Under the pieces are notes generated by a model. It was not told the origin of the DNA. It made no database searches and was given only the letters and a program-made list of their open reading frames with translations. DNA of 64,000 nucleotides from the NCBI GenBank assembly GCA_037481655.1, contig JBBFLF010000005.1, positions 9,981-73,980 of the forward strand. The letters are read 5' to 3'. The position numbers were made by a program, and so were the translations under genes. This stretch comes from Desulfobaccales bacterium. GTDB taxonomy: Bacteria; Desulfobacterota; Desulfobaccia; Desulfobaccales; 0-14-0-80-60-11. Within the stretch, counting starts at the first letter, position 1. The number at the start of each line of letters is the position of its first letter. Shown piece by piece: positions 1 to 64,000 of the stretch.

Positions 1-1296
1 TGGCTCCTGCAAGGCCGGGCCGCCACCAAGCGCCGGCTGGCGGAACTGGTGGACCTGCCGGTGGATACCCTGCCCTACCACCAGGACCTGCTCCGGCTCC
101 TCAGGGATGAAGGAGGCCGGGGGCGGACCCTGGTTCTGGCCACCGGCGCGGATGAGCGCTTGGCTCAGCGGGTGGCAAAACACCTGGGCTGTTTTTCGGA
201 AGTCCTGGCCAGCGACGGCAGGGCCAACCTCACCGGGCGGCGCAAGGCCCAGGCTCTGGTGGCCCGCTTCGGGAGCAACGGCTTTGATTACGCCGGCAAC
301 GACCGCCGGGACCTGCCGGTCTGGCGCCACGCCCGCCGGGCCCTGCTGGTGGCGGCGCCGGCCCGCCTGGTACGTCGGGTCCGGCGTTTCCATCCCCAGG
401 TGCAGGTGGTGGGGGTCCCGCTTCAGGCTTACCGGGTCCTGCCCCGGGCTCTCAGGGTATATCAGTGGCTCAAGAACCTTCTCGTCCTGGTGCCCCTGGT
501 GGCCGCACATCATTTCCGGGAACTGGCCCTCTGGGGACAGGCCGGCCTGGCCTTCCTCTCTTTCAGCCTGGTGGCATCCGGGATCTATCTCATCAATGAC
601 CTCCTGGATCTGGAGGCCGACCGCCGTCACCACCAGAAAAGGTTCAGACCCCTGGCCGCGGGAGAGTTGCCCCTGACCTACGCCCCGCCGTTGGCCCTGG
701 TGCTCCTGGGGGGCGGTTTTCTAACAGCCGGGGGGCTTCCTTGGGCGTTTTCCGGGCTGCTGGGCCTCTATGTCATCCTGAGCCTGCTTTATTCCTTGTA
801 TGTGAAGCGCCTTGCCCTGATGGATGTCTGTCTTCTGGCGCTGCTCTACACCATCCGAATCTTCGCCGGCGGCGAGGCCACCCGGATTGTGATCTCCTAC
901 TGGCTCCTTACTTTTTCCCTGTTTTTCTTTCTCAGTCTGGCCTTTTTGAAGCGCTGGGCGGAGTTGCAGTCCCAGGCGGGCAATCCCCACGCCCTCCCGG
1001 GCCGGGGGTACTCCGCCGTGGATCTGGAAGCCGTGGCCGCCATGGGCACGGCCAGCGGTTATATTGCGGTGCTGGTCTTTGCCCTGTATATCAACAGTAC
1101 CACGGTGGCGGCCCTTTATCGACATCCCCATCTGCTGTGGCTTATCATCCCGCTGCTCCTGTATTGGGTCAGCCGCCTTTGGCTTTTGGCGCGGAGGGGA
1201 GAAGTTCAGGAGGATCCCATCCTCTTTGCCCTGAAGGACCGGGGCAGCTATGCCGTGGCGGCGCTGTTCGGGGGGATCTTCCTCCTGGCCCGCTAA
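1..1296 (+). CDS. HAD-like + UbiA prenyltransferase fusion (decaprenyl-phosphate phosphoribosyltransferase-like), 5' truncated by window edge
   Basis: Frame open from base 1; HAD-like N-part (LVLATG, FDYAGNDRRD); UbiA motifs QWLKNLLV, YLINDLLDLEADRRH..KRFRPLAAG; multiple TM helices. Confidence 0.85.
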   Translation, partial: WLLQGRAATKRRLAELVDLPVDTLPYHQDLLRLLRDEGGRGRTLVLATGADERLAQRVAKHLGCFSEVLASDGRANLTGRRKAQALVARFGSNGFDYAGNDRRDLPVWRHARRALLVAAPARLVRRVRRFHPQVQVVGVPLQAYRVLPRALRVYQWLKNLLVLVPLVAAHHFRELALWGQAGLAFLSFSLVASGIYLINDLLDLEADRRHHQKRFRPLAAGELPLTYAPPLALVLLGGGFLTAGGLPWAFSGLLGLYVILSLLYSLYVKRLALMDVCLLALLYTIRIFAGGEATRIVISYWLLTFSLFFFLSLAFLKRWAELQSQAGNPHALPGRGYSAVDLEAVAAMGTASGYIAVLVFALYINSTTVAALYRHPHLLWLIIPLLLYWVSRLWLLARRGEVQEDPILFALKDRGSYAVAALFGGIFLLAR

Positions 1297-1364
1297 GGGG
1301 CACAGGGGAAGCATGGCGGTTCTGGAGCGGGGATTCAGGCCTCCATCACCATCAAGGACGGGGC

Positions 1365-2522
1365 ATGAAAATTCTCTTTCTTGCAGAATTCTTTTATCCG
1401 CATTGGACCGGCTACGCCCAGGCCACCCTCAGGGCCGCCCTGCGGCTGACGGAGGCGGGGCATGAGTGCACCGTACTGGCCACCCGGCACGATCCTGCCC
1501 TGCCGCCGGTGGAAAGTTACCGGGGCATCGTCATCCATCGGGCCGAGCCCTGGCTCCCCATCAGCCGTACCCAATATTCCTGGGACAGCCTCATCCAGTT
1601 CTCCCGTCTAGTGGGGGCTTGTGACCTGATCTTTCTCCACACCCCCCATTCCAACACCCTGCCTTTCAGCCTCATGGCCAAAATCCGGCGTAAACCCACC
1701 CTGGTTTTCCTGCACGGCGATCTCATCCTCCCCCAGGGGTGGCATAACCGCTTGCTGGAAAAGATCTTCGACTTCAGCATGCACCTTGCCTGCCGCTGGG
1801 CTGCGGCGGTGAGCACCAGTGTGCGGGATTATGCCGAACATTCCCGCATCTTGCGGCACTATCTCCACAAATTTCATCCGCTGCTGTTACCCATGGAGAT
1901 GCCCCAGGAGGCGCCGGACCCGGAAGTGACGGCCTTGCTCACCCGGTTGCGACAGGAAAAGGGGGCCGAGGCCTTGGTGGGCTTCGCCGGCCGTTTTGTG
2001 GAGGAGAAGGCCTTTGATATCCTTCTGCAGGCGGTTCCCCTGGTGGTGCGGGAAAAGCCCCGGGTCCATTTTGTCTACGCCGGGGACTTCCCCCATTATG
2101 AAGATTTTTTCCAGCGGGTGCAGCCGCTGTGGGATCAGAGCGCCCAGCACCTCACCCACTTGGGTCTGCTTCGAGGCGAAGGGCGCATGATTGCCTTTTT
2201 CCGCCACCTGGACCTCTTTGTGTTGCCCAGCCGTTCGGATTGCTTCGCCATTGTCCAGGCTGAGGCCATGTCCCAGGGGGTGCCGGTGGTGGTCACCAAT
2301 ATTCCGGGGGCCCGCTGGCTGGTGCGCACCAGCGGCTTCGGGCTGCTGGCAGAGCCGGAAGACCCTGCCAGCCTGGCGGCGGCCATTCTCGACGCCCTTA
2401 CCCGGGGCAAGGCCCATTTCAGCGGCCAAGAAACCGCCATGGCCTTCCTTCACCACCGCAATTTCCTGCAGCAATTCAACGCCATCGCCACCGCCATCTT
2501 CGGTTCTGCCAAGCCTGGGTAA
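1365..2522 (+). CDS. Glycosyltransferase family 4 (GT-B)
   Basis: MKILFLAEFFYPHWTG start; GRFVEEKA; LFVLPSRSDCFAIVQAEAMSQGVPVV motif; AAGGA upstream. Confidence 0.9.
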   Translation: MKILFLAEFFYPHWTGYAQATLRAALRLTEAGHECTVLATRHDPALPPVESYRGIVIHRAEPWLPISRTQYSWDSLIQFSRLVGACDLIFLHTPHSNTLPFSLMAKIRRKPTLVFLHGDLILPQGWHNRLLEKIFDFSMHLACRWAAAVSTSVRDYAEHSRILRHYLHKFHPLLLPMEMPQEAPDPEVTALLTRLRQEKGAEALVGFAGRFVEEKAFDILLQAVPLVVREKPRVHFVYAGDFPHYEDFFQRVQPLWDQSAQHLTHLGLLRGEGRMIAFFRHLDLFVLPSRSDCFAIVQAEAMSQGVPVVVTNIPGARWLVRTSGFGLLAEPEDPASLAAAILDALTRGKAHFSGQETAMAFLHHRNFLQQFNAIATAIFGSAKPG

Positions 2523-2526
2523 AGGG

Positions 2527-2898
2527 ATGCCTGGTCTGCCAGTATTGGTCCTGGTTTTGTTCTGCATCTTCCTCAATGTGACGGGGCAAATTTCCCTGAA
2601 GTACGGGGCCTCCAGACTGGGACCCCTTCCCGCCAGACAAGGGATCCCTTTCTTCCTTCTTCAGGTGGTGAAAAACCCCTTTGTGCTGACCAGCCTCGGA
2701 TGTGCCTTTACCAGCCTGCTCCTCTGGCTGATCATCCTTTCCCGGGCGGAGCTCAGCGCGGTCTATCCAATGCTGGCCCTGAGCTACGCCCTCACCGCAA
2801 TGGCCGCTCGCCTCTTGCTAGGGGAACAGCTGAGTTCCCTCCGGGTATTGGGCATTACCCTCATCTGTCTCGGAGTCTTTCTCATCGCCCGCAGTTGA
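2527..2898 (+). CDS. EamA/SMR-type small membrane transporter (ArnE/ArnF-like lipid-linked sugar flippase)
   Basis: 123 aa, 4 TM; GQISLKYG, ELSAVYPMLALSY, LLGEQ..GITLICLGV. Confidence 0.8.
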   Translation: MPGLPVLVLVLFCIFLNVTGQISLKYGASRLGPLPARQGIPFFLLQVVKNPFVLTSLGCAFTSLLLWLIILSRAELSAVYPMLALSYALTAMAARLLLGEQLSSLRVLGITLICLGVFLIARS

Positions 2899-2901
2899 CC
2901 C

Positions 2902-2930
2902 AAAACAAAAAGGCAGGCCAAGCCTGCCTT
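2902..2930 (-). terminator. Intrinsic terminator after tRNA-His
   Basis: AAGGCAGGC-CAA-GCCTGCCTT hairpin followed on the minus strand by TTTGTTTT. Confidence 0.7.
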
Positions 2931-2942
2931 GCAGCATCCCGG

Positions 2943-3020
2943 TGGGGTGAGCGACGGGATTTGAACCCGCGACCTCCGGGGCCACAACCCGGTGCTCTCA
3001 CCAGCTGAGCTACGCCCACC
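2943..3020 (-). tRNA. tRNA-His (GTG)
   Basis: Minus strand GGTGGGCGTAGCTCAGCTGGTGAGAGCACCGGGTTGTGGCCCCGGAGGTCGCGGGTTCAAATCCCGTCGCTCACCCCA: cloverleaf, GTG anticodon, G-1:C73 pair, encoded CCA. Confidence 0.97.
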
Positions 3021-3318
3021 ACATGCTAATAAGGTAACACACTTTCCGGACCGTGGGAAGTGTCCTAGATTTTCCCGCCCCTGGCAAGAAGAAAAGCCCA
3101 GGAGCCCCATCTTTACATCCCCCGCCAGGAGGCCTATTTTTATATACAAGGCGGTGGAGATGACTCCGGGGGTCAGGAAGGCTCGCCCAGGCTGCCCGCC
3201 TGACCGCTTTAAGACCCGGTCCCGCCCAGCCCGGAAAAAGGGAGGATGGGGAGCATTCATCGGAGGCCCCCAATTAACCACGTCGGCTCTCCCTGCCAGA
3301 CCCACCCGAGGACAGGCC

Positions 3319-4332
3319 ATGCGCGAAGCCCGTTTTTACGACAAACTGGAGGACGACAAGGTCCATTGCCACCTCTGCGCCCATGAATGCAAAATTGATC
3401 CCGGAAAACGGGGCATCTGCCAGGTGCGGGAAAACCGAGAGGGCACGCTGTACTCCCTGGTCTACGGCCGGGTGGTGGCGGAGAACCTGGACCCCATCGA
3501 GAAAAAGCCGCTCTTTCATTTCCTCCCCGGCTCCCGCTCCTATTCCATCTCCACCGTGGGCTGCAATTTCCAGTGTCTGCACTGCCAGAATTACGACATC
3601 TCCCAGTATCCCCGGCTCCATGACGGCCGTATCATCGGCACGGAGCGCACCCCGGAGCAGATCGTGGCCGCGGCCCAGGCCAGCCGGGCCGCCACCATCT
3701 CCTACACCTATGTGGAGCCCACCATCTTCATGGAATTCGCCCAGGACATCGGCCACCTGGCCCACAAGAAGGGCCTCCGCAATGTCTTTGTCTCCAACGG
3801 CTTCATGACGCCCGCCTCCGCCGACGCCCTGGCGGAGTTCATGGATGCCGACAACGTGGACTTAAAGAGCTTCTCCGACGATTTTTACCGCAAGGTCTGC
3901 AAGGCCAAGCTGAAGCCGGTGCTGGACACCATCGTGCGCCTGAAGGAGAAAGGGGCGTGGCTGGAGATCACCACCCTCATCATCCCGGGCCTCAATGACT
4001 CGGACGAGGAGCTCACCCAGATCGCCCGCTTCATCCGCAACCTGGATGCCGGCATCCCTTGGCATGTGAGCGCCTTTTACCCCACCTACAAGATGCTGGA
4101 TCGGCCCCGCACCCCGCCGGAGACCCTCTTTCGGGCCCGGCAGATCGGCTTGGCCGAGGGCCTGCGCTACGTCTACACCGGCAACATCCCCGGCCGGGGG
4201 GGCGAGGACACCGACTGCCCCAAGTGCGGGGAGACCCTCATCGCCCGCCTGGGTTACCAGATCCGGGGATTTATCCTGAAAGACGGCGCCTGCCCCAAAT
4301 GCGGCACCGCCATCGACGGGGTGTGGAAATAA
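3319..4332 (+). CDS. amrS: AmmeMemoRadiSam system radical SAM enzyme
   Basis: CHLCAHEC, DPIEKKPLFHFLPG, GCNFQCLHCQN (CxxxCxxC), YVYTGN, C-terminal CPKCG pairs. Confidence 0.9.
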   Translation: MREARFYDKLEDDKVHCHLCAHECKIDPGKRGICQVRENREGTLYSLVYGRVVAENLDPIEKKPLFHFLPGSRSYSISTVGCNFQCLHCQNYDISQYPRLHDGRIIGTERTPEQIVAAAQASRAATISYTYVEPTIFMEFAQDIGHLAHKKGLRNVFVSNGFMTPASADALAEFMDADNVDLKSFSDDFYRKVCKAKLKPVLDTIVRLKEKGAWLEITTLIIPGLNDSDEELTQIARFIRNLDAGIPWHVSAFYPTYKMLDRPRTPPETLFRARQIGLAEGLRYVYTGNIPGRGGEDTDCPKCGETLIARLGYQIRGFILKDGACPKCGTAIDGVWK

Positions 4333-4337
4333 CGGGA

Positions 4338-4455
4338 CCGGGAAGGGAGGGGGGCAGGGGTCGGACGCCTGCTCCCTCAATCAACCCCATTTTGGGGGTG
4401 GGGAGGGGAGAGGGAGGGGAAGCCGGCAGGGCCACTGCCCCCCGGTCCTTCCTGC
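4338..4455. repeat. Palindromic intergenic REP/MITE-like element
   Basis: GGGAGGGGGCAGGGG...AACCCCATTTTGGGGGTGGGG..., resembling the copies at 47264 and 47493. Confidence 0.55.
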
Positions 4456-4458
4456 ACC

Positions 4459-4995
4459 TCAATACTCGATGCCCCGGCGGGCGGTGACGCCCACCTCCCA
4501 GTAGTGTTTCACCGGCCGCATCTCGGTGACCAGATCCGCCAGCTCCAGCAGTTCCGGAGGCGCGGCCCGGCCGGTCAGGACCACCTCCACATGCGGCGGC
4601 CGGGTCCTTAACAGCTCCAGGACTTCCTCCAGAGGGACGAGCCCGTAGGCCAGGGCCACATTGATCTCATCCAGGACCACCACATCATAGCGGCCGGAGA
4701 GGATGACCTCTTTGGCCAGCTTTAGGGCCTCCCGGGCCAGCTCCAGGTCTCGGGAGGCGGGGTTTTTCAGGTTCACCAGCCCCGGCCGGCCGAAGCTGCG
4801 CAGGGTCAGATCCGGCGCCAGCCTAGCCGCGGCGGCGATCTCGCCGGTATCCTGGCCCTTCAGGAACTGCAGGAAAAAGACCTTGAAACCCTGGCCCACG
4901 GCCCGCAAGGACAAGCCCAAGGCGCAGGTGGTCTTGCCCTTGCCGTCCCCGGTATAGACCTGGATGCAGCCTTGGGTGAGCCTGCCTTCGGTCAC
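4459..4995 (-). CDS. cobO: Cob(I)yrinic acid a,c-diamide adenosyltransferase
   Basis: IQVYTGDGKGKTT, QFLKG, VVLDEIN, EVVLTGR, ADLVTEM..KHY..ARRGIEY. Confidence 0.95.
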   Translation of the reverse strand: MTEGRLTQGCIQVYTGDGKGKTTCALGLSLRAVGQGFKVFFLQFLKGQDTGEIAAAARLAPDLTLRSFGRPGLVNLKNPASRDLELAREALKLAKEVILSGRYDVVVLDEINVALAYGLVPLEEVLELLRTRPPHVEVVLTGRAAPPELLELADLVTEMRPVKHYWEVGVTARRGIEY

Positions 4996-5008
4996 CTTTT
5001 CCTCCCTT

Positions 5009-6151
5009 TTATGATTTCAGCAGATCCCGGGCGATGATGAGGCGCATGATCTCGTTGGTGCCCTCATAGATCTGCCCCGCCTTGGCGTCCTCAAAGAGCC
5101 GGGCCACCGGGTTCTCCGTGAGGAGGCCGTAGCCGCCGCAGATCTGCACCGCCTCCACGGTGGCGTGCATGGCGGCGTCGGTGGCGAAACCCTTGGCCAT
5201 GGCCGCGGCGGCGCTGTACGGCCGGCCCTGGTCCCTGAGCCAGGCAGCCTTGAGGGTGAGGAGGGCTGCCGCCTCCAGCTCCGTGGCCAGATCCGCCAGT
5301 TTGAACTGGATGGCCTGGAACTGGGCCAAAGGCTGGCCGAACTGCTGCCGGCTCCGGGCATGGTTCAGCGCATAGCGCAAGGCGGCCTGTCCCAGCCCCA
5401 CGGCCTGGGCTGCGGCCCCCACCCGGGCGCCGTCCAGCACCGTCAGGGCGATCTTCAGGCCCTCTTCGGCCGCGCCCAACAGATTCTCCGCCGGCACCGG
5501 CGCCTCCTGAAACTGCAGGGTGACCGATACGGCGCCTTTCAGGCTGATCTTCTCCTCCGGCGGGCTGATGGTGAGGCCGGAGGTGGCGCCGGGCTCCACC
5601 AGGAAGGCGCTCACCCCCTTGGCCCCCTTCTCCGGGGCGGTGAGGGCGAAGACCACCCCTATCTTAGCCCGGTCCCCGGCGGTGACGAAGTTCTTGGTGC
5701 CGGAAAGGTAAAAGACTTCCCCCTGCCGCCGGGCCACCGTGGCCATGCCGCCGGGGTCGGAGCCGGCCATGGGTTCGGTGAGGGCGAAGAAGCCCAGGGC
5801 CTCCCCTCGGGCCAGGGCCGGGAGGAAACGCTCCTTGTGGGCCGGGGTGCCGAAGCGGGCCAAAGCCATGCCGGTGAGGGAGTGGTTGAGGTGTACCAAA
5901 AGGGCAGCGGAGGGAGAGACCTGGGCCAGTTCCATCTGGGCCAGGCAATAGGAGACATATCCGAGGCCGCTCCCCCCGTACTCCCGGGGGAGGGCCAGGC
6001 CGCACATGCCGGCGGCGGCGAAGCGACGGAAAACCGGCTCCGGGAAGGCCCCTTGCCGCTCCAGGCGGGCCGCCTCGGCGGCCATTTCCTCAGCCAACGT
6101 TCGGGCCCGGGCTTGGATTTCCTTTTCTTTCGCGGACAACTCAAAATCCAT
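5009..6151 (-). CDS. Acyl-CoA dehydrogenase
   Basis: FALTEPMAGSD, LSGTKNFVT, RQQFGQPLAQFQAIQFKLAD, IYEGTNEIMRLII. Confidence 0.93.
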   Translation of the reverse strand: MDFELSAKEKEIQARARTLAEEMAAEAARLERQGAFPEPVFRRFAAAGMCGLALPREYGGSGLGYVSYCLAQMELAQVSPSAALLVHLNHSLTGMALARFGTPAHKERFLPALARGEALGFFALTEPMAGSDPGGMATVARRQGEVFYLSGTKNFVTAGDRAKIGVVFALTAPEKGAKGVSAFLVEPGATSGLTISPPEEKISLKGAVSVTLQFQEAPVPAENLLGAAEEGLKIALTVLDGARVGAAAQAVGLGQAALRYALNHARSRQQFGQPLAQFQAIQFKLADLATELEAAALLTLKAAWLRDQGRPYSAAAAMAKGFATDAAMHATVEAVQICGGYGLLTENPVARLFEDAKAGQIYEGTNEIMRLIIARDLLKS

Positions 6152-6309
6152 GGCCAAATCTCTCCTGGATGTGGGCTATCTCTCTCCTAGGGCCTTTCCT
6201 GTCCCATGATTTCAGATTTGCCGGGGCGGGTCAATGGCAATCTCCCGGGAAAGGGCTTGTGCTCCGCTTTGCAAGGGAGTAAGTTTTCAGGGTGCAGGAG
6301 ACTGACGCC

Positions 6310-6864
6310 ATGCCCGGCCCCGTGAACTTCCGCCTGGCCCTAATTCTGGGCGGCGCCAGGAGCGGCAAGAGCCGCCTGGCCCAGGAGCTGGCGGAGAGGC
6401 ACCGGCCGCCGCTTTTATATGTGGCCACCGGCGAGGCCGGGGACCCGGAGATGGCGGCCCGCATCGAGCGCCACCGGCAGGCCCGGGGCCCCGCCTGGGA
6501 GACCTGGGAGGTGCCCCGGGAGCTGCCGGAGGCGTTGGCACGGGTGGGAGACGGTTTCGGGGCGGTGCTGGTGGACTGCCTCACGCTGTGGCTCAGCAAT
6601 CTGCTCCTGGATGCTCCCCCGGACAGCGAGCTGGAGGGGGCCCAGGAGCGACTTCTTCGCGCCGCGGGGCAGATGACCTGTCCCCTCATTTTCGTCAGCA
6701 ACGAAGTGGGGTGGGGCATCGTGCCGGACAATCCCCTGGCCCGCCGCTTCCGGGACCTGGCGGGCCGCCTGCACCAGCGCCTGGCCGAAAAGGCCGATCT
6801 GGTGGTGCTGGCGGTGGCCGGGCTGCCCCTGGTGCTTAAACCTTCGTCCCAAGGATGGCTCTGA
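6310..6864 (+). CDS. cobU: Adenosylcobinamide kinase/adenosylcobinamide-phosphate guanylyltransferase
   Basis: GGARSGKS, RIERHRQAR, VDCLTLWLSN, VSNEVGWGIVP. Confidence 0.95.
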   Translation: MPGPVNFRLALILGGARSGKSRLAQELAERHRPPLLYVATGEAGDPEMAARIERHRQARGPAWETWEVPRELPEALARVGDGFGAVLVDCLTLWLSNLLLDAPPDSELEGAQERLLRAAGQMTCPLIFVSNEVGWGIVPDNPLARRFRDLAGRLHQRLAEKADLVVLAVAGLPLVLKPSSQGWL

Positions 6865-7923
6865 ATGGAAGCTGCCTTAAAAGAGCTTGCGGACCGCATC
6901 CAGCCGGTGGAAAACGCTTGGCTGGCCAAAGCTCAGGCCCGCCTGGACAACCTCACCAAACCCCCGGGAAGCCTGGGCCGCCTGGAGGAGCTGGCCGCCC
7001 GCTACGTGGCCATCCGTCAGGTGGAGATGCCGCCCCTGCCCAAGAAACGGGTGGTGGTCTTCGCCGCCGACCATGGGATAGTGGCTGAGGGGGTGAGCGC
7101 CTACCCCCAGGAAGTCACCTTCCAGATGGTCTACAATTTTCTGCGGGGCGGGGCCGGCATCAATGTCCTGGCCCGGCAGGCGGGGGCCGAGGTGGAGGTG
7201 GTGGACATCGGGGTCAATCACGACTTCGACCCAGCTCTCCCCCTGGTGCACCGCAAGGTGGCCTACGGCACCCGCAACTTCGCCCGGGAGCCCGCCTTGC
7301 GCCGGGAGGAGGCCCTGAAGGCCCTGTGGGTGGGGGTGGAGCGGGCCCGGGAGGCGGCCCAGGCCGGGGTGGAGGTGGTAGCCGCCGGCGACATGGGCAT
7401 CGGCAACACCACTGCCGCCGCCGCCCTGGGGGCGGTGTTCAGCGGCCGCCCGGTGGCCACCCTCACTGGCCGCGGCACCGGCATCGACGATCAGGCCCTG
7501 CGCCACAAGGTGGCGGTGATCAATCGGGCCCTCTCCCTGCATCGGGTGGAGGCCCAGGATCCCGTCGGCGCCCTGGCGGCGGTGGGGGGCCTGGAGATCG
7601 CCGGCATTGCGGGCCTCATCCTGGGCGCGGCGGCGGCCCGCCTGGCCTTCCTGCTGGACGGCTTCATCGCCACCGCCGGGGCCCTGGTGGCCGCGGCCCT
7701 GGCCCCCACGGTGACGGACTACCTCATCGCCGCCCACCGCTCCGCCGAACCCGGCCACCAGATCATGCTGGACACCCTTAACCTGAAGCCCCTTCTCACT
7801 TTCAACATGCGCCTGGGGGAAGGCACCGGCGCCGCGGTGGGCATGCTGCTCTTGGACGCGGGCCTGCGCATTTACCGGGAGATGGCCACCTTCGCCGAAG
7901 CCGGGGTCTCAGAGAAGGCGTGA
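6865..7923 (+). CDS. cobT: Nicotinate-nucleotide--dimethylbenzimidazole phosphoribosyltransferase
   Basis: LTKPPGSLGRLE, FAADHG, GDMGIGNTT, MRLGEGTGA, MATFAEAGVS. Confidence 0.96.
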   Translation: MEAALKELADRIQPVENAWLAKAQARLDNLTKPPGSLGRLEELAARYVAIRQVEMPPLPKKRVVVFAADHGIVAEGVSAYPQEVTFQMVYNFLRGGAGINVLARQAGAEVEVVDIGVNHDFDPALPLVHRKVAYGTRNFAREPALRREEALKALWVGVERAREAAQAGVEVVAAGDMGIGNTTAAAALGAVFSGRPVATLTGRGTGIDDQALRHKVAVINRALSLHRVEAQDPVGALAAVGGLEIAGIAGLILGAAAARLAFLLDGFIATAGALVAAALAPTVTDYLIAAHRSAEPGHQIMLDTLNLKPLLTFNMRLGEGTGAAVGMLLLDAGLRIYREMATFAEAGVSEKA

Positions 7924-7929
7924 GAAATT

Positions 7930-8055
7930 GGGCAGGCGAGGGCCGGGGAGAAGTGGCTCCCTCCCTTCCCTGAGCTTCCCCGCCTCAGTAAGGGGTTGGG
8001 GGTGAGGGTCCGGGACAGGGGGCAGGGGTTGCCGACCCCTGGTCCTCTCTCCCAC
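7930..8055. repeat. Palindromic intergenic REP/MITE-like element
   Basis: Shares GGGCCGGGGAGAAGTGGCTCCC and GGGGTTGGGGGTGAGGGTCCGGGACAGGGGGCAGGGG...CCCCTGG blocks with the 47264 copy. Confidence 0.65.
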
Positions 8056-8101
8056 CGAAAGACCGTCGCTCTGAGCTGCAGAGCCCTGGGGGATAACCGA
8101 A

Positions 8102-8902
8102 GTGAGCCTCAAGAGTGACACGCCCGGCTCAGGTGATCGGCCTCAGCCCTCCCGGCCGTGCACCTTTCCCCTGGCCCTGACCTTCCTCACCACCCTGCCC
8201 TGGCCCCGCCCGGTTCTGGCGGGCCCAGAGGACCTGGCCCGGTCGCTTATCTGGTTCCCCTGGGTGGGGCTGCTTTTAGGTGCCCTCTATGCCGGCGCCG
8301 GCCACCTGGCCCTGCACGTATGGCCCCCCGCCGGCGCCGCGGCCCTGCTCTTGGTCCTCACCGTCCTTCTCACCCGCGGTCTGCACCTGGACGGCCTGGC
8401 CGACACCTTGGACGGTTTAGGCGGCGGCCGGGACCCGCAAAGCCGGCTCACGGTGATGAAGGACTCCCGCCTGGGAGCCTTTGGAGCCCTGGGGCTGGTG
8501 CTGGCCCTGCTGCTCAAGGGGGTGTTTCTGACCCTGCTCCTGGAAGCCGGCCGCTTGAGCGCCCTCCTCCTTTTCCCCATGGTGAGCCGGGGCGGCATGG
8601 TGCTGCTCACCTGGCTCTCCCCCTATGCCCGGCCGGAAGGCGGCCTGGGCCGGGCCATGACCGAAGGCGTCACCGGGCAGATTGCCCTCGGGGCTCTGGT
8701 CCCGGTGCTCGCAGCCTGCCTCCTTTTCTACCGGGCGCGGGGGATAGTGCTCCTAGTGGCCGCCGGGCTAGTGATCCTGGCCATGCACCGCGCCTGCAAT
8801 CGGCTCTTCGGTGGGGTCACCGGCGATGTCCTGGGCGCCGCCAACGAAATCCTGGAGGTCCTGGCCCTGGCCCTCCTCAGCGCCAGCCCCGGTCTTTCCT
8901 GA
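8102..8902 (+). CDS. cobS: Adenosylcobinamide-GDP ribazoletransferase (cobalamin synthase)
   Basis: ALTFLTTLP, GLHLDGLADTLDG, MKDSRLGAFG, GGVTGDVLGA; start uncertain. Confidence 0.93.
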   Translation: MSLKSDTPGSGDRPQPSRPCTFPLALTFLTTLPWPRPVLAGPEDLARSLIWFPWVGLLLGALYAGAGHLALHVWPPAGAAALLLVLTVLLTRGLHLDGLADTLDGLGGGRDPQSRLTVMKDSRLGAFGALGLVLALLLKGVFLTLLLEAGRLSALLLFPMVSRGGMVLLTWLSPYARPEGGLGRAMTEGVTGQIALGALVPVLAACLLFYRARGIVLLVAAGLVILAMHRACNRLFGGVTGDVLGAANEILEVLALALLSASPGLS

Positions 8903-9149
8903 ATTTTTTCTCCAGGTTTTCCTAAAGAGAATTTTTTGCTATCATAAATCCAGGCACCATGATCTGCGTCCTGCTCTCCGGCTATCCTTGACTCTGCACC
9001 GGCTCCGGCTTTGCCGGAGGTGGCCCCCTTTCCTGCACACCCAGCCATTGCGTCCTGATAACCGGGTCTTGGCCGAAGGGGCTCTGGCGTTCGGCCAAGC
9101 AGGCCCTGGGGTGACATTTTTATTTCATTCACTGTTGTAAGGAGGATTT

Positions 9150-10257
9150 ATGCTCCCCGATCTTGCCGATACCCGCGGCCGTCTGAAAACCTTGCGGGAA
9201 AAACTCGTCCAGCTCCGAGGTCATCTTTGATCTGGAGGGGAAACAGGCCCGCATCCGGGAACTGGATGAGCTCATGGGCCGCCCCGGTTTTTGGGACGAC
9301 CCCAACGCCTCCGCCCCCCTCCTCAAGGAACGGGCGGCCCTCTTGGCCACCCTGGAGGACTTCCAGCGCCGGGAGCAGCAGGTGGAGGACCTGGAAGTGC
9401 TTCTGGAATTGGCCGCAGAAGAGGATGACGTCAAGGCCCTGGAGGAGGTCCACCGGGACCTGACGGCCCTGGAGCGGGACTTCCGCAACTGGGAGCTGCA
9501 GCTTCTCATGTCCGGCGAGGAGGATGAGAAAAACGCCATCATCACCATCCACGCCGGCGCCGGCGGCACCGAGGCCCAGGACTGGGCCGAGATGCTGCTC
9601 CGCATGTATCTGCGCTACGCCGAACGCAAGGGCTTCCACACCGAGACCATTGACCTGTTGCCCGGCGATGAGGCGGGGATCAAGAGTGTGACCTTCACCG
9701 CCTCGGGCCCCTATGCCTACGGCTATTTCAAGAGCGAAAACGGCATCCACCGGCTGGTGCGCATCTCGCCCTTCGACGCCAGCGGCCGGCGGCACACCTC
9801 CTTTGCAGCGGTGCAGGTGCTTCCGGAGGTGGATGAGCGCATCGAAGTGGAGATCAACGAGAAGGATCTGCGCATCGACACCTTCCGGGCCAGCGGTCCC
9901 GGCGGCCAGCACGTCAACAAGACCAGTTCGGCGGTGCGCATCACCCACCTGCCCACTGGAATTGTGGTCACCAGCCAGTCGGAGCGCTCCCAGCACCGCA
10001 ACCGGGAGCTGGCCATGAAGGTGCTCCGGGCCCGCCTCTACGACCTGGAGCGCCGCAAGCGGGAGGCCAAAAAGCAGGAGCTCCAGGAGGCCCAGAAGGA
10101 GATCGCCTGGGGCAGCCAGATCCGCTCCTACATCATGCAGCCCTACCGCCTCATCAAGGATCACCGCACCAAACATGAGGAGGGCAACGTGGAGGCGGTG
10201 CTGGACGGCGATCTGGACCCCTTTGTGGAGGCGTATCTCCTGCACCGGGAGGAATAA
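9150..10257 (+). CDS. prfB: Peptide chain release factor 2, translated via programmed +1 frameshift
   Basis: AAGGAGG + ATG at 9150; 26 codons ending CTT, then TGA (9228-9230); +1 frame continues DLEGKQ..FWDD..; SPF and GGQ motifs. Confidence 0.96.
9216..9231 (+). other. prfB +1 ribosomal frameshift site
   Basis: CGAGGTCATCTTTGAT: internal SD-like GAGG just upstream of CTT TGA. Confidence 0.92.
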
Positions 10258-10264
10258 GACGGCC

Positions 10265-10371
10265 CTTTAGGGGAGGGGGCCCAGAGGCCGACGGCCCCTG
10301 CCCCCTCGCCTGAACCCCTCCCCCAACCCCATATAGGGGGTGGGGATCCTGGGAGCTATCCGCTCCCCTGC
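10265..10371. repeat. Palindromic intergenic REP/MITE-like element
   Basis: GGGGAGGGGGC...CCCCTGCCCCCTC...CCCCAACCCCATATAGGGGGTGGGG between convergent prfB and trmFO. Confidence 0.65.
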
Positions 10372-11709
10372 TCACCCCTTAGAACCCAACCCCAAATCCT
10401 GCCGCCATCTCTCCAATTCCCCCAGCGCCCGGGCGGCATAGGCCCGGCCCCGCTCCCGTTTGGGGAGACGCCCGGGAAGCGGCGGAAAGAGCCCGAAATT
10501 CACGTTCATGGGCTGGAAATCCCGGCTGGCGGTGTTGGTGACATGGCTGATGAGGGCCCCCAGGGCCGTGGCCCGGGGCGGGGTGACCAGCGGCAACCCC
10601 CGGGCCAGGCGGGCGGCGTTGATCCCGGCCAAAAGCCCCATGGCGGCGGACTCCACATAGCCCTCCACCCCCGTAAGCTGCCCGGCCAGGAAGAGGCGGG
10701 GAAAGCGGAAGAAATTGAGATATTCGCTCACCAGCCCCGGGGAGCGGATGAAGGTGTTGCGGTGAATGGAGCCCAGGCGCACAAACTCAGCGTGCTCCAA
10801 TCCCGGAATGAGGCGAAAGACCCGCTCTTGAGCCCGGTAGGTGAGCTTGGTCTGAAAGCCCACGAGATTGTAGAGGGTGCCCTCCCGGTTTTCCGGTCTA
10901 AGCTGCACCACCGCAAAGGGCTGGCGGCCGGTCCTGGGGTCCACGAGCCCCACGGGCTTTAACGGCCCGTGCACCAGCGTGAGGTAGCCCCGGGCCGCCA
11001 TCACCTCAATGGGGAGGCAGCCCTCAAAATAGCGGGGCTCCTCAAAGTCCCTGAGCGGCACCTGCTCCGCCGCCATCAGGGCCTGGTAAAAGGCGGCGTA
11101 TTCCTCCTCGGTCATGGGACAGTTGAGGTAATCCTCCCCCGCCCCCCAGCGGGAGGCCCGGAAGATCTTGCTCATGTCCAGGCTCTCCGCGGTGACGATG
11201 GGCGCGATGGCGTCGTAAAAGTGGAGCTGCTCCTGGCCGGTGAGCTCCGCCAGGGCCCGGGCCAGGGGCTCCGAGGCCAACGGCCCCGCGGCCACGATGG
11301 TGAGGCGCTCCGGATCCAGGGCCGTCACCTCCTCCCGGAGGATGGTGACCTGCGGCTCCGCCTCCAGCGCCCGGGTGAGGAAGGCGGCAAAGGCCTCCCG
11401 GTCCACCGCCAGGGCCTTGCCCGCCGGCACCCGGGTGGCGTCCGCCGCCCGCATGACCAGCGAATCCAGCCGGCGCATCTCTTCTTTGAGCAGTCCCACC
11501 GCCGTTTCCACCTCCGCGGAGCGCAAGGAATTGCTGCACACCAGCTCCCCCAAGAGGGGGGAACGGTGGGCCGGCGAAAATTTGCCGGGCTTCATCTCGT
11601 AGAGACGGACCGGCACCCTGAGCCTCGCCGCCTGCCAGGCCGCCTCCACTCCGGCCAGGCCGCCGCCGATGATGGTGAGGTCGGGGAACACGAGGGCGTC
11701 TGGCATCAT
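10372..11709 (-). CDS. trmFO: Folate/FAD-dependent tRNA m5U54 methyltransferase
   Basis: [55 protein letters not shown]. Confidence 0.96.
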
Positions 11710-11986
11710 AAGAGAGCGTCGGTTAGGCGAAGGAAACGGGGCACAGAGCTTGGGGGAGAGGAGGCCAGGAAGCCGGACTCCCTGACCCCTCTCCCCCTTT
11801 ATTTTACGCCGATTGGGGGATGAGCCTGGGTCTTCTCACAGGGAACAACATGCAGCCCGCTTTTCCACATAAAGAGGCAGGTCCGCTATCTTGGCATTGA
11901 CGGAAACGCACAGGAAAAAATCTGGCACCAATCTTTGGCGTCTTCCCAGATGACTTCCCGGCCTCACCCCGGTGTCACCCCGGCTG

Positions 11987-14116
11987 TTATTCGTTCACCG
12001 CCTCAGGGATGGCGGTTTCGCTGTAGCCGCAGGCCTCCCGGGGGCAGGCAAGCTTCCGCCCCTTTTTTGCCATCCAGGGAAAATCGCACTCCGGGCAGGG
12101 TTGCCGCACCGGCTCCTTGTTCAGGAGAAAGCGGCACTCGGGATAGCGGTTGCAGCCGTAAAAGGCCCCCCGGCGGGAGCGCCGCTTCACCAGGGTGCCG
12201 CTGCAGCCCTCCTGCGGGCAGGGCAGGTCCCCGGCACTGTCAGGGGGCAACAGGACCAGCTGCCCCCGGGCATCCACCGTGAAGTTGGCCGTGAAGGTGC
12301 AGGCAGGGTAGGCCGAGCAGCCCACGAACTCGCCGTTTTTCCCCCAGCGCACCACCAGCTCGGCGCCGCAGGAGGGGCAGGAAAGACCGGTGGGCACCCG
12401 CTTCACCGCCGGCATGGCCGCTTTGGCCCGCTCCAGCTGCTCACTGAAGGGGCCGTAAAAATCCCGGAGAAGCTGGCGCCAGGGGAGTTCCGCCTCGGCG
12501 ATGCGGTCCAGGTCGGACTCCATGCGGGCGGTGAATCTGGTGTCCATGATGTCCGGAAAGTTCTCCACCAGAAGATCACTCACCACCATACCCAGGCGGG
12601 TGGGCCGCAGGCCGGACTTCTCCTTGACGACGTAATTGCGGTCCTGCAGGTTGCTTAAGATGGTGGCGTAGGTGGAGGGCCGGCCGATGCCCTGGACCTC
12701 CAGCTCCCTAATCAGGCTGGCCTCGGTGAACCGGGGCGGCGGCTTGGTGAAATGGCGCTGGGGATCGACATCCTTCAGCTCCAGCACCTCCCCGACCTCG
12801 AGCGGCGGCAGCTTGGCCTCGGGCTCCTGTTCTGTGGCCTGCAATTCCGGCGTCTCCTGATACAGCAGGGTGAAGCCGGGAAACTCCAGCACCGAGGCGC
12901 TGGCCCGGAAGAGATAGTCCCCGGCCGTCACCTCCACGGTGGTTACCTGATACAGGGCCGGCGCCATCTGGCTGGCCACGAAGCGCCGCCAGATGAGCTC
13001 ATAGAGGGCCAGTTCGTCCTTGCTCAAAAACGCCTTGACCGTCTCCGGCTTCCGGAAGACGCTGGTGGGCCGGATGGCCTCATGGGCCTCCTGGGCCCCT
13101 TTGGGGCTCTTGTAGCGGGGCGGACTCTTGGGCAGATACGGCGGCCCGAAGCTCTCCCCGATGAATTGCCGGGCCTCCTCCACCGCATCTTGGGCCACCC
13201 GGGTGGAATCGGTGCGCATGTAGGTGATGAGCCCCACCGGCCCTTCCTCCCCCAGCTCCACCCCTTCGTAGAGGCGCTGGGCCACCAGCATGGTCTTTTT
13301 GGGGGGGAAGCGCAGCTTGCGGTTGGCCTCCATCTGCAGACTGCTGGTGATGAAAGGGGGAGCCGGATGCCGGCGCTGGGGCCGGCGCGCCACCTTGCTC
13401 ACCTGGAAGACGGCCCCCTCCAGGGCTTCCAGGATCTCATCCACCTGGGCGGCGCTGGCAATCTTGAGCTCTTTTCCCTGGTACTGCACCAGCCGGGCTT
13501 CAAAGGCCGGGGGCTGGGCCGCGGCCAGACAGGCTGCGAGCGACCAGTACTCCTCCGGCACAAAGGCGGCGATGGCCCTCTCCCGGTCCACCACCAGCCT
13601 GAGGGCCACCGACTGCACCCGGCCGGCGGACAGCCCGGTCTTCACCTTCTTCCAGAGCAGGGGGCTGATCTGGTAGCCCACCAGCCGGTCCAGAATGCGC
13701 CGGGCCTGCTGGGATTCGTAGCGGGGCCGGTTCAGGGGCACCGGGTGGGCCAGGGCCTCCCGGATCCCCTTGGGGGTGAGCTCCATGAGCAGCACCCGGT
13801 GGAAGCGGTGGTCGTTTTCCCCCAACGCCTCGGCAATGTGCCAGGCGATGGCCTCCCCCTCCCGGTCCGGGTCCGGCCCGAGGTAGATATCCCGGACGCC
13901 CGCCGCCGCCTTTTTCAGCTCCTGAATGACCTTGGCCTTGCCCAGGATGGTGACGTAGGTGGGCTCAAAGTCCCGCTTGATATCCACCCCCAGCTCGTTT
14001 TTGGGCAGATCCCGGATATGCCCCTTGCTGGAGCGCACCACAAAATCGCCCCCCAGATACTTCTGCAGGGTCTTGGCCTTGGTGGGGGATTCCACAATGA
14101 GAAGGGATTTGGACAT
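11987..14116 (-). CDS. topA: DNA topoisomerase I (type IA) with C-terminal zinc ribbons
   Basis: LIVESPTKAKT, DPDREGEAI, SAGRVQS, LITYMRTDS, GIGRPSTY, C4 zinc fingers. Confidence 0.97.
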   Translation of the reverse strand: MSKSLLIVESPTKAKTLQKYLGGDFVVRSSKGHIRDLPKNELGVDIKRDFEPTYVTILGKAKVIQELKKAAAGVRDIYLGPDPDREGEAIAWHIAEALGENDHRFHRVLLMELTPKGIREALAHPVPLNRPRYESQQARRILDRLVGYQISPLLWKKVKTGLSAGRVQSVALRLVVDRERAIAAFVPEEYWSLAACLAAAQPPAFEARLVQYQGKELKIASAAQVDEILEALEGAVFQVSKVARRPQRRHPAPPFITSSLQMEANRKLRFPPKKTMLVAQRLYEGVELGEEGPVGLITYMRTDSTRVAQDAVEEARQFIGESFGPPYLPKSPPRYKSPKGAQEAHEAIRPTSVFRKPETVKAFLSKDELALYELIWRRFVASQMAPALYQVTTVEVTAGDYLFRASASVLEFPGFTLLYQETPELQATEQEPEAKLPPLEVGEVLELKDVDPQRHFTKPPPRFTEASLIRELEVQGIGRPSTYATILSNLQDRNYVVKEKSGLRPTRLGMVVSDLLVENFPDIMDTRFTARMESDLDRIAEAELPWRQLLRDFYGPFSEQLERAKAAMPAVKRVPTGLSCPSCGAELVVRWGKNGEFVGCSAYPACTFTANFTVDARGQLVLLPPDSAGDLPCPQEGCSGTLVKRRSRRGAFYGCNRYPECRFLLNKEPVRQPCPECDFPWMAKKGRKLACPREACGYSETAIPEAVNE

Positions 14117-14393
14117 ATTGCAGTAGCCATACAGGCCCGAAGCCTGTGACGTGTTCTCCTCAAAATAAAATTCCCGAAATGAAACGGGTCAGGGGCTCCC
14201 AGGAGCGGGATGATCTGTCGCCCGCCGCGATGAGCTCCTCTTCCGGCAGGCCGACGGCAGCCGGCATCAGCTTAGGGGCCAGGAATTATCATGACCGCGA
14301 CGGGAGGGAAAAGCAAGGGGTGGCCTCCCCCGCCCCCTTCCCCCCTGCAACCGATGTCACACTTTCCCCCCTGCCCGACGGCCGCCCGCCCCC

Positions 14394-15104
14394 TCAGTCC
14401 GCCTCCAGGTCCTCCAGACCCAGGTCGCTCTCCAGGAGCAGGCGGATTTCCGCCTCCCTGAGGGCCGCAGCAGCCCGGGACAGGCGGACGATCTCCTCAT
14501 CCGGCAGGCAGCGCACTTCACCGGACCCCACCTGCCAGACATCAATGGGCGGACCCAGGCCATAGGCGTCCACGGCGATGGCCTCCTCCATGACCTTGTA
14601 GGCCAGGATGGCGGCCCGGTCCAGGGACAAGGGGCGCCCCTGGTATTTGCGCAGCAGGGCATAGGCAAAGAGATCCCCGGAGCCCAGGGCGAAGGGGGCT
14701 TCCTGGATCCACTCCGGCACCCCGTCCACTGTGATGTGCAGGATGCGGGGGGCGCCGTCAAATTCGGCGAAAACAAAATCCGCCGGGTGCAGTTTCAGCA
14801 GGGTGTCCGGGTCCTGGGAAAAGAAGCTGGTGCGGAAATCCAGATTGATGAGCTCGGTGGCGCACTGCTTCACCAGCATGCCGATGTCGTCCCGCAAAGA
14901 CGCCAGAGAGCGCCCCCGGGGAAGCGCGCCGATGCGCTCCGCCACCCGCTGGATGAGGGCCAGCTCGCCGGAGGCGGCCCAGGCCAGGCGGCCGTTCACC
15001 TCAAAAATCTTCTTGCCCGGCACCCGCACCAGGCCGGTGGTCACCTGGCCGTCCGAGGCCAGGACCACGCCGTCCACCGCCGGGATGGCCACGATCAGAG
15101 TCAT
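14394..15104 (-). CDS. Proteasome beta-subunit-like Ntn hydrolase
   Basis: (M)TLIVAIPAVDGVVLASDGQ..KKIF..ASGE..ALGSG..VD: Thr1, Asp17, Lys and GSG motifs of the T1 peptidase fold. Confidence 0.8.
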   Translation of the reverse strand: MTLIVAIPAVDGVVLASDGQVTTGLVRVPGKKIFEVNGRLAWAASGELALIQRVAERIGALPRGRSLASLRDDIGMLVKQCATELINLDFRTSFFSQDPDTLLKLHPADFVFAEFDGAPRILHITVDGVPEWIQEAPFALGSGDLFAYALLRKYQGRPLSLDRAAILAYKVMEEAIAVDAYGLGPPIDVWQVGSGEVRCLPDEEIVRLSRAAAALREAEIRLLLESDLGLEDLEAD

Positions 15105-15471
15105 CTGCCTTCGCCCGCCCCCTCCTGCGCCCTCTTCTATATCGGCATCATAGCAACTGAATTCAAGGCTGGAAGGAAAATTTCGCCTGAGGCCCCGAGA
15201 CCTAAGCTTACCTGTCCTTTATACTCCCTTGCACGCCTCTGTAAAGGGCGGAAGCCGTTCTCCATTTGGCCTTGACCCCTCGCTGTCGGCGAAGGCTGCA
15301 AGAACTTTGAAGAAAAAGGCCACCGGGCAACGGGCCGCTCCGGCTTAGGCCCTCCTCCCTCAAGCGGAACCTGACTGCGATTTCTTCCCGCTGCAGGAGA
15401 AATGGGGGAAGGTCGGAGGCAAGGGCCGGTTTCCCGGGAATAATCGGACGTTCCTTTTTACTGTCCGGCTC

Positions 15472-16620
15472 TCAGGAGGCCAGGACGTAGCACTTCCCCG
15501 GCAGTTCCCGGATGAGGCCCTGGAGCTCCAGCAGAGTGAGGCGGCTTAAGACCTCTTGCGCCGGCAGCCGGGATAGGCCCACCAGCTCCTCCAATTGCAG
15601 GGGCTCTGAGCCCAAAAAGGGGAGCAGGGGATCATCCACCCGAGGGAATCCCGGCCGTGCCGGCGGGGGCGGCGGCGGCCCGGAGGAGGGCACCCGGTCT
15701 TGTCCGGGGCTCGGCCGCCTCTCCCACGGGGGGAGCTCCGCCAGGATGTCCGCCGCCTCCCGGGCCAGCTTGGCCCCCTGCTGAAGGAGCCTGAGCGGCC
15801 CCTGGCTGGTGGGGGCGTCCGCCGGTCCCGGCACCGCCAGCACCTCCCGCCCCTGGTCCAGGGCATACTGCACCGTGATATAGGTGCCGCTTCGGGCCGC
15901 GGCCTCCACCACCACCACCGCCTGGGCCAGGCCGCTGATGAGCCGGTTGCGGATGGGAAAGTTCCGGGCCTCGGGCGGGGTCCCCAGGGGAAACTCGCTC
16001 ACCAAGGCTCCGACTACCGGGATTTTATCGTAATATTCTTTATTTTCCGGGGGATAGACCACATCCAGGCCGCAGCCCAGGACCGCCACGGTGGGCCCGC
16101 CGGCCTCCAGGGCCCCCGCATGGGCGGCGGTGTCGATGCCCCGGGCCAGGCCGCTCACCACCGTCACCCCTGCCTCGGCCAGTTCCCGGGCCAGCCGCCG
16201 GCTCATGCGCAGCCCGTAGCGGCTGGCCTGCCGGGTGCCCACCAGCGCCACCGCCGGCCCCTCACAGACGGAGAGGTCCCCCTGCACAAACAAAAAAGGA
16301 GGTGGATAAGGAATCTCCCGCAGGCGGGAGGGAAAATCCGCCGCCGCCAGGGTGACCAGCCGCATCCCCCGGGCCGAGAGGCGCAGGAGCTCCCCCTCCC
16401 AGCGGTCCCAGTCCCGGAAGCCGGTGATGGCTGCGGCCACCGCCGGGGTCACCCCCTTGACGGCCCGCAGCTCACTTTCCGGGGCCGCAAAGACCGCCGC
16501 CGGGTCACCGAAGGCGGCCAGCAGGCGCTGAAACAGCACCAGCCCCACCCCGGGGATGGCCCGCAACGCCAGCCAGGGGAGCTGGGCCAGGAGGTCGTCT
16601 TGGGCCTGTTCGCTCACCAT
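15472..16620 (-). CDS. dprA: DNA-processing protein DprA
   Basis: ALVGTR, VVSGLARGIDTAAH, FPIRNRLISGL, VVEAAARSG, C-terminal winged helix LELQG. Confidence 0.95.
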   Translation of the reverse strand: MVSEQAQDDLLAQLPWLALRAIPGVGLVLFQRLLAAFGDPAAVFAAPESELRAVKGVTPAVAAAITGFRDWDRWEGELLRLSARGMRLVTLAAADFPSRLREIPYPPPFLFVQGDLSVCEGPAVALVGTRQASRYGLRMSRRLARELAEAGVTVVSGLARGIDTAAHAGALEAGGPTVAVLGCGLDVVYPPENKEYYDKIPVVGALVSEFPLGTPPEARNFPIRNRLISGLAQAVVVVEAAARSGTYITVQYALDQGREVLAVPGPADAPTSQGPLRLLQQGAKLAREAADILAELPPWERRPSPGQDRVPSSGPPPPPPARPGFPRVDDPLLPFLGSEPLQLEELVGLSRLPAQEVLSRLTLLELQGLIRELPGKCYVLAS

Positions 16621-16892
16621 CGACAGGAGACAGGTGCGGCAAGGTTTTGGGCAGAAAGGCTGGGAGCGCGGGTGGCTTTGCCCTTTCCCTCCCGCCTCCG
16701 CGCGACCGGGGAAATCGAACCCAACATTAAGAGTGGGGGAGCGGGGAGGGAAAGGCAGACGCCCCCTGCCCTATGGTCCCCTCATGCAAAATTATCTGCC
16801 AAAGTTACCGGCACCCGGGAAAAAAGTTCACCCCCTCCGGAACTTCACCCTTGACGGCGCCGGCCTTTCGTCACCGGGGTCTTTCCTGCGCC

Positions 16893-17261
16893 TCAGTCGG
16901 ACTCGGCATGATAATGGCAAAAGACCCGGGAAATCAGCCCCTCGGCATTCAGGAACATCACGTCGGCCGCCATGACCTCATCGGCGCCGCGATAGACCAC
17001 CACCAGGCTGCTGACTCCGGCCAACACCTGGAGCACGGTGACGCTCAGGTCCGGAAACAGAGACAGCCCCAGGGTGAAATACATCCGCAGGTTCTCTTTC
17101 CCCTTGAGGGTGCCGCCGGGGTCATGGAGCAGCTGCACCACAAAAGGCGAGGTGAGCTCCACCTCTGGAGCATAGAGGGTCAGGAGGGCCTCCAGGTCCC
17201 GGTGGTTGATGGCTTGGGCCCAGGTGGCCGCCAGCTTCTCGGCCTGGCTGTGGGTCAGCAT
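16893..17261 (-). CDS. NTF2/SnoaL-like domain protein
   Basis: WAQAINHRDLEALLTLYAPEVELTSP..GKENLRMYF; starts immediately after the dynamin-like gene stop. Confidence 0.8.
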   Translation of the reverse strand: MLTHSQAEKLAATWAQAINHRDLEALLTLYAPEVELTSPFVVQLLHDPGGTLKGKENLRMYFTLGLSLFPDLSVTVLQVLAGVSSLVVVYRGADEVMAADVMFLNAEGLISRVFCHYHAESD

Positions 17262-17263
17262 CC

Positions 17264-19483
17264 TCACCCCCGTTTCGCCGCCGCGGCCAGCGAGGTCAGC
17301 CGGGCCTCCACCAGCCGCACCCGAGGGGCCAGGGAGTCCAGGCGGCGCCGCCGCCCCTCCCGGTCCGCCTCCCCGTGGCTCAAGGCCTGGGTGAGGCCTT
17401 CCAGGTCGGTGAGGAGGCTTTTCAGCTGCCTGTCCAGGCTCTCCTCCACCCCCCGGGCCAGCTCCTCCACCAGGGGCAGGAAATAGCGGAACTTCAGCCG
17501 CTCCCCGAAGTCCACCAGCTGGACCTTGAGCTCCTCCCGCACCCAGTGGCGGATGGCGGCCAGCGCCCGGCGCAGGTCCCGCTCCGCCTGCTGGCGCGGC
17601 TCGAGGCTGCCCCAGCCCACCTTGGCCTTGAACCGCTGCCAGAGGTGTTCCAGCACCCCTACTCCGGAGCGCAGCCAGACCTCCCCGGCCCAGCGCCAGC
17701 CCGGTTCCAGGGTGAAGGACAGAAGCGGCACCTCCAAATTCGCCGGCCGGGGCGGCAACTCCAGTTTCAGACCGGGGGGCTGCCCCGGCAGGCCCAGGGC
17801 GGCGGTTTCCTGATAGTACAAGGCCAGGGTCTCCTCCAGAGCCACGACCAGGGGCTCACAGAGGCGATGCAGCTCCTGGCGCAGCCACTCCTCCTGGCGA
17901 TGGACAAATTCCACCACCTGCAGGTTGAATTCCCCCCCCGTCAGTTTGAGGAGTTCCTGTTGAAACTCCTGAAACAGCCGGTAGAGTTTGACCCGAAGCG
18001 GTTCCTCCGGGCCGGACAGGAGGCGCTCCCAATCCGGCTCGTAGTTGAGCACGAAACTGAGGAGGGAGGCCTCCCGGCTGCCCTGCTCATAGAGGAAGGC
18101 GTCCACCCGGTGCTTAAGCTCCGTTCCCAGATGGCGGGTGGCGCCCTCCAGGGTCTGATGCAGGCTGGCCCGGACCGCGGTGAGGGGCTGGCGCCGGGCC
18201 TGGAGCTTGGCCGCCAGCTCCCGGTAAGCCCCGGCATCCCGGTCCAGGAGCCGCCGGGCCCAGTCCACCTGCTCCGCCAAGCCCCGGGCCACCATGAGCA
18301 CCTGGGAGATGGCCCCCCCGGCCAGCCGCCGGGCCCGCACCTCCTCCACCGCCTGGCGGAAGAGGCCGTGAAACTCCTCCCAGCCCCGCCGGCTCAGCTC
18401 ACTCTTGCCCTGGTCCGCCTGCAGCAGGGCCAGCAGGGCCTCCTCCTGGGGGTCGAGGTCGCCGGCTTCCCGCCGCCGCGCCAGGAGCACCTGCAGGGCG
18501 GAAAAGGCGCACAGCGTCGGTTCGGGCACCCAGGGGGCCAGTTCCCGGCGCACCCGGGTCATGAGGGCCTCGCAGTCGGCGGCATCTCTATGGTCTGCCA
18601 GGTCCAGATTGAGGACAAAGATGAGGTGTTCCCCCAGCCCCATGCGCCTCAGTTCCTGGAGGAACTGGAAGTCCGCCTGCCTGAGCCCCATGCGGGAGCT
18701 GATGACATAGAGGGCCAGGTCACATTTCAGGAGGTAGGCCAGCACCTGGGTGAGATGCTGGGGCAGGGGCGAGTCGCTCCCCTGGCAGTCCCCCAGCTCC
18801 AACCAAGGGGGGAGATCCGGCGCCGGCAGGGTGAGGAGGGCGTCCGCCAGGTACACCGCCAGCTCCTCCCGGGTCACCAGCTCCTGGTGGCGCTGCACCT
18901 CCGGGCCGCTCAGCTCCAGAGACCCCCGGGCCAGGGCCTCCTCCACCTGGCCATAGCCCGCCAGATAGGCGGAGAGCAGCACATAATTCTGGTTGAGGCT
19001 GCCGTTGGCCCACAGGGAGGCCGCTTCCTGGCCGGCCAGGATCTGCTCCAAAAGCTCCCGGTCCTGGGGCCGGCTGAGGTCGAAGGGCTCCGGATGATTC
19101 TCCAGGCGGACATCCGGCAGGAAGTTCAGGGCCTGCTGGATCTCCCCGGCGATGAGGTCCGGGTCCTTGAAAAGCAACAGGGCCTTCTCCTCCGGCCCGG
19201 GCCGGACCCGGGTGATCATGGCGGTGAGGATGCCGGCGCCCCTTTTAAGCACCTCCCGGCCCATGAGGGCATTGACCAGGGTGCTCTTGCCGGATTTCAC
19301 CGCGCCCACCACCGCCACCCGCACCACTTCTTCGGCCAGGTGCGCCTGGACCTCCGTGAGCACGTGCCGCCAATGGCGGGACTGCTCCGCCGCCTGGGGA
19401 AAGAGGCCCTGCCAATCCTGCGTCAGCTCCAGAAGGTGGGTGATCTCCCCGGCCAACTCGCCGGGAGGGGCGGTGACAGACAA
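17264..19483 (-). CDS. Bacterial dynamin-like GTPase
   Basis: VAVVGAVKSGKSTLVNAL P-loop, ILTA (G2), DCQG (G3), long helical C-terminal region; 739 aa. Confidence 0.8.
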   Translation of the reverse strand: MSVTAPPGELAGEITHLLELTQDWQGLFPQAAEQSRHWRHVLTEVQAHLAEEVVRVAVVGAVKSGKSTLVNALMGREVLKRGAGILTAMITRVRPGPEEKALLLFKDPDLIAGEIQQALNFLPDVRLENHPEPFDLSRPQDRELLEQILAGQEAASLWANGSLNQNYVLLSAYLAGYGQVEEALARGSLELSGPEVQRHQELVTREELAVYLADALLTLPAPDLPPWLELGDCQGSDSPLPQHLTQVLAYLLKCDLALYVISSRMGLRQADFQFLQELRRMGLGEHLIFVLNLDLADHRDAADCEALMTRVRRELAPWVPEPTLCAFSALQVLLARRREAGDLDPQEEALLALLQADQGKSELSRRGWEEFHGLFRQAVEEVRARRLAGGAISQVLMVARGLAEQVDWARRLLDRDAGAYRELAAKLQARRQPLTAVRASLHQTLEGATRHLGTELKHRVDAFLYEQGSREASLLSFVLNYEPDWERLLSGPEEPLRVKLYRLFQEFQQELLKLTGGEFNLQVVEFVHRQEEWLRQELHRLCEPLVVALEETLALYYQETAALGLPGQPPGLKLELPPRPANLEVPLLSFTLEPGWRWAGEVWLRSGVGVLEHLWQRFKAKVGWGSLEPRQQAERDLRRALAAIRHWVREELKVQLVDFGERLKFRYFLPLVEELARGVEESLDRQLKSLLTDLEGLTQALSHGEADREGRRRRLDSLAPRVRLVEARLTSLAAAAKRG

Positions 19484-19587
19484 AGCTTTTCTCCGGATGG
19501 GTGATCTGCTGTTATTCGGGGTGGGAAGGGGATGCTTAAGGCAAGGCTTTTAGCCCTGTGCTCCTCCTACATCCCCCTCGAGAGCCG

Positions 19588-21103
<1,516 letters not shown>

Positions 21104-21173
21104 CTACCGTCCTCAGGTCCCCATCTCCCCCTGGCATAGTGCAAATCTGTCGCCCTTAGTCCCCTGCCCCGCC

Positions 21174-22223
21174 TCAGCGGATGAGCATGCAGTCGCCGTA
21201 GCTGTAAAAGCGGTAGCGCTGCCGCACCGCCTCCTCGTAAGCCCGAAGGATCAGCTCCCGGCCGGCAAAGGCGCTCACCAGCAAAAGGAGGGTGGAGCGG
21301 GGCAGATGAAAATTGGTGAGCAGCCGGTCCACCGCCCGGAAGCGATACCCCGGGTAGATATAGAGGTCGCACCAGCCTGCCCCCGGGCGAAAGCCCGCCG
21401 CCGTCACGCAGCTCTCCAGCACCCGCACCGTGGTGGTGCCCACCGCCACCAGGGGCCGGCCCTCCCGCTTGGCGGCCGTGAGGCGCCGGGCGGCCTCGGG
21501 CGGGAGTTCATAATACTCCGGGGCCAGCCGGTGGGCGGTGTAGTCCCGGGTGCGCACCGGGGTGAAGGTCCCCGGGCCCACATGCAAGGTGACCGCCACG
21601 GTCTCCACCCCCTTGGCCTTAAGCGCCGCCAGCACCCGGGGAGTGAAGTGCAGCCCCGCGGTGGGACAGGCGATGGCCCCGGTCTTGTGGGCGAACATGG
21701 TCTGGTAGCTCTCCCGGTCCCCTGCGGTGGGCGGCCGCCGGATATAGGGCGGCAGCGGCACCTCCCCGGCGGCCAGGACCGCCTCCACCACCCCGCCCCT
21801 TTCACTCACCAGGCGCACCTCCGCCACTCCCGGCCGGGGAAGAGCCAGCACCTCCCCGGCCAGGCTTTCCCCCAACCTGAGCCGCACCCCGGGCCTGAGG
21901 CGCCCCCGATAGCCCGCCAAGGCCCGGCCCGCCGCCGGGTCCCCGCCATTGTCCGCTACCGGCAGGTGATGCAATAACAGTTCCACTTTGCCGCCGGTCT
22001 CCTTCACCCCTGTCAGGCGGGCGGGAAAGACCCGGGTGTCGTTCACCACCAGCACGTCCCCCGGCTCCAGGAAGTGGGGCAGTTCCCGGAAGATGGCGTG
22101 GCGGAGGGCGCCGGTCTCCCGATCCACCACCAAAAGCCTCGCCGCATCCCGGGGCTCGGCCGGGTAGGCGGCCACCAGCTCCGGGGGCAGATGATAGTCA
22201 AATTCCTCAATGGCGGGGCTCAT
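21174..22223 (-). CDS. queA: S-adenosylmethionine:tRNA ribosyltransferase-isomerase
   Basis: FDYHLP, LPPYI, PTAGLHF, LHVGPGTF, TNFHLPRSTL, YRFYSYGD. Confidence 0.97.
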   Translation of the reverse strand: MSPAIEEFDYHLPPELVAAYPAEPRDAARLLVVDRETGALRHAIFRELPHFLEPGDVLVVNDTRVFPARLTGVKETGGKVELLLHHLPVADNGGDPAAGRALAGYRGRLRPGVRLRLGESLAGEVLALPRPGVAEVRLVSERGGVVEAVLAAGEVPLPPYIRRPPTAGDRESYQTMFAHKTGAIACPTAGLHFTPRVLAALKAKGVETVAVTLHVGPGTFTPVRTRDYTAHRLAPEYYELPPEAARRLTAAKREGRPLVAVGTTTVRVLESCVTAAGFRPGAGWCDLYIYPGYRFRAVDRLLTNFHLPRSTLLLLVSAFAGRELILRAYEEAVRQRYRFYSYGDCMLIR

Positions 22224-22469
22224 CTCTGCTCATCCGCGACGGCGCACTTTTTGCCTCCTTGCCGCCGGAATAAGTTATAGTAATATTTGGCGCCCGGCGA
22301 AAGAGGGCCCTTGTCTTTTCCCGACCTTAATTCTATACTGATTTACTATGAGACCAGAAAAGCGCCAGGGACCCCGCACCCAGTCTCATGGCCCAGAGCC
22401 CGGGGATAGGAGGGCGCCCAACCTTTGCTCCCCCAGGCGACTCTGGTCTTCGTGTAAAGTGAGGAAAGC

Positions 22470-23156
22470 ATGCACCGGTTGAGATACGCCGTCGTGGCCG
22501 CGTTGCTTGTCGGGCTGGCCTCCGGGGCTCCGGGCCAGCAGGCCGCGCCCGACCCCGCGGTGGAGGACGTGGTGGCCAAGGTCCAGACCCAATACGACCG
22601 GGCCGGCGGCTTCAAGGCCTATTTCCGTCAGGAGTCCCGCCTGAAGGCCGGCACCCAAAGCGATACCGCCGAGGGCTGGGTCTATTTCAAGCGCCCCTTA
22701 CGGATGCGCTGGCAGTATGAAAAGCCGCCGGAGCAGAAAAAAGAGGTGATCTCCGACGGCACCCAGGTCTATATGTACATCCCCCAGGACGGGGTGGCCA
22801 TGGTCTATCCCCTCACCCGGGTCCTGCGAAGCGACCTGGTGCTGCGCTTCTTCTCCGGCATCGCCCAGGTGCGCCAGGACTTCCAGATGGCCTGGGCCAG
22901 GCCGCCCCGGCCCGGGCAGATGTATCTCATCCAGCTCACCCCCGTCAAACCCCAGGCGGAGCTCACCCGCCTCACCCTCACCGTCAACCCGGAGACCTAC
23001 CAGGTGGAGCGCCTGGAATTCACCAATGCCCTGGGGGAGGAGACCGCTTTTCTGTTCACCCGGGTGCAGCTGGATTATCAGGTCCCGGCCAATTTCTTCA
23101 CCTTCACCCCGCCTCCGGGGGTGCAGGTGGTCAGGGACCCGGCCGGCGCCGGCTGA
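22470..23156 (+). CDS. lolA: Outer-membrane lipoprotein carrier LolA family
   Basis: Signal peptide; AYFRQ, FKRPLRMRWQY, ISDG, FTFTPPPGVQVV. Confidence 0.85.
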   Translation: MHRLRYAVVAALLVGLASGAPGQQAAPDPAVEDVVAKVQTQYDRAGGFKAYFRQESRLKAGTQSDTAEGWVYFKRPLRMRWQYEKPPEQKKEVISDGTQVYMYIPQDGVAMVYPLTRVLRSDLVLRFFSGIAQVRQDFQMAWARPPRPGQMYLIQLTPVKPQAELTRLTLTVNPETYQVERLEFTNALGEETAFLFTRVQLDYQVPANFFTFTPPPGVQVVRDPAGAG

Positions 23157-23220
23157 GCCAGGCAGACCCAGACTTGGGGGCAGAAAGTTTCCAGGTGACC
23201 GGAAAGTCTAGACTTACACC

Positions 23221-24135
23221 ATGAGCATCTCCGCCCTGCAACAGGAAATCCGGGACTGGCTGGCCAGGCGCCAGGCCATTCTCTTGGCCCATAACTATCA
23301 GCCCCCTGAAATCCAGGACATCGCCGATTTTCTGGGCGACTCCCTGGGGCTGTCGCTGACCGCCTCCCAGACCCCGGCGAAAATCATCGTCTTTGCCGGG
23401 GTGCATTTCATGGCCGAGACCGCGGCCATCCTCTGCCCGGACAAAGCCGTGCTCCTGCCCCGGCTGGATGTGGGCTGCTACATGGCCGACACCATCAGCG
23501 CCGAGGCCCTGCGCCGGCGCAAGGCCGAGCTCCCGGGCGTGCCGGTGGTCACCTACGTCAACTCCTCCGCTGCGGTGAAGGCGGAAAGCGACATCTGCTG
23601 CACCTCGGCCAACGCCGTCAGGGTGGTCAACTCCCTGGCCGCCCCCCGGGTCCTCATGGTGCCGGACAAGAACCTGGCCCTCTACACCGCCCGCCATACC
23701 GACAAGGAAGTGCTCTACTGGGAGGGCTGCTGCAACATCCACGATGCGCTCACCGCCGCCCAGGTCCAGGCCTGCCAGGCGGCTCACCCTAAGGCCCTCT
23801 TTCTGGCGCATCCCGAATGCCGGCCGGAGGTCCTGGCCCTGGCCGACGTCATCCGCAGCACCAGCGGCATGCTGGAATACGTGCGCACCTCCCCCGCCAC
23901 CGAATTCATCATCGGCACCGAACAGGGCATCATCCATACCCTGAAGCGCCAGAATCCCGGGAAAATCTTTCACTCCCCCTCCCCGGGCCTCTTGTGTCCG
24001 GACATGAAGCGCATCACCCTGGAGGATATCCTCAACGCCCTGAAAGAAGAGCGGTATCGGATCACCCTGCCCGAAGAGGTGCGCCAGAAGGCGCTTATCG
24101 CGGTGCAGCGCATGCTGGCCGTGCCCCGGGATTGA
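23221..24135 (+). CDS. nadA: Quinolinate synthase
   Basis: ILLAHNYQ, GVHFMAETA, GCYMAD, YVNSSA, CCTSANA, AHPEC, CPDMK. Confidence 0.97.
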   Translation: MSISALQQEIRDWLARRQAILLAHNYQPPEIQDIADFLGDSLGLSLTASQTPAKIIVFAGVHFMAETAAILCPDKAVLLPRLDVGCYMADTISAEALRRRKAELPGVPVVTYVNSSAAVKAESDICCTSANAVRVVNSLAAPRVLMVPDKNLALYTARHTDKEVLYWEGCCNIHDALTAAQVQACQAAHPKALFLAHPECRPEVLALADVIRSTSGMLEYVRTSPATEFIIGTEQGIIHTLKRQNPGKIFHSPSPGLLCPDMKRITLEDILNALKEERYRITLPEEVRQKALIAVQRMLAVPRD

Positions 24136-24171
24136 GCCCCGGGGAACCTGGCGGCCCGTAGGCCTCTCAAT

Positions 24172-24186
24172 TGGCATGGTGTTTGC
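24172..24186 (+). promoter_or_regulatory. Sigma54 (-24/-12) promoter
   Basis: TGGCAT-GGTGT-TTGC matches TGGCAY-N5-TTGC, 44 bp before ATG 24231. Confidence 0.7.
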
Positions 24187-24230
24187 TTCCTGAATGAGAA
24201 AAATACTCAGTATGGGTGGGGAGCACAGCC

Positions 24231-24500
24231 ATGGCCCAGTCAGACCCTCTCAGGGACATCCGACATTCGCTGCACGAATTGGCCCAGCCCTTGGCGGCGG
24301 TCACCGGGTTGGTGGATCTCCTGCTCCTGGACCGGCAGCTGGACACCGAGATCTTTGAGGATATCCGCATGATCAGCGAAAAGCTGGACCAGGTCCTGGA
24401 GATCATCTCCCGCATCCGGGAAATCGTCCGGGCTCACACCCAGGCTCTGGAGGAGGAAGGTCTGGCCCAGACCGTGCACGCCCTCTCCGAACACCCTTAG
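24231..24500 (+). CDS. Stand-alone HisKA (DHp)-like small protein
   Basis: 89 aa; H-box LHELAQPLAAVTGLVDLL plus second helix; no HATPase domain; GGGGAG RBS. Confidence 0.7.
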   Translation: MAQSDPLRDIRHSLHELAQPLAAVTGLVDLLLLDRQLDTEIFEDIRMISEKLDQVLEIISRIREIVRAHTQALEEEGLAQTVHALSEHP

Positions 24501-24768
24501 GGGCACCGCCTGCTCAGGGACGGGGGGGAGGAATCCCAGGCCGGCTCAGACCTGAGTGTCTGGTCATCCCGGTCATCCGTACGGAAGGAAGGGTTGGTGG
24601 GCGCACCCTGCCCGCTGTCCCGAACCGCCATTCGCCCCATGGCCCTATCGAAGCGCCTGAACGCGGCGGGGCGTCGCCGCCCAAGATGATGGGGGTCTTA
24701 TAGGCCAACTCTGGAGAGGAAGCTCTGCTCCAAGCCCGGTTCCGGACAGCCTCCTTTGCCACCCTCCC

Positions 24769-24797
24769 TTGCTTCCGGCGGCAAAAGGCCGTATTAT
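24769..24797 (+). promoter_or_regulatory. Sigma70-type promoter upstream of the ligA leader
   Basis: TTGCTT-N17-TATTAT. Confidence 0.6.
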
Positions 24798-24816
24798 CTT
24801 TAACCTAGCGAACTAA

Positions 24817-27059
<2,243 letters not shown>

Positions 27060-27060
<1 letters not shown>

Positions 27061-27341
27061 TGGCGGACAAGGCCCGCGCCCATCTGTTGATCAGTGGCCG
27101 GGTGCAGGGTGTGTTTTACCGGGCCCACACCCGGGATGAGGCCCGCCGGCGGGGCCTCACCGGCTGGGTGCGGAACCTCCCCGACGGCCGGGTGGCGGCG
27201 GTGGTGGAGGGTGACCGCCGGCAGATCGAGAGCCTCATCGCCTGGTGCCGGCAGGGCCCCCCCTATGCTTACGTGGAGGAGGTCCAGGTGGACTGGCATC
27301 CGTATCAGGGGGAGTTCGACGACTTCCGTATCGCCTACTGA
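27060..27341 (+). CDS. acyP: Acylphosphatase
   Basis: ISGRVQGVFYR, GWVRNLPDGRV, GPP. Confidence 0.95.
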
Positions 27342-27627
27342 GTTAACGCCAAGGCCTGAAGGCATGGCGGATGGGGGGGAGGCGCATTCGGCATTTTTGG
27401 TTCGGCTCCGGTCCCGTGTCATCCCTGAAGCAAAAATATTTTGGATGATATAGGGAGTTTTCTCTACGCAAACTCCCCTCTCCTTACCCTAATGGAGTGG
27501 TGAACTGAGGCCGATGCCTTGATTTTCAATAATAAAACTTCGAGAAACAGGATGAGGCTTTCCGCCTCCTGGTCCCCTCATCCAAGAGCTTGTTGCCACC
27601 GATTCAATCTGACGTCACGAGGTAAAG

Positions 27628-28569
27628 ATGACCCGACTGGCCATGATGTTTCCCGGGCAGGGCTCCCAATATGTGGGCATGGGGAAAGAGTTTTACGACA
27701 CCCTGCCCCGGGCCCGGGAACTCTTTGATCTGGCAGAGGAAATCACCGGCCTTCCCTTGAAGCGTCTGTGCTTCGAGGGCCCCCTGGAGGAACTGACCCT
27801 GACGGTGAACCTGCAGCCGGCGGTGACCCTGGTGAACCTGTGCGCCTACGAGGCCCTGAAGGCCGCCGGGGTAAGCCCTCAGGCGGTCTGCGGCCATAGC
27901 CTGGGGGAATACAGCGCCCTCTATGCCGCCGGCGTGCTTTCGGACCGCGACACTCTGGCGGCGGTGCGGCAGCGGGGCCTTCTCATGCAGCGGGAGGCCG
28001 AGCGCCATCCCGGCACCATGGCTGCGGTCATCGGCCTTTCCGCCGACAGACTGGCGGAGCTCCTCAAGCCCCTCACCGAGAGCGGCCCTTTGGCCCTGGC
28101 CAACTTCAACACCCCGGAGCAGACGGTGATCTCCGGCAGCGCCGTGCTGGTGTCCCAGGCAGTAAGCCAGGTCAAGGCCGCCGGCGCCCGGGCTGTGCCC
28201 CTCAAGGTCTCCGGCGCCTGGCACTCTCCGCTCATGGCCGAGGCCGGGCCGGATTTCGCTGCCTTCCTGGAGACCCTGGAATTCCGGTCGCCCCGGATGC
28301 CGGTCTATCTCAATGCCACCGCCGCTCCGGAAAGCGATCCCAAACTCCTGAGGCAGGCCATGGCCCGGCAGCTCACCAGCCCGGTGCGCTGGACCGAGCT
28401 GATCTTACGGCAGCAGGCCGACGGCATCGACATCTGGGTGGAGGTGGGCCCCAAAAACGTGCTCCTGGGCCTGCTGAAGAAAATCCTGCCCCAGCTCCCG
28501 GCCGAACGCGGCCTGCAGGTGGACAATCCCGCCACCCTCCAGGCCCTTCTGGCCACTCTGGGCTCCTGA
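27628..28569 (+). CDS. fabD: Malonyl-CoA:ACP transacylase
   Basis: FPGQGSQ, GHSLGEY, VSGAWHS, QLTSPVRW, EVGP. Confidence 0.95.
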   Translation: MTRLAMMFPGQGSQYVGMGKEFYDTLPRARELFDLAEEITGLPLKRLCFEGPLEELTLTVNLQPAVTLVNLCAYEALKAAGVSPQAVCGHSLGEYSALYAAGVLSDRDTLAAVRQRGLLMQREAERHPGTMAAVIGLSADRLAELLKPLTESGPLALANFNTPEQTVISGSAVLVSQAVSQVKAAGARAVPLKVSGAWHSPLMAEAGPDFAAFLETLEFRSPRMPVYLNATAAPESDPKLLRQAMARQLTSPVRWTELILRQQADGIDIWVEVGPKNVLLGLLKKILPQLPAERGLQVDNPATLQALLATLGS

Positions 28570-28601
28570 CCCCGAGCCGCCCACTTTATCGAGGAAACCT
28601 T

Positions 28602-29063
28602 ATGCGGACAATATCCGGCAAGCTGGCAGGAAGCCTGGCCCTGCTCCTGATGTTGCCTTTCCTGGCTTTCGGCGCCACCCTCACCGGCGGTGATGTGGCC
28701 GCGGCGGTGGCCGCCATCAAGAGCGAGCGGCCCAGCCCGGCGCAGAAAAAGGTGGTGGACCTGGTGTTGGCCTCCATGCTTCAGGAACATTACAAAAAAC
28801 TGGGCCTCACCCCCTCCCAGGCCACCCCTCAGATCACCGAGCGCTTAAATCAGGTGAGCCGGCTCACCCTGATGACGGTGGCAGCCATGACGGACCATGA
28901 TCCTCCTACCGCCCGGCAGTTTTCCCTGGAGGATCTCATGGCCATCTCCGGCGTGGTGATGGGGAAGATCCGGGACCTGAAGATCGACTCCGTCAAGCTC
29001 AAGGACCGGGCCTACGTGGTGGATACCCTCATCCCGGCGGTCATCGAGGAGCTGGCCAAGTAA
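28602..29063 (+). CDS. Hypothetical exported helical protein
   Basis: GAGGA RBS, signal-peptide-like N-terminus, host-like codon usage. Confidence 0.65.
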   Translation: MRTISGKLAGSLALLLMLPFLAFGATLTGGDVAAAVAAIKSERPSPAQKKVVDLVLASMLQEHYKKLGLTPSQATPQITERLNQVSRLTLMTVAAMTDHDPPTARQFSLEDLMAISGVVMGKIRDLKIDSVKLKDRAYVVDTLIPAVIEELAK

Positions 29064-29299
29064 GATGTGACGGTTCCGGGTAGTAAAGTGGGGGCCATGG
29101 GTTGTGGACCCCTGCTTTTTTCCCCGCCCTTGCGCCATGCCATCGAAGCCTTAACCTCGATTTTTCCCAAACTCAAAGGCAGGGGGAGGTGAGCTTGTCG
29201 GGAGGCGAAGGCCACTCCCGGAGGCTTGCCCCTGCTCAGAAATCATTCTTTCCTCACCCTCACCCTGAAGAAGCGGTCGCTTCCCGAGGGACCCGGCCG

Positions 29300-31570
29300 C
29301 TATTTTTCATGCATTTCCGCCACTGCCTCCCAGCCCGGAGGTGGCGGCTGCCTGAGACAGGTCTCCACACAGGCAAGGAAACGCTGGAGATGGCGGTTTT
29401 CCGGATCCAAAGGGAGGACTGACCGGAAGGCCTCCCGGGCTTCGGCAAAACGGGCCGCCCGATACAGCCTGAGACCTTCGTCATACCCCTCAAGAAAGCG
29501 CCGCCGGTCGCCATCGGCCGGGCCCAGGCCCAGCACTTCATAGATCCGGAGGGGCCGGGTCTTGCCTTTCACCCGCACCCAGTCCACCTCCTGGAGAATG
29601 AGGGCCTCCTTTACCTGGGCCGCGGTGAATTCGCTCACCAGAATCGTGGTGCCGTAATATTTGTTCAGCCCCTCCAGGCGGGAAGCCAGATTGACGTGGT
29701 CCCCCACCGCGGTGTAATCGAAGAGCCGGTCCGAACCCAGATTGCCCACTGCCACCAGGCCGGTGTTGATGCCGATACCCACCGCCAGGCTGGGGCGCCC
29801 CTGGTCTTGCCAGATCCGGTCCAGGCGCTCCAGCTCCGCCACCATGGCCAGCGCGGCCCGGCAGGCCCGGTGGGCATGATCCTCCTGGGGCAAGGGGGCC
29901 CCGAACAGGGCCATGATGGCGTCCCCGATATATTTGTCCAGGGTGCCGCCGTGCTGCACGAGGAGCTCGCTCATAGGGGTGAGGAAATCGTGCAGCACCG
30001 CCGCCAGCTCCTCGGGCTCCAGGGATTCGGCCAGGGTGGTGAAACCCCGGATGTCGCAAAACAGGATGCTCAGCTCCCGGCGTTCGCCCCCCAGCCTGAG
30101 TTTTTCCGGATGACGGATGATCTCCTCCACCACCGCCGGGGCCACATAGGACTGGAAGGCCCGCTTCAACTGGCTGCGGGCCCTCTCGGTGGAGACAAAC
30201 CGCTGCACCGTCACGCCGGTGTACACCCCGCCGATCTGCACCAGGGGATAGAGCACCTCCAGTTGCCACCCCAGGAAGTGAAAAGCCAGGTAATTCGCCA
30301 CCAGGTAAGCCAGCGCCAGTCCGGCCGCCAGCAGAAACCCCGCCACCGCCCCCAGGCGCGGCAGGGCCCCTGCCAGCACCATCCCCAGCGCCAGGAGGAA
30401 TCCCACCAGGAACAGCCGCCCTCCCGGAGGAGGACACAAAAAGCGGCCGCTTAAGAGATTGTCGATGACGGTGGCCTGGATCTCGATGCCCGGGGTGATG
30501 GCAGAAAATGGTGTCACCCTCAGGTCGTAGATGCCCACCGCCGTGGCCCCCACAAGCACCAGCCGGTCTTTGAGCATCCCCGGCGGCACCGACCCGTTTA
30601 AGACGTCTGCTGCCGATACGGTGGGAAACGTGCCGGGAGGCCCCAGGTAATTGATGAGCAGGCGGCCGAAGCGGTCCACCGGCAGGATCTTCTGCCCCAG
30701 GCGGATCTCCTCCACGCCGCCGGCGGACAGGGAGAGGCACAGGCCTTCCCCCCCGAGAAAATGTTGGCAGGCAACCAAAGCCAAAGGGGCAAAGAAATCC
30801 GGGCCATAGGCAATGGCCAGCGGCAGCCAGCGCACCCCGCCGTCGGCGTCGGGAATCATATTGAAATAACCGGCTCCCGCCGCCTGTTCTGTGAGTTCCG
30901 GCAGGTTGCTCTCCACCCCCTGCGCCCCCAGGAGCGGCAGGCTGCCGGAGGCGCCGGCCAGGATACGCACGCCCTGATACCTGCCGCCCATAACGGGCGG
31001 CTCCTTGGGCCCTGGGGTTACTATGGGGCCCTGAATCCCCCCCACCCCGGTAAAGAAAAACCCGAGAATGGTGGGCGGCGGCGCCCCGATCTCCCGGGCC
31101 AGGCGGCGGTCCACATCGGCCCGCTCCTCCTCCCGGGCCAGAAGGCGGGCTAGGGACGGGTTGCTGAGTCCCGCCTGTTCCAGCTCCTGCCGCAAACGCC
31201 TCAGCGCCGTCAGCCCGGCGGTTTCCTCCCGCTCCGCAAAGATGATGTCCACCGCCACCACCCGGGGTCCGGCGGCCTTGAGGCGACTGAGCAGCCCGGC
31301 GATGACCTCCCGGGACCAGGGCCAGCGGCCCAGCTTTTTCAGGCTGGCATCGTCCACCGCCACCACCACCACCGGAGAGGCGGGGGAGAGCGGCCCCCGG
31401 AAGCGGAACTTCAGGTCGGCAAACTTGTACTCAAAGAATTCCGTGAGCGGAAACCGCACCAGAGCCAGAACCAGGACGGCCAGGGTGACGCCCAGGCTCA
31501 ACAGGAGAGGCCCCCGTTCCCGGGAAGGCCCGGCATTACCTGGCGGGGAGCGATAGTAGCCGGCCGGCAT
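29300..31570 (-). CDS. CHASE2-domain class III adenylate/guanylate cyclase
   Basis: LGRWPWSR and VDIIFAE (CHASE2); 3 TM; FCDIRGFT, DKYIGDAIMA, YTAVGDHVNLASRLEG; start uncertain. Confidence 0.92.
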   Translation of the reverse strand: MPAGYYRSPPGNAGPSRERGPLLLSLGVTLAVLVLALVRFPLTEFFEYKFADLKFRFRGPLSPASPVVVVAVDDASLKKLGRWPWSREVIAGLLSRLKAAGPRVVAVDIIFAEREETAGLTALRRLRQELEQAGLSNPSLARLLAREEERADVDRRLAREIGAPPPTILGFFFTGVGGIQGPIVTPGPKEPPVMGGRYQGVRILAGASGSLPLLGAQGVESNLPELTEQAAGAGYFNMIPDADGGVRWLPLAIAYGPDFFAPLALVACQHFLGGEGLCLSLSAGGVEEIRLGQKILPVDRFGRLLINYLGPPGTFPTVSAADVLNGSVPPGMLKDRLVLVGATAVGIYDLRVTPFSAITPGIEIQATVIDNLLSGRFLCPPPGGRLFLVGFLLALGMVLAGALPRLGAVAGFLLAAGLALAYLVANYLAFHFLGWQLEVLYPLVQIGGVYTGVTVQRFVSTERARSQLKRAFQSYVAPAVVEEIIRHPEKLRLGGERRELSILFCDIRGFTTLAESLEPEELAAVLHDFLTPMSELLVQHGGTLDKYIGDAIMALFGAPLPQEDHAHRACRAALAMVAELERLDRIWQDQGRPSLAVGIGINTGLVAVGNLGSDRLFDYTAVGDHVNLASRLEGLNKYYGTTILVSEFTAAQVKEALILQEVDWVRVKGKTRPLRIYEVLGLGPADGDRRRFLEGYDEGLRLYRAARFAEAREAFRSVLPLDPENRHLQRFLACVETCLRQPPPPGWEAVAEMHEK

Positions 31571-31765
31571 CAGACTCACCTGGAGAGGGACAGATGCAGA
31601 TTGTGCCCGGAGGACCGGTCTTCTCGTCACAACGCTTCATGGAAACAGGAAAAATCGGAGCCGCCCCCCTCGATTCCGGCGAACAGACTCAGAAAAGGCC
31701 AAAGATCCGTGACCCCGGGCGCTCGGTCCTTCGGCAATTGGAAGCCCCAGGCGGTCTCTCCCGCC

Positions 31766-32083
31766 TCAGGGGGCGTCTGCCGATGGCTTTCGCCTTTTGG
31801 ACTGCGCCCGCAGGAAAAAGCGGGGCCGGCGCAGGGATTGGCCCCGGCAGCGGGGACAGCGACTGGGGGTGGTCAATCGCTCCCGCTTGGCGAAGGTGAA
31901 GCCGCAGAGTTTGCAGACCGGCGGTTCCATGACAAACTCCAGACCCGTCCCCGGTGCCCGGGCCAGATGCTCCAGGTGCTCCAGGACCTCCTTTTCCGGC
32001 AGGCCCAGCCGCCGGGAGAGCTCCAGGGCGGAAAGGGGTTGCTCCTGCAGGAGCTCTCTGATAGCCTGTCGCAGGGTAAGCAC
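31766..32083 (-). CDS. HTH + zinc-ribbon predicted transcriptional regulator
   Basis: TLRQAIRELL..EKEVLEHLEHL; CKLCGF..PSRCPRC; AAGGAGA RBS before GTG. Confidence 0.8.
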   Translation of the reverse strand: MLTLRQAIRELLQEQPLSALELSRRLGLPEKEVLEHLEHLARAPGTGLEFVMEPPVCKLCGFTFAKRERLTTPSRCPRCRGQSLRRPRFFLRAQSKRRKPSADAP

Positions 32084-32193
32084 CCTGTCTCCTTAAGGTG
32101 TTCCGGTATCCACCGGGTAAGCACGGCAGGCAAAAAAAGCCCGGCGGCAGCCATGCGGTGGTGCCGGAGATGAACTTCATGCAGGATGGGCCC

Positions 32194-33162
32194 ATGCGCT
32201 ACCTGATCCTGGGAGCAGGCGCCCTGGGGACCGTCTTCGGGGCCTTTCTGCTCCGGGCCGGTCACCCGGTGGATTTCCTGGGACGGGGAAGCCACTTCCA
32301 GCGCCTCCTCGCCGCCGGCCCCCGCATTGACGGCATTTGGGGGGAATTCGCCTTAGGCCCTGTCACCACCCCCGGCCCACACCCTGAACCATATGACATT
32401 ATCCTCCTCTGCGTCAAATCCTTTGACACCCGGGACGCCTGCGAGCAGGCCCGCCACCTCCTTGCGCCCCAAGGACTCATCATCTCCCTACAAAACGGCT
32501 TGGGCAATCTGGAGGAGATCAGCCGGGTCTTCGGGGCGCGCCGCACCGTGGGGGGCCGGGTCATCTTCGGCGCCCGCATTCCTGAGCCGGGCCGGGCCAC
32601 GGTGACCGTCTATGCCGCGCCGGTGCTTCTGGGGGCCCTGTCTCCTGAGGCCGATCACGCCCTGCTTGAGCGGGTGGCCCGGGACCTTCATGAGGCTGGC
32701 ATCCCCACCCAGGTGGTGGCCGACATTATGCCCCCCTTATGGGATAAGGTGCTCTATAATTGCGCCCTCAATGCCCTGGCAGCCATCCTCGGAGTGCCTT
32801 ATGGGGATCTGGCGGCGGATGCGGACACCCGGGAGTTCATGCGCCATATCATCGCGGAAATCTACGCCGTGGCCCAGGCCTTGGGGATTGACCTGACCCT
32901 CCCCACCGCCGCCGGCTATTTCGAGCATTTCCTCACCCGGCTGGTGCCTCCCACCGCGGCCCACCGACCCTCCATGTGGCAGGACCTGCAGGCCGGCCGC
33001 CGCACCGAGATCGAGGCCTTAAACGGCGCCATCTGCCGTTATGGGGCGCAGGTGGGCCTCCCCACCCCGTACAATGAGGCTGTAACCCGCCTAATCCGCT
33101 TTCTGGAGCGGCAATCTGTCCGTCACCGAGGGGAAGACCCCCACCCGGTTTCCGCCGTTTGA
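32194..33162 (+). CDS. panE: 2-dehydropantoate 2-reductase family
   Basis: GAGALG, LCVKS, LQNGLG, WDKVLYN, SMWQDL..GRRTEIEALNG. Confidence 0.9.
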   Translation: MRYLILGAGALGTVFGAFLLRAGHPVDFLGRGSHFQRLLAAGPRIDGIWGEFALGPVTTPGPHPEPYDIILLCVKSFDTRDACEQARHLLAPQGLIISLQNGLGNLEEISRVFGARRTVGGRVIFGARIPEPGRATVTVYAAPVLLGALSPEADHALLERVARDLHEAGIPTQVVADIMPPLWDKVLYNCALNALAAILGVPYGDLAADADTREFMRHIIAEIYAVAQALGIDLTLPTAAGYFEHFLTRLVPPTAAHRPSMWQDLQAGRRTEIEALNGAICRYGAQVGLPTPYNEAVTRLIRFLERQSVRHRGEDPHPVSAV

Positions 33163-33175
33163 CCCCCTGCGAGTC

Positions 33176-35155
33176 ATGCGCCTCGGCATTGACACCGGCG
33201 GCACCTTCACGGATTTCGTGGCCTTGGGCGGGGCAGGGGGATTAGTCCACAAGGTGCCCTCCACCCCGGCCAACCCCTTGCGGGCCATCCTCCAGGGCCT
33301 GCGGGAGCTCTGTCCGGAGGGCCTTACCGGAGCCGAGGTGGTCCATGGCACTACCGTGGGCACCAATGCCTTCCTCACCCGCCGGGGCGCCCGGGTGGTG
33401 CTGGTCACCACTGCCGGCTTTGAAGATGTGCTCTTCATCGGCCGCCAGACCCGGGGAGAGCTCTTCAGCCTCGCCCCCCAAAAGCCGCCGCCCCTCATGC
33501 CCCGGGAACGGGTGGTGGGGGTCAGGGAGCGCCGGGGGGCGGACGGCGCGGTGATTGTGCCTCTCACCTCGGAGGAGCTGGCGCGGGTGCGGCGCCGGGT
33601 GGCGGAGCTCACCCCGGAGGCCGTAGCCGTCTGCCTGCTGCACGCCTATGCCTGGCCGGAGCACGAGGAACGCCTGGCCGCCGCCCTGGCGGACCTGGGC
33701 GTGCCCCTGTCCCTCTCCAGCCGGGTGCTTCCCGAAATCCGGGAGTTTGAGCGCACTGCCGCCACCGTCCTCAATGCCTACCTCACCCCGGTCCTGGAAA
33801 ATTACCTTACGGCCTGGGACCGGCAGGTATCGCAGGCGACCCTCCATCTCATGCATTCCGGCGGCGGCTTTCTCCCCGCCCGGCGGGCCGCTCATCTGGG
33901 GTTGGCCACGGTGCTCTCCGGGCCTGCCGGCGGGGTGGCGGGGGCCTGGAAGCTGGCCCGCCCCTACGCTCAGGACCGGCTCCTCACCCTGGACATGGGG
34001 GGCACCTCCACCGATGTGGCCCTGGTGGCCGGGGAACTGCCCTTCACCTCGGACTATGTCCTTGAGGGGTTCCCCCTGGGGATCCGGGTCCTGGACATCC
34101 ACACCGTGGGGGCCGGCGGCGGTTCCCTGGCCCGCCGGGACCGGGGCGGGGCGCTCAGGGTGGGGCCGGAGAGTGCCGGTGCCGACCCAGGGCCGGCCTG
34201 CTACGGCCGGGGGGAGGGGGTGACGGTCACCGACGCCCAGCTTTATCTGGGCCGCCTCCTCCCCGAGGCCTTCCTCGGCGGCCGCCTGGCCGTGGAGGAG
34301 CGGGCTGCGGCCCAGGCCCTGGAGCGCCTGGCCCGGGAGTTCCGGGTCCCGCCCCGGGAATTGGCCCTGGGCATTATCCGGGTGGCCAACACCCATATGG
34401 CCCGGGCGTTGGCCAAGGTGAGTCTGGAGCGGGGCCAGGACCCCCGGGATTTCACTTTGGTCAGTTTCGGCGGCGCCGGGGGGCTGCATGTCTGTGAGCT
34501 GGCCCGGGAACTGGGGGTGAGGCGCCTGCTGTTGCCTGCCCACGCCGGGGTCCTCTCCGCCCTCGGGTTGGCCCTGGCGGCGCCCCGGAGGGATGTTGCC
34601 GCCACCCTGCTTTTGGCCGATCCGGGCCTCACTTGGGAAAGGCTCTCCCGGGCGGCCCGGGAGCTTGAGGCCCGGGGTCGGGCGGAGTGGGAAGCCGACG
34701 GCCTGCCGGCGGAGGTCACCGTAACCGGCGAGGTGGAGGTGCGCTACCGGGGGCAGACCGACGCCCTGGCCGTGCCCTTGGCCCCGGATTTCCGGGAACG
34801 CTTCATCGCCCGGCACCGGTTTCTTTACGGCCACGCCTGGGAGGACCGGGAGCTGGAGGCGGTGACGCTGCGGCTCCACTTTCTGGGTCCGGAGCGTTTC
34901 GAGAATCTGCCGCCTCTGGCCCCGGCCCGATTGGGCCCCCGACCCACCCCTGCAACCCGGCAGCGGCTGGTCCTGGAGGAGGGGGAGGTCCGGGAGGTGC
35001 CCTTCATCTGGCGGCCGGAGCTGGCCCCCGGGGACCTCCTCCGGGGTCCGGCCCTCATCGGGGAGGATTTCGCCACCCACCTGCTCTTAAAAGGCTTTCA
35101 GGCCCATGTGACCCGGGAGGGGCACCTCCTCGTGGAGGACCAAGGGGCGAGATAA
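33176..35155 (+). CDS. Hydantoinase A/5-oxoprolinase ATPase subunit family
   Basis: GIDTGGTFTD, HGTTVGTNA, LSGPAGG, DMGGTSTD, GAGGGS, SAGADPGPACYG. Confidence 0.92.
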   Translation: MRLGIDTGGTFTDFVALGGAGGLVHKVPSTPANPLRAILQGLRELCPEGLTGAEVVHGTTVGTNAFLTRRGARVVLVTTAGFEDVLFIGRQTRGELFSLAPQKPPPLMPRERVVGVRERRGADGAVIVPLTSEELARVRRRVAELTPEAVAVCLLHAYAWPEHEERLAAALADLGVPLSLSSRVLPEIREFERTAATVLNAYLTPVLENYLTAWDRQVSQATLHLMHSGGGFLPARRAAHLGLATVLSGPAGGVAGAWKLARPYAQDRLLTLDMGGTSTDVALVAGELPFTSDYVLEGFPLGIRVLDIHTVGAGGGSLARRDRGGALRVGPESAGADPGPACYGRGEGVTVTDAQLYLGRLLPEAFLGGRLAVEERAAAQALERLAREFRVPPRELALGIIRVANTHMARALAKVSLERGQDPRDFTLVSFGGAGGLHVCELARELGVRRLLLPAHAGVLSALGLALAAPRRDVAATLLLADPGLTWERLSRAARELEARGRAEWEADGLPAEVTVTGEVEVRYRGQTDALAVPLAPDFRERFIARHRFLYGHAWEDRELEAVTLRLHFLGPERFENLPPLAPARLGPRPTPATRQRLVLEEGEVREVPFIWRPELAPGDLLRGPALIGEDFATHLLLKGFQAHVTREGHLLVEDQGAR

Positions 35156-35308
35156 AAAATTTGTCCGGGGCAGCCAAGCTTTTTATTAGTTGAAATTATA
35201 AAGAAAACAGATAGTTACCCTAATAAAAGGTCTCAGGGGGCTTTCTCCGGCCAAATTTTTGAACCCTTCTCCGCCCAGGGGGGCCGCCGCTTTTTTCTCT
35301 GATAAGTT

Positions 35309-35321
35309 TAACCCATTGATA
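35309..35321 (-). promoter_or_regulatory. IHF binding site
   Basis: Minus strand TATCAATGGGTTA is an exact WATCAANNNNTTR match, 30-42 bp upstream of a sigma54 promoter in an AT-rich tract. Confidence 0.7.
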
Positions 35322-35350
35322 TTGCTAATAATATAAATTTGTCGCCAATT

Positions 35351-35365
35351 TGGCACGCTAGCTGC
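35351..35365 (+). promoter_or_regulatory. Sigma54 (-24/-12) promoter
   Basis: TGGCAC-GCTAG-CTGC with correct GG/GC spacing. Confidence 0.75.
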
Positions 35366-35376
35366 ATGGGTAATTA

Positions 35377-35490
35377 AGCGTATATGAACCCAACATAAGG
35401 TACCCACATCCCCCCCTTACAGAGTTCATATACCATTTTCTCCTTTCACCCGACCGGCCGGGTCCTCCCCCACCCGGCCGGTCCCTTTTT
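35377..35490 (+). ncRNA. Putative sigma54-dependent small RNA with C-rich loops
   Basis: Predicted +1 at 35377; perfect 10-bp stem 35380-35389/35424-35433; perfect 12-bp terminator stem 35452-35463/35472-35483 then CC and T5. Confidence 0.7.
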
Positions 35491-35494
35491 GGCC

Positions 35495-35917
35495 TTACTC
35501 CCGGGTCAGCCGGTAATGCAGGGCGGTGATGAGCTGGCAGAGGATCTCACCGTCAATCTTGGTTTTTTGGAAGTAGCCCACTAGACCGACGATCCCGGCG
35601 GCGGCCGTCCACCCTATGGGCCCCAGGATAACGCCCAAGATCGTGCTGGTGAGCAGGTAAGCCTTGAAGGGCAGAGCAATTCCCAGGAGCAAGGCCAGGG
35701 CCTTGAGCCCGGTGGCCGCGGCCAGATAGCCCCCAAAAGTGTCATAGTCAGAGCTGCCAGCCCTAAGGGGTATGGGACCTGGAGCCATGCCCCGAGGGCT
35801 TGGGCCGTCATCTTCGCCCTTCCAGCGCCTCCCTAAGCCAAAGGGGGCGGGCCAGGTGCGCCGGGTCCAGCCCGAAGCCTTGGGTGCGGGAGGGACCTTT
35901 GTCCCCGGGATTCTCAC
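35495..35917 (-). pseudogene. Probable gene remnant; hydrophobic C-terminal fragment reminiscent of YaaW-like proteins
   Basis: Last ~80 codons protein-like (GGYLAA..LGVILGPIGW); 5' part lacks a credible start/RBS and looks non-coding. Confidence 0.35.
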
Positions 35918-35927
35918 ACCGCCCTTC

Positions 35928-35981
35928 CTAAGAAAATTCTAACATTTCCCTTACGCCATCCTGACACCTCCCCGGGATACT
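35928..35981 (+). promoter_or_regulatory. Pho-box-like array and -10 element of pstS
   Basis: CTAAGA, CTAACA, CTTACG, CTGACA at 35928/35939/35950/35961 (exact 11-bp period), then GATACT. Confidence 0.7.
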
Positions 35982-36026
35982 GGTACCTGACCGAAAACGT
36001 CACTTTTGCTCACAAAGGAGAATCCA

Positions 36027-37064
36027 ATGGTAAAAATTCTTGCCCTTCTCTGTGCCACCCTGCTCACGGTGTCCCCGGTGGCGGCCCAGATCACCATCAA
36101 CGGCGCGGGCGCTTCCTTTCCCTACCCGTTGTATTCCCAGTGGGCCCACAAGTATAACCAGGTGACGGGCACCAAGATCAACTACCAGTCCATCGGCTCC
36201 GGCGGCGGCATCGCCCAGATCAAGGCCAAGACCGTGGACTTCGGCGGCACCGATGAGCCCCTCACCCCGGAAGATCTGGACAAGAGCGGTCTCATCCAGT
36301 TCCCCACCGTCATGGGGGGCGTGGTGCCCATCATCAACGTGGAGGGCATCAAGACCCGGGAGCTGAAGCTGGACGGCATCACCCTGGCCCACATCTTCCT
36401 GGGCATCGTCAACAAGTGGGATGACCCGGCCATCAAGAAGCTCAATCCTGACCTGAAGCTCCCCTCCCAGCCCATCACCGTGGCCCATCGCACCGACGGC
36501 TCCGGCACCACCTTCATCTTCACCAGCTATCTGGCGGCGGTCTCCCCGGAGTGGAAAAACAAGGTGGGGGCCGGCAAGGCGGTGAAGTGGCCGGCGGAAA
36601 ACAGCATCGGCGGCAAGGGCAATGAGGGTGTGGCCGGTCAGGTGAAGGCGGTGAAAGGCGCCATCGGTTACGTGGAGTATGCCTACGCCCTGCAGAACAA
36701 GATCCCTTATGTCCAGCTCATGAACCGGGCCGGGAAGTTTGTCGCCCCCAGCATCGAGACCTTCCAGGCGGCGGCGGCCAACGCCGACTGGACCAAGGCC
36801 CCCAAGGGCTTCTCCCTCTCCCTCATCGACCAGCCCGGGGACAACTCCTGGCCCATTGTCGGCGCCACCTACATCATGATGCACAAGGAGCAGCCCGACG
36901 CCGCCAAGGGCAAGGAAATTCTCAAATTCTTTGACTGGGCCTTCAAGCATGGCGGGGACATGGCCAAGGAACTCCATTACGTGCCCCTGCCGGAGAAGGT
37001 GGTCAAGATGGTGGAGGACAGCTGGAAGGAAGTGAAATCCGGCGGCAAACCCTTGTGGCCGTAA
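36027..37064 (+). CDS. pstS: Phosphate ABC transporter substrate-binding protein
   Basis: INGAGASFPYP, YQSIGSGGG, HRTDGSGTT, GKGNEGV, IGYVEY. Confidence 0.97.
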   Translation: MVKILALLCATLLTVSPVAAQITINGAGASFPYPLYSQWAHKYNQVTGTKINYQSIGSGGGIAQIKAKTVDFGGTDEPLTPEDLDKSGLIQFPTVMGGVVPIINVEGIKTRELKLDGITLAHIFLGIVNKWDDPAIKKLNPDLKLPSQPITVAHRTDGSGTTFIFTSYLAAVSPEWKNKVGAGKAVKWPAENSIGGKGNEGVAGQVKAVKGAIGYVEYAYALQNKIPYVQLMNRAGKFVAPSIETFQAAAANADWTKAPKGFSLSLIDQPGDNSWPIVGATYIMMHKEQPDAAKGKEILKFFDWAFKHGGDMAKELHYVPLPEKVVKMVEDSWKEVKSGGKPLWP

Positions 37065-37149
37065 ACATCCTCCGGTAAGTATGAGGGGGGAGGGGACGGC
37101 TATTCCGGCCTCTCCCCCTTTGAGCCTCAGGATAAGGGATGATGGCCCG

Positions 37150-38142
37150 ATGAAACAGGACGCGGCTTTGGACAAGGCGGCCGCAGAGGCGGTCCTGGCG
37201 CCCACCGCCGGCCCTACGCCGGTGTTCATAGCCCTGGGGGACCGGGTGTTCCGGGGGTTGACCGCGGTGGCGGCCCTCCTCGTGCCTGCCGTCATCCTCG
37301 CCATCGGCCTCGATCTCTTCATCACGTCGTACCCGGCCTTGGCCAAGTTCGGGCCCCGATTTCTCCTCTCCCAGGAATGGAACCCGGTCACCCAGCAGTT
37401 CGGCGCCGCCAGCTCCATTTACGGCACGGTGATGTCCACCCTCATCGCCATGGTCATCGCCCTGCCCTTGAGTCTGGCCATCGCCCTTTTCCTGGTAGAG
37501 CTGGCGCCCCCCAAGGTGAGCCAGGTGGTGGGTACCATGATTGAGCTGCTGGCCGCCATTCCCAGCATCATTTACGGCATGTGGGGGCTGTTTGTCTTTG
37601 CCCCCCTCATGGCCACCTATGTGCAGCCGGTGCTGGGGAAGTATCTGGGCTTCCTGCCGCTCTTCTCCGGCCCCCCCTTGGGCATCGGCATGCTCACCGC
37701 CGGCATCATCCTGGCCATCATGATTCTGCCTTTCATGAGCGCCATCGCCCGGGACGTCTTTGCCCTGGTCCCCAATGTGGTGAAGGAATCGGCCTACGGC
37801 CTGGGGGCCACCACCTGGGAGGTCACCTACAAAGTGACCATCCCCTATGGCCTGGTGGGGCTTTTGGGAGCCATGTTTCTGGGGCTGGGGCGGGCCTTGG
37901 GGGAGACCATGGCGGTGACCTTCGTCATCGGCAATGCCCACCGCATCTCCCTTTCCCTCTTTGCCCCCGGGAACACCATCGCCTCCACCCTGGCCAATGA
38001 ATTCAGCGAGGCCACCGAGCCCATCTATGTCAGCTCGCTGGTGGCCCTGGGGCTGGTGCTCTATCTGGTCACCTTCCTGGTGCAGGTGGTCTCCCAGTGG
38101 CTTTTGAGGCGCATGTACCGGGCCTGGAGCGTGGGCTTATGA
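37150..38142 (+). CDS. pstC: Phosphate ABC transporter permease
   Basis: ELLAAIPSIIYGMWG, ESAYGLGAT, GRALGETMAV. Confidence 0.96.
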   Translation: MKQDAALDKAAAEAVLAPTAGPTPVFIALGDRVFRGLTAVAALLVPAVILAIGLDLFITSYPALAKFGPRFLLSQEWNPVTQQFGAASSIYGTVMSTLIAMVIALPLSLAIALFLVELAPPKVSQVVGTMIELLAAIPSIIYGMWGLFVFAPLMATYVQPVLGKYLGFLPLFSGPPLGIGMLTAGIILAIMILPFMSAIARDVFALVPNVVKESAYGLGATTWEVTYKVTIPYGLVGLLGAMFLGLGRALGETMAVTFVIGNAHRISLSLFAPGNTIASTLANEFSEATEPIYVSSLVALGLVLYLVTFLVQVVSQWLLRRMYRAWSVGL

Positions 38143-38984
38143 AGTATCGCCCCCCCACCGGCCGCAAGCTTGTCAACTGGGTGGTGAGCGGTGGCGCCGC
38201 CGCCTCCGCCATGGTGGGCATCGTCTTTTTGGTGTGGATCACCTGGGAGGTGCTGTATCGGGGGGTCACCGCCCTGAACTGGGACTTTTTTACTCACCTT
38301 CCCACCCCTCCCGGCGTGCCGGGTGGGGGGTTGGCCAACGCCATTGTGGGCACGCTGGTGCTTACCGCCGCGGCCACCGCCCTTTCCGTGCCTTTGGGGC
38401 TCTTGGCGGGCATCTATCTGGCGGAGTTTGCCGAGGACTCCCGCCTGGGGGATTTGAGCCGCTTTTCCGCCAATGTGCTCATGGGCCTGCCCTCCATCAT
38501 CGTGGGGGTCTTTGCCTATGCCCTGGTGGTCCTGCCCCTGGGGAATTTCTGCGGCTATGCCGGGGTGGTGGCCTTGGCGGTGATCATGCTCCCCGTGGTC
38601 ACCCGCACCACCGAGGACATGCTCCGGCTGGTGCCCAATACCCTTAGGGAGGCGGCCCTGGCTTTGGGGGCGCCCCGCTGGCGGGTGACCCTGGCGGTGG
38701 TCTTTCGGGCCGCCAAATCCGGGCTCATCACCGGCATTTTGCTGGCCGTGGCCCGGGTAAGCGGCGAAACTGCGCCTCTGCTCTTCACCGCCTTGAACAG
38801 CCCTTTCTGGTTCCACTCCCTGGCGGAACCCACTCCCAATCTCACGGTGACCATCTTCAACTACGCCATGAGTCCCTACCCCGACTGGCAAGAGAAGGCC
38901 TGGGGCGCCTCTTTTCTCATCACCTTCGGGGTCTTGTGGATCACCATCGTGACCCGGGTGATGCTCCGGGAACGCAAGGGATAA
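38139..38984 (+). CDS. pstA: Phosphate ABC transporter permease
   Basis: GGLANAIVGT, LPSIIVG, REAALALGA, ARVSGETAPLLFT. Confidence 0.96.
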   Translation: MKYRPPTGRKLVNWVVSGGAAASAMVGIVFLVWITWEVLYRGVTALNWDFFTHLPTPPGVPGGGLANAIVGTLVLTAAATALSVPLGLLAGIYLAEFAEDSRLGDLSRFSANVLMGLPSIIVGVFAYALVVLPLGNFCGYAGVVALAVIMLPVVTRTTEDMLRLVPNTLREAALALGAPRWRVTLAVVFRAAKSGLITGILLAVARVSGETAPLLFTALNSPFWFHSLAEPTPNLTVTIFNYAMSPYPDWQEKAWGASFLITFGVLWITIVTRVMLRERKG

Positions 38985-38987
38985 CCT

Positions 38988-39836
38988 ATGGACACTTCCT
39001 CCCCCAGCGTGACGGCGCCGCCGTATTGCGACCGGACGGCCCCGCCTCCCAAGATCCAAGTCCGTAATCTCAATTTCTATTACGGCCGTCACCAGGCCCT
39101 GTTCAATAATCATCTGGACATCCCCGAGCGCCGGGTGACCGCCATCATCGGGCCCTCCGGCTGCGGCAAGTCCACCCACATCCGCACCTACAACCGCATC
39201 TATGAGCTTTATCCCGACCAGCGGGCCGACGGGGAGATCTGGCTGGACGGCCACAATCTCCTCAGCCCCGAGACGGACGTCATGCAGGTGCGCCGGAGGC
39301 TGGGCATGGTCTTCCAGCGGCCGGTGCCCTTTCCTTTAAGCATCTTCGACAATGTGGCCTTTGGCTTGCGGCAGCAGCGCCTCCCCCGGGAAGAATTGGC
39401 CGGCCGGGTGGAGGAGGCTCTCAAGAAGGCGGCGCTGTGGGAGGAAGTCAAGGACGTGCTGCACCGTCCGGGCACTTCCCTCTCCGGCGGTCAGCAGCAG
39501 CGCCTGTGCATCGCCCGGGCCGTGGTCATGGAGCCCGAGGTGCTCCTCATGGATGAGCCCTGCAGCGCCATCGATCCGGTGGCCACCGCCAAGATCGAGG
39601 AGTTGATTCTCGAACTGAAAGAGAAATATACTATCGTTATCGTCACCCATAACATGCAGCAGGCGGCCCGGATCTCTGATGTCACCGCCTATTTTTACCA
39701 GGGTCGGATCCTCAAGGCCGGGCCCACGGCGGAGATCTTTCAGGAGTTTTCCCTCCTGGAGGAGGTTCCCACCCAAGAAAGGCTTGAGGCCCTCCTGGCC
39801 CATGCCCGGGAAACCCAGGCGCCCCTGGTGTCCTGA
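38988..39836 (+). CDS. pstB: Phosphate ABC transporter ATP-binding protein (copy 1, divergent C-terminus)
   Basis: [39 protein letters not shown]. Confidence 0.9.
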
Positions 39837-39865
39837 GCCTGCCTGCGCCTCTTTCGATGCGTGCG

Positions 39866-40705
39866 ATGGAAATGGCCCATAAACTTCCCGAGGTGCCGGT
39901 GACTGAGGAGGAACTGCCCGCTTCCGCCCGGTTGCTGGCCTCCTTCGGCCTGACGAGCAAGGTGGCCACCCGGCACCTCAATTTTTACTACGGCGACACC
40001 CAGGCCCTCTTCGACAACAACCTGGACATCGCCTTAAACCGGGTCACCGCCATCATCGGGCCCTCCGGGTGCGGCAAATCCACCCACCTAAGGGTCTACA
40101 ACCGCATCTACGAGCTCTACCGGGACCAGCGGGCCGAGGGGCAGGTGCTCCTGGACGGGGTCAATGTCCTGGACCCCGGCTTCGATCTCATGGAGCTGCG
40201 GCGCCGGGTGGGCATGATCTTCCAGAAGCCCACCCCCTTCCCCATGAGCGTCTTTGACAACGTGGCCTACGGCTTAAAGATGCACTACCGCCTGAGCAAA
40301 AGCGAGATCGCCGACCGGGTGGAGACCGCTTTGAAAAAAGCGGCCCTGTGGGATGAGGTGAAGGACTTCCTCAAAAAACCGGGCACCTCGCTCTCCGGCG
40401 GCCAGCAGCAGCGGCTGTGCATCGCCCGCAGCATCGTGGTGGAGCCCGAGGTGCTCCTGATGGATGAGCCCTGCAGCGCCATTGACCCCATCGGCACCGC
40501 CAAGATCGAGGAGCTCATCAACGAACTCAAAGCCAACTACACCATCGTCATCGTCACCCACAACATGCAGCAGGCGGCCCGGGTGTCCGACTTCACCGCC
40601 TTCTTCTTTCAGGGCCGCATCATCGAATTCGACACCACCCAGAAGATCTTCACCAACCCGGCCAACCGGCAGACGGAAGCTTACATCACCGGCCGCTTCG
40701 GCTGA
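39866..40705 (+). CDS. pstB: Phosphate ABC transporter ATP-binding protein (copy 2)
   Basis: Same motifs plus canonical [11 protein letters not shown]-terminus; start uncertain. Confidence 0.94.
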
Positions 40706-40878
40706 TCCGGTCCTGCCCGCCCCAGAGTGAGACCGTGGCAGAGAGCTCTGGAGAGAGGGCCTCATGGCCGCCGGCCCCTGCCTCCTCTCATAGACCCTTT
40801 TATCCACACTTAGAAAGTGGGGGGACTTGGGCGAAGGGCCACTGACCTCCCGGCTCTCCGCTCACCATCATTTTCGCC

Positions 40879-40908
40879 AAAAAAAACCTCCCGCGGCAGG
40901 CGGGAGGT
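40879..40908 (-). terminator. Intrinsic terminator of the USP gene
   Basis: ACCTCCCGC-GGCAG-GCGGGAGGT stem with an adjacent A-tract (T-tract on minus strand). Confidence 0.8.
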
Positions 40909-40940
40909 CACGAGGGAGAGAGGAACTGCGATAAGGCCGT

Positions 40941-41384
40941 TTATTGCGGATAAATGGTAAGCACCGGGATTTTGGAGTTGCGCACCACTTTGTCGCAGAC
41001 GCTGCCGAAGATGGCCCGCTCCAGGCCCTTGCGGCCATGGGTGCCCATGATGATGAGGTCCACTCCCTCCTTCTGGGCTACTTCCAGGATCTTGTCCGCG
41101 GGCGGGCCCTGCACCACCAGGGTCTCCACCTTGGGAAAATCCTTGAAGACTTCCTGGCGGATTTCGGCCATCTTCTGCTGGGCCGCCTTCATGGTCTCTT
41201 CCTGCATGGTCTTGAGGTAGGGGTGCGGCACATAAAAAGAGGTGAAGCTGGTCAGATCCTGGGTCACGAACAGGACCACCAGGGTGGCGTCAAACTTCTT
41301 CACCAGGGTGGTGACCCAGGGGAGCAGCGGATCGATTTTCTCAGTTAAATCAATGGGAAAGAGGATTTTCTGCACCTGCTTCAT
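40941..41384 (-). CDS. Universal stress protein
   Basis: ILFPID, DLIIMGTHGRKG..FGSVCDKVVR..PVL. Confidence 0.93.
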   Translation of the reverse strand: MKQVQKILFPIDLTEKIDPLLPWVTTLVKKFDATLVVLFVTQDLTSFTSFYVPHPYLKTMQEETMKAAQQKMAEIRQEVFKDFPKVETLVVQGPPADKILEVAQKEGVDLIIMGTHGRKGLERAIFGSVCDKVVRNSKIPVLTIYPQ

Positions 41385-41569
41385 CGAGACAGCCTCCCTT
41401 CGGCCCGGGTGGAGGATTTGTGAAAATCGTCATTTACTCCTACCACCCCCCCACCCTCCTTGTCAAGTCAAAAACCCCGGCACTCTGCCGGAATGCGGCC
41501 TTGAGGGGGCGGAAAAAATCCTTGCCAAAAAAAGATTTCGTTATTATATTCCGTCCGGAATCCGATGCC

Positions 41570-41983
41570 ATGCAGGAGGACACGGTCATAGGCGAGATCC
41601 GTTACAGCCGGGATCATGTGTGGGTCCGCTCCGATGACGACATTCGGGTGACCTTGGGGATCACCGATTATCTCCAGGAAAAACTGGGGGAGATTTACTC
41701 CATCAAGCTCCCGGAGGAAGGCGAGGAGATCATCAAGGAAGAGGCGTTCAGCACCGTGGACGCCAAATTCGGCCGCCGGGAACTCATCGCCCCCATCTCC
41801 GGCGAAGTCATCGAGGTCAACTACGAGGCCGTGGAGGTCCCCGAGATCATCAATGAGGACCCCTTGGCGGAGGGCTGGCTCCTCAAGGTGGAGATGCCCT
41901 CCGGCGCGGAATTTGACGACCTGCTCACCGAAGAGGAATACGAAGAGTACCTAAGCGAAGAGGCCGAGAGCGAGGAGGAGTGA
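41570..41983 (+). CDS. Glycine cleavage H-like protein (atypical lipoyl site)
   Basis: YSRDHVWV, LGITDYLQEKLG, APISGEVIEVN, INEDPLAEGWL; canonical Lys position occupied by Phe. Confidence 0.85.
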   Translation: MQEDTVIGEIRYSRDHVWVRSDDDIRVTLGITDYLQEKLGEIYSIKLPEEGEEIIKEEAFSTVDAKFGRRELIAPISGEVIEVNYEAVEVPEIINEDPLAEGWLLKVEMPSGAEFDDLLTEEEYEEYLSEEAESEEE

Positions 41984-42074
41984 CACCGCCGGCCCTTTAT
42001 GGCTCCCAAGCTGGGGTCGCACCGGCCCCGGCTTTTCTGTTTTGCGCCTGCCACTTTCTGTGCTATAAATAATT

Positions 42075-43451
42075 GTGTCCAGGAAATCAGCGCCCCCATC
42101 CCTTCCCGGCCGGCTGTGGGACTCCCTCACCTCCATCCGCCTCACCGTCACCCTGCTGCTGGTTCTGGCGGTGGTGGCCACCCTGGGGACCGTCATCCCC
42201 CAGAACGAGCCGGTGGCCCGTTATCTCGCCAGCTTCGGACCCCGCTGGGGCCCGATCCTGCTCCGCCTCGGCCTGCACCGCATCTTTGACGGCCCCTGGC
42301 TGTTGGTGCCGGTGGGCCTTCTCAGCCTCAACCTCTTGGCCTGCGTCATCCGGGGCCTGCCGGAGGCCGTGCGCCGGGTGGCCCGCCCCTTCTCCGCCGA
42401 GGCCGCTCTCGCCCTGCCCCTGCGGGGCCAGTTCACCCTCCCCGCCACGGTAAAGCCCCAAGAGGCGGTTCTGCCTCTGTTGCGCCAGGAACTGGGCCGC
42501 CTGAAAAGCCACAACTCTCCGGAGCGTCTCATCTATTTCTGGGAGAGCGGCCGCTTCCGGCCCCTGGGGCCGTATCTCATCCACCTCTCCCTCTTCCTCA
42601 TCCTCTTCGGCGCCGTGGTGGGCAAATTTTGGGGGGTGGAAGGCCGGCTGGCGGTCCTCACCGGCGAGACGGCCACCGAATTCACCCTCAGCAAAGGCGC
42701 AGGCACTGCACCGCTGGGCTTCGCCCTCAGGCTGGACAACTTCACGGTGGACTATTACGGCGGCACCGGCACCCCCCGGGAATTCCGCTCCGATCTCACC
42801 TTCTTCCGGAATGGCCAGGAGGCAGGAAGGGCCGCCTGCCGGGTGAATCACCCCGTGACCTTCGGCGGCCTTACCTTCTATCAGTCCAGCTACGGCTCCC
42901 AGCTGGCCGGGCCGGTGCGCCTCAAAGTCTGCAAAGGCCAGGACTGCCATACCCTGACACTGGGGCAGCGCCGGGGCGAAAACCTCCCCGACGGCCAGGG
43001 CCAGGTGATGCTGGTGCGGGTGGACGCCAACTTCCAGGGGCTGGGGCCGGCGGTGCTGTTGGCCTACCGGGAGGCGGCCACCAGTGGCCAGCCCCAGATC
43101 TTCTGGATCTCCGCCCAGCATCCGGAACTGGCCCGCCAGGCCCAGACCCCCTTCCATCAGGCCGGCCCCCACCACTTCATGGTGGAGGACCTGCCTTTGA
43201 AGTTTTACTCCGTCTTCCAGGTGCGGCGGGACCCCGGCGTCTGGTGGGTGTACGGGGGCTTTCTCCTCTGCCTGCCCGGCTTTCTTTTGGCTTTCCTGAG
43301 GCCCACCCAGCGCTTGGCCGTGGTCCTGGAGCAGAGCCCCAAAGGCCACTGGCAGGGGCGCCTGTTGGGGGCCAGCCCCCGGGCCCGGGAGGCCTTCCAG
43401 GAGCGGGTGGACCGCCTGCTCCTGCACCTAAAAAAAGGAACCCGTTCATGA
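42075..43451 (+). CDS. resB: Cytochrome c biogenesis protein ResB/Ccs1 (system II)
   Basis: LTSIRL..LGTVIPQ, IHLSL, RVNHP..FYQSSY, RDPG. Confidence 0.9.
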   Translation: MSRKSAPPSLPGRLWDSLTSIRLTVTLLLVLAVVATLGTVIPQNEPVARYLASFGPRWGPILLRLGLHRIFDGPWLLVPVGLLSLNLLACVIRGLPEAVRRVARPFSAEAALALPLRGQFTLPATVKPQEAVLPLLRQELGRLKSHNSPERLIYFWESGRFRPLGPYLIHLSLFLILFGAVVGKFWGVEGRLAVLTGETATEFTLSKGAGTAPLGFALRLDNFTVDYYGGTGTPREFRSDLTFFRNGQEAGRAACRVNHPVTFGGLTFYQSSYGSQLAGPVRLKVCKGQDCHTLTLGQRRGENLPDGQGQVMLVRVDANFQGLGPAVLLAYREAATSGQPQIFWISAQHPELARQAQTPFHQAGPHHFMVEDLPLKFYSVFQVRRDPGVWWVYGGFLLCLPGFLLAFLRPTQRLAVVLEQSPKGHWQGRLLGASPRAREAFQERVDRLLLHLKKGTRS

Positions 43452-44308
43452 TCAGCCAGATCCTGGGTCTGGTCACTCTGGTCTATCTTGTTGCCACCGG
43501 CCTCTTTCTGGCGGCCAGCCTCTGGTCCAGCCGCCGCCTGGAGGACTGGGGCCGCATGGCGCTCCTTGCCGGGCTGGCGGCCCACCTGGGGGCCTTTTTC
43601 GGCCGCTGGGTGGAATCCTACCGTCACGCCAGCCAGTACACCCCGCCCGAGGGCGCCGCAGCAGTCCTCAACCTGGTGATCCACCAGGTCCCCTTGTCCA
43701 ACTTCTTTGAATCCCTGGTCTTTTTCTCTTTGAGCGTCAGCTTTCTCGGACTGGTCTCCTTCAGGCGGCACCTCAAGGGCGCCTTGGGGGTGGTGGTGGC
43801 GCTTCTGGCCTGCCTGATTCTGGCCTACGCCTCCCTGGCGGTGGACAGCAGCATCCGGCCTCTCATGCCGGCCCTGAAGAGCAACTGGCTCCTCATCCAC
43901 GTGCTCACCTGCTTCATCGGCTATGCCGGCTTTGCCTTGGCCTTCGGGGCCGCCCTGCTCTACCTCTGGCAGACCCGGCGCAGCCGGGCCAACCCCATCG
44001 CCCCGCCCCAGGAGCTGGACCGCCTCATGTACCGGGCCGTGGCCTTGGGCTTCCTCTTCCTCTCCGTGGGCATCCTCACCGGCGCGGTGTGGGCCGACTC
44101 CGCCTGGGGCCGCTACTGGAGCTGGGACCCCAAGGAGACCTGGTCCCTCATCACCTGGTTCATCTACGCCGGTCTCTTGCACGCCCGCCTGGTGAAGGGC
44201 TGGCAGGGCCGCCGCATCGCCTGGCTGGCCATCCTGGGCTTCGCCGCGGTGCTCTTCACCTATTTCGGGGTGAGCTTCCTCCTGCCGGGCCTGCACTCCT
44301 ACTTCTGA
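43448..44308 (+). CDS. ccsA: Cytochrome c biogenesis protein CcsA/ResC
   Basis: LMPALKSNWLLIHV, GAVWADSAWGRYWSWDPKETW (WWD domain), GLHSY. Confidence 0.95.
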   Translation: MISQILGLVTLVYLVATGLFLAASLWSSRRLEDWGRMALLAGLAAHLGAFFGRWVESYRHASQYTPPEGAAAVLNLVIHQVPLSNFFESLVFFSLSVSFLGLVSFRRHLKGALGVVVALLACLILAYASLAVDSSIRPLMPALKSNWLLIHVLTCFIGYAGFALAFGAALLYLWQTRRSRANPIAPPQELDRLMYRAVALGFLFLSVGILTGAVWADSAWGRYWSWDPKETWSLITWFIYAGLLHARLVKGWQGRRIAWLAILGFAAVLFTYFGVSFLLPGLHSYF

Positions 44309-44362
44309 GGCATTGAGCCGGAGGGCGGGTCTGGCGTTTTGGGGGAACAAGGCCTGGAGGCC

Positions 44363-45412
44363 TCAATCATCCCTGGCCAACGGGGCTTCGATCCAGGCGC
44401 CACCCAGGAGCCGGTCCCCCTCATAGAAGGCCACCGCCTGCCCCGGAGCCACCGCCCCCTGGGGCTGGGCAAAGACCACGGTCAGGCGGCCATCGCTCTC
44501 CTGCCGGATGAGGGCCTGCACCCCTGGATGGCGGTAACGGATCACCGCGGTGGCTTCGAACTCCTCACCCGGCGGCTCCCAGAGCCAATTCGGCGCCACT
44601 GCCCTCAGGCCCGGAGCGAGGAGCGCCGCCTTGGGGCCCACCACCACCCGGTTGGTCTCCGGGCAGAGCTTAAGGACGTAAAGAGGCTCCCGGGCCGCCA
44701 CTCCCAGCCCCCGGCGCTGCCCCACGGTGTAATGGATCAGGCCTTGGTGCCGGCCTAAATAGCGCCCCTGGAGGTCCACTATCTCCCCCGGTGGCGCCGC
44801 CACCCCGGCCCGGCGCAAAAACTCCCGGTAGCCCTCCGGCGGGATGAAGCAGACCTCCTGGCTCTCCGGGGGGAGATCCATGGCTGGCAGCCCCAGCGCC
44901 TGAAACCGGCGACGCACCTCCTCCTTGGTGAGCTCCCCTAACGGAAAGAGCACCCGGGGCAAAATCTCCCGGGGCAGGCGCTGCAGGAAGTAGGACTGGT
45001 CCTTGCTGCGATCCATACCCCGCCAGAGGCCGAAGCCCCCCTCCGGGGCGGGCAGCCGCCGGACATAATGGCCGGTGGCCAGATAGCGGGCGCCCCAAGC
45101 CTGCATTCTCTCCCACAGGACCCCGAACTTGATCACCGCGTTGCACCGTACGCACGGGTTGGGCGTCAGTCCCCGGGCATAGCTCCGGACAAACTGCTGC
45201 ACCACCAGGGCCTCAAACTCCGGGCGGAGGTCCACCTCCACGAAGGGCAGTCCCAGGGCCTGGGCCAACTGCGCCGCCCGCCGGGCACCTTCGGTGGCCG
45301 CCATCAGCCGGAGGTGCACCGCCAGGACCTCAAAGCCCTGCTCCCGGAGCAGGTGGGCGGCCAGGGCGCTGTCCACCCCGCCGCTGAAGGCGACGGCCAC
45401 CGCCTCAGACAT
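44363..45412 (-). CDS. mnmA: tRNA-specific 2-thiouridylase
   Basis: AFSGGVDS, TPNPCVRCN..KF, ATGHY, KDQSYFL, ESQEVCF, YTVGQRRG, APGQ. Confidence 0.96.
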   Translation of the reverse strand: MSEAVAVAFSGGVDSALAAHLLREQGFEVLAVHLRLMAATEGARRAAQLAQALGLPFVEVDLRPEFEALVVQQFVRSYARGLTPNPCVRCNAVIKFGVLWERMQAWGARYLATGHYVRRLPAPEGGFGLWRGMDRSKDQSYFLQRLPREILPRVLFPLGELTKEEVRRRFQALGLPAMDLPPESQEVCFIPPEGYREFLRRAGVAAPPGEIVDLQGRYLGRHQGLIHYTVGQRRGLGVAAREPLYVLKLCPETNRVVVGPKAALLAPGLRAVAPNWLWEPPGEEFEATAVIRYRHPGVQALIRQESDGRLTVVFAQPQGAVAPGQAVAFYEGDRLLGGAWIEAPLARDD

Positions 45413-45527
45413 GTTCACAAACCGACAAGAAAATTTGAAATATTTGTTTACTTTATGGATATTTATTTAACTTATTGAGAATAATATGGATTTTTAAGAA
45501 ATACTGCAATGCGGGCCGGCAAATGTT

Positions 45528-45905
45528 CTATTTTTTAAACATTTCTGCGGCGGGGGGAGGCGAAAAGGAGGGGCTCTCCAGGAAGGTGACGGCCACCCCC
45601 AAGGCACCCCCGGGGGCCTGAGGATCTTCCAGGCGCACCACCCGGCCCCGGGCATACAGGTGCTGGGTGTGGGTCCGGTCCAGGCTGGGGACATGACAGA
45701 GAATGGAGAGCTCCACCATCAGGTCCGGTGAGAAAGTACAAGGCGCGTCGGTGAGGAAATAGGCACCGCTCAGGCTGACATCCCGCAACACCCCCCGGCC
45801 TTGCACAGGGCCTTGGCCATCAGCACCCTGGAGACGGAAGGTCAACGGCAGACTGACCCGCAGGCGCTGGAACCGACGCCGCTCCTCCTGGGGGGGCGTC
45901 AGCAT
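45528..45905 (-). CDS. Single-domain PilZ protein (c-di-GMP receptor)
   Basis: ERRRFQR (RxxxR) and DVSLSG (DxSxxG) motifs. Confidence 0.85.
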   Translation of the reverse strand: MLTPPQEERRRFQRLRVSLPLTFRLQGADGQGPVQGRGVLRDVSLSGAYFLTDAPCTFSPDLMVELSILCHVPSLDRTHTQHLYARGRVVRLEDPQAPGGALGVAVTFLESPSFSPPPAAEMFKK

Positions 45906-46122
45906 TTCCTGAGGCAGAGAACAGACCGGGCCGCACGGCATACCTCCGTTTTTGCACTTCATGTGCCAGGAGGGAATCCGGGCGGAAGAATCATCATTTT
46001 GATCAGGCCAGCTTCCCCCTTGACGCCGGCTGCCCCTTCCTTTACCATGGCAGTGAAAAACCGCGCCGTCGGCGGCCGTCCGTCTTCCCACCCTCTCCGC
46101 CGGCATAGGGGTTCACCCAGGC

Positions 46123-46941
46123 ATGTCACACGTCGTCGCCGTCATCAATCAAAAAGGGGGCACCGGCAAGACCACCACCACCATCAACCTGGGTGCCGGT
46201 TTGGCCTATCGCGGGCACCGCACCCTGCTGGTGGACTTGGACCCCCAGGCCCATACCACCATCGGCATCGGGGTGGATCCGGACGAATCCCGGGAGTGCA
46301 TGGCCGAAGTCTTTACCATACCCCGCAAGCCCATCCGGGATGTCATCGTGGAGACCTACATCCCCTGGCTTTTCTTGGCCCCGGCCCACATCCGCCTGGC
46401 CCGGGCCGCGGAAGCCGCCTACAGCCGGGTCTTCAAGGAGGCCATCCTGGCCCACTCCCTGAAATCCGTGGATTTCGACTTCATCATCATCGACTGCCCC
46501 CCGTCTTTGGGGGTGCTCACCACCAACTCCCTCTTCGCCTGCGATTTCATCATCATCCCCTGCCAGATCTCCCGGTATTCCCTGGACGGCCTGGCGGACC
46601 TGCTCCAGACCATCGAGACCGTCAAGGACCTCTCCTCCCAGGAGCTCTTTGAGGGGGACCACTTCCGCATCCTTCTCACCATGTACGACCGGCGCAACCG
46701 GGTGACCAACGAATACATCCTGGAGCAGCTTAAGCCTTACCGGGAGCGCACCTTCGCCACCCTGATCATGAAAAACGAGGCCCTCAATCAGGCCCAGATC
46801 GCCCAGAAGTCGATTTTCGACTACGACCCCAAGAGTTCCGGCGCCCTGGATTACCAGCGCCTGACGGACGAATTTCTCGCCTTATGTCAAAAAAGAAACA
46901 GCTTACCGGAAAGGCCACCAAGCTGGCAAAGCTGCAACTGA
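46123..46941 (+). CDS. ParA/Soj family ATPase
   Basis: NQKGGTGKTTT, VDLDPQ, IIDCPPSLG. Confidence 0.92.
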   Translation: MSHVVAVINQKGGTGKTTTTINLGAGLAYRGHRTLLVDLDPQAHTTIGIGVDPDESRECMAEVFTIPRKPIRDVIVETYIPWLFLAPAHIRLARAAEAAYSRVFKEAILAHSLKSVDFDFIIIDCPPSLGVLTTNSLFACDFIIIPCQISRYSLDGLADLLQTIETVKDLSSQELFEGDHFRILLTMYDRRNRVTNEYILEQLKPYRERTFATLIMKNEALNQAQIAQKSIFDYDPKSSGALDYQRLTDEFLALCQKRNSLPERPPSWQSCN

Positions 46942-47261
46942 CCCGGGCCCTCTCCCAAAAAATGGGGGACTCTGAGCCCGAGCCGTGGCAGCCGGCGGCG
47001 CCGCCGGAGGCGTCACCCCCGACGCCATCGCCCCAACTGCCCCTGTCCTGGGAGGATCTGGCCCAGGGCGCCGCGGGCCTGCTGCAGGCCGCCTACGCCC
47101 TGGTGCGGGGGGAGATGGCGGAGCTGCACGCCCTGATCAACGGCCTGCCCGCCCCGGAATCCTGGGAACCCAGCGTCACTCCGGATTTGCCCGCCATCAA
47201 GGAAGCCCTGAGACTCACCAAGCAGGAGCTCCAGGAAGTCTCCCGCCTGTATTCGGGTTGA
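46884..47261 (+). CDS. Hypothetical protein, possible ParA partner
   Basis: Basic N-terminus MSKKKQLTGKATKLAK, Pro-rich linker, helical C-terminus; overlaps the parA 3' end by 58 bp. Confidence 0.6.
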   Translation: MSKKKQLTGKATKLAKLQLTRALSQKMGDSEPEPWQPAAPPEASPPTPSPQLPLSWEDLAQGAAGLLQAAYALVRGEMAELHALINGLPAPESWEPSVTPDLPAIKEALRLTKQELQEVSRLYSG

Positions 47262-47263
47262 GG

Positions 47264-47629
47264 TTGTGAGGGGAGGGCTGGGGGAGCAGTGGCTCCCCCA
47301 CCCTCCCCTCACACTCCCCTCCCCACCCCCTTTATGGGGTGGGGGGTGAGGGTGCGGGAGAGGGGGCAGGGGACCACGTTCCCTGGCCCCTTCTCTCGCT
47401 TTCACCTGCAAACCGAAGCAGACGTGCTTAAAACAAGCGGCTTGGCGCTTTTGCCCGAGGAGGTGCGTCTCGTCGCCAGCCCCCGCCATGCATTGTGAGG
47501 GGAGGGCCGGGGGAGCAGTGGCTCCCCCACTCCCCTCACACTCCCCACCCCACCCCCTTTATGGGGTGGGGGGTGAGGGTGCGGGAGAGGGGGCAGGGGA
47601 CCACGTTCCCTGGCCCCCTCTCCCGCTTT
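47264..47629. repeat. Two near-identical ~137-bp palindromic REP/MITE-like elements in direct orientation (47264-47402, 47493-47629)
   Basis: TTGTGAGGGGAGGGC...CCCCACCCC-TTTAT-GGGGTGGGG...CCCTGGCCCC..CGCTTT repeated with few differences around a 90-bp spacer. Confidence 0.9.
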
Positions 47630-48293
47630 ATTTATAACCCACCGGCATGATGATCAGGGGTTCGTGCTCCTTAGGGAGTTTGAGGAGGCCAGCCAGGGCC
47701 TGGTCCTCAAAGGCCCCCACAATTCCGGCCCCCAGCCCCAGGGCCTCGGCCTGCAAAAAGAGGTTCTGGCCGGCATGGCCCACTTCCATGTGGGTGTAGC
47801 GGATGCCCCGCTGGCCATAGCGGGCGGTGCAGCGCCGGTAGTCCGCAGCGATGACCACCATCACCGGCGCCTCCGCCATCCAGCCTTGGTTAAGGGAAGC
47901 CCGGGCCACCGCCACCCGCAGATCCCCCGGCGTCACCAGCGCCAGGGCATGGGAACCGGGGAGATACCGGTAGACCCCGGCGGGCAGCCCCTCCACCCCC
48001 CGCTCCCCGGCCACCAGGTAGAGTTCCAGGGGAAAAGTGGCCCCGGCGGAGGGTGCGGTGCGAAAGCCCCGGGGATCGCTCACCCCGTCGGTGGCCCACA
48101 AGAGCTGGCCCACCTGGGCCAACGTCAGGCTGCGGCGGGCAAAGTGGCGCACCGTGCGCCGGGCCTTGAGGGTCTCCTCCACCGACACCTGGCCCTTGAA
48201 CGCCGGCGGCGGCAGCCGGATCTCGGCGGCTCCGGCGGTCCCGGAGAATAACATCAGGCCGAACAAAAACATGGCAGTTCCCCACCCTTGCAT
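47628..48293 (-). CDS. SagB/ThcOx-type nitroreductase-family protein, possible signal peptide
   Basis: RRTVRHF, RTAPSAGATFPLELY, EVGHAGQN, VGAFED; start uncertain. Confidence 0.88.
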   Translation of the reverse strand: MQGWGTAMFLFGLMLFSGTAGAAEIRLPPPAFKGQVSVEETLKARRTVRHFARRSLTLAQVGQLLWATDGVSDPRGFRTAPSAGATFPLELYLVAGERGVEGLPAGVYRYLPGSHALALVTPGDLRVAVARASLNQGWMAEAPVMVVIAADYRRCTARYGQRGIRYTHMEVGHAGQNLFLQAEALGLGAGIVGAFEDQALAGLLKLPKEHEPLIIMPVGYK

Positions 48294-48495
48294 ATGACAC
48301 CTCATGTGGCTGACGGTGCGAAGGACCTCAGCCCCGGGAAAATGCCGCAAAAGAGAACATTCCCCATTTCTAAGGGGAGAAACCTTCAGGAAGCAGGGCC
48401 CCCTGCCCCCTTTCCCGGCCCTCTCCCAACCCCCTTCGGAGCGGGTGAGTGAAGGATGGGCAGGGAGCCCCGCTTCCCGTTTGCCCTCACCTGGC

Positions 48496-48768
48496 TCACT
48501 CAGTCTGTCGGCTGCGGGCCCGGATCTTCAGGTAGATGGCCACGCCCGAGGTGGCCATGCCCACCGTGCCCAGCCCCACCAGAAGCCGGTAAAGGTGCCC
48601 GAGGGGGCCGCCCCAGAAATGCAGCTTGGTGAGACTTCCGAAGAGTCCCGGGGACTGGAACAGAAACTCCGTAGCCACCAACGCCCCCGAGGCAGCCTGG
48701 AGAAAGATGAACAGGGCCAGGATGATGCCCATGGTGCGATGCCCCCGGCGCAGTTCCGCTTCCGTCAT
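48496..48768 (-). CDS. Small PepSY-associated-TM-like membrane protein
   Basis: LRRGHRTMGIILALF..SG; KLHF; two TM helices; AGGAG RBS. Confidence 0.65.
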   Translation of the reverse strand: MTEAELRRGHRTMGIILALFIFLQAASGALVATEFLFQSPGLFGSLTKLHFWGGPLGHLYRLLVGLGTVGMATSGVAIYLKIRARSRQTE

Positions 48769-48869
48769 ATGATCTCTCCTTTCCTGCATCAGATAGGATG
48801 TGTGGGCTGCCTTGGCAAGGGGGGAGGGGAAAACCTGGGCCGGGCCTGCCCCTCAGGCCTCCGTAACCC

Positions 48870-51452
48870 CTACTCTTCCTTCAGAATATCCGCCAGGTGA
48901 GGTCTGACCGCCCGCCAGGCCGGTATGGCCCCGGCCATCAGTCCCAGGGCCACCACCAGCACCAGGCTTTGGAGATAAATCCCGGGAGTGAAAAAGAACC
49001 GGATGGTCCAGCCGAAGGCCTGCTTGTTGATGACCAGGATGAGGAGGAGCGACAGGACCGAGCCGGCCCCGGCGCCCAGTAAGAAGCTCAGGAAGCTGGC
49101 CAGCCCCGATTCCACCAGGACCATGCCCACGATCTGGCGCCGGGAGGCCCCGATAGCCTGGAGGAGGGCCAGGTCCCGCTCCCGGTCGATGATGAGCACG
49201 AGAAAGGTGGTGATGATGCCGAAGACCGCCACCAACACCGCCACCCCCTCCAGGGCGTAGGTGACGGCAAAGGTGCGGTCGAAGATCTCCAGAATGCCGC
49301 GCCGCAGATCCTGGTGGGACAGGGCCAGGAGCCGGTAGCGGCCGCCGTAACGGGCCTGCAGGGAGGCCTGCATTTCCCGCACCCGGCCGGGATCTCTGAG
49401 ATAGAGGCGCACGGCGTTGAGATGCTCGTCCCGCCAGTAGCGCCGGAACTGGCGCAGGTCCATCCAGATGCTGGGCCCGTCGGTGCGGAAGTCGTAAAAG
49501 ACCCCGCGGATCCGCACCTGCCGGGGGCCGGAGGGCGATGGCAGCTCCACCACCTGCCCTTCCCGCCAGCCGAAGGTCTCCGCCAGGGGCTCGGAAATGA
49601 TAACCTCGCCGGGTTCTCCGGGCCCGGAGGCCTCGTCCTTTGACCGGGCGGCCATTTCCTGCAATATCTTCACGCTGTCCCCCTGGCGGAACCACATGCC
49701 CCCGTACCTGGCCAGGATGTCGAAGCTGCCGCCGATGACCAGCACGAAGCGGTCCCGGAAAGGCAGGCGGACGCAGCGGTAGAGGTAGATATCCTTGACC
49801 TCCGGATCTTTCTTGAGCTCCGCCACGATCTCCGGGGGGAGAAACCGGTCGTAGGCCGCAGTGGAGAAGACCGCCGGGCCGAAGAAGATATCGCCGCTGA
49901 TGGAGCGGCTGATCCACAGGTTCACCGTCTCCCGAAAGGAGCCGATCATCACCGCCACCGCGATGAGCATCCCCAGGGCGCAGGCCAGGGCGGCAATGGA
50001 CACGGCGCTCCGGGAGAGCGAGCCGGAGAGATACCGGCAGCCCAGCTCCCCGGCCACCCCTGCGAGCCTTCTCAACCCCGGCCCCAAGCCCCGGCCCAGG
50101 AGCAGGGCGGCGGCGGGGGTAAAGAGGGCAAAGGCGAGAAGGATGAGGAAGGCGGCGATAAACCCGGGGATGGGCACCGCCCGGGCTTCCAGGGCCGCCA
50201 GGGCACCGGCGGTGAGCAGGGCCGCCGCGCCCCCGCCCGCCAGCCGCCAGGCCCGCCGGCTGAGCACCTCCTCCAGCTCCTCCCGGAACCACACCGCCCT
50301 GACCCGGGTCCGGGCCGCCTCCACGGCGGGCACCAGGGCCGCCGCCAGGGTGGCCACTACCGCCAACGCCCAGGCTTGCAGGAGCAGGGCCGGGGAGATG
50401 CTGAGATGCCGGGCCGCCACCGGGGTGTAAAGGGAGGTGAGGGTGTCGGTCACCAGTCCCAGCGCCCCCTGGGCCAAAATGAGCCCCAAAAAAAGCCCGA
50501 TAAAGCCCCCCACCAGGCCGGTGAAGATGCCTTCGGCCACAAACAGGGTGAGCACCTGCCGGGCCCCCAGGCCCAGGGTGCGTAGCAACCCGATCTCCCG
50601 GCGGCGCCGCACCACCGACAGGGTGACGGACTGGTAGATGAGGAACATGCCCACAAACAGGGCAATGGCGCTCAAGACCTGGAGGTTGAGGCGGTAAGAG
50701 GCCACCAGCCCCTCCATCTGCCGGGACTGGGCCCCCGGCCAGCTCACCTCCACCCCCGGCGGCAGCACCTTTCTCAGGGCGGCGGCGGTCTCCTCCCCCG
50801 GAAGGCGGCCGATGACATCGATGTAGTCCAGGTGGCCCAGCCGACCCAACAGCTCCTGGGCCCCGGCCACATCCATGAGGAGGACCGCACCCTCCAGGGG
50901 ATACAGCCCCTCAGGGGCTCGAAAAATCCCCACCACCACAAGCTCCGCCACCCGGGCCCCGGCGGTCACCTTCAGGTTGGCCCCCCTCCCAAGGCCCAGG
51001 CGCCGGGCCAGGGGCTCGCTCACAAAACAGGTGCCGGGCCGGCTGAGAAAGTCCTCAAAGGCTGCCGTGCCGCCGGTGCCATCGAATTCATACTCCCGGA
51101 AGGCCGCCTCTGCAAAGGGGTCCACCCCCAAAAGCAGGACCGGCTCGGAGCCCGGCCCCTCCAGCTCCAGGACGCTTTCCACCACCGGCGCCGCGGCTTT
51201 TACCTCGGGCAGGCGCCGCACTGTGAGGAAGAGCTCCTCAGGAAGAGGCGCGCCCGGGGCGCGGAGACGCCATTCGGCCCGGCCGGAGACCGCGCTGACG
51301 GAGCGCCGGAAACTCTCCAGGGCGCTTTCCCCCGCCAGGGCGATGCCCAGATAGACCGCAGTGCCCAGAGCGATGCCGAAGATTCCCAGGAGGGTGCGGC
51401 CCGGGAATTCCGTGAGGTGCCGAAGCGGCAGGCGAAAGAGCCAGAGCCTCAT
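48870..51452 (-). CDS. ABC transporter permease, duplicated FtsX/MacB type
   Basis: Two permease repeats (RRREIGLLRTLG; RERDLALLQAIGA); INKQAFGW. Confidence 0.9.
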   Translation of the reverse strand: MRLWLFRLPLRHLTEFPGRTLLGIFGIALGTAVYLGIALAGESALESFRRSVSAVSGRAEWRLRAPGAPLPEELFLTVRRLPEVKAAAPVVESVLELEGPGSEPVLLLGVDPFAEAAFREYEFDGTGGTAAFEDFLSRPGTCFVSEPLARRLGLGRGANLKVTAGARVAELVVVGIFRAPEGLYPLEGAVLLMDVAGAQELLGRLGHLDYIDVIGRLPGEETAAALRKVLPPGVEVSWPGAQSRQMEGLVASYRLNLQVLSAIALFVGMFLIYQSVTLSVVRRRREIGLLRTLGLGARQVLTLFVAEGIFTGLVGGFIGLFLGLILAQGALGLVTDTLTSLYTPVAARHLSISPALLLQAWALAVVATLAAALVPAVEAARTRVRAVWFREELEEVLSRRAWRLAGGGAAALLTAGALAALEARAVPIPGFIAAFLILLAFALFTPAAALLLGRGLGPGLRRLAGVAGELGCRYLSGSLSRSAVSIAALACALGMLIAVAVMIGSFRETVNLWISRSISGDIFFGPAVFSTAAYDRFLPPEIVAELKKDPEVKDIYLYRCVRLPFRDRFVLVIGGSFDILARYGGMWFRQGDSVKILQEMAARSKDEASGPGEPGEVIISEPLAETFGWREGQVVELPSPSGPRQVRIRGVFYDFRTDGPSIWMDLRQFRRYWRDEHLNAVRLYLRDPGRVREMQASLQARYGGRYRLLALSHQDLRRGILEIFDRTFAVTYALEGVAVLVAVFGIITTFLVLIIDRERDLALLQAIGASRRQIVGMVLVESGLASFLSFLLGAGAGSVLSLLLILVINKQAFGWTIRFFFTPGIYLQSLVLVVALGLMAGAIPAWRAVRPHLADILKEE

Positions 51453-52114
51453 GCCACCACCCGCCCATCCCGGAGGCGCACCTCCCGTTGGGCAAAGGCC
51501 GCCGCTTCCGGGGCATGGGTCACCATGATGATGGTCTGGCCCTGCTCCCGGTGCAGCGCCGCAAAGAGCTCCATCACCTGCCGGCTGGTGGCGTGATCCA
51601 GGTTGCCGGTGGGCTCATCCGCCAGGAGCATCGCCGGCCGGTTGATGAGGGCCCGGGCCAAGGCGGCCCGCTGCATCTCCCCCCCGGAGACCTGATGGGG
51701 CTTGTGCGTGGCCCGGTCGCTCAGGCCCACCCGGGCCAGCCACTGGCGGGCTTCCGCCGCCGCCTGGGCATAAGAGACCCCCTGGAGCACCCGGGGGAGG
51801 GCCACATTTTCCTCCAGGGTGAGCAAGGGCAGGAGGTTGAAGGCCTGGAAGACCACCCCCACATAGTCCCGGCGGAAGAGGGTGAGTTCCTGCTCGTGCA
51901 GGGTGGCCAGATCCCGTCCCGCCACCACCACCCGCCCCTGGCTGGGGGCCTCCAAACCGCCGATGAGGTGCAACAGGGTGCTCTTGCCACAGCCGCTCTT
52001 GCCGGTGATGGCCAGAAATTCCCCTGCCGCCACTTGCAGGTCCACCTGGCGCAGGGCGACGATCTCCACCTCCCCCCGCCGATAGGTCTTGCTCACTCCG
52101 GACAGTTCAATCAT
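51449..52114 (-). CDS. ABC transporter ATP-binding protein (LolD/MacB-like)
   Basis: GKSGCGKST, VSGGEMQR, LADEPTGNLD, VTH. Confidence 0.93.
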   Translation of the reverse strand: MIELSGVSKTYRRGEVEIVALRQVDLQVAAGEFLAITGKSGCGKSTLLHLIGGLEAPSQGRVVVAGRDLATLHEQELTLFRRDYVGVVFQAFNLLPLLTLEENVALPRVLQGVSYAQAAAEARQWLARVGLSDRATHKPHQVSGGEMQRAALARALINRPAMLLADEPTGNLDHATSRQVMELFAALHREQGQTIIMVTHAPEAAAFAQREVRLRDGRVVA

Positions 52115-52451
52115 GCCGCAGGAATCCTTCCTTGCCGGGTATTATAAACCGGTGGCGGTGCCAAGGAAGAGGCGGAAGTCCAGAGGTCTGCCCCTCTTTC
52201 CCCCGTCCCCGTGCCTTTCCTTAGGGGAAGAAAGACAGCGCCTCCTGTGCCGTTCATCTCCCTGGCCTTTGCTTTTCTCAGCGCTTCGTCAACCGGAATG
52301 CCCCGCCGTTATCTTTTTGCCCGAGGCCGCCTCAAGCCCGGCTTTTTTAAAGTTCCCCCCCAGGAGGCCGATGGGTGAAGTGAGGGACGGAGAACCGGGC
52401 CGGCGACCCGTCAAGGCGCCAGCCGGCCAACCCCTTCCAGGGACGGAGAGC

Positions 52452-53198
52452 ATGGCGAATAATCTGAGCCCGGCGGAAGTCACCCGTTATTCGTATCAGA
52501 TCGCGTTGCGGGAGTGGGGCCGGGAGGCCCAGGAACGGCTCAAGGCCTCCCGGGTGCTCATTGCCGGGGCCGGCGGCCTGGGAAGCGCCGTGGCCCTGCA
52601 CCTTTTGGCCACCGGGGTGGGAGCCCTGAGGCTGGTGGACGACTCCCGCATCACCCTGGCCGACCTCAACTTGAGCCCTCTCTACCGGGAACGGGACCTG
52701 GGCAAGACCAAAGTGGCCACTGCGGAGCGGCGCCTGAAAGAGGTCAACCCCTTCGTCACCGTGGAGGCCCAGGCCAAGACGGTGACGGAGACCAATCTGA
52801 GGCGCCTCACTTCGGGCTGCGCCCTCCTCATTGACGCCATGCCGGACCGGACAGTGGGGCCGCTTCTCAACCAGGCCGCTATCCGCCACCGGCTGCCCCT
52901 CATCCATGCCTGGGTGGGGGCCATGGACGGCCATATCACCACCTTCTGGCCCGGCGTCGGCCCCTGCTACACCTGCGCCCTGAAGGAGCCCCCGCCGCCT
53001 CCGGAGGCCGCCCTGATGGGGCCCCTGCCGGGGATCATGGGGGCGCTTTTGGCCTGGGAGGCCCTGCGCATCTTAGGCGGCTTGGGGCCCGCCTTGTTGG
53101 GGCGCCTCCTGGTCTTCAAAGGCCGCTGGTTCCACTTCCGGGAGGAGACCCTGCGCCCCCAGCCGTCCTGCCCCCAGTGCTGGCATCTGTGGTCCTGA
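52452..53198 (+). CDS. ThiF/MoeB/HesA family protein with degenerate adenylation motif
   Basis: RYSYQ, GAGGLGS, CYTC and CPQC zinc motifs; SNLxRQ replaced by ADLNLS. Confidence 0.85.
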   Translation: MANNLSPAEVTRYSYQIALREWGREAQERLKASRVLIAGAGGLGSAVALHLLATGVGALRLVDDSRITLADLNLSPLYRERDLGKTKVATAERRLKEVNPFVTVEAQAKTVTETNLRRLTSGCALLIDAMPDRTVGPLLNQAAIRHRLPLIHAWVGAMDGHITTFWPGVGPCYTCALKEPPPPPEAALMGPLPGIMGALLAWEALRILGGLGPALLGRLLVFKGRWFHFREETLRPQPSCPQCWHLWS

Positions 53199-53219
53199 GA
53201 AAGACAGGGCCCAGGGGGC

Positions 53220-53400
53220 AAAGTTGAGCTGAAACGACGGAGTTGAGCTGAAACGAAAACCAGGACCACACAAGAAGTCGCGGGCCTACAGAAAGTTGAG
53301 CTGAAACGGCGGCGTTGAGCTGAGACGGCGGCTGAGAGGTCTGAATCACGCCTGGGGCTCGCCGGATTCCCCGCGGGGCAAAGTTGGGCATCAACGGCGG
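53220..53400 (+). repeat. Direct-repeat cluster GTTGAGCTGA(A/G)ACG x4 plus a degenerate fifth copy
   Basis: Cores at 53223, 53242, 53295, 53314; degenerate copy at 53383. Confidence 0.85.
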
Positions 53401-53713
53401 AAGGGGGTCCGGCAGATGGTCCTGCCCCTTAAATTTTAAAGCCTTCTGCCCCGAGCCCCGGCTTTCTCCGGGGGACAGCCCGCCTCGCCCGTGAGGGCTG
53501 CAAACTGCCGGTGCGGTCAGGCCGGCCCCCGCAATTTTTGGCCTTTTGGCCGCTACGGTCCGCCCTCAGAGCCGGCCCGTCTGCCTTTCTGTCCACCGTT
53601 TTCCTTCCCCTTCCCGACCTCCCGCCCAGACTTCCGGTCAGTTGACACAACCTGTCGCAGAATACCTCCATAAAATAAATTTCTTTTTTTCCCAAATAAC
53701 TTCACTTTTTCTT

Positions 53714-53741
53714 TAAAGTTTCTCCTGACCCCTCTCGAAGA
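53714..53741 (+). promoter_or_regulatory. Probable sigma28 (FliA) promoter of flagellin
   Basis: TAAAGTTT -35 exact; -10 CTCGAAGA only partly matches GCCGATAA. Confidence 0.45.
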
Positions 53742-53761
53742 GTGAGACAGATGCGGCAATA

Positions 53762-53795
53762 CCCTCCAAGGATGGGAGGGAAAGATACCAGGAGG
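53762..53795 (+). promoter_or_regulatory. CsrA/RsmA-type binding sites in the flagellin leader
   Basis: CCCTCC-AAGGATG-GGAGGG hairpin with GGA in the loop; second CAGGAGG overlapping the SD. Confidence 0.7.
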
Positions 53796-53803
53796 TTGAG
53801 GCA

Positions 53804-54685
53804 ATGTCACTGGTCATCAATCACAATCTCATGGCCATGGGCGCGGCCCGGCATTTGAGCGCCACCTATGGCCGCCTGTCCCAGTCCGTGGCCCGGCTGG
53901 CCTCGGGCCTGCGCATCAACTCCGCCGCCGACGACGCCGCCGGCTTGGCCATCCGGGAGATGATGCGCACCGACATCCGGGTCCTGCAGCAGGGGGTGCG
54001 CAACGCCAATGACGCCATCTCCCTCATCCAGACCGCCGACGGCGCCTTGTCCGTCATTGATGAGAAACTCACCCGCATGAAGGAGTTGGCGGAACAGGCG
54101 GCCACCGGCACCTATACCGACGTCCAGCGCCTCATCATGGACAGCGAATATCAGGCCATGGCCTCGGAGATCTCCCGCATTGCCAATGCCACCGACTTCA
54201 ACGGGGTCAAACTCCTGGACGGCAGCCTCTCCGGCACCGGTCTGGCGGGTGGCCCCGGTCAGCAACTGAAGATTCATTTCGGCACCGGGAACAGCTCTGC
54301 GGAAGATTACTACTATATCCGCATCAATGCGGCCACCGCCTCCGCCTTTGGCCTGGGGAACAACGCCCGGGTGGGGCCCGGCTACACCATCAGCACCCAG
54401 TCTGCGGCCCAGGCGGCTTTGGAGGCCATCGATCTGGCGGTGACCAGCAAGGATACCATCCGGGCGGCCTTGGGCGCGGTGGCCAACCGCCTGGCCAACA
54501 CCATCACCAACCTCACCATCCAGGCGGAGAACCTGCAGGCGGCGGAATCCCGCATTTCGGACGTCAACGTGGCCACGGAAATGACGGAATTCGTGCGCAA
54601 CCAGATCCTGACCCAGGCGGCGGTGGCCATGCTGGCCCAGGCCAATGCCCTGCCGCAGCTGGCCCTGCAACTGATCCGCGGCTAG
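53804..54685 (+). CDS. fliC: Flagellin (short, essentially D0/D1 only)
   Basis: MSLVINHN, LASGLRINSAADDAAGLAI, NANDAISLIQTA, ENLQAAESRISDV..AMLAQAN. Confidence 0.97.
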   Translation: MSLVINHNLMAMGAARHLSATYGRLSQSVARLASGLRINSAADDAAGLAIREMMRTDIRVLQQGVRNANDAISLIQTADGALSVIDEKLTRMKELAEQAATGTYTDVQRLIMDSEYQAMASEISRIANATDFNGVKLLDGSLSGTGLAGGPGQQLKIHFGTGNSSAEDYYYIRINAATASAFGLGNNARVGPGYTISTQSAAQAALEAIDLAVTSKDTIRAALGAVANRLANTITNLTIQAENLQAAESRISDVNVATEMTEFVRNQILTQAAVAMLAQANALPQLALQLIRG

Positions 54686-54722
54686 ACCGCAGGGTGAGCA
54701 TGCAGCTTCAAGGAGGAGAGCC

Positions 54723-54998
54723 ATGCAGGCAGATCAGCTCTCGAGCACCCTGATGCTCACCATCGACCAGGTCTCCCAGCTCACCGGGGTGCGCAAATCC
54801 ACCCTGCGTTACTGGGAAAAGGCCTTCGAGCCTTACCTGCGGCCGGCCCGGACCCATTCCAACCGCCGGGAATACACCCTGGAGGATGTGGACCGCATCA
54901 AACTCATCCGGCACCTTTTGGAGGAGGAGCACCTCACCCCCGCCGGCGTGCGCATGCGCCTGGCCCAGATGCACCAGGAAGCCTCCGCCGCCGGGTGA
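54723..54998 (+). CDS. MerR-family HTH-only protein
   Basis: LTIDQVSQLTGVRKSTLRYWE..RTHSNRREY; 91 aa, no effector domain; [12 protein letters not shown]. Confidence 0.88.
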   Translation: MQADQLSSTLMLTIDQVSQLTGVRKSTLRYWEKAFEPYLRPARTHSNRREYTLEDVDRIKLIRHLLEEEHLTPAGVRMRLAQMHQEASAAG

Positions 54999-55038
54999 GC
55001 TGGCACCTGCCGGACTGAGGGCGGCACGGCGGTCAGGG

Positions 55039-55146
55039 GAAGGCAATCACGGCGGAGAAAGCGGAGCAAAGGAGGTTGGTTTTCAGCTGATTACAGACCA
55101 TCTCGTCAATGTCGAAGGCAATCACGGCAGAGAAAGCGGAGTAAAG
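55039..55146 (+). repeat. Two 33-bp direct repeats separated by a 42-bp spacer
   Basis: GAAGGCAATCACGGCRGAGAAAGCGGAGYAAAG at 55039 and 55114 (2 mismatches). Confidence 0.85.
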
Positions 55147-55643
55147 AAGGAGGCGGAAGCCAAACCGGGAGGAGAAGCGGCGGAGACTTTCTGAGAGGAT
55201 CGGGGGAGCCCCACCATCTCCGGGCAAAAGAGGGCCCGGGGCTAAGCAAGGCCGAGGGCTTTAGGGGTGTCGAACACGGGTTTGTCTAGAAAAAGGAGAT
55301 GTGGGCAGAGGGAGAGCTATCGTCTGAAATCTGAGGGAGGAAAAGAAGCCACCGCTTAGGGAGATCAGCCAAAAATTGGGAGCCTGACGGCTGCCCCCTC
55401 TCCGGCGACGGAAGCACCCGGCCAGAGGCTGCCGCAGGAAGCCCTCCCGTGAAGGCGCCCAGGCGGACCGGGGTGACACCACCGCCCATCGGAGCGGCAG
55501 GCATCAGCCTCCGGGAGCACCGCCCTCTGGCTTGTATAGGCGGACAATTTTAGGGAAAGGGGGGCATGTGCTCCTCCGCCTCCCCCACCCCTGAAGCGCC
55601 GAGGGGGAAGCCGGCCTGCGACCCTCCCCGTGCCAGGGAGCGG

Positions 55644-55880
55644 TCAGCTTTCCGGCACTGCCTTGGGCTTGCAGAGAAATTCCTCGGAGGTGGCCAGCCG
55701 GCCGCACTGCCCGCAGACGTATTTGATGTCTTCCAGCTTGCCTTTGCAGAAATGTTTCACGTGGGGCGCCTTCTCCCCGCAGTAGGCGCAGGTCATAACT
55801 TCGGTTTTGGGGTTGCACAGATGGCCCGGCTCTTCTGCCAGAGCCCCACAGGTTTCACAGACATACATCCGCTTCGCCAT
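55644..55880 (-). CDS. Small Cys-rich metal-binding repeat protein
   Basis: 78 aa; three CxxCG modules each followed by a distal (H/F)xC; AGGAGG RBS. Confidence 0.8.
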   Translation of the reverse strand: MAKRMYVCETCGALAEEPGHLCNPKTEVMTCAYCGEKAPHVKHFCKGKLEDIKYVCGQCGRLATSEEFLCKPKAVPES

Positions 55881-55957
55881 GGACTTCGGCCCTCCTGACG
55901 GTTTTCGCCGGCGGCCGTAAGTCTTCTCTACATAATTTGAATCAAAGGCGGGACGAT

Positions 55958-56863
55958 TCAGGCTGTCAGGCTGAGGGAGCCGTCGGTGCCGTCCAAGACG
56001 GCCTGGAGGCCCAAGGGGAGGGTGAAGTTGTCCGGCTGATGGCCCACCGGAAGTCCGGCCAGGACCGGCACCTCTAGGGGAGCCAGGGCTTGGGCCAGCA
56101 CCTCCAGCACCTCCGCAGGCTGCGCCCCGGTGCCGGTGAAGGCCCCCAGCACCACCCCCGCTACCTCCTCCAGGGCCCTGGCATAAAGGAGGTGCGTCAC
56201 CAGTCGGTCCAGGCGGTAAGGCGCTTCGTTGTGATCCTCCAGGAAAAGAACGCTCCCCCGGAGGCAGGGCATGTAGGGGGTGCCCACCAGGTGGCAGAGG
56301 GTGGTGAGATTGCCGCCCAGAAGCGGGCCGGCAGCGGTGCCGGGGTGAAGGACCGTGAGCCCCTCAAACCGGCGGGCTTCCGGCGCGGGGGCGGCCAGCC
56401 AGCGGAAAAAATCCTCCCGGGCGGCGGGGGTAAGGGCGGGGAGATGGGCCACCGTGGGGCCGTGGAAGGCCGCCACCCCCAGGCGCTGCACCGCAAACAG
56501 GAGCAGGGCGGTGAGGTCGCTGAAGCCCACCAGCCTCAGGGCCCGGGACTGAAGGGACTTGGCCTTCAGGTAGGGCAGGATTTTAAAAGAGCCGTAGCCG
56601 CCCCGGGCGCCGAGGATGGCCCTGATCTCCGGATCCAGCCACGCCTGCTCCAGCGCCTGGGCCCGAGCCGCATCCGCCTCTCGGCCCCAGGGGCGAGGGG
56701 TGGTTGCCTCCTGGCCCACCTTCACCCGGTAGCCGGCCCCATGCAGAAATGCCACCCCGGCCTGAAGCAGGTCCGGCTCCACCGGGCTGGCAGGCGCCGC
56801 CACCGCCAGGGTGTCCCCGGTCAGGGCCGGCGGGGGCCACAGGATAGGGGGCCTCTCAGGCAT
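55958..56863 (-). CDS. LD-carboxypeptidase (peptidase S66)
   Basis: APASP, ARGGYG, GFSDLT, GGNL, FLED..E, VGH. Confidence 0.92.
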   Translation of the reverse strand: MPERPPILWPPPALTGDTLAVAAPASPVEPDLLQAGVAFLHGAGYRVKVGQEATTPRPWGREADAARAQALEQAWLDPEIRAILGARGGYGSFKILPYLKAKSLQSRALRLVGFSDLTALLLFAVQRLGVAAFHGPTVAHLPALTPAAREDFFRWLAAPAPEARRFEGLTVLHPGTAAGPLLGGNLTTLCHLVGTPYMPCLRGSVLFLEDHNEAPYRLDRLVTHLLYARALEEVAGVVLGAFTGTGAQPAEVLEVLAQALAPLEVPVLAGLPVGHQPDNFTLPLGLQAVLDGTDGSLSLTA

Positions 56864-57079
56864 CAAATCTCCTTCCCCCCGGGGCGTCGGCCTCCCCGAC
56901 CCGGAAGCGATTTCGTTCTCGTTTCTTTGCGGGTCCCTTGCGCCCTCCCCGGAAAACCCGCTGGAATTCTCCCGGGCATTTATATACAATGTCCTCGTTG
57001 TGAAAAAGTGAGAAGGTCTTTTAAGAAAACCCGGACTATCATGGTCCAATTATCAGCTTCCAGGTGCTGATGGCGACCG

Positions 57080-58609
57080 ATGAAGAAAGGCTGGCACATC
57101 TGGGGTGAGGCGTGGGGGCGGTGGCTGCCGCCCCTGGGTTGGGCCCTGCTCATGGGCTTGGCCGTCCTTTTCCGCCTCTCGGATTTGGGGGCCCGCAACC
57201 TCTGGTCCGATGAGGCCTGGGTGGCCCTGGCGGTCCTGAAGCCCACGGTCACGGAGGCCCTGGCTGCCGGACAATCCACCCCACCCTTCTACCTGCTCAC
57301 CCTGTGGCTCCTGACCCAGGTCTTCGGGGGGAGCGAGGTGGTTCTGCGCTCCCTCTCCTTCGCCTTCGGGGTGGGCACGGTGCTCCTCTTCTGGCCCCTG
57401 GCCCGCCGCCTCACCTCCCCGGCCGCCGCCTGGCTGGGGCTGACTGCCGTCACCTTTGCGCCGGTGCTGGTGTATTTCTCCAAAGAACTGAAGCAGTACA
57501 GCGGCGACGCCTTCTTTGCGGTGCTGGTGGCCCTCCTCACCGAGCGCTTCCTCGAGCGTCCCGGTCGTGGCCGCCTGGTTCTCCTGGCCGCTGCCGGAGC
57601 ACTGGGCCTGGGTTTTTCCCACCCCCTCATCTTCGTGCTCCCGGTGGCGGGACTGATTGCCTATGGCGGGGCACCGGCGTGGCGGCGATGGCTCCTTGCG
57701 GTGGCCGGGTTTTGGGCCGCCAGCTTTCTGGGCTGCTATCTGGCCTTCTTCCGCCACCAGGTCAACCCGGAGCTGGTCTCTTACTGGAGCAGAGAATTCC
57801 CGGATTTTTCCAGCCTGCCGGCCTTTGCCTCATGGCTGGCGGGGGCTCTCAGCCGCTATTTCCATTACTTTTTCGGGGATTACGCCGCCTGGTGGACGCC
57901 CCTGGCCCTGATGGCGGGCCTCTGGGCCCTCAAACCGCCAAGGCGCACCCGCCTGCTCCTCTATCTGGGGGGGCCCCTCTTTTTGGCTTTTTTGGCCGCC
58001 GCCCTGCACCGTTACCCCTTCATGGCCCGCTACAACGGCAGCCGCCTGCTCCTGTTTTCGGCCCCCTTCCTCTATCTCGGGGCGGCGGCGGGGGTGGCCC
58101 TGGCGGTCTCACGCTTACATGAATGGCGCCGCGGGGCTGCCTGGGGGCTGGCCCTGCTCCTCCTGGCCAGCCTTCAGCCCCTAAGTACGGTTAAGGAGAA
58201 CCTCCACCCTTCCCTGCAGCGCCGGCAAATCGCACCCCTGGTGGCCCGGCTGGAGCGGGAGTTCGGTCCCCGGGACCTGTTGTATGTTTACCATTACGCC
58301 GTCCATCCCTTCCGCTATTACCGGCCGGATTTCCCGCCCGAGCAGGTGCGCTTCGGCGCCACGGTCCTGGATAAAAACCTCTTTCCCGGCGAGGAGGAGG
58401 AGGACGACGACGATGAGCCCCCGGAGCGGGTGTGGCTGTTGGCGGCCCACTTCCCCGGGGGAGATTTCCTGGATACCTTCGCCGCCGGGCTGTTAGGTCC
58501 GGGGTGGCGGCCCGCGGTCCGCTATCAGGAACCAGGGGCGGCGCTGATCTGCTTCCAGCGGGACAACCGCCTCACCGCCCGCCAGCAGGCGGAGCCTGGC
58601 CCGCCATAA
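57080..58609 (+). CDS. GT-C membrane glycosyltransferase (PMT/ArnT-like)
   Basis: LWSDEA, PPFY, SEVVLRSLS, FSKELKQYS; many TM helices. Confidence 0.82.
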   Translation: MKKGWHIWGEAWGRWLPPLGWALLMGLAVLFRLSDLGARNLWSDEAWVALAVLKPTVTEALAAGQSTPPFYLLTLWLLTQVFGGSEVVLRSLSFAFGVGTVLLFWPLARRLTSPAAAWLGLTAVTFAPVLVYFSKELKQYSGDAFFAVLVALLTERFLERPGRGRLVLLAAAGALGLGFSHPLIFVLPVAGLIAYGGAPAWRRWLLAVAGFWAASFLGCYLAFFRHQVNPELVSYWSREFPDFSSLPAFASWLAGALSRYFHYFFGDYAAWWTPLALMAGLWALKPPRRTRLLLYLGGPLFLAFLAAALHRYPFMARYNGSRLLLFSAPFLYLGAAAGVALAVSRLHEWRRGAAWGLALLLLASLQPLSTVKENLHPSLQRRQIAPLVARLEREFGPRDLLYVYHYAVHPFRYYRPDFPPEQVRFGATVLDKNLFPGEEEEDDDDEPPERVWLLAAHFPGGDFLDTFAAGLLGPGWRPAVRYQEPGAALICFQRDNRLTARQQAEPGPP

Positions 58610-58825
58610 GCCCCAGCCGGTCCTGCCGCCGGAAACCGCCCCCCTTCGGACGCCATTCGGGGGCACCCGTCATTCCCCACAGGAAAATTTCTCCCAAAGC
58701 CGGATGTCCAGGGCGGTTTTCTGGCAGCGTTGAGAGCACCTGTCCGCCCTCATCTTAAGAGAACGAGTGCGCCGGTTCTGCTGCGACCGGCAAAGGCGGA
58801 AATCCGGCTCCACTCACCTCATTTA

Positions 58826-59344
58826 TTAATCTGAAAATTGTTGCAGTGAGTTTTTGAAAATCAGGTATTGCTTTCTATATTTGTTATAAGACGCCTGGTC
58901 TTTATACTTAATGCCAAATACCAGGCGGGTATTGGCAAGTGTATCCTGGGTATCAATCCATGACCGAACATATTTGCCCGCCTTGTCTTTCACTGTGACA
59001 GTTCTGACATTTTTATTACCTTTGCGCTCAATATTTTCTGAAACAAGCAGCTCCCGATTCGGGTCAATCTTTATGTCCTCCGGCTCGCCGCTCCAATGCG
59101 GGGAGAATACATAAAACTCCACCTCCTGCTGAGGGGAAACAAAAAAGGCACTGTCATACCCGGTGATTGCATCTCTGCTTTTGAGCGATGGCCTGACGCG
59201 AAAGCCGGGTGGATATTTGATCGAAAACCAGGCCCCCTTATATGTCGGCCAGTCCGAACCCTCAGCCGCCATCCCCATTGCTGGAAGATAGAGGATTAAA
59301 CTGAAAAACATCAAAAATATGCAGATTGTGTGCTTGTATCTCAT
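58826..59344 (-). CDS. Hypothetical exported protein, low GC
   Basis: Signal peptide; YKGAWFSIKYPPGF; visibly AT-richer than neighbours. Confidence 0.75.
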   Translation of the reverse strand: MRYKHTICIFLMFFSLILYLPAMGMAAEGSDWPTYKGAWFSIKYPPGFRVRPSLKSRDAITGYDSAFFVSPQQEVEFYVFSPHWSGEPEDIKIDPNRELLVSENIERKGNKNVRTVTVKDKAGKYVRSWIDTQDTLANTRLVFGIKYKDQASYNKYRKQYLIFKNSLQQFSD

Positions 59345-59429
59345 AATGCCCGCCCTGGCAAATTGAGAAGGTTATCCCCCCGAGTACGGTTTGGCTGGCC
59401 CCCCTCCCCCACCCTGGTTGTCCCGGCCT

Positions 59430-59744
59430 TCAGCTCCCCTGCGGCAGGCAGCGCACCTCCCGCACCACCCCCGGCCCCAGGGCCCGGTCCAGCTCCGCCA
59501 GGAGCCTGGGTTTCAGGAAGTGGAGCTCCTGCATCCAGGGGCCTGGCGTGATCGCCACCACCAGCTCCCGGCGCTTGAGGTCCACCAGGGTGGCCTGCGT
59601 CTGCAGGCGCGGGGGCACCACCCGCTCCCAAACCTCACGGATCAGACGACGCTGCTCCAGGGCCTGCCAGTCCCCGGGCTTGATGAGCCCCTCCAGGACC
59701 TCCCTAAGCGGCAGCGGCCGGGGCGTGGTTTTGCGGGGAGCCAT
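59430..59744 (-). CDS. DUF721/DciA family protein
   Basis: WERVV, LVVAI, WMQELHFLKPRLL; AGGAG RBS. Confidence 0.78.
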   Translation of the reverse strand: MAPRKTTPRPLPLREVLEGLIKPGDWQALEQRRLIREVWERVVPPRLQTQATLVDLKRRELVVAITPGPWMQELHFLKPRLLAELDRALGPGVVREVRCLPQGS

Positions 59745-59822
59745 GGGTCTCCTTTCCTGGGCATCTTTGGGGCGACAGGGCATGTATCCGCCCTCGCCCC
59801 GCACCCTCTTCCGCTTCGGCCG

Positions 59823-61001
59823 TTAAAAATCCTGCCGGGCCCGGGCAAACCCGGGGGCGGACCGGGCAATGACCTCCTCCGGGACGCAGAAGGCCAGGCG
59901 GAAGTAGCCCGCCCGGCCAAACCCCCGGCCCGGCACGGCCAGGATGTTCTCCGCCTTGAGGCGGGCCATAAAGGCCAGATCGTCCCCTCCCGGCGCCTGG
60001 GGGAAGAAATAGAAGGCGCCCTTGGGCAGGACGAAGTCATAGCCGGCCTCCCGCAGGACCTGAGCGAAAAGCTCCCGGCGCCGGGCGTAGGGGCTCACGT
60101 CCACGGCTTCCCCGGCCACCGCGGCCACCACCCGCTGCATCAGGGCCGGGGCATTGACAAACCCGAGGATGCGGTTGGCCAGCACCATGCCGGCCACCAG
60201 CTCCTCCCGGTCCGCCGCCCGGGGGGAGACCGCCGCCAGCCCCAGGCGCTCCCCGGGAATGGAGAGCTCCTTGGAGGAGGAGGTGATGAGGATGGTGTGG
60301 GGATAGATGTGAAAGAGGTTGGGCAGGGGCAGGCCGTCATACACCAGGCGGCCGTAGGGCTCGTCCGCCAGGAGATAGACCGGCTCCCCCCGCCGGGTGC
60401 CGAAGTCCTCCAAGAGCCGCCCCAGCTCCCGCAGGGCCGCCTCCTCATACACCTGGCCGGTGGGGTTGTGGGGCGAGTTGAGGATGAGGGCCCGAGTGCG
60501 GGGGCCCAAGGCAGCCGCGATGGCGGCAGGCACAAGGTTGAAGTGGTCATCCGTCTCCACCACCCGGGGAAGGCCGCCGTGATTGTCCACATAAAAGAGG
60601 TATTCCGGGAAGTAGGGGGCCAGGATGATGACCTCGTCCCCGGGATCCAACAGCGCCTTCAAGGCGATGTTGAGGCCGCCGGCAGCGCCGCAGGTGAGGA
60701 TCAGGTCCCCGGCGGTGAAGGGCTCGCCATAGCGTTGCCGGAGAGAGGCGGCCAGCGTCTCCCGGACGGCGGGCAGCCCGGCATTGGGCATGTAGCCGTG
60801 CAGACCGGGGCGGGGATCTGCCGCTGCCTCCCGCAAAGCCTCCTTGAAGCGGGCCGGCGGCTCCAGATCCGGATTCCCCAGGGTGAAATCACAGACTTTG
60901 TCCGGCCCCAGACGGGCCTTGAGCTCCGCCCCTTCCTCAAACATGCGCCTAATCCAGGAGGCGCTCTCCAAGGCCGCCCGGATCTTTCGGGACACACTCA
61001 T
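59823..61001 (-). CDS. Class I/II PLP-dependent aminotransferase (aspartate aminotransferase-like)
   Basis: SWIRRMFEEG, LGNP, NSPHNPTG, DEPY, SSSKELSIPGERLG. Confidence 0.93.
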   Translation of the reverse strand: MSVSRKIRAALESASWIRRMFEEGAELKARLGPDKVCDFTLGNPDLEPPARFKEALREAAADPRPGLHGYMPNAGLPAVRETLAASLRQRYGEPFTAGDLILTCGAAGGLNIALKALLDPGDEVIILAPYFPEYLFYVDNHGGLPRVVETDDHFNLVPAAIAAALGPRTRALILNSPHNPTGQVYEEAALRELGRLLEDFGTRRGEPVYLLADEPYGRLVYDGLPLPNLFHIYPHTILITSSSKELSIPGERLGLAAVSPRAADREELVAGMVLANRILGFVNAPALMQRVVAAVAGEAVDVSPYARRRELFAQVLREAGYDFVLPKGAFYFFPQAPGGDDLAFMARLKAENILAVPGRGFGRAGYFRLAFCVPEEVIARSAPGFARARQDF

Positions 61002-61123
61002 GGTTGCCTCACTTGTGCTGATGTCGGGGCCGGGTCCCCGCTTCCCCAGTCTAAATTGCAAATCCTGTTCCGGCTGCGTGCCTTGGCGAGGCTGTCGGCC
61101 CGCCGGTTGCAAGCCCCGCCGGT

Positions 61124-61852
61124 TCAGGGACCCTTGGCCCGCCGGCCGTGGCGCAGGTCCGCCGCCGCCTGAGGGGGCAGGCCGGCGGCCAGGAGCGCCC
61201 GGGCGGTGCGCTCCACGTCATAAGCCACTCGCCGGATCTCCAGCCGCACCTCTGCCTCCACCTCCAGCAAGGCGTAGCTGGCCCGGGGATCGCCGTCCTT
61301 GGGAAAGCCCACGCTCCCCGGATTGAAGAGCCACTTGCCCGCCACCGGTCGCACCATCGGGATGTGGGTGTGCCCCGCCAGCAACACCTCTTCGCTGATC
61401 TCCCCCACTACCGGGGCCAGCTCCTCGTCAGTGAGCCGGGGCCGCAAATACTCCCGCACGTGGCGAGGGCTGCCGTGGGTAAGGAGCAGCCGGCGGCCGT
61501 TGACCTCCAAAGAGAGGCGTTGCGGCAGGCTTCGGAGATAGGCCTTGGTCTCCGCGCTCACCTGCTCCCGGGTCCAGTGGTAAATGGCCCGGCCCATCTC
61601 CGTGATGGCCGGATTGAGGAACTCCGCCACGGGGTCCGGGACGTCCGCGGCCACTGCCAGATCATAGTTGCCCACCACGCCTGTCAGACCCAGCTCCCGA
61701 ACGCGGGCCACCACCTCCTCGGGAAAGGGGTTGTAGCCCACCAGGTCCCCCAAGTGATAGACCGCCTCCACCCCCTGAAGCGCAATATCCTCCAGGACCG
61801 CCTCCAGGGCGGGGAGATTGCCGTGAATGTCCGAGATGACTGCCAGCTTCAT
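61124..61852 (-). CDS. Calcineurin-like metallophosphoesterase
   Basis: SDIHGN, LGDLVGY, GNYD, HGSP, GHTH, NPGSVG. Confidence 0.93.
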   Translation of the reverse strand: MKLAVISDIHGNLPALEAVLEDIALQGVEAVYHLGDLVGYNPFPEEVVARVRELGLTGVVGNYDLAVAADVPDPVAEFLNPAITEMGRAIYHWTREQVSAETKAYLRSLPQRLSLEVNGRRLLLTHGSPRHVREYLRPRLTDEELAPVVGEISEEVLLAGHTHIPMVRPVAGKWLFNPGSVGFPKDGDPRASYALLEVEAEVRLEIRRVAYDVERTARALLAAGLPPQAAADLRHGRRAKGP

Positions 61853-62050
61853 GGCCTCAGGTTGAATGTGGGAAAGAGGGCCAGGGCCGTGGCCCCCCCT
61901 GCTCCCTCTCGCAAGCCCTCTTTGCCAACTCCTTGAATTCTATTAATATCGAGGCCTTGATGAAATCACTTTGGCCACGGTCTCAATTTTGCCCCGCACA
62001 AAGAGCCTCTGTTGCCGCCTCCCGGCTTTATCCTCCCGGAAGGGCGTAAC

Positions 62051-63262
62051 TCAGGCTGGCGGCGTGCACTGCACCTGATAGCCCGCCTGGGCCAGGGCCG
62101 CGCACACCTGCTCGCCATGGGCGGCGCTCCGGGTCTCCAGGTGGAGCTCCACCCGGGTGAGGTCCAGGGGCAGGTCCCGGGCCATGCGGTCGTGGAAGAG
62201 GTGCAGGATGTTGGCCTCCTGCTCCCCCACCAGGGTGGCCAGGCGCCCCAGGGAGCCGGGCCGGTCCGGCAGGACCACGGTGAGGGTGAGGAGGCGGCCT
62301 TTGAGGAGCAGGGCCCTGACCAGCACCCGCTCCAGGAGCGGAATGTCCATATTGCCGCCGCTCACCACCAAGACCACCCGGCGGCCCAGGTCCCGGCCGG
62401 CCAGGGGCCCCAGGAGCGCCGCGGCGGTCACCGCGCCGGCCCCCTCCGCCAGCACCTTCTTGCTTTCCAACAGCAACAGCACCGCCTGGGCGATCTCCCC
62501 CTCCCCCACCAACACCACCTCGTCCAGCAGGCGCTGCAGCAGAGGAAAGGTGTGCCCGCCGGTCAGCGGCACCCGGATGCCGTCCGCCAGGGTCTCCCGG
62601 GCGGCCACCGGGGTGGGCTCTCCCTGGGCCAGGGCCGCGGCCAAAGACGGCACCTGGGCCGTCTGTACCCCCACCAGCCGCACGGCAGGGCGCCCCTCCT
62701 TCAGGGCCACGGCACAGCCCGCCGCCAGCCCGCCGCCTCCCACCGGCAGGAGCACCGTGTCCACCTCCGGGAGGTCCTCCACAATCTCCAGCCCCAGGGT
62801 GCCCTGGCCGGCCACCACCTCGGGATCATCGTAGGGGTGGATGAAAATATACCCCTGCTCCGCCAGTTCCCGGGCCCGGGCTAAAGCCTGGGAAAGGTCC
62901 CGGCCATGGAGGAGGACCTGAGCGCCGTAGCCCTGGGCGGCCAACTGCTTGGTGAGGGAGGCCCCCTCCGGCATGACGATGACCGCCTCCAGCCCCAGGA
63001 CCCCGGCGGCAAAAGCCACCGCCTGGCCGTGGTTGCCGGCGGAGGCCGCCACCACCCGGGAGCCCTCCCCCCGTTCTTTGAGAAGCGTCAGGCGGTTTAA
63101 GGCCCCCCGGAGCTTGAAGGAGCCGGTGGTCTGGAGGTTTTCCAGCTTGAGATGAACCTCGGCGCCGACCAGCCGGCTCAGGGTGCGGGAGTACACCAGA
63201 GGGGTGCGCAGAGCCAGCCCCTTCAGCCGCGTCCGGGCCGCATGGATCTCCGCCAGGGTCAT
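62051..63262 (-). CDS. ilvA: Threonine ammonia-lyase with C-terminal ACT domain
   Basis: LKLENLQTTGSFKLRG, ASAGNH, PVGGGGL, SGGN, DRPGSL. Confidence 0.93.
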   Translation of the reverse strand: MTLAEIHAARTRLKGLALRTPLVYSRTLSRLVGAEVHLKLENLQTTGSFKLRGALNRLTLLKERGEGSRVVAASAGNHGQAVAFAAGVLGLEAVIVMPEGASLTKQLAAQGYGAQVLLHGRDLSQALARARELAEQGYIFIHPYDDPEVVAGQGTLGLEIVEDLPEVDTVLLPVGGGGLAAGCAVALKEGRPAVRLVGVQTAQVPSLAAALAQGEPTPVAARETLADGIRVPLTGGHTFPLLQRLLDEVVLVGEGEIAQAVLLLLESKKVLAEGAGAVTAAALLGPLAGRDLGRRVVLVVSGGNMDIPLLERVLVRALLLKGRLLTLTVVLPDRPGSLGRLATLVGEQEANILHLFHDRMARDLPLDLTRVELHLETRSAAHGEQVCAALAQAGYQVQCTPPA

Positions 63263-63305
63263 GGCGGGATCGCCTTCGCCCGAGGTCCCGGAGGCATGGC
63301 CAGAC

Positions 63306-63743
63306 TTAGGCCCGCTGGGCCTTGCGCCAGCCCGCGGCCTTGACCTCCTTCACATACGCCAGCCATTCTTCCTTCAGGGTCTTCATGTACAGGGGCAGGT
63401 TCTCCTTGATGAGAGGCTCCAGACGCCGATGCAGGGCGGCATTCACCTCCAGGTCATGGGGGGTGAAGCCCTGCCAGCTGAGATAGCCCTCATCAAACAG
63501 AAACTCCGGGGTGATCTCCGCCCGGATGCCCCGTTGTTTCAGAAGGAACTGGGCCCCTTCCAGATCATATTCCATGATCCAGCCGCAGTCCTCCACCATG
63601 GTCTCCGCATCCCAGGTGGCCAGGTGGCGGCATTCGGGGCAGTACAGGGCCACCAGGATCTCCGGGGTGAGGATGTTGTCATAAAAATTGAGGTAGGCCT
63701 TCTGGCGGCCGCAGGCGCAGACCCGGCTTTGCTGCAGACACAT
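63306..63743 (-). CDS. Hypothetical protein with CxC/CxxC motifs
   Basis: GAGGAG RBS; host-like codon usage; CACG..YCPEC. Confidence 0.75.
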   Translation of the reverse strand: MCLQQSRVCACGRQKAYLNFYDNILTPEILVALYCPECRHLATWDAETMVEDCGWIMEYDLEGAQFLLKQRGIRAEITPEFLFDEGYLSWQGFTPHDLEVNAALHRRLEPLIKENLPLYMKTLKEEWLAYVKEVKAAGWRKAQRA

Positions 63744-63840
63744 AAATTACTCCTCTTGCCAAACTGCTCTGTTCTTACTAGTTTTTGGGCAGAATGACAA
63801 GAATTCCTCCAGGGGTCCCCCCTTCCGCAGGAGGCCGGAG

Positions 63841-64000
63841 ATGGAAGTGATCAGGGAGGTTCTGACTCGGCTCTCGGGCCGTTTTTCCACGGAACTGGGG
63901 ATTGAAGTGGCCGCCGGACCTGAGGAGCGGCAGAAATGGTTTCTGGCCGCGGTGCTCTTCGGGGCCCGCATCTCCGGCCAGCTGGCAGCCCGCACCTACC
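63841..64000 (+). CDS. HhH-GPD-like DNA-repair-related protein, truncated by window edge
   Basis: GGAGG upstream; MEVIREVLTRLSGRFSTELGI..KWFLAAVLFGARIS. Confidence 0.55.
   Translation, partial: MEVIREVLTRLSGRFSTELGIEVAAGPEERQKWFLAAVLFGARISGQLAARTY

Follow-up and report, generated by a model that had tools for sequence, protein, structure and literature searches.

A multicopy sigma-54 small RNA of the Desulfobaccales with a palindromic enhancer, a likely two-component activator and rpoD as predicted target

Introduction

The RNA described here resembles LhrC, Qrr and Pxr in its working and is a member of none of these families. The Qrr RNAs of the Vibrionaceae are present in several copies and need Hfq. 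They are sigma-54-dependent and are switched on from upstream sites by LuxO, a phosphorylated enhancer-binding response regulator whose gene adjoins one of the RNA genes, as is the case at 11 of the loci described below (PMC10162802). The RNA studied here differs from Qrr in that it has no Rfam match, comes from a genome in which Hfq is absent, and has a different enhancer and predicted target. In myxobacteria, the gene for the ~110-nt sigma-54 RNA Pxr (RF01812) lies directly downstream of a kinase-regulator pair, as do loci described here (PMC5684412). Both RNAs belong to deltaproteobacterial lineages without Hfq and form tandem paralogues (PMC5684412, PMC5568312, PMC11928866), and in both the first stem is long and bulged, with AAGG/CCUU closing a C-rich loop. 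However, Pxr has three stem-loops and the RNA here two, and all five Pxr loci analysed (5/5) lack the anti-SD linker and score below 0 with our enhancer matrix. Searches with RF01812 (cut-off, 80 bits) gave no match at E≤1 in four genomes (G000, G027, G026, and G225), while our covariance model R1 gave full-length matches to the five Pxr loci at 16 to 18 bits (E of 0.006 to 0.02 in 10 kb, by a rough calibration).

Like the RNA described here, LhrC1-5 of Listeria (RF00616) are 111 to 114 nt long, occur in multiple copies and consist of two stem-loops joined by a single strand (PMC4132741), with three unpaired CU-rich sites in both loops and the linker (PMC4132741). LhrC is controlled by one two-component system, dispenses with Hfq and blocks SD sequences, a mode of action to which the RNA here is likened by prediction (PMC4132741). 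For RsaE, pairing with the SD and start codon has been described to block initiation (PMC2790875). LhrC is nevertheless found in another phylum, with Listeria as host and control by LisR/LisRK, whereas the RNA here has a Desulfobaccales-type host and is preceded by a sigma-54 promoter and an enhancer. The family core here is the linker and not the loops, and against RF00616 the RNA scored 20.4 bits (E of 2.3; gathering score, 110).

The cuckoo/alpha-r14 RNAs are likewise multicopy with anti-SD motifs in unpaired regions (PMC4615179), but they are alphaproteobacterial and consist of 2 to 4 adjacent hairpins, each with the loop CCUCCUCCC (PMC4615179). This motif is absent from the loops of the RNA here (UACCCACAUCCCCC and CCUCCCCC), which had no cuckoo match in Rfam. 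In sulfate reducers, many sigma-54 activators have RNA targets without a known function; for D. vulgaris, four RNAs of this kind are listed (PMC4641369). At these loci (DVU0653, DVU0679, DVU1419, and DVU2359), as predicted here, an enhancer-binding protein is dedicated to the downstream RNA (PMC4641369, PMC3333781); their regulators recognize other binding sites than the palindrome reported below, a distinction drawn from the listed sites. What is new here is the palindromic enhancer, the likely cognate activator and the predicted rpoD target. In the open-access literature on Desulfobacca, Desulfobulbaceae and Desulfovibrio, we found no description of this RNA family.

Results

A structured 114-nt RNA with its own promoter and terminator

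The window is the whole 64,000-nt stretch of DNA that was analysed. An earlier note had proposed that it carries a complete transcription unit for a small RNA, with an IHF site, a sigma-54 promoter, two stems and three unpaired anti-SD-like segments. All of these elements were found where the note had placed them; missing from it was a conserved putative enhancer at 35247-35266 that is part of the unit. The features in and around the unit, and a shorter paralogue elsewhere in the genome, are as follows.

33176..35155, plus strand: upstream hydantoinase/oxoprolinase-family gene (Pfam PF01968, PF05378), outside the RNA unit
35149..35168, unstranded: weak second enhancer copy, 7.0 bits by the family matrix, overlapping the stop of the upstream gene
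35247..35266, unstranded: enhancer palindrome, 14.8 bits, centre 94 bp upstream of the sigma-54 box
35309..35321, minus strand: IHF consensus TAACCCATTGATA in an AT-rich tract; exact match, with the consensus reading on the minus strand
35351..35366, plus strand: sigma-54 (-24/-12) promoter, TGGCAC-N5-CTGCA, with GG at 35352-53 and GC at 35364-65
35377..35490, plus strand: predicted small RNA, long form, 114 nt; fold z of -9.33; 114.2 bits with model R1
35380..35433, plus strand: 5' hairpin of a 10-bp outer stem, an inner helix and a C-rich loop
35380-89/35424-33, plus strand: strands of the 10-bp outer stem, from sequence and fold
35396-35400/35415-35419, plus strand: inner TAAGG/CCTTA helix, from sequence and fold
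35401-35414, plus strand: C-rich loop 1, UACCCACAUCCCCC, from sequence and fold
35433..35446, plus strand: predicted seed/linker CCAUUUUCUCCUUU, unpaired; exact complement of rpoD -14..-1 in most relatives
35452..35490, plus strand: intrinsic terminator with a 12-bp stem, loop CCUCCCCC and U-tract; two-sided change at 6/12 pairs
35452-63/35472-83, plus strand: strands of the terminator stem, with loop CCTCCCCC, then CC and five T (35486-90)
35495..35788, minus strand: convergent 97-aa ORF, adjoining the RNA only within the genus, without a Pfam match
G000:C17:35710-35817, minus strand: short paralogue of ~80 nt (L031, L108) with its own sigma-54 box and an enhancer of 23.7 bits

The +1 at 35377 is predicted from promoter spacing only. 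The 114-nt RNA had a minimum free energy of -40.4 kcal/mol, compared with -18 ± 2.4 for 200 shuffled sequences, none of which folded as well. The fold begins with the bulged 5' hairpin, which a single strand of 18 nt connects to the 12-bp terminator; mean unpaired probabilities were 1.0 for loop 1, 0.97 for the linker and 0.88 for the terminator loop. UCCC is present in both loops, while the linker has UCUCCUUU instead. Searched over the window, model R1 gave one match, the 114-nt RNA itself. The 97-aa product of the convergent ORF is hydrophobic and looks like a gene remnant; it may resemble YaaW-like tails.

Conservation and covariation across the class

At the gathering level, the sole Rfam match in the window was a tRNA (2946-3019, minus strand). 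With E≤10, the RNA region gave eight chance-level matches, the best full-length one being LhrC; the RNA thus has no Rfam match. BLAST matches at E≤0.1, some of them due to chance, were obtained in 37 of 41 relatives. When 49 long copies were aligned, 93% of the 1316 cells in a three-helix structure were paired, and two-sided changes were present at 11 helix pairs (6/12 in the terminator, 5/10 in the outer stem and 0/6 in the inner helix). None of 500 shuffles reached the observed pairing and covariation, and slid controls were 27 to 44% paired. For this count, which was run with these controls, the structure was taken from the single-sequence fold, because RNAalifold on the MAFFT alignment recovered the terminator alone and missed the 5' helices owing to the ragged 5' ends of the alignment. 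Within the 5' stem, the 3' strand was conserved at 0.88 to 1.00 (one column, 0.82) compared with 0.61 to 1.00 for the 5' strand.

A covariance model built on the long-copy alignment had matches in all 83 class genomes, with 1 to 7 per genome, and in 9 of 151 phylum genomes, 5 of which belong to the class. The RNA is therefore a near-universal marker of the class (83/83 genomes) that is missing from Rfam. Two in-class matches were weak; one resembles a degenerate copy (L086), and the other has no sigma-54 box (L087). Viral contigs gave 0 matches to one exact pattern.

The copies comprise long forms, often in tandem, and short forms of 66 to 98 nt that lack the long stem. The genome of the window (2.87 Mb, 100% complete, of a Desulfobaccales-type host) has one copy of each form; the short copy lacks the long 5' stem and has the best enhancer match in the genome. 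A glycosyltransferase-9 gene precedes the short paralogue in most relatives, and the hydantoinase gene is a frequent though not constant upstream neighbour of the RNA. Downstream neighbours vary and are often convergent, in line with the claim of the earlier note that the promoter serves no protein gene. Among 51 longer copies, the antisense frame had 5 to 6 codons in 33, was absent in 13, and had 20 codons in 1. The variable or convergent downstream neighbours and the lack of conservation of the antisense frame argue against both a leader and a peptide gene.

The short RNAs at the regulator loci described below show that the linker and terminator are the core of a wider family, to which the C-rich loops are additions. 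The three anti-SD segments of the earlier note are indeed all unpaired, but they are not equal. The linker, which adjoins the terminator, is common to all paralogues and to relatives from other classes; neither the 5' hairpin nor the C-rich loops are constant, and some copies lack them. The class-wide conservation of promoter, stems and linker, including the covariation for which the note had called, supports an independent gene for a sigma-54 small RNA whose anti-SD segments are unpaired, and we are nearly certain that the gene is real.

The genome encodes rpoN and csrA, and has 18 strong matches to sigma-54 activators. Hfq (PF17209) was not found in this complete genome, with the control profile detected in 5/14.

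The sigma-54 box and a palindromic enhancer

In the 2.87-Mb genome, there are 24 occurrences of the strict sigma-54 motif and 34 of the exact IHF motif. Among 64 copies collected by BLAST with the RNA body alone, 63 had a sigma-54 box upstream (55 of them strict), compared with 0.6 expected from shuffles. These copies were selected blind to the promoter, and the box is present more often than by chance; its conserved -24/-12 elements lie at a fixed distance, as expected of a trans-encoded sigma-54 small RNA. In the sole copy without a box (L033; G022:C148), other sequence replaces the promoter just a few bases before the stem. Exact IHF sites occurred in 5 of 66 copies (0.5 expected); allowing up to one mismatch raised this to 23 of 66 (8.1 expected), most of them at -41/-42. 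Thus, the exact consensus reported in the earlier note is present in the window but conserved weakly across copies; enriched but weak, this putative site is the weakest element of the unit.

The family consensus of the enhancer reads CGGT(A/T)CAAA(A/T)(A/T)TTTG(A/T)ACCG. We identified this palindrome upstream of 61 of 65 RNA copies, and many homologues carry a second, distal site similar to that at 35149..35168. The centres cluster near -72, -83, -94 and -105 from the sigma-54 box, which fits a period of 10.5 to 12 bp (vector strength, 0.69 to 0.73, versus 0.33 at 9 bp), although this periodicity is too coarse as proof of helical phasing. Nine positions in the genome matched the palindrome at more than 11 bits; the best two are the two RNA promoters, with 35247-35266 in second place, from which the activator seems to serve these two RNAs alone.

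The enhancer matrix was trained on the same copies that it describes, and independent checks therefore matter. Among 185,579 species, 110 loci matched a box-linker-CCCC pattern, and the palindrome was present in 65 of the 77 with a stable hairpin and in 0 of the 33 without one. Of these 65 loci, 50 are of the class short type and overlap the training set; the other 15 do not, and one of these resembles an in-class variant.

The PEP-CTERM (PrsR) enhancer, which is 17 nt long, ends in TTTACA and lies upstream of PEP-CTERM genes (PMC1569441), was rejected as the identity of the palindrome: the two differ, and the genome matches of the palindrome are the RNA promoters. The sites listed for the four D. 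vulgaris RNA regulators also differ from the palindrome (PMC4641369). The nearest listed motif, that of DVU3381, serves protein genes; its half-sites are identical to those of the palindrome but lie 1 bp closer together (PMC4641369).

A likely cognate two-component activator

A candidate regulator with receiver, AAA+ and Fis-type HTH domains is encoded behind a histidine kinase (G000:C8:121469-122842). Orthologues are present in G027, G026, G175, G470, G471 and G473, and, with E≤1e-150, in at least 44 of the 151 phylum genomes; two class genomes were missed at this threshold. Among the best 30 regulator loci, 9 have the palindrome within 700 nt past the regulator stop codon, usually twice and at 13.6 to 25.8 bits, each scoring above its own 20 shuffles; 2 further loci have weaker palindromes in the same geometry. 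All 11 continue with a sigma-54 box and then a short anti-SD RNA, in which an unpaired TTT(T/C)TCC(C/T)T-type stretch precedes the terminator. The arrangement is absent at the other 19 of the 30 loci, including all three class loci, and within the class the regulator gene is not linked to the RNA. Because the palindrome, sigma-54 box and anti-SD RNA follow it in 9 of the 30 loci, this regulator is likely the cognate two-component activator.

Other candidates were rejected. At 63 activator loci of three genomes, no palindrome scored above 12 bits. The activator encoded at G000:C17:41489, close to the short paralogue, keeps its synteny in 6 of 10 class regions. It nevertheless lacks close orthologues, with none above 47% in five out-of-class enhancer-bearing genomes or in G175, whereas the candidate regulator has orthologues in all six. 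FlrA-, NtrX- and NifA-like activators are common to four genomes, but their listed motifs or HTHs differ. Feedback of the RNA on the start of the regulator itself was not conserved in 37 loci.

The HTH of the candidate resembles that in the DVU3305 row of supplement 2 of PMC4641369, for which the listed motif differs. DVU3220 is called a widely conserved regulator in that paper, in which no motif is given for it (PMC4641369). DVU3220 may be the real orthologue of the candidate, and the DVU3220 and DVU3305 rows of that supplement may perhaps be interchanged.

In one regulator orthologue (L119; G225:C57:300-2126), the C-terminal domain is of another, non-Fis kind; the RNA that follows the gene lacks the palindrome and instead has four direct repeats of a 10-nt unit. 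We also noticed look-alikes of 60 to 80 nt, often in tandem, that have the same enhancer, box, anti-SD linker and C-loop terminator (L190, L256, L223, L240, and L286; further loci, L188, L214, L219, L244, L262, L277, L281, L290, and L291). They occur in records of Desulfarculus, Desulfobulbaceae, Desulfurivibrionaceae, Desulfobulbia, or Deltaproteobacteria.

rpoD as predicted target

Duplex scans of the genome of the window alone were dominated by G-rich starts and gave no clear winner. The neighbouring gene pstS, with a match of 9+7 bp, was rejected: it ranked 295 of 2537 by linker duplex and 563 and 442 of 2326 by cofolding. pstS adjoins the RNA in just 2 of the 41 loci examined. Across 61 class genomes, the linker complement followed by ATG was found 107 times, and the control 3 times. 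Among the 70 of these matches that were examined (30 chosen by the tool and 40 spread by hand over genomes), rpoD orthologues were the largest cluster with 10, the next having 3. The gene was identified as rpoD by NF004208 (663.7 bits; cut-off, 555) and lies in an rpsU-dnaG-rpoD operon. The full 14-nt complement with ATG had 14 matches, and the 10 examined were all rpoD starts; one further full 14-nt complement match lies at a second rpoD match.

In 34 class genomes, positions -14 to -1 of rpoD were conserved at 0.68 to 0.97, compared with 0.32 to 0.53 for -30 to -18. Pairwise identity in the spacer (-7 to -1) was 0.61 to 0.81 for rpoD versus 0.26 to 0.42 for nine control genes of the same genomes, with equal identity at -25 to -17; three further control genes had too few loci for the spacer comparison. 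The site falls in the dnaG tail in about half of the genomes, while in 12 genomes dnaG stops 16 to 39 nt upstream, and 10 of these 12 keep TGG before ATG. Among 59 departures at the rpoD site, 30 were A>G and retain G-U pairs, although A>G is also the commonest mutation and suits purine-rich spacers. Four genomes of genus g16 have lost TGG, two of them with weak cognate duplexes (-15.6 and -15.7). We found no clean two-sided compensatory change between the RNA and the rpoD site among the genomes compared.

The rpoD site in the genome of the window has two spacer mismatches. There, rpoD ranked 4 of 2326 for the long RNA, both by full-length cofolding and by seed duplex, with G-rich starts ranking above it, and none of 24 shuffled seeds gave as good a duplex. 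For the short paralogue, rpoD was tied first by cofolding and had rank 30 by seed duplex, with 4 of 24 shuffled seeds better. All of these rankings were run after rpoD had been found. In a typical relative, the predicted duplex consists of 14 bp and, past a 3-nt bulge, another 6 bp between GUUCAU and AUGAAC (-25.9 kcal/mol); GUUCAU (35424-35429), part of the 3' strand of the 5' stem, is complementary to the AUGAAC start of rpoD. The second codon of rpoD is wobble-compatible at the first two bases in 32 of the 34 genomes.

Complementarity to the SD and spacer of rpoD was conserved within the class only. In 15 out-of-class genomes, the match between the rpoD start and the RNA of the same genome extends at most over the SD and one or two further bases, and the rpoD target is therefore not general to the module. 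These data suggest that the RNA acts by SD pairing, which we consider likely, and point, at somewhat better than even probability, to rpoD, encoding the housekeeping sigma-70, as a main target in the class. Messages with an SD other than that of rpoD are probably targeted as well. The start of a gene for a MucR/Ros-family regulator matches the seed pattern in two genomes (L386 and L407; orthologue of G000:C8:87645-88088), and this regulator is a possible secondary target.

Discussion

The reading that we favour, by a little more than an even chance, is that of a multicopy sigma-54/enhancer-dependent RNA that is switched on by one kinase-regulator pair and represses translation, with rpoD as its predicted target. 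The enhancer, sigma-54 box, structured RNA and terminator are supported by sequence and conservation. The regulator (G000:C8:121469-122842), once phosphorylated by the neighbouring kinase, would bind the palindrome and open the promoter, possibly helped by IHF bending, and its regulon in the genome of the window would apparently consist of the two RNA copies only. The linker would then seed on the SD and spacer of rpoD, with 14 bp in the commonest case, and the duplex could extend by 6 bp over AUGAAC through invasion of the 5' stem. Such pairing would cover -14 to +6 of rpoD and block 30S loading without Hfq, and lower sigma-70 synthesis would shift RNA polymerase to other sigma factors.

Alternatively, the RNA could be a broad anti-SD repressor like LhrC or RsaE that acts with its three C/U-rich segments on many messages, so that rpoD is not a main target and its start is conserved for reasons of its own, such as translation level or dnaG coupling. 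The linker does fit AAAGGAG starts in general, which are numerous in the genome; relatives outside the class keep the anti-SD core without a matching rpoD; loops 1 and 3 are highly conserved yet lie outside the rpoD duplex; and LhrC has three redundant CU-rich sites at the same positions (PMC4132741). However, the rpoD match covers a spacer that is free to vary in the nine control genes and holds where dnaG ends upstream, and no gene but rpoD recurs more than three times among the 70 matches, and we therefore regard a broad repressor as possible but rather unlikely. Still less probable is that pairing at the dnaG-rpoD junction raises or stabilizes rpoD output, or that the junction acts as an RNA sponge. 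In about half of the genomes the site and the dnaG stop overlap, so that pairing could alter coupling or processing, but the duplex as predicted spans the SD and start codon, where such pairing blocks initiation (PMC2790875), and we give this explanation very little weight.

The near-invariance of the RNA in several copies, without Hfq, and its repeated C-rich motifs would also suit a protein ligand, for which the RNA would be a decoy or scaffold, with a linker that mimics the 3' tail of 16S rRNA or presents C-rich motifs and is complementary to SD sequences as a by-product. Sigma-54 RNAs that titrate proteins exist, as GlmY and CrcZ illustrate. The assembly lacks the 3' end of the 16S rRNA. 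CsrA is encoded in the genome, but the loops of the RNA are C-rich and not GGA, and a decoy leaves the conserved complementary spacer of rpoD unexplained; protein binding is in our view improbable. Least credible, with hardly any chance of being correct, is that there is no regulatory RNA but a terminator of the hydantoinase operon or a peptide gene of 20 codons behind an SD on the minus strand. The hydantoinase gene is often the upstream neighbour, and the minus strand of the window has AAAGGAG, ATG and 20 open codons, but every tandem copy has a box and an enhancer of its own, the 20-codon antisense frame is present in just 1 of 51 longer copies, and the plus strand has no SD-led frame.

Under the proposed repression of rpoD by a sigma-54 RNA, an ancient Desulfobacterota module of kinase, sigma-54 regulator, palindromic enhancer and short anti-SD RNA may have been expanded and retargeted in the Desulfobaccales into an Hfq-free RNA switch from sigma-54 to sigma-70, with a toehold at the SD followed by strand invasion of its own 5' stem across the start codon, a scenario to which we assign slightly less than an even chance. 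If true, one two-component signal could turn down the main transcription factor of the cell, and, in a lineage devoid of Hfq, an alternative sigma factor would have a direct means of reducing its main competitor. In the open-access literature, we found no small RNA that represses a housekeeping sigma factor. For one widespread module, the proposal provides a complete testable circuit of activator, binding site, RNA seed and named target.

The genome of the window also encodes a second sigma-70-type factor (G000:C30:6524-7819) of 431 aa, with 47% identity to RpoD over 341 aa. Its start is unmatched by the RNA (rank 1961 of 2326), and it could therefore be the factor that gains if RpoD falls. 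Finally, strict sigma-54 boxes at G000:C14:54904 and C27:10899 have no obvious protein start downstream and are candidates for other RNAs.
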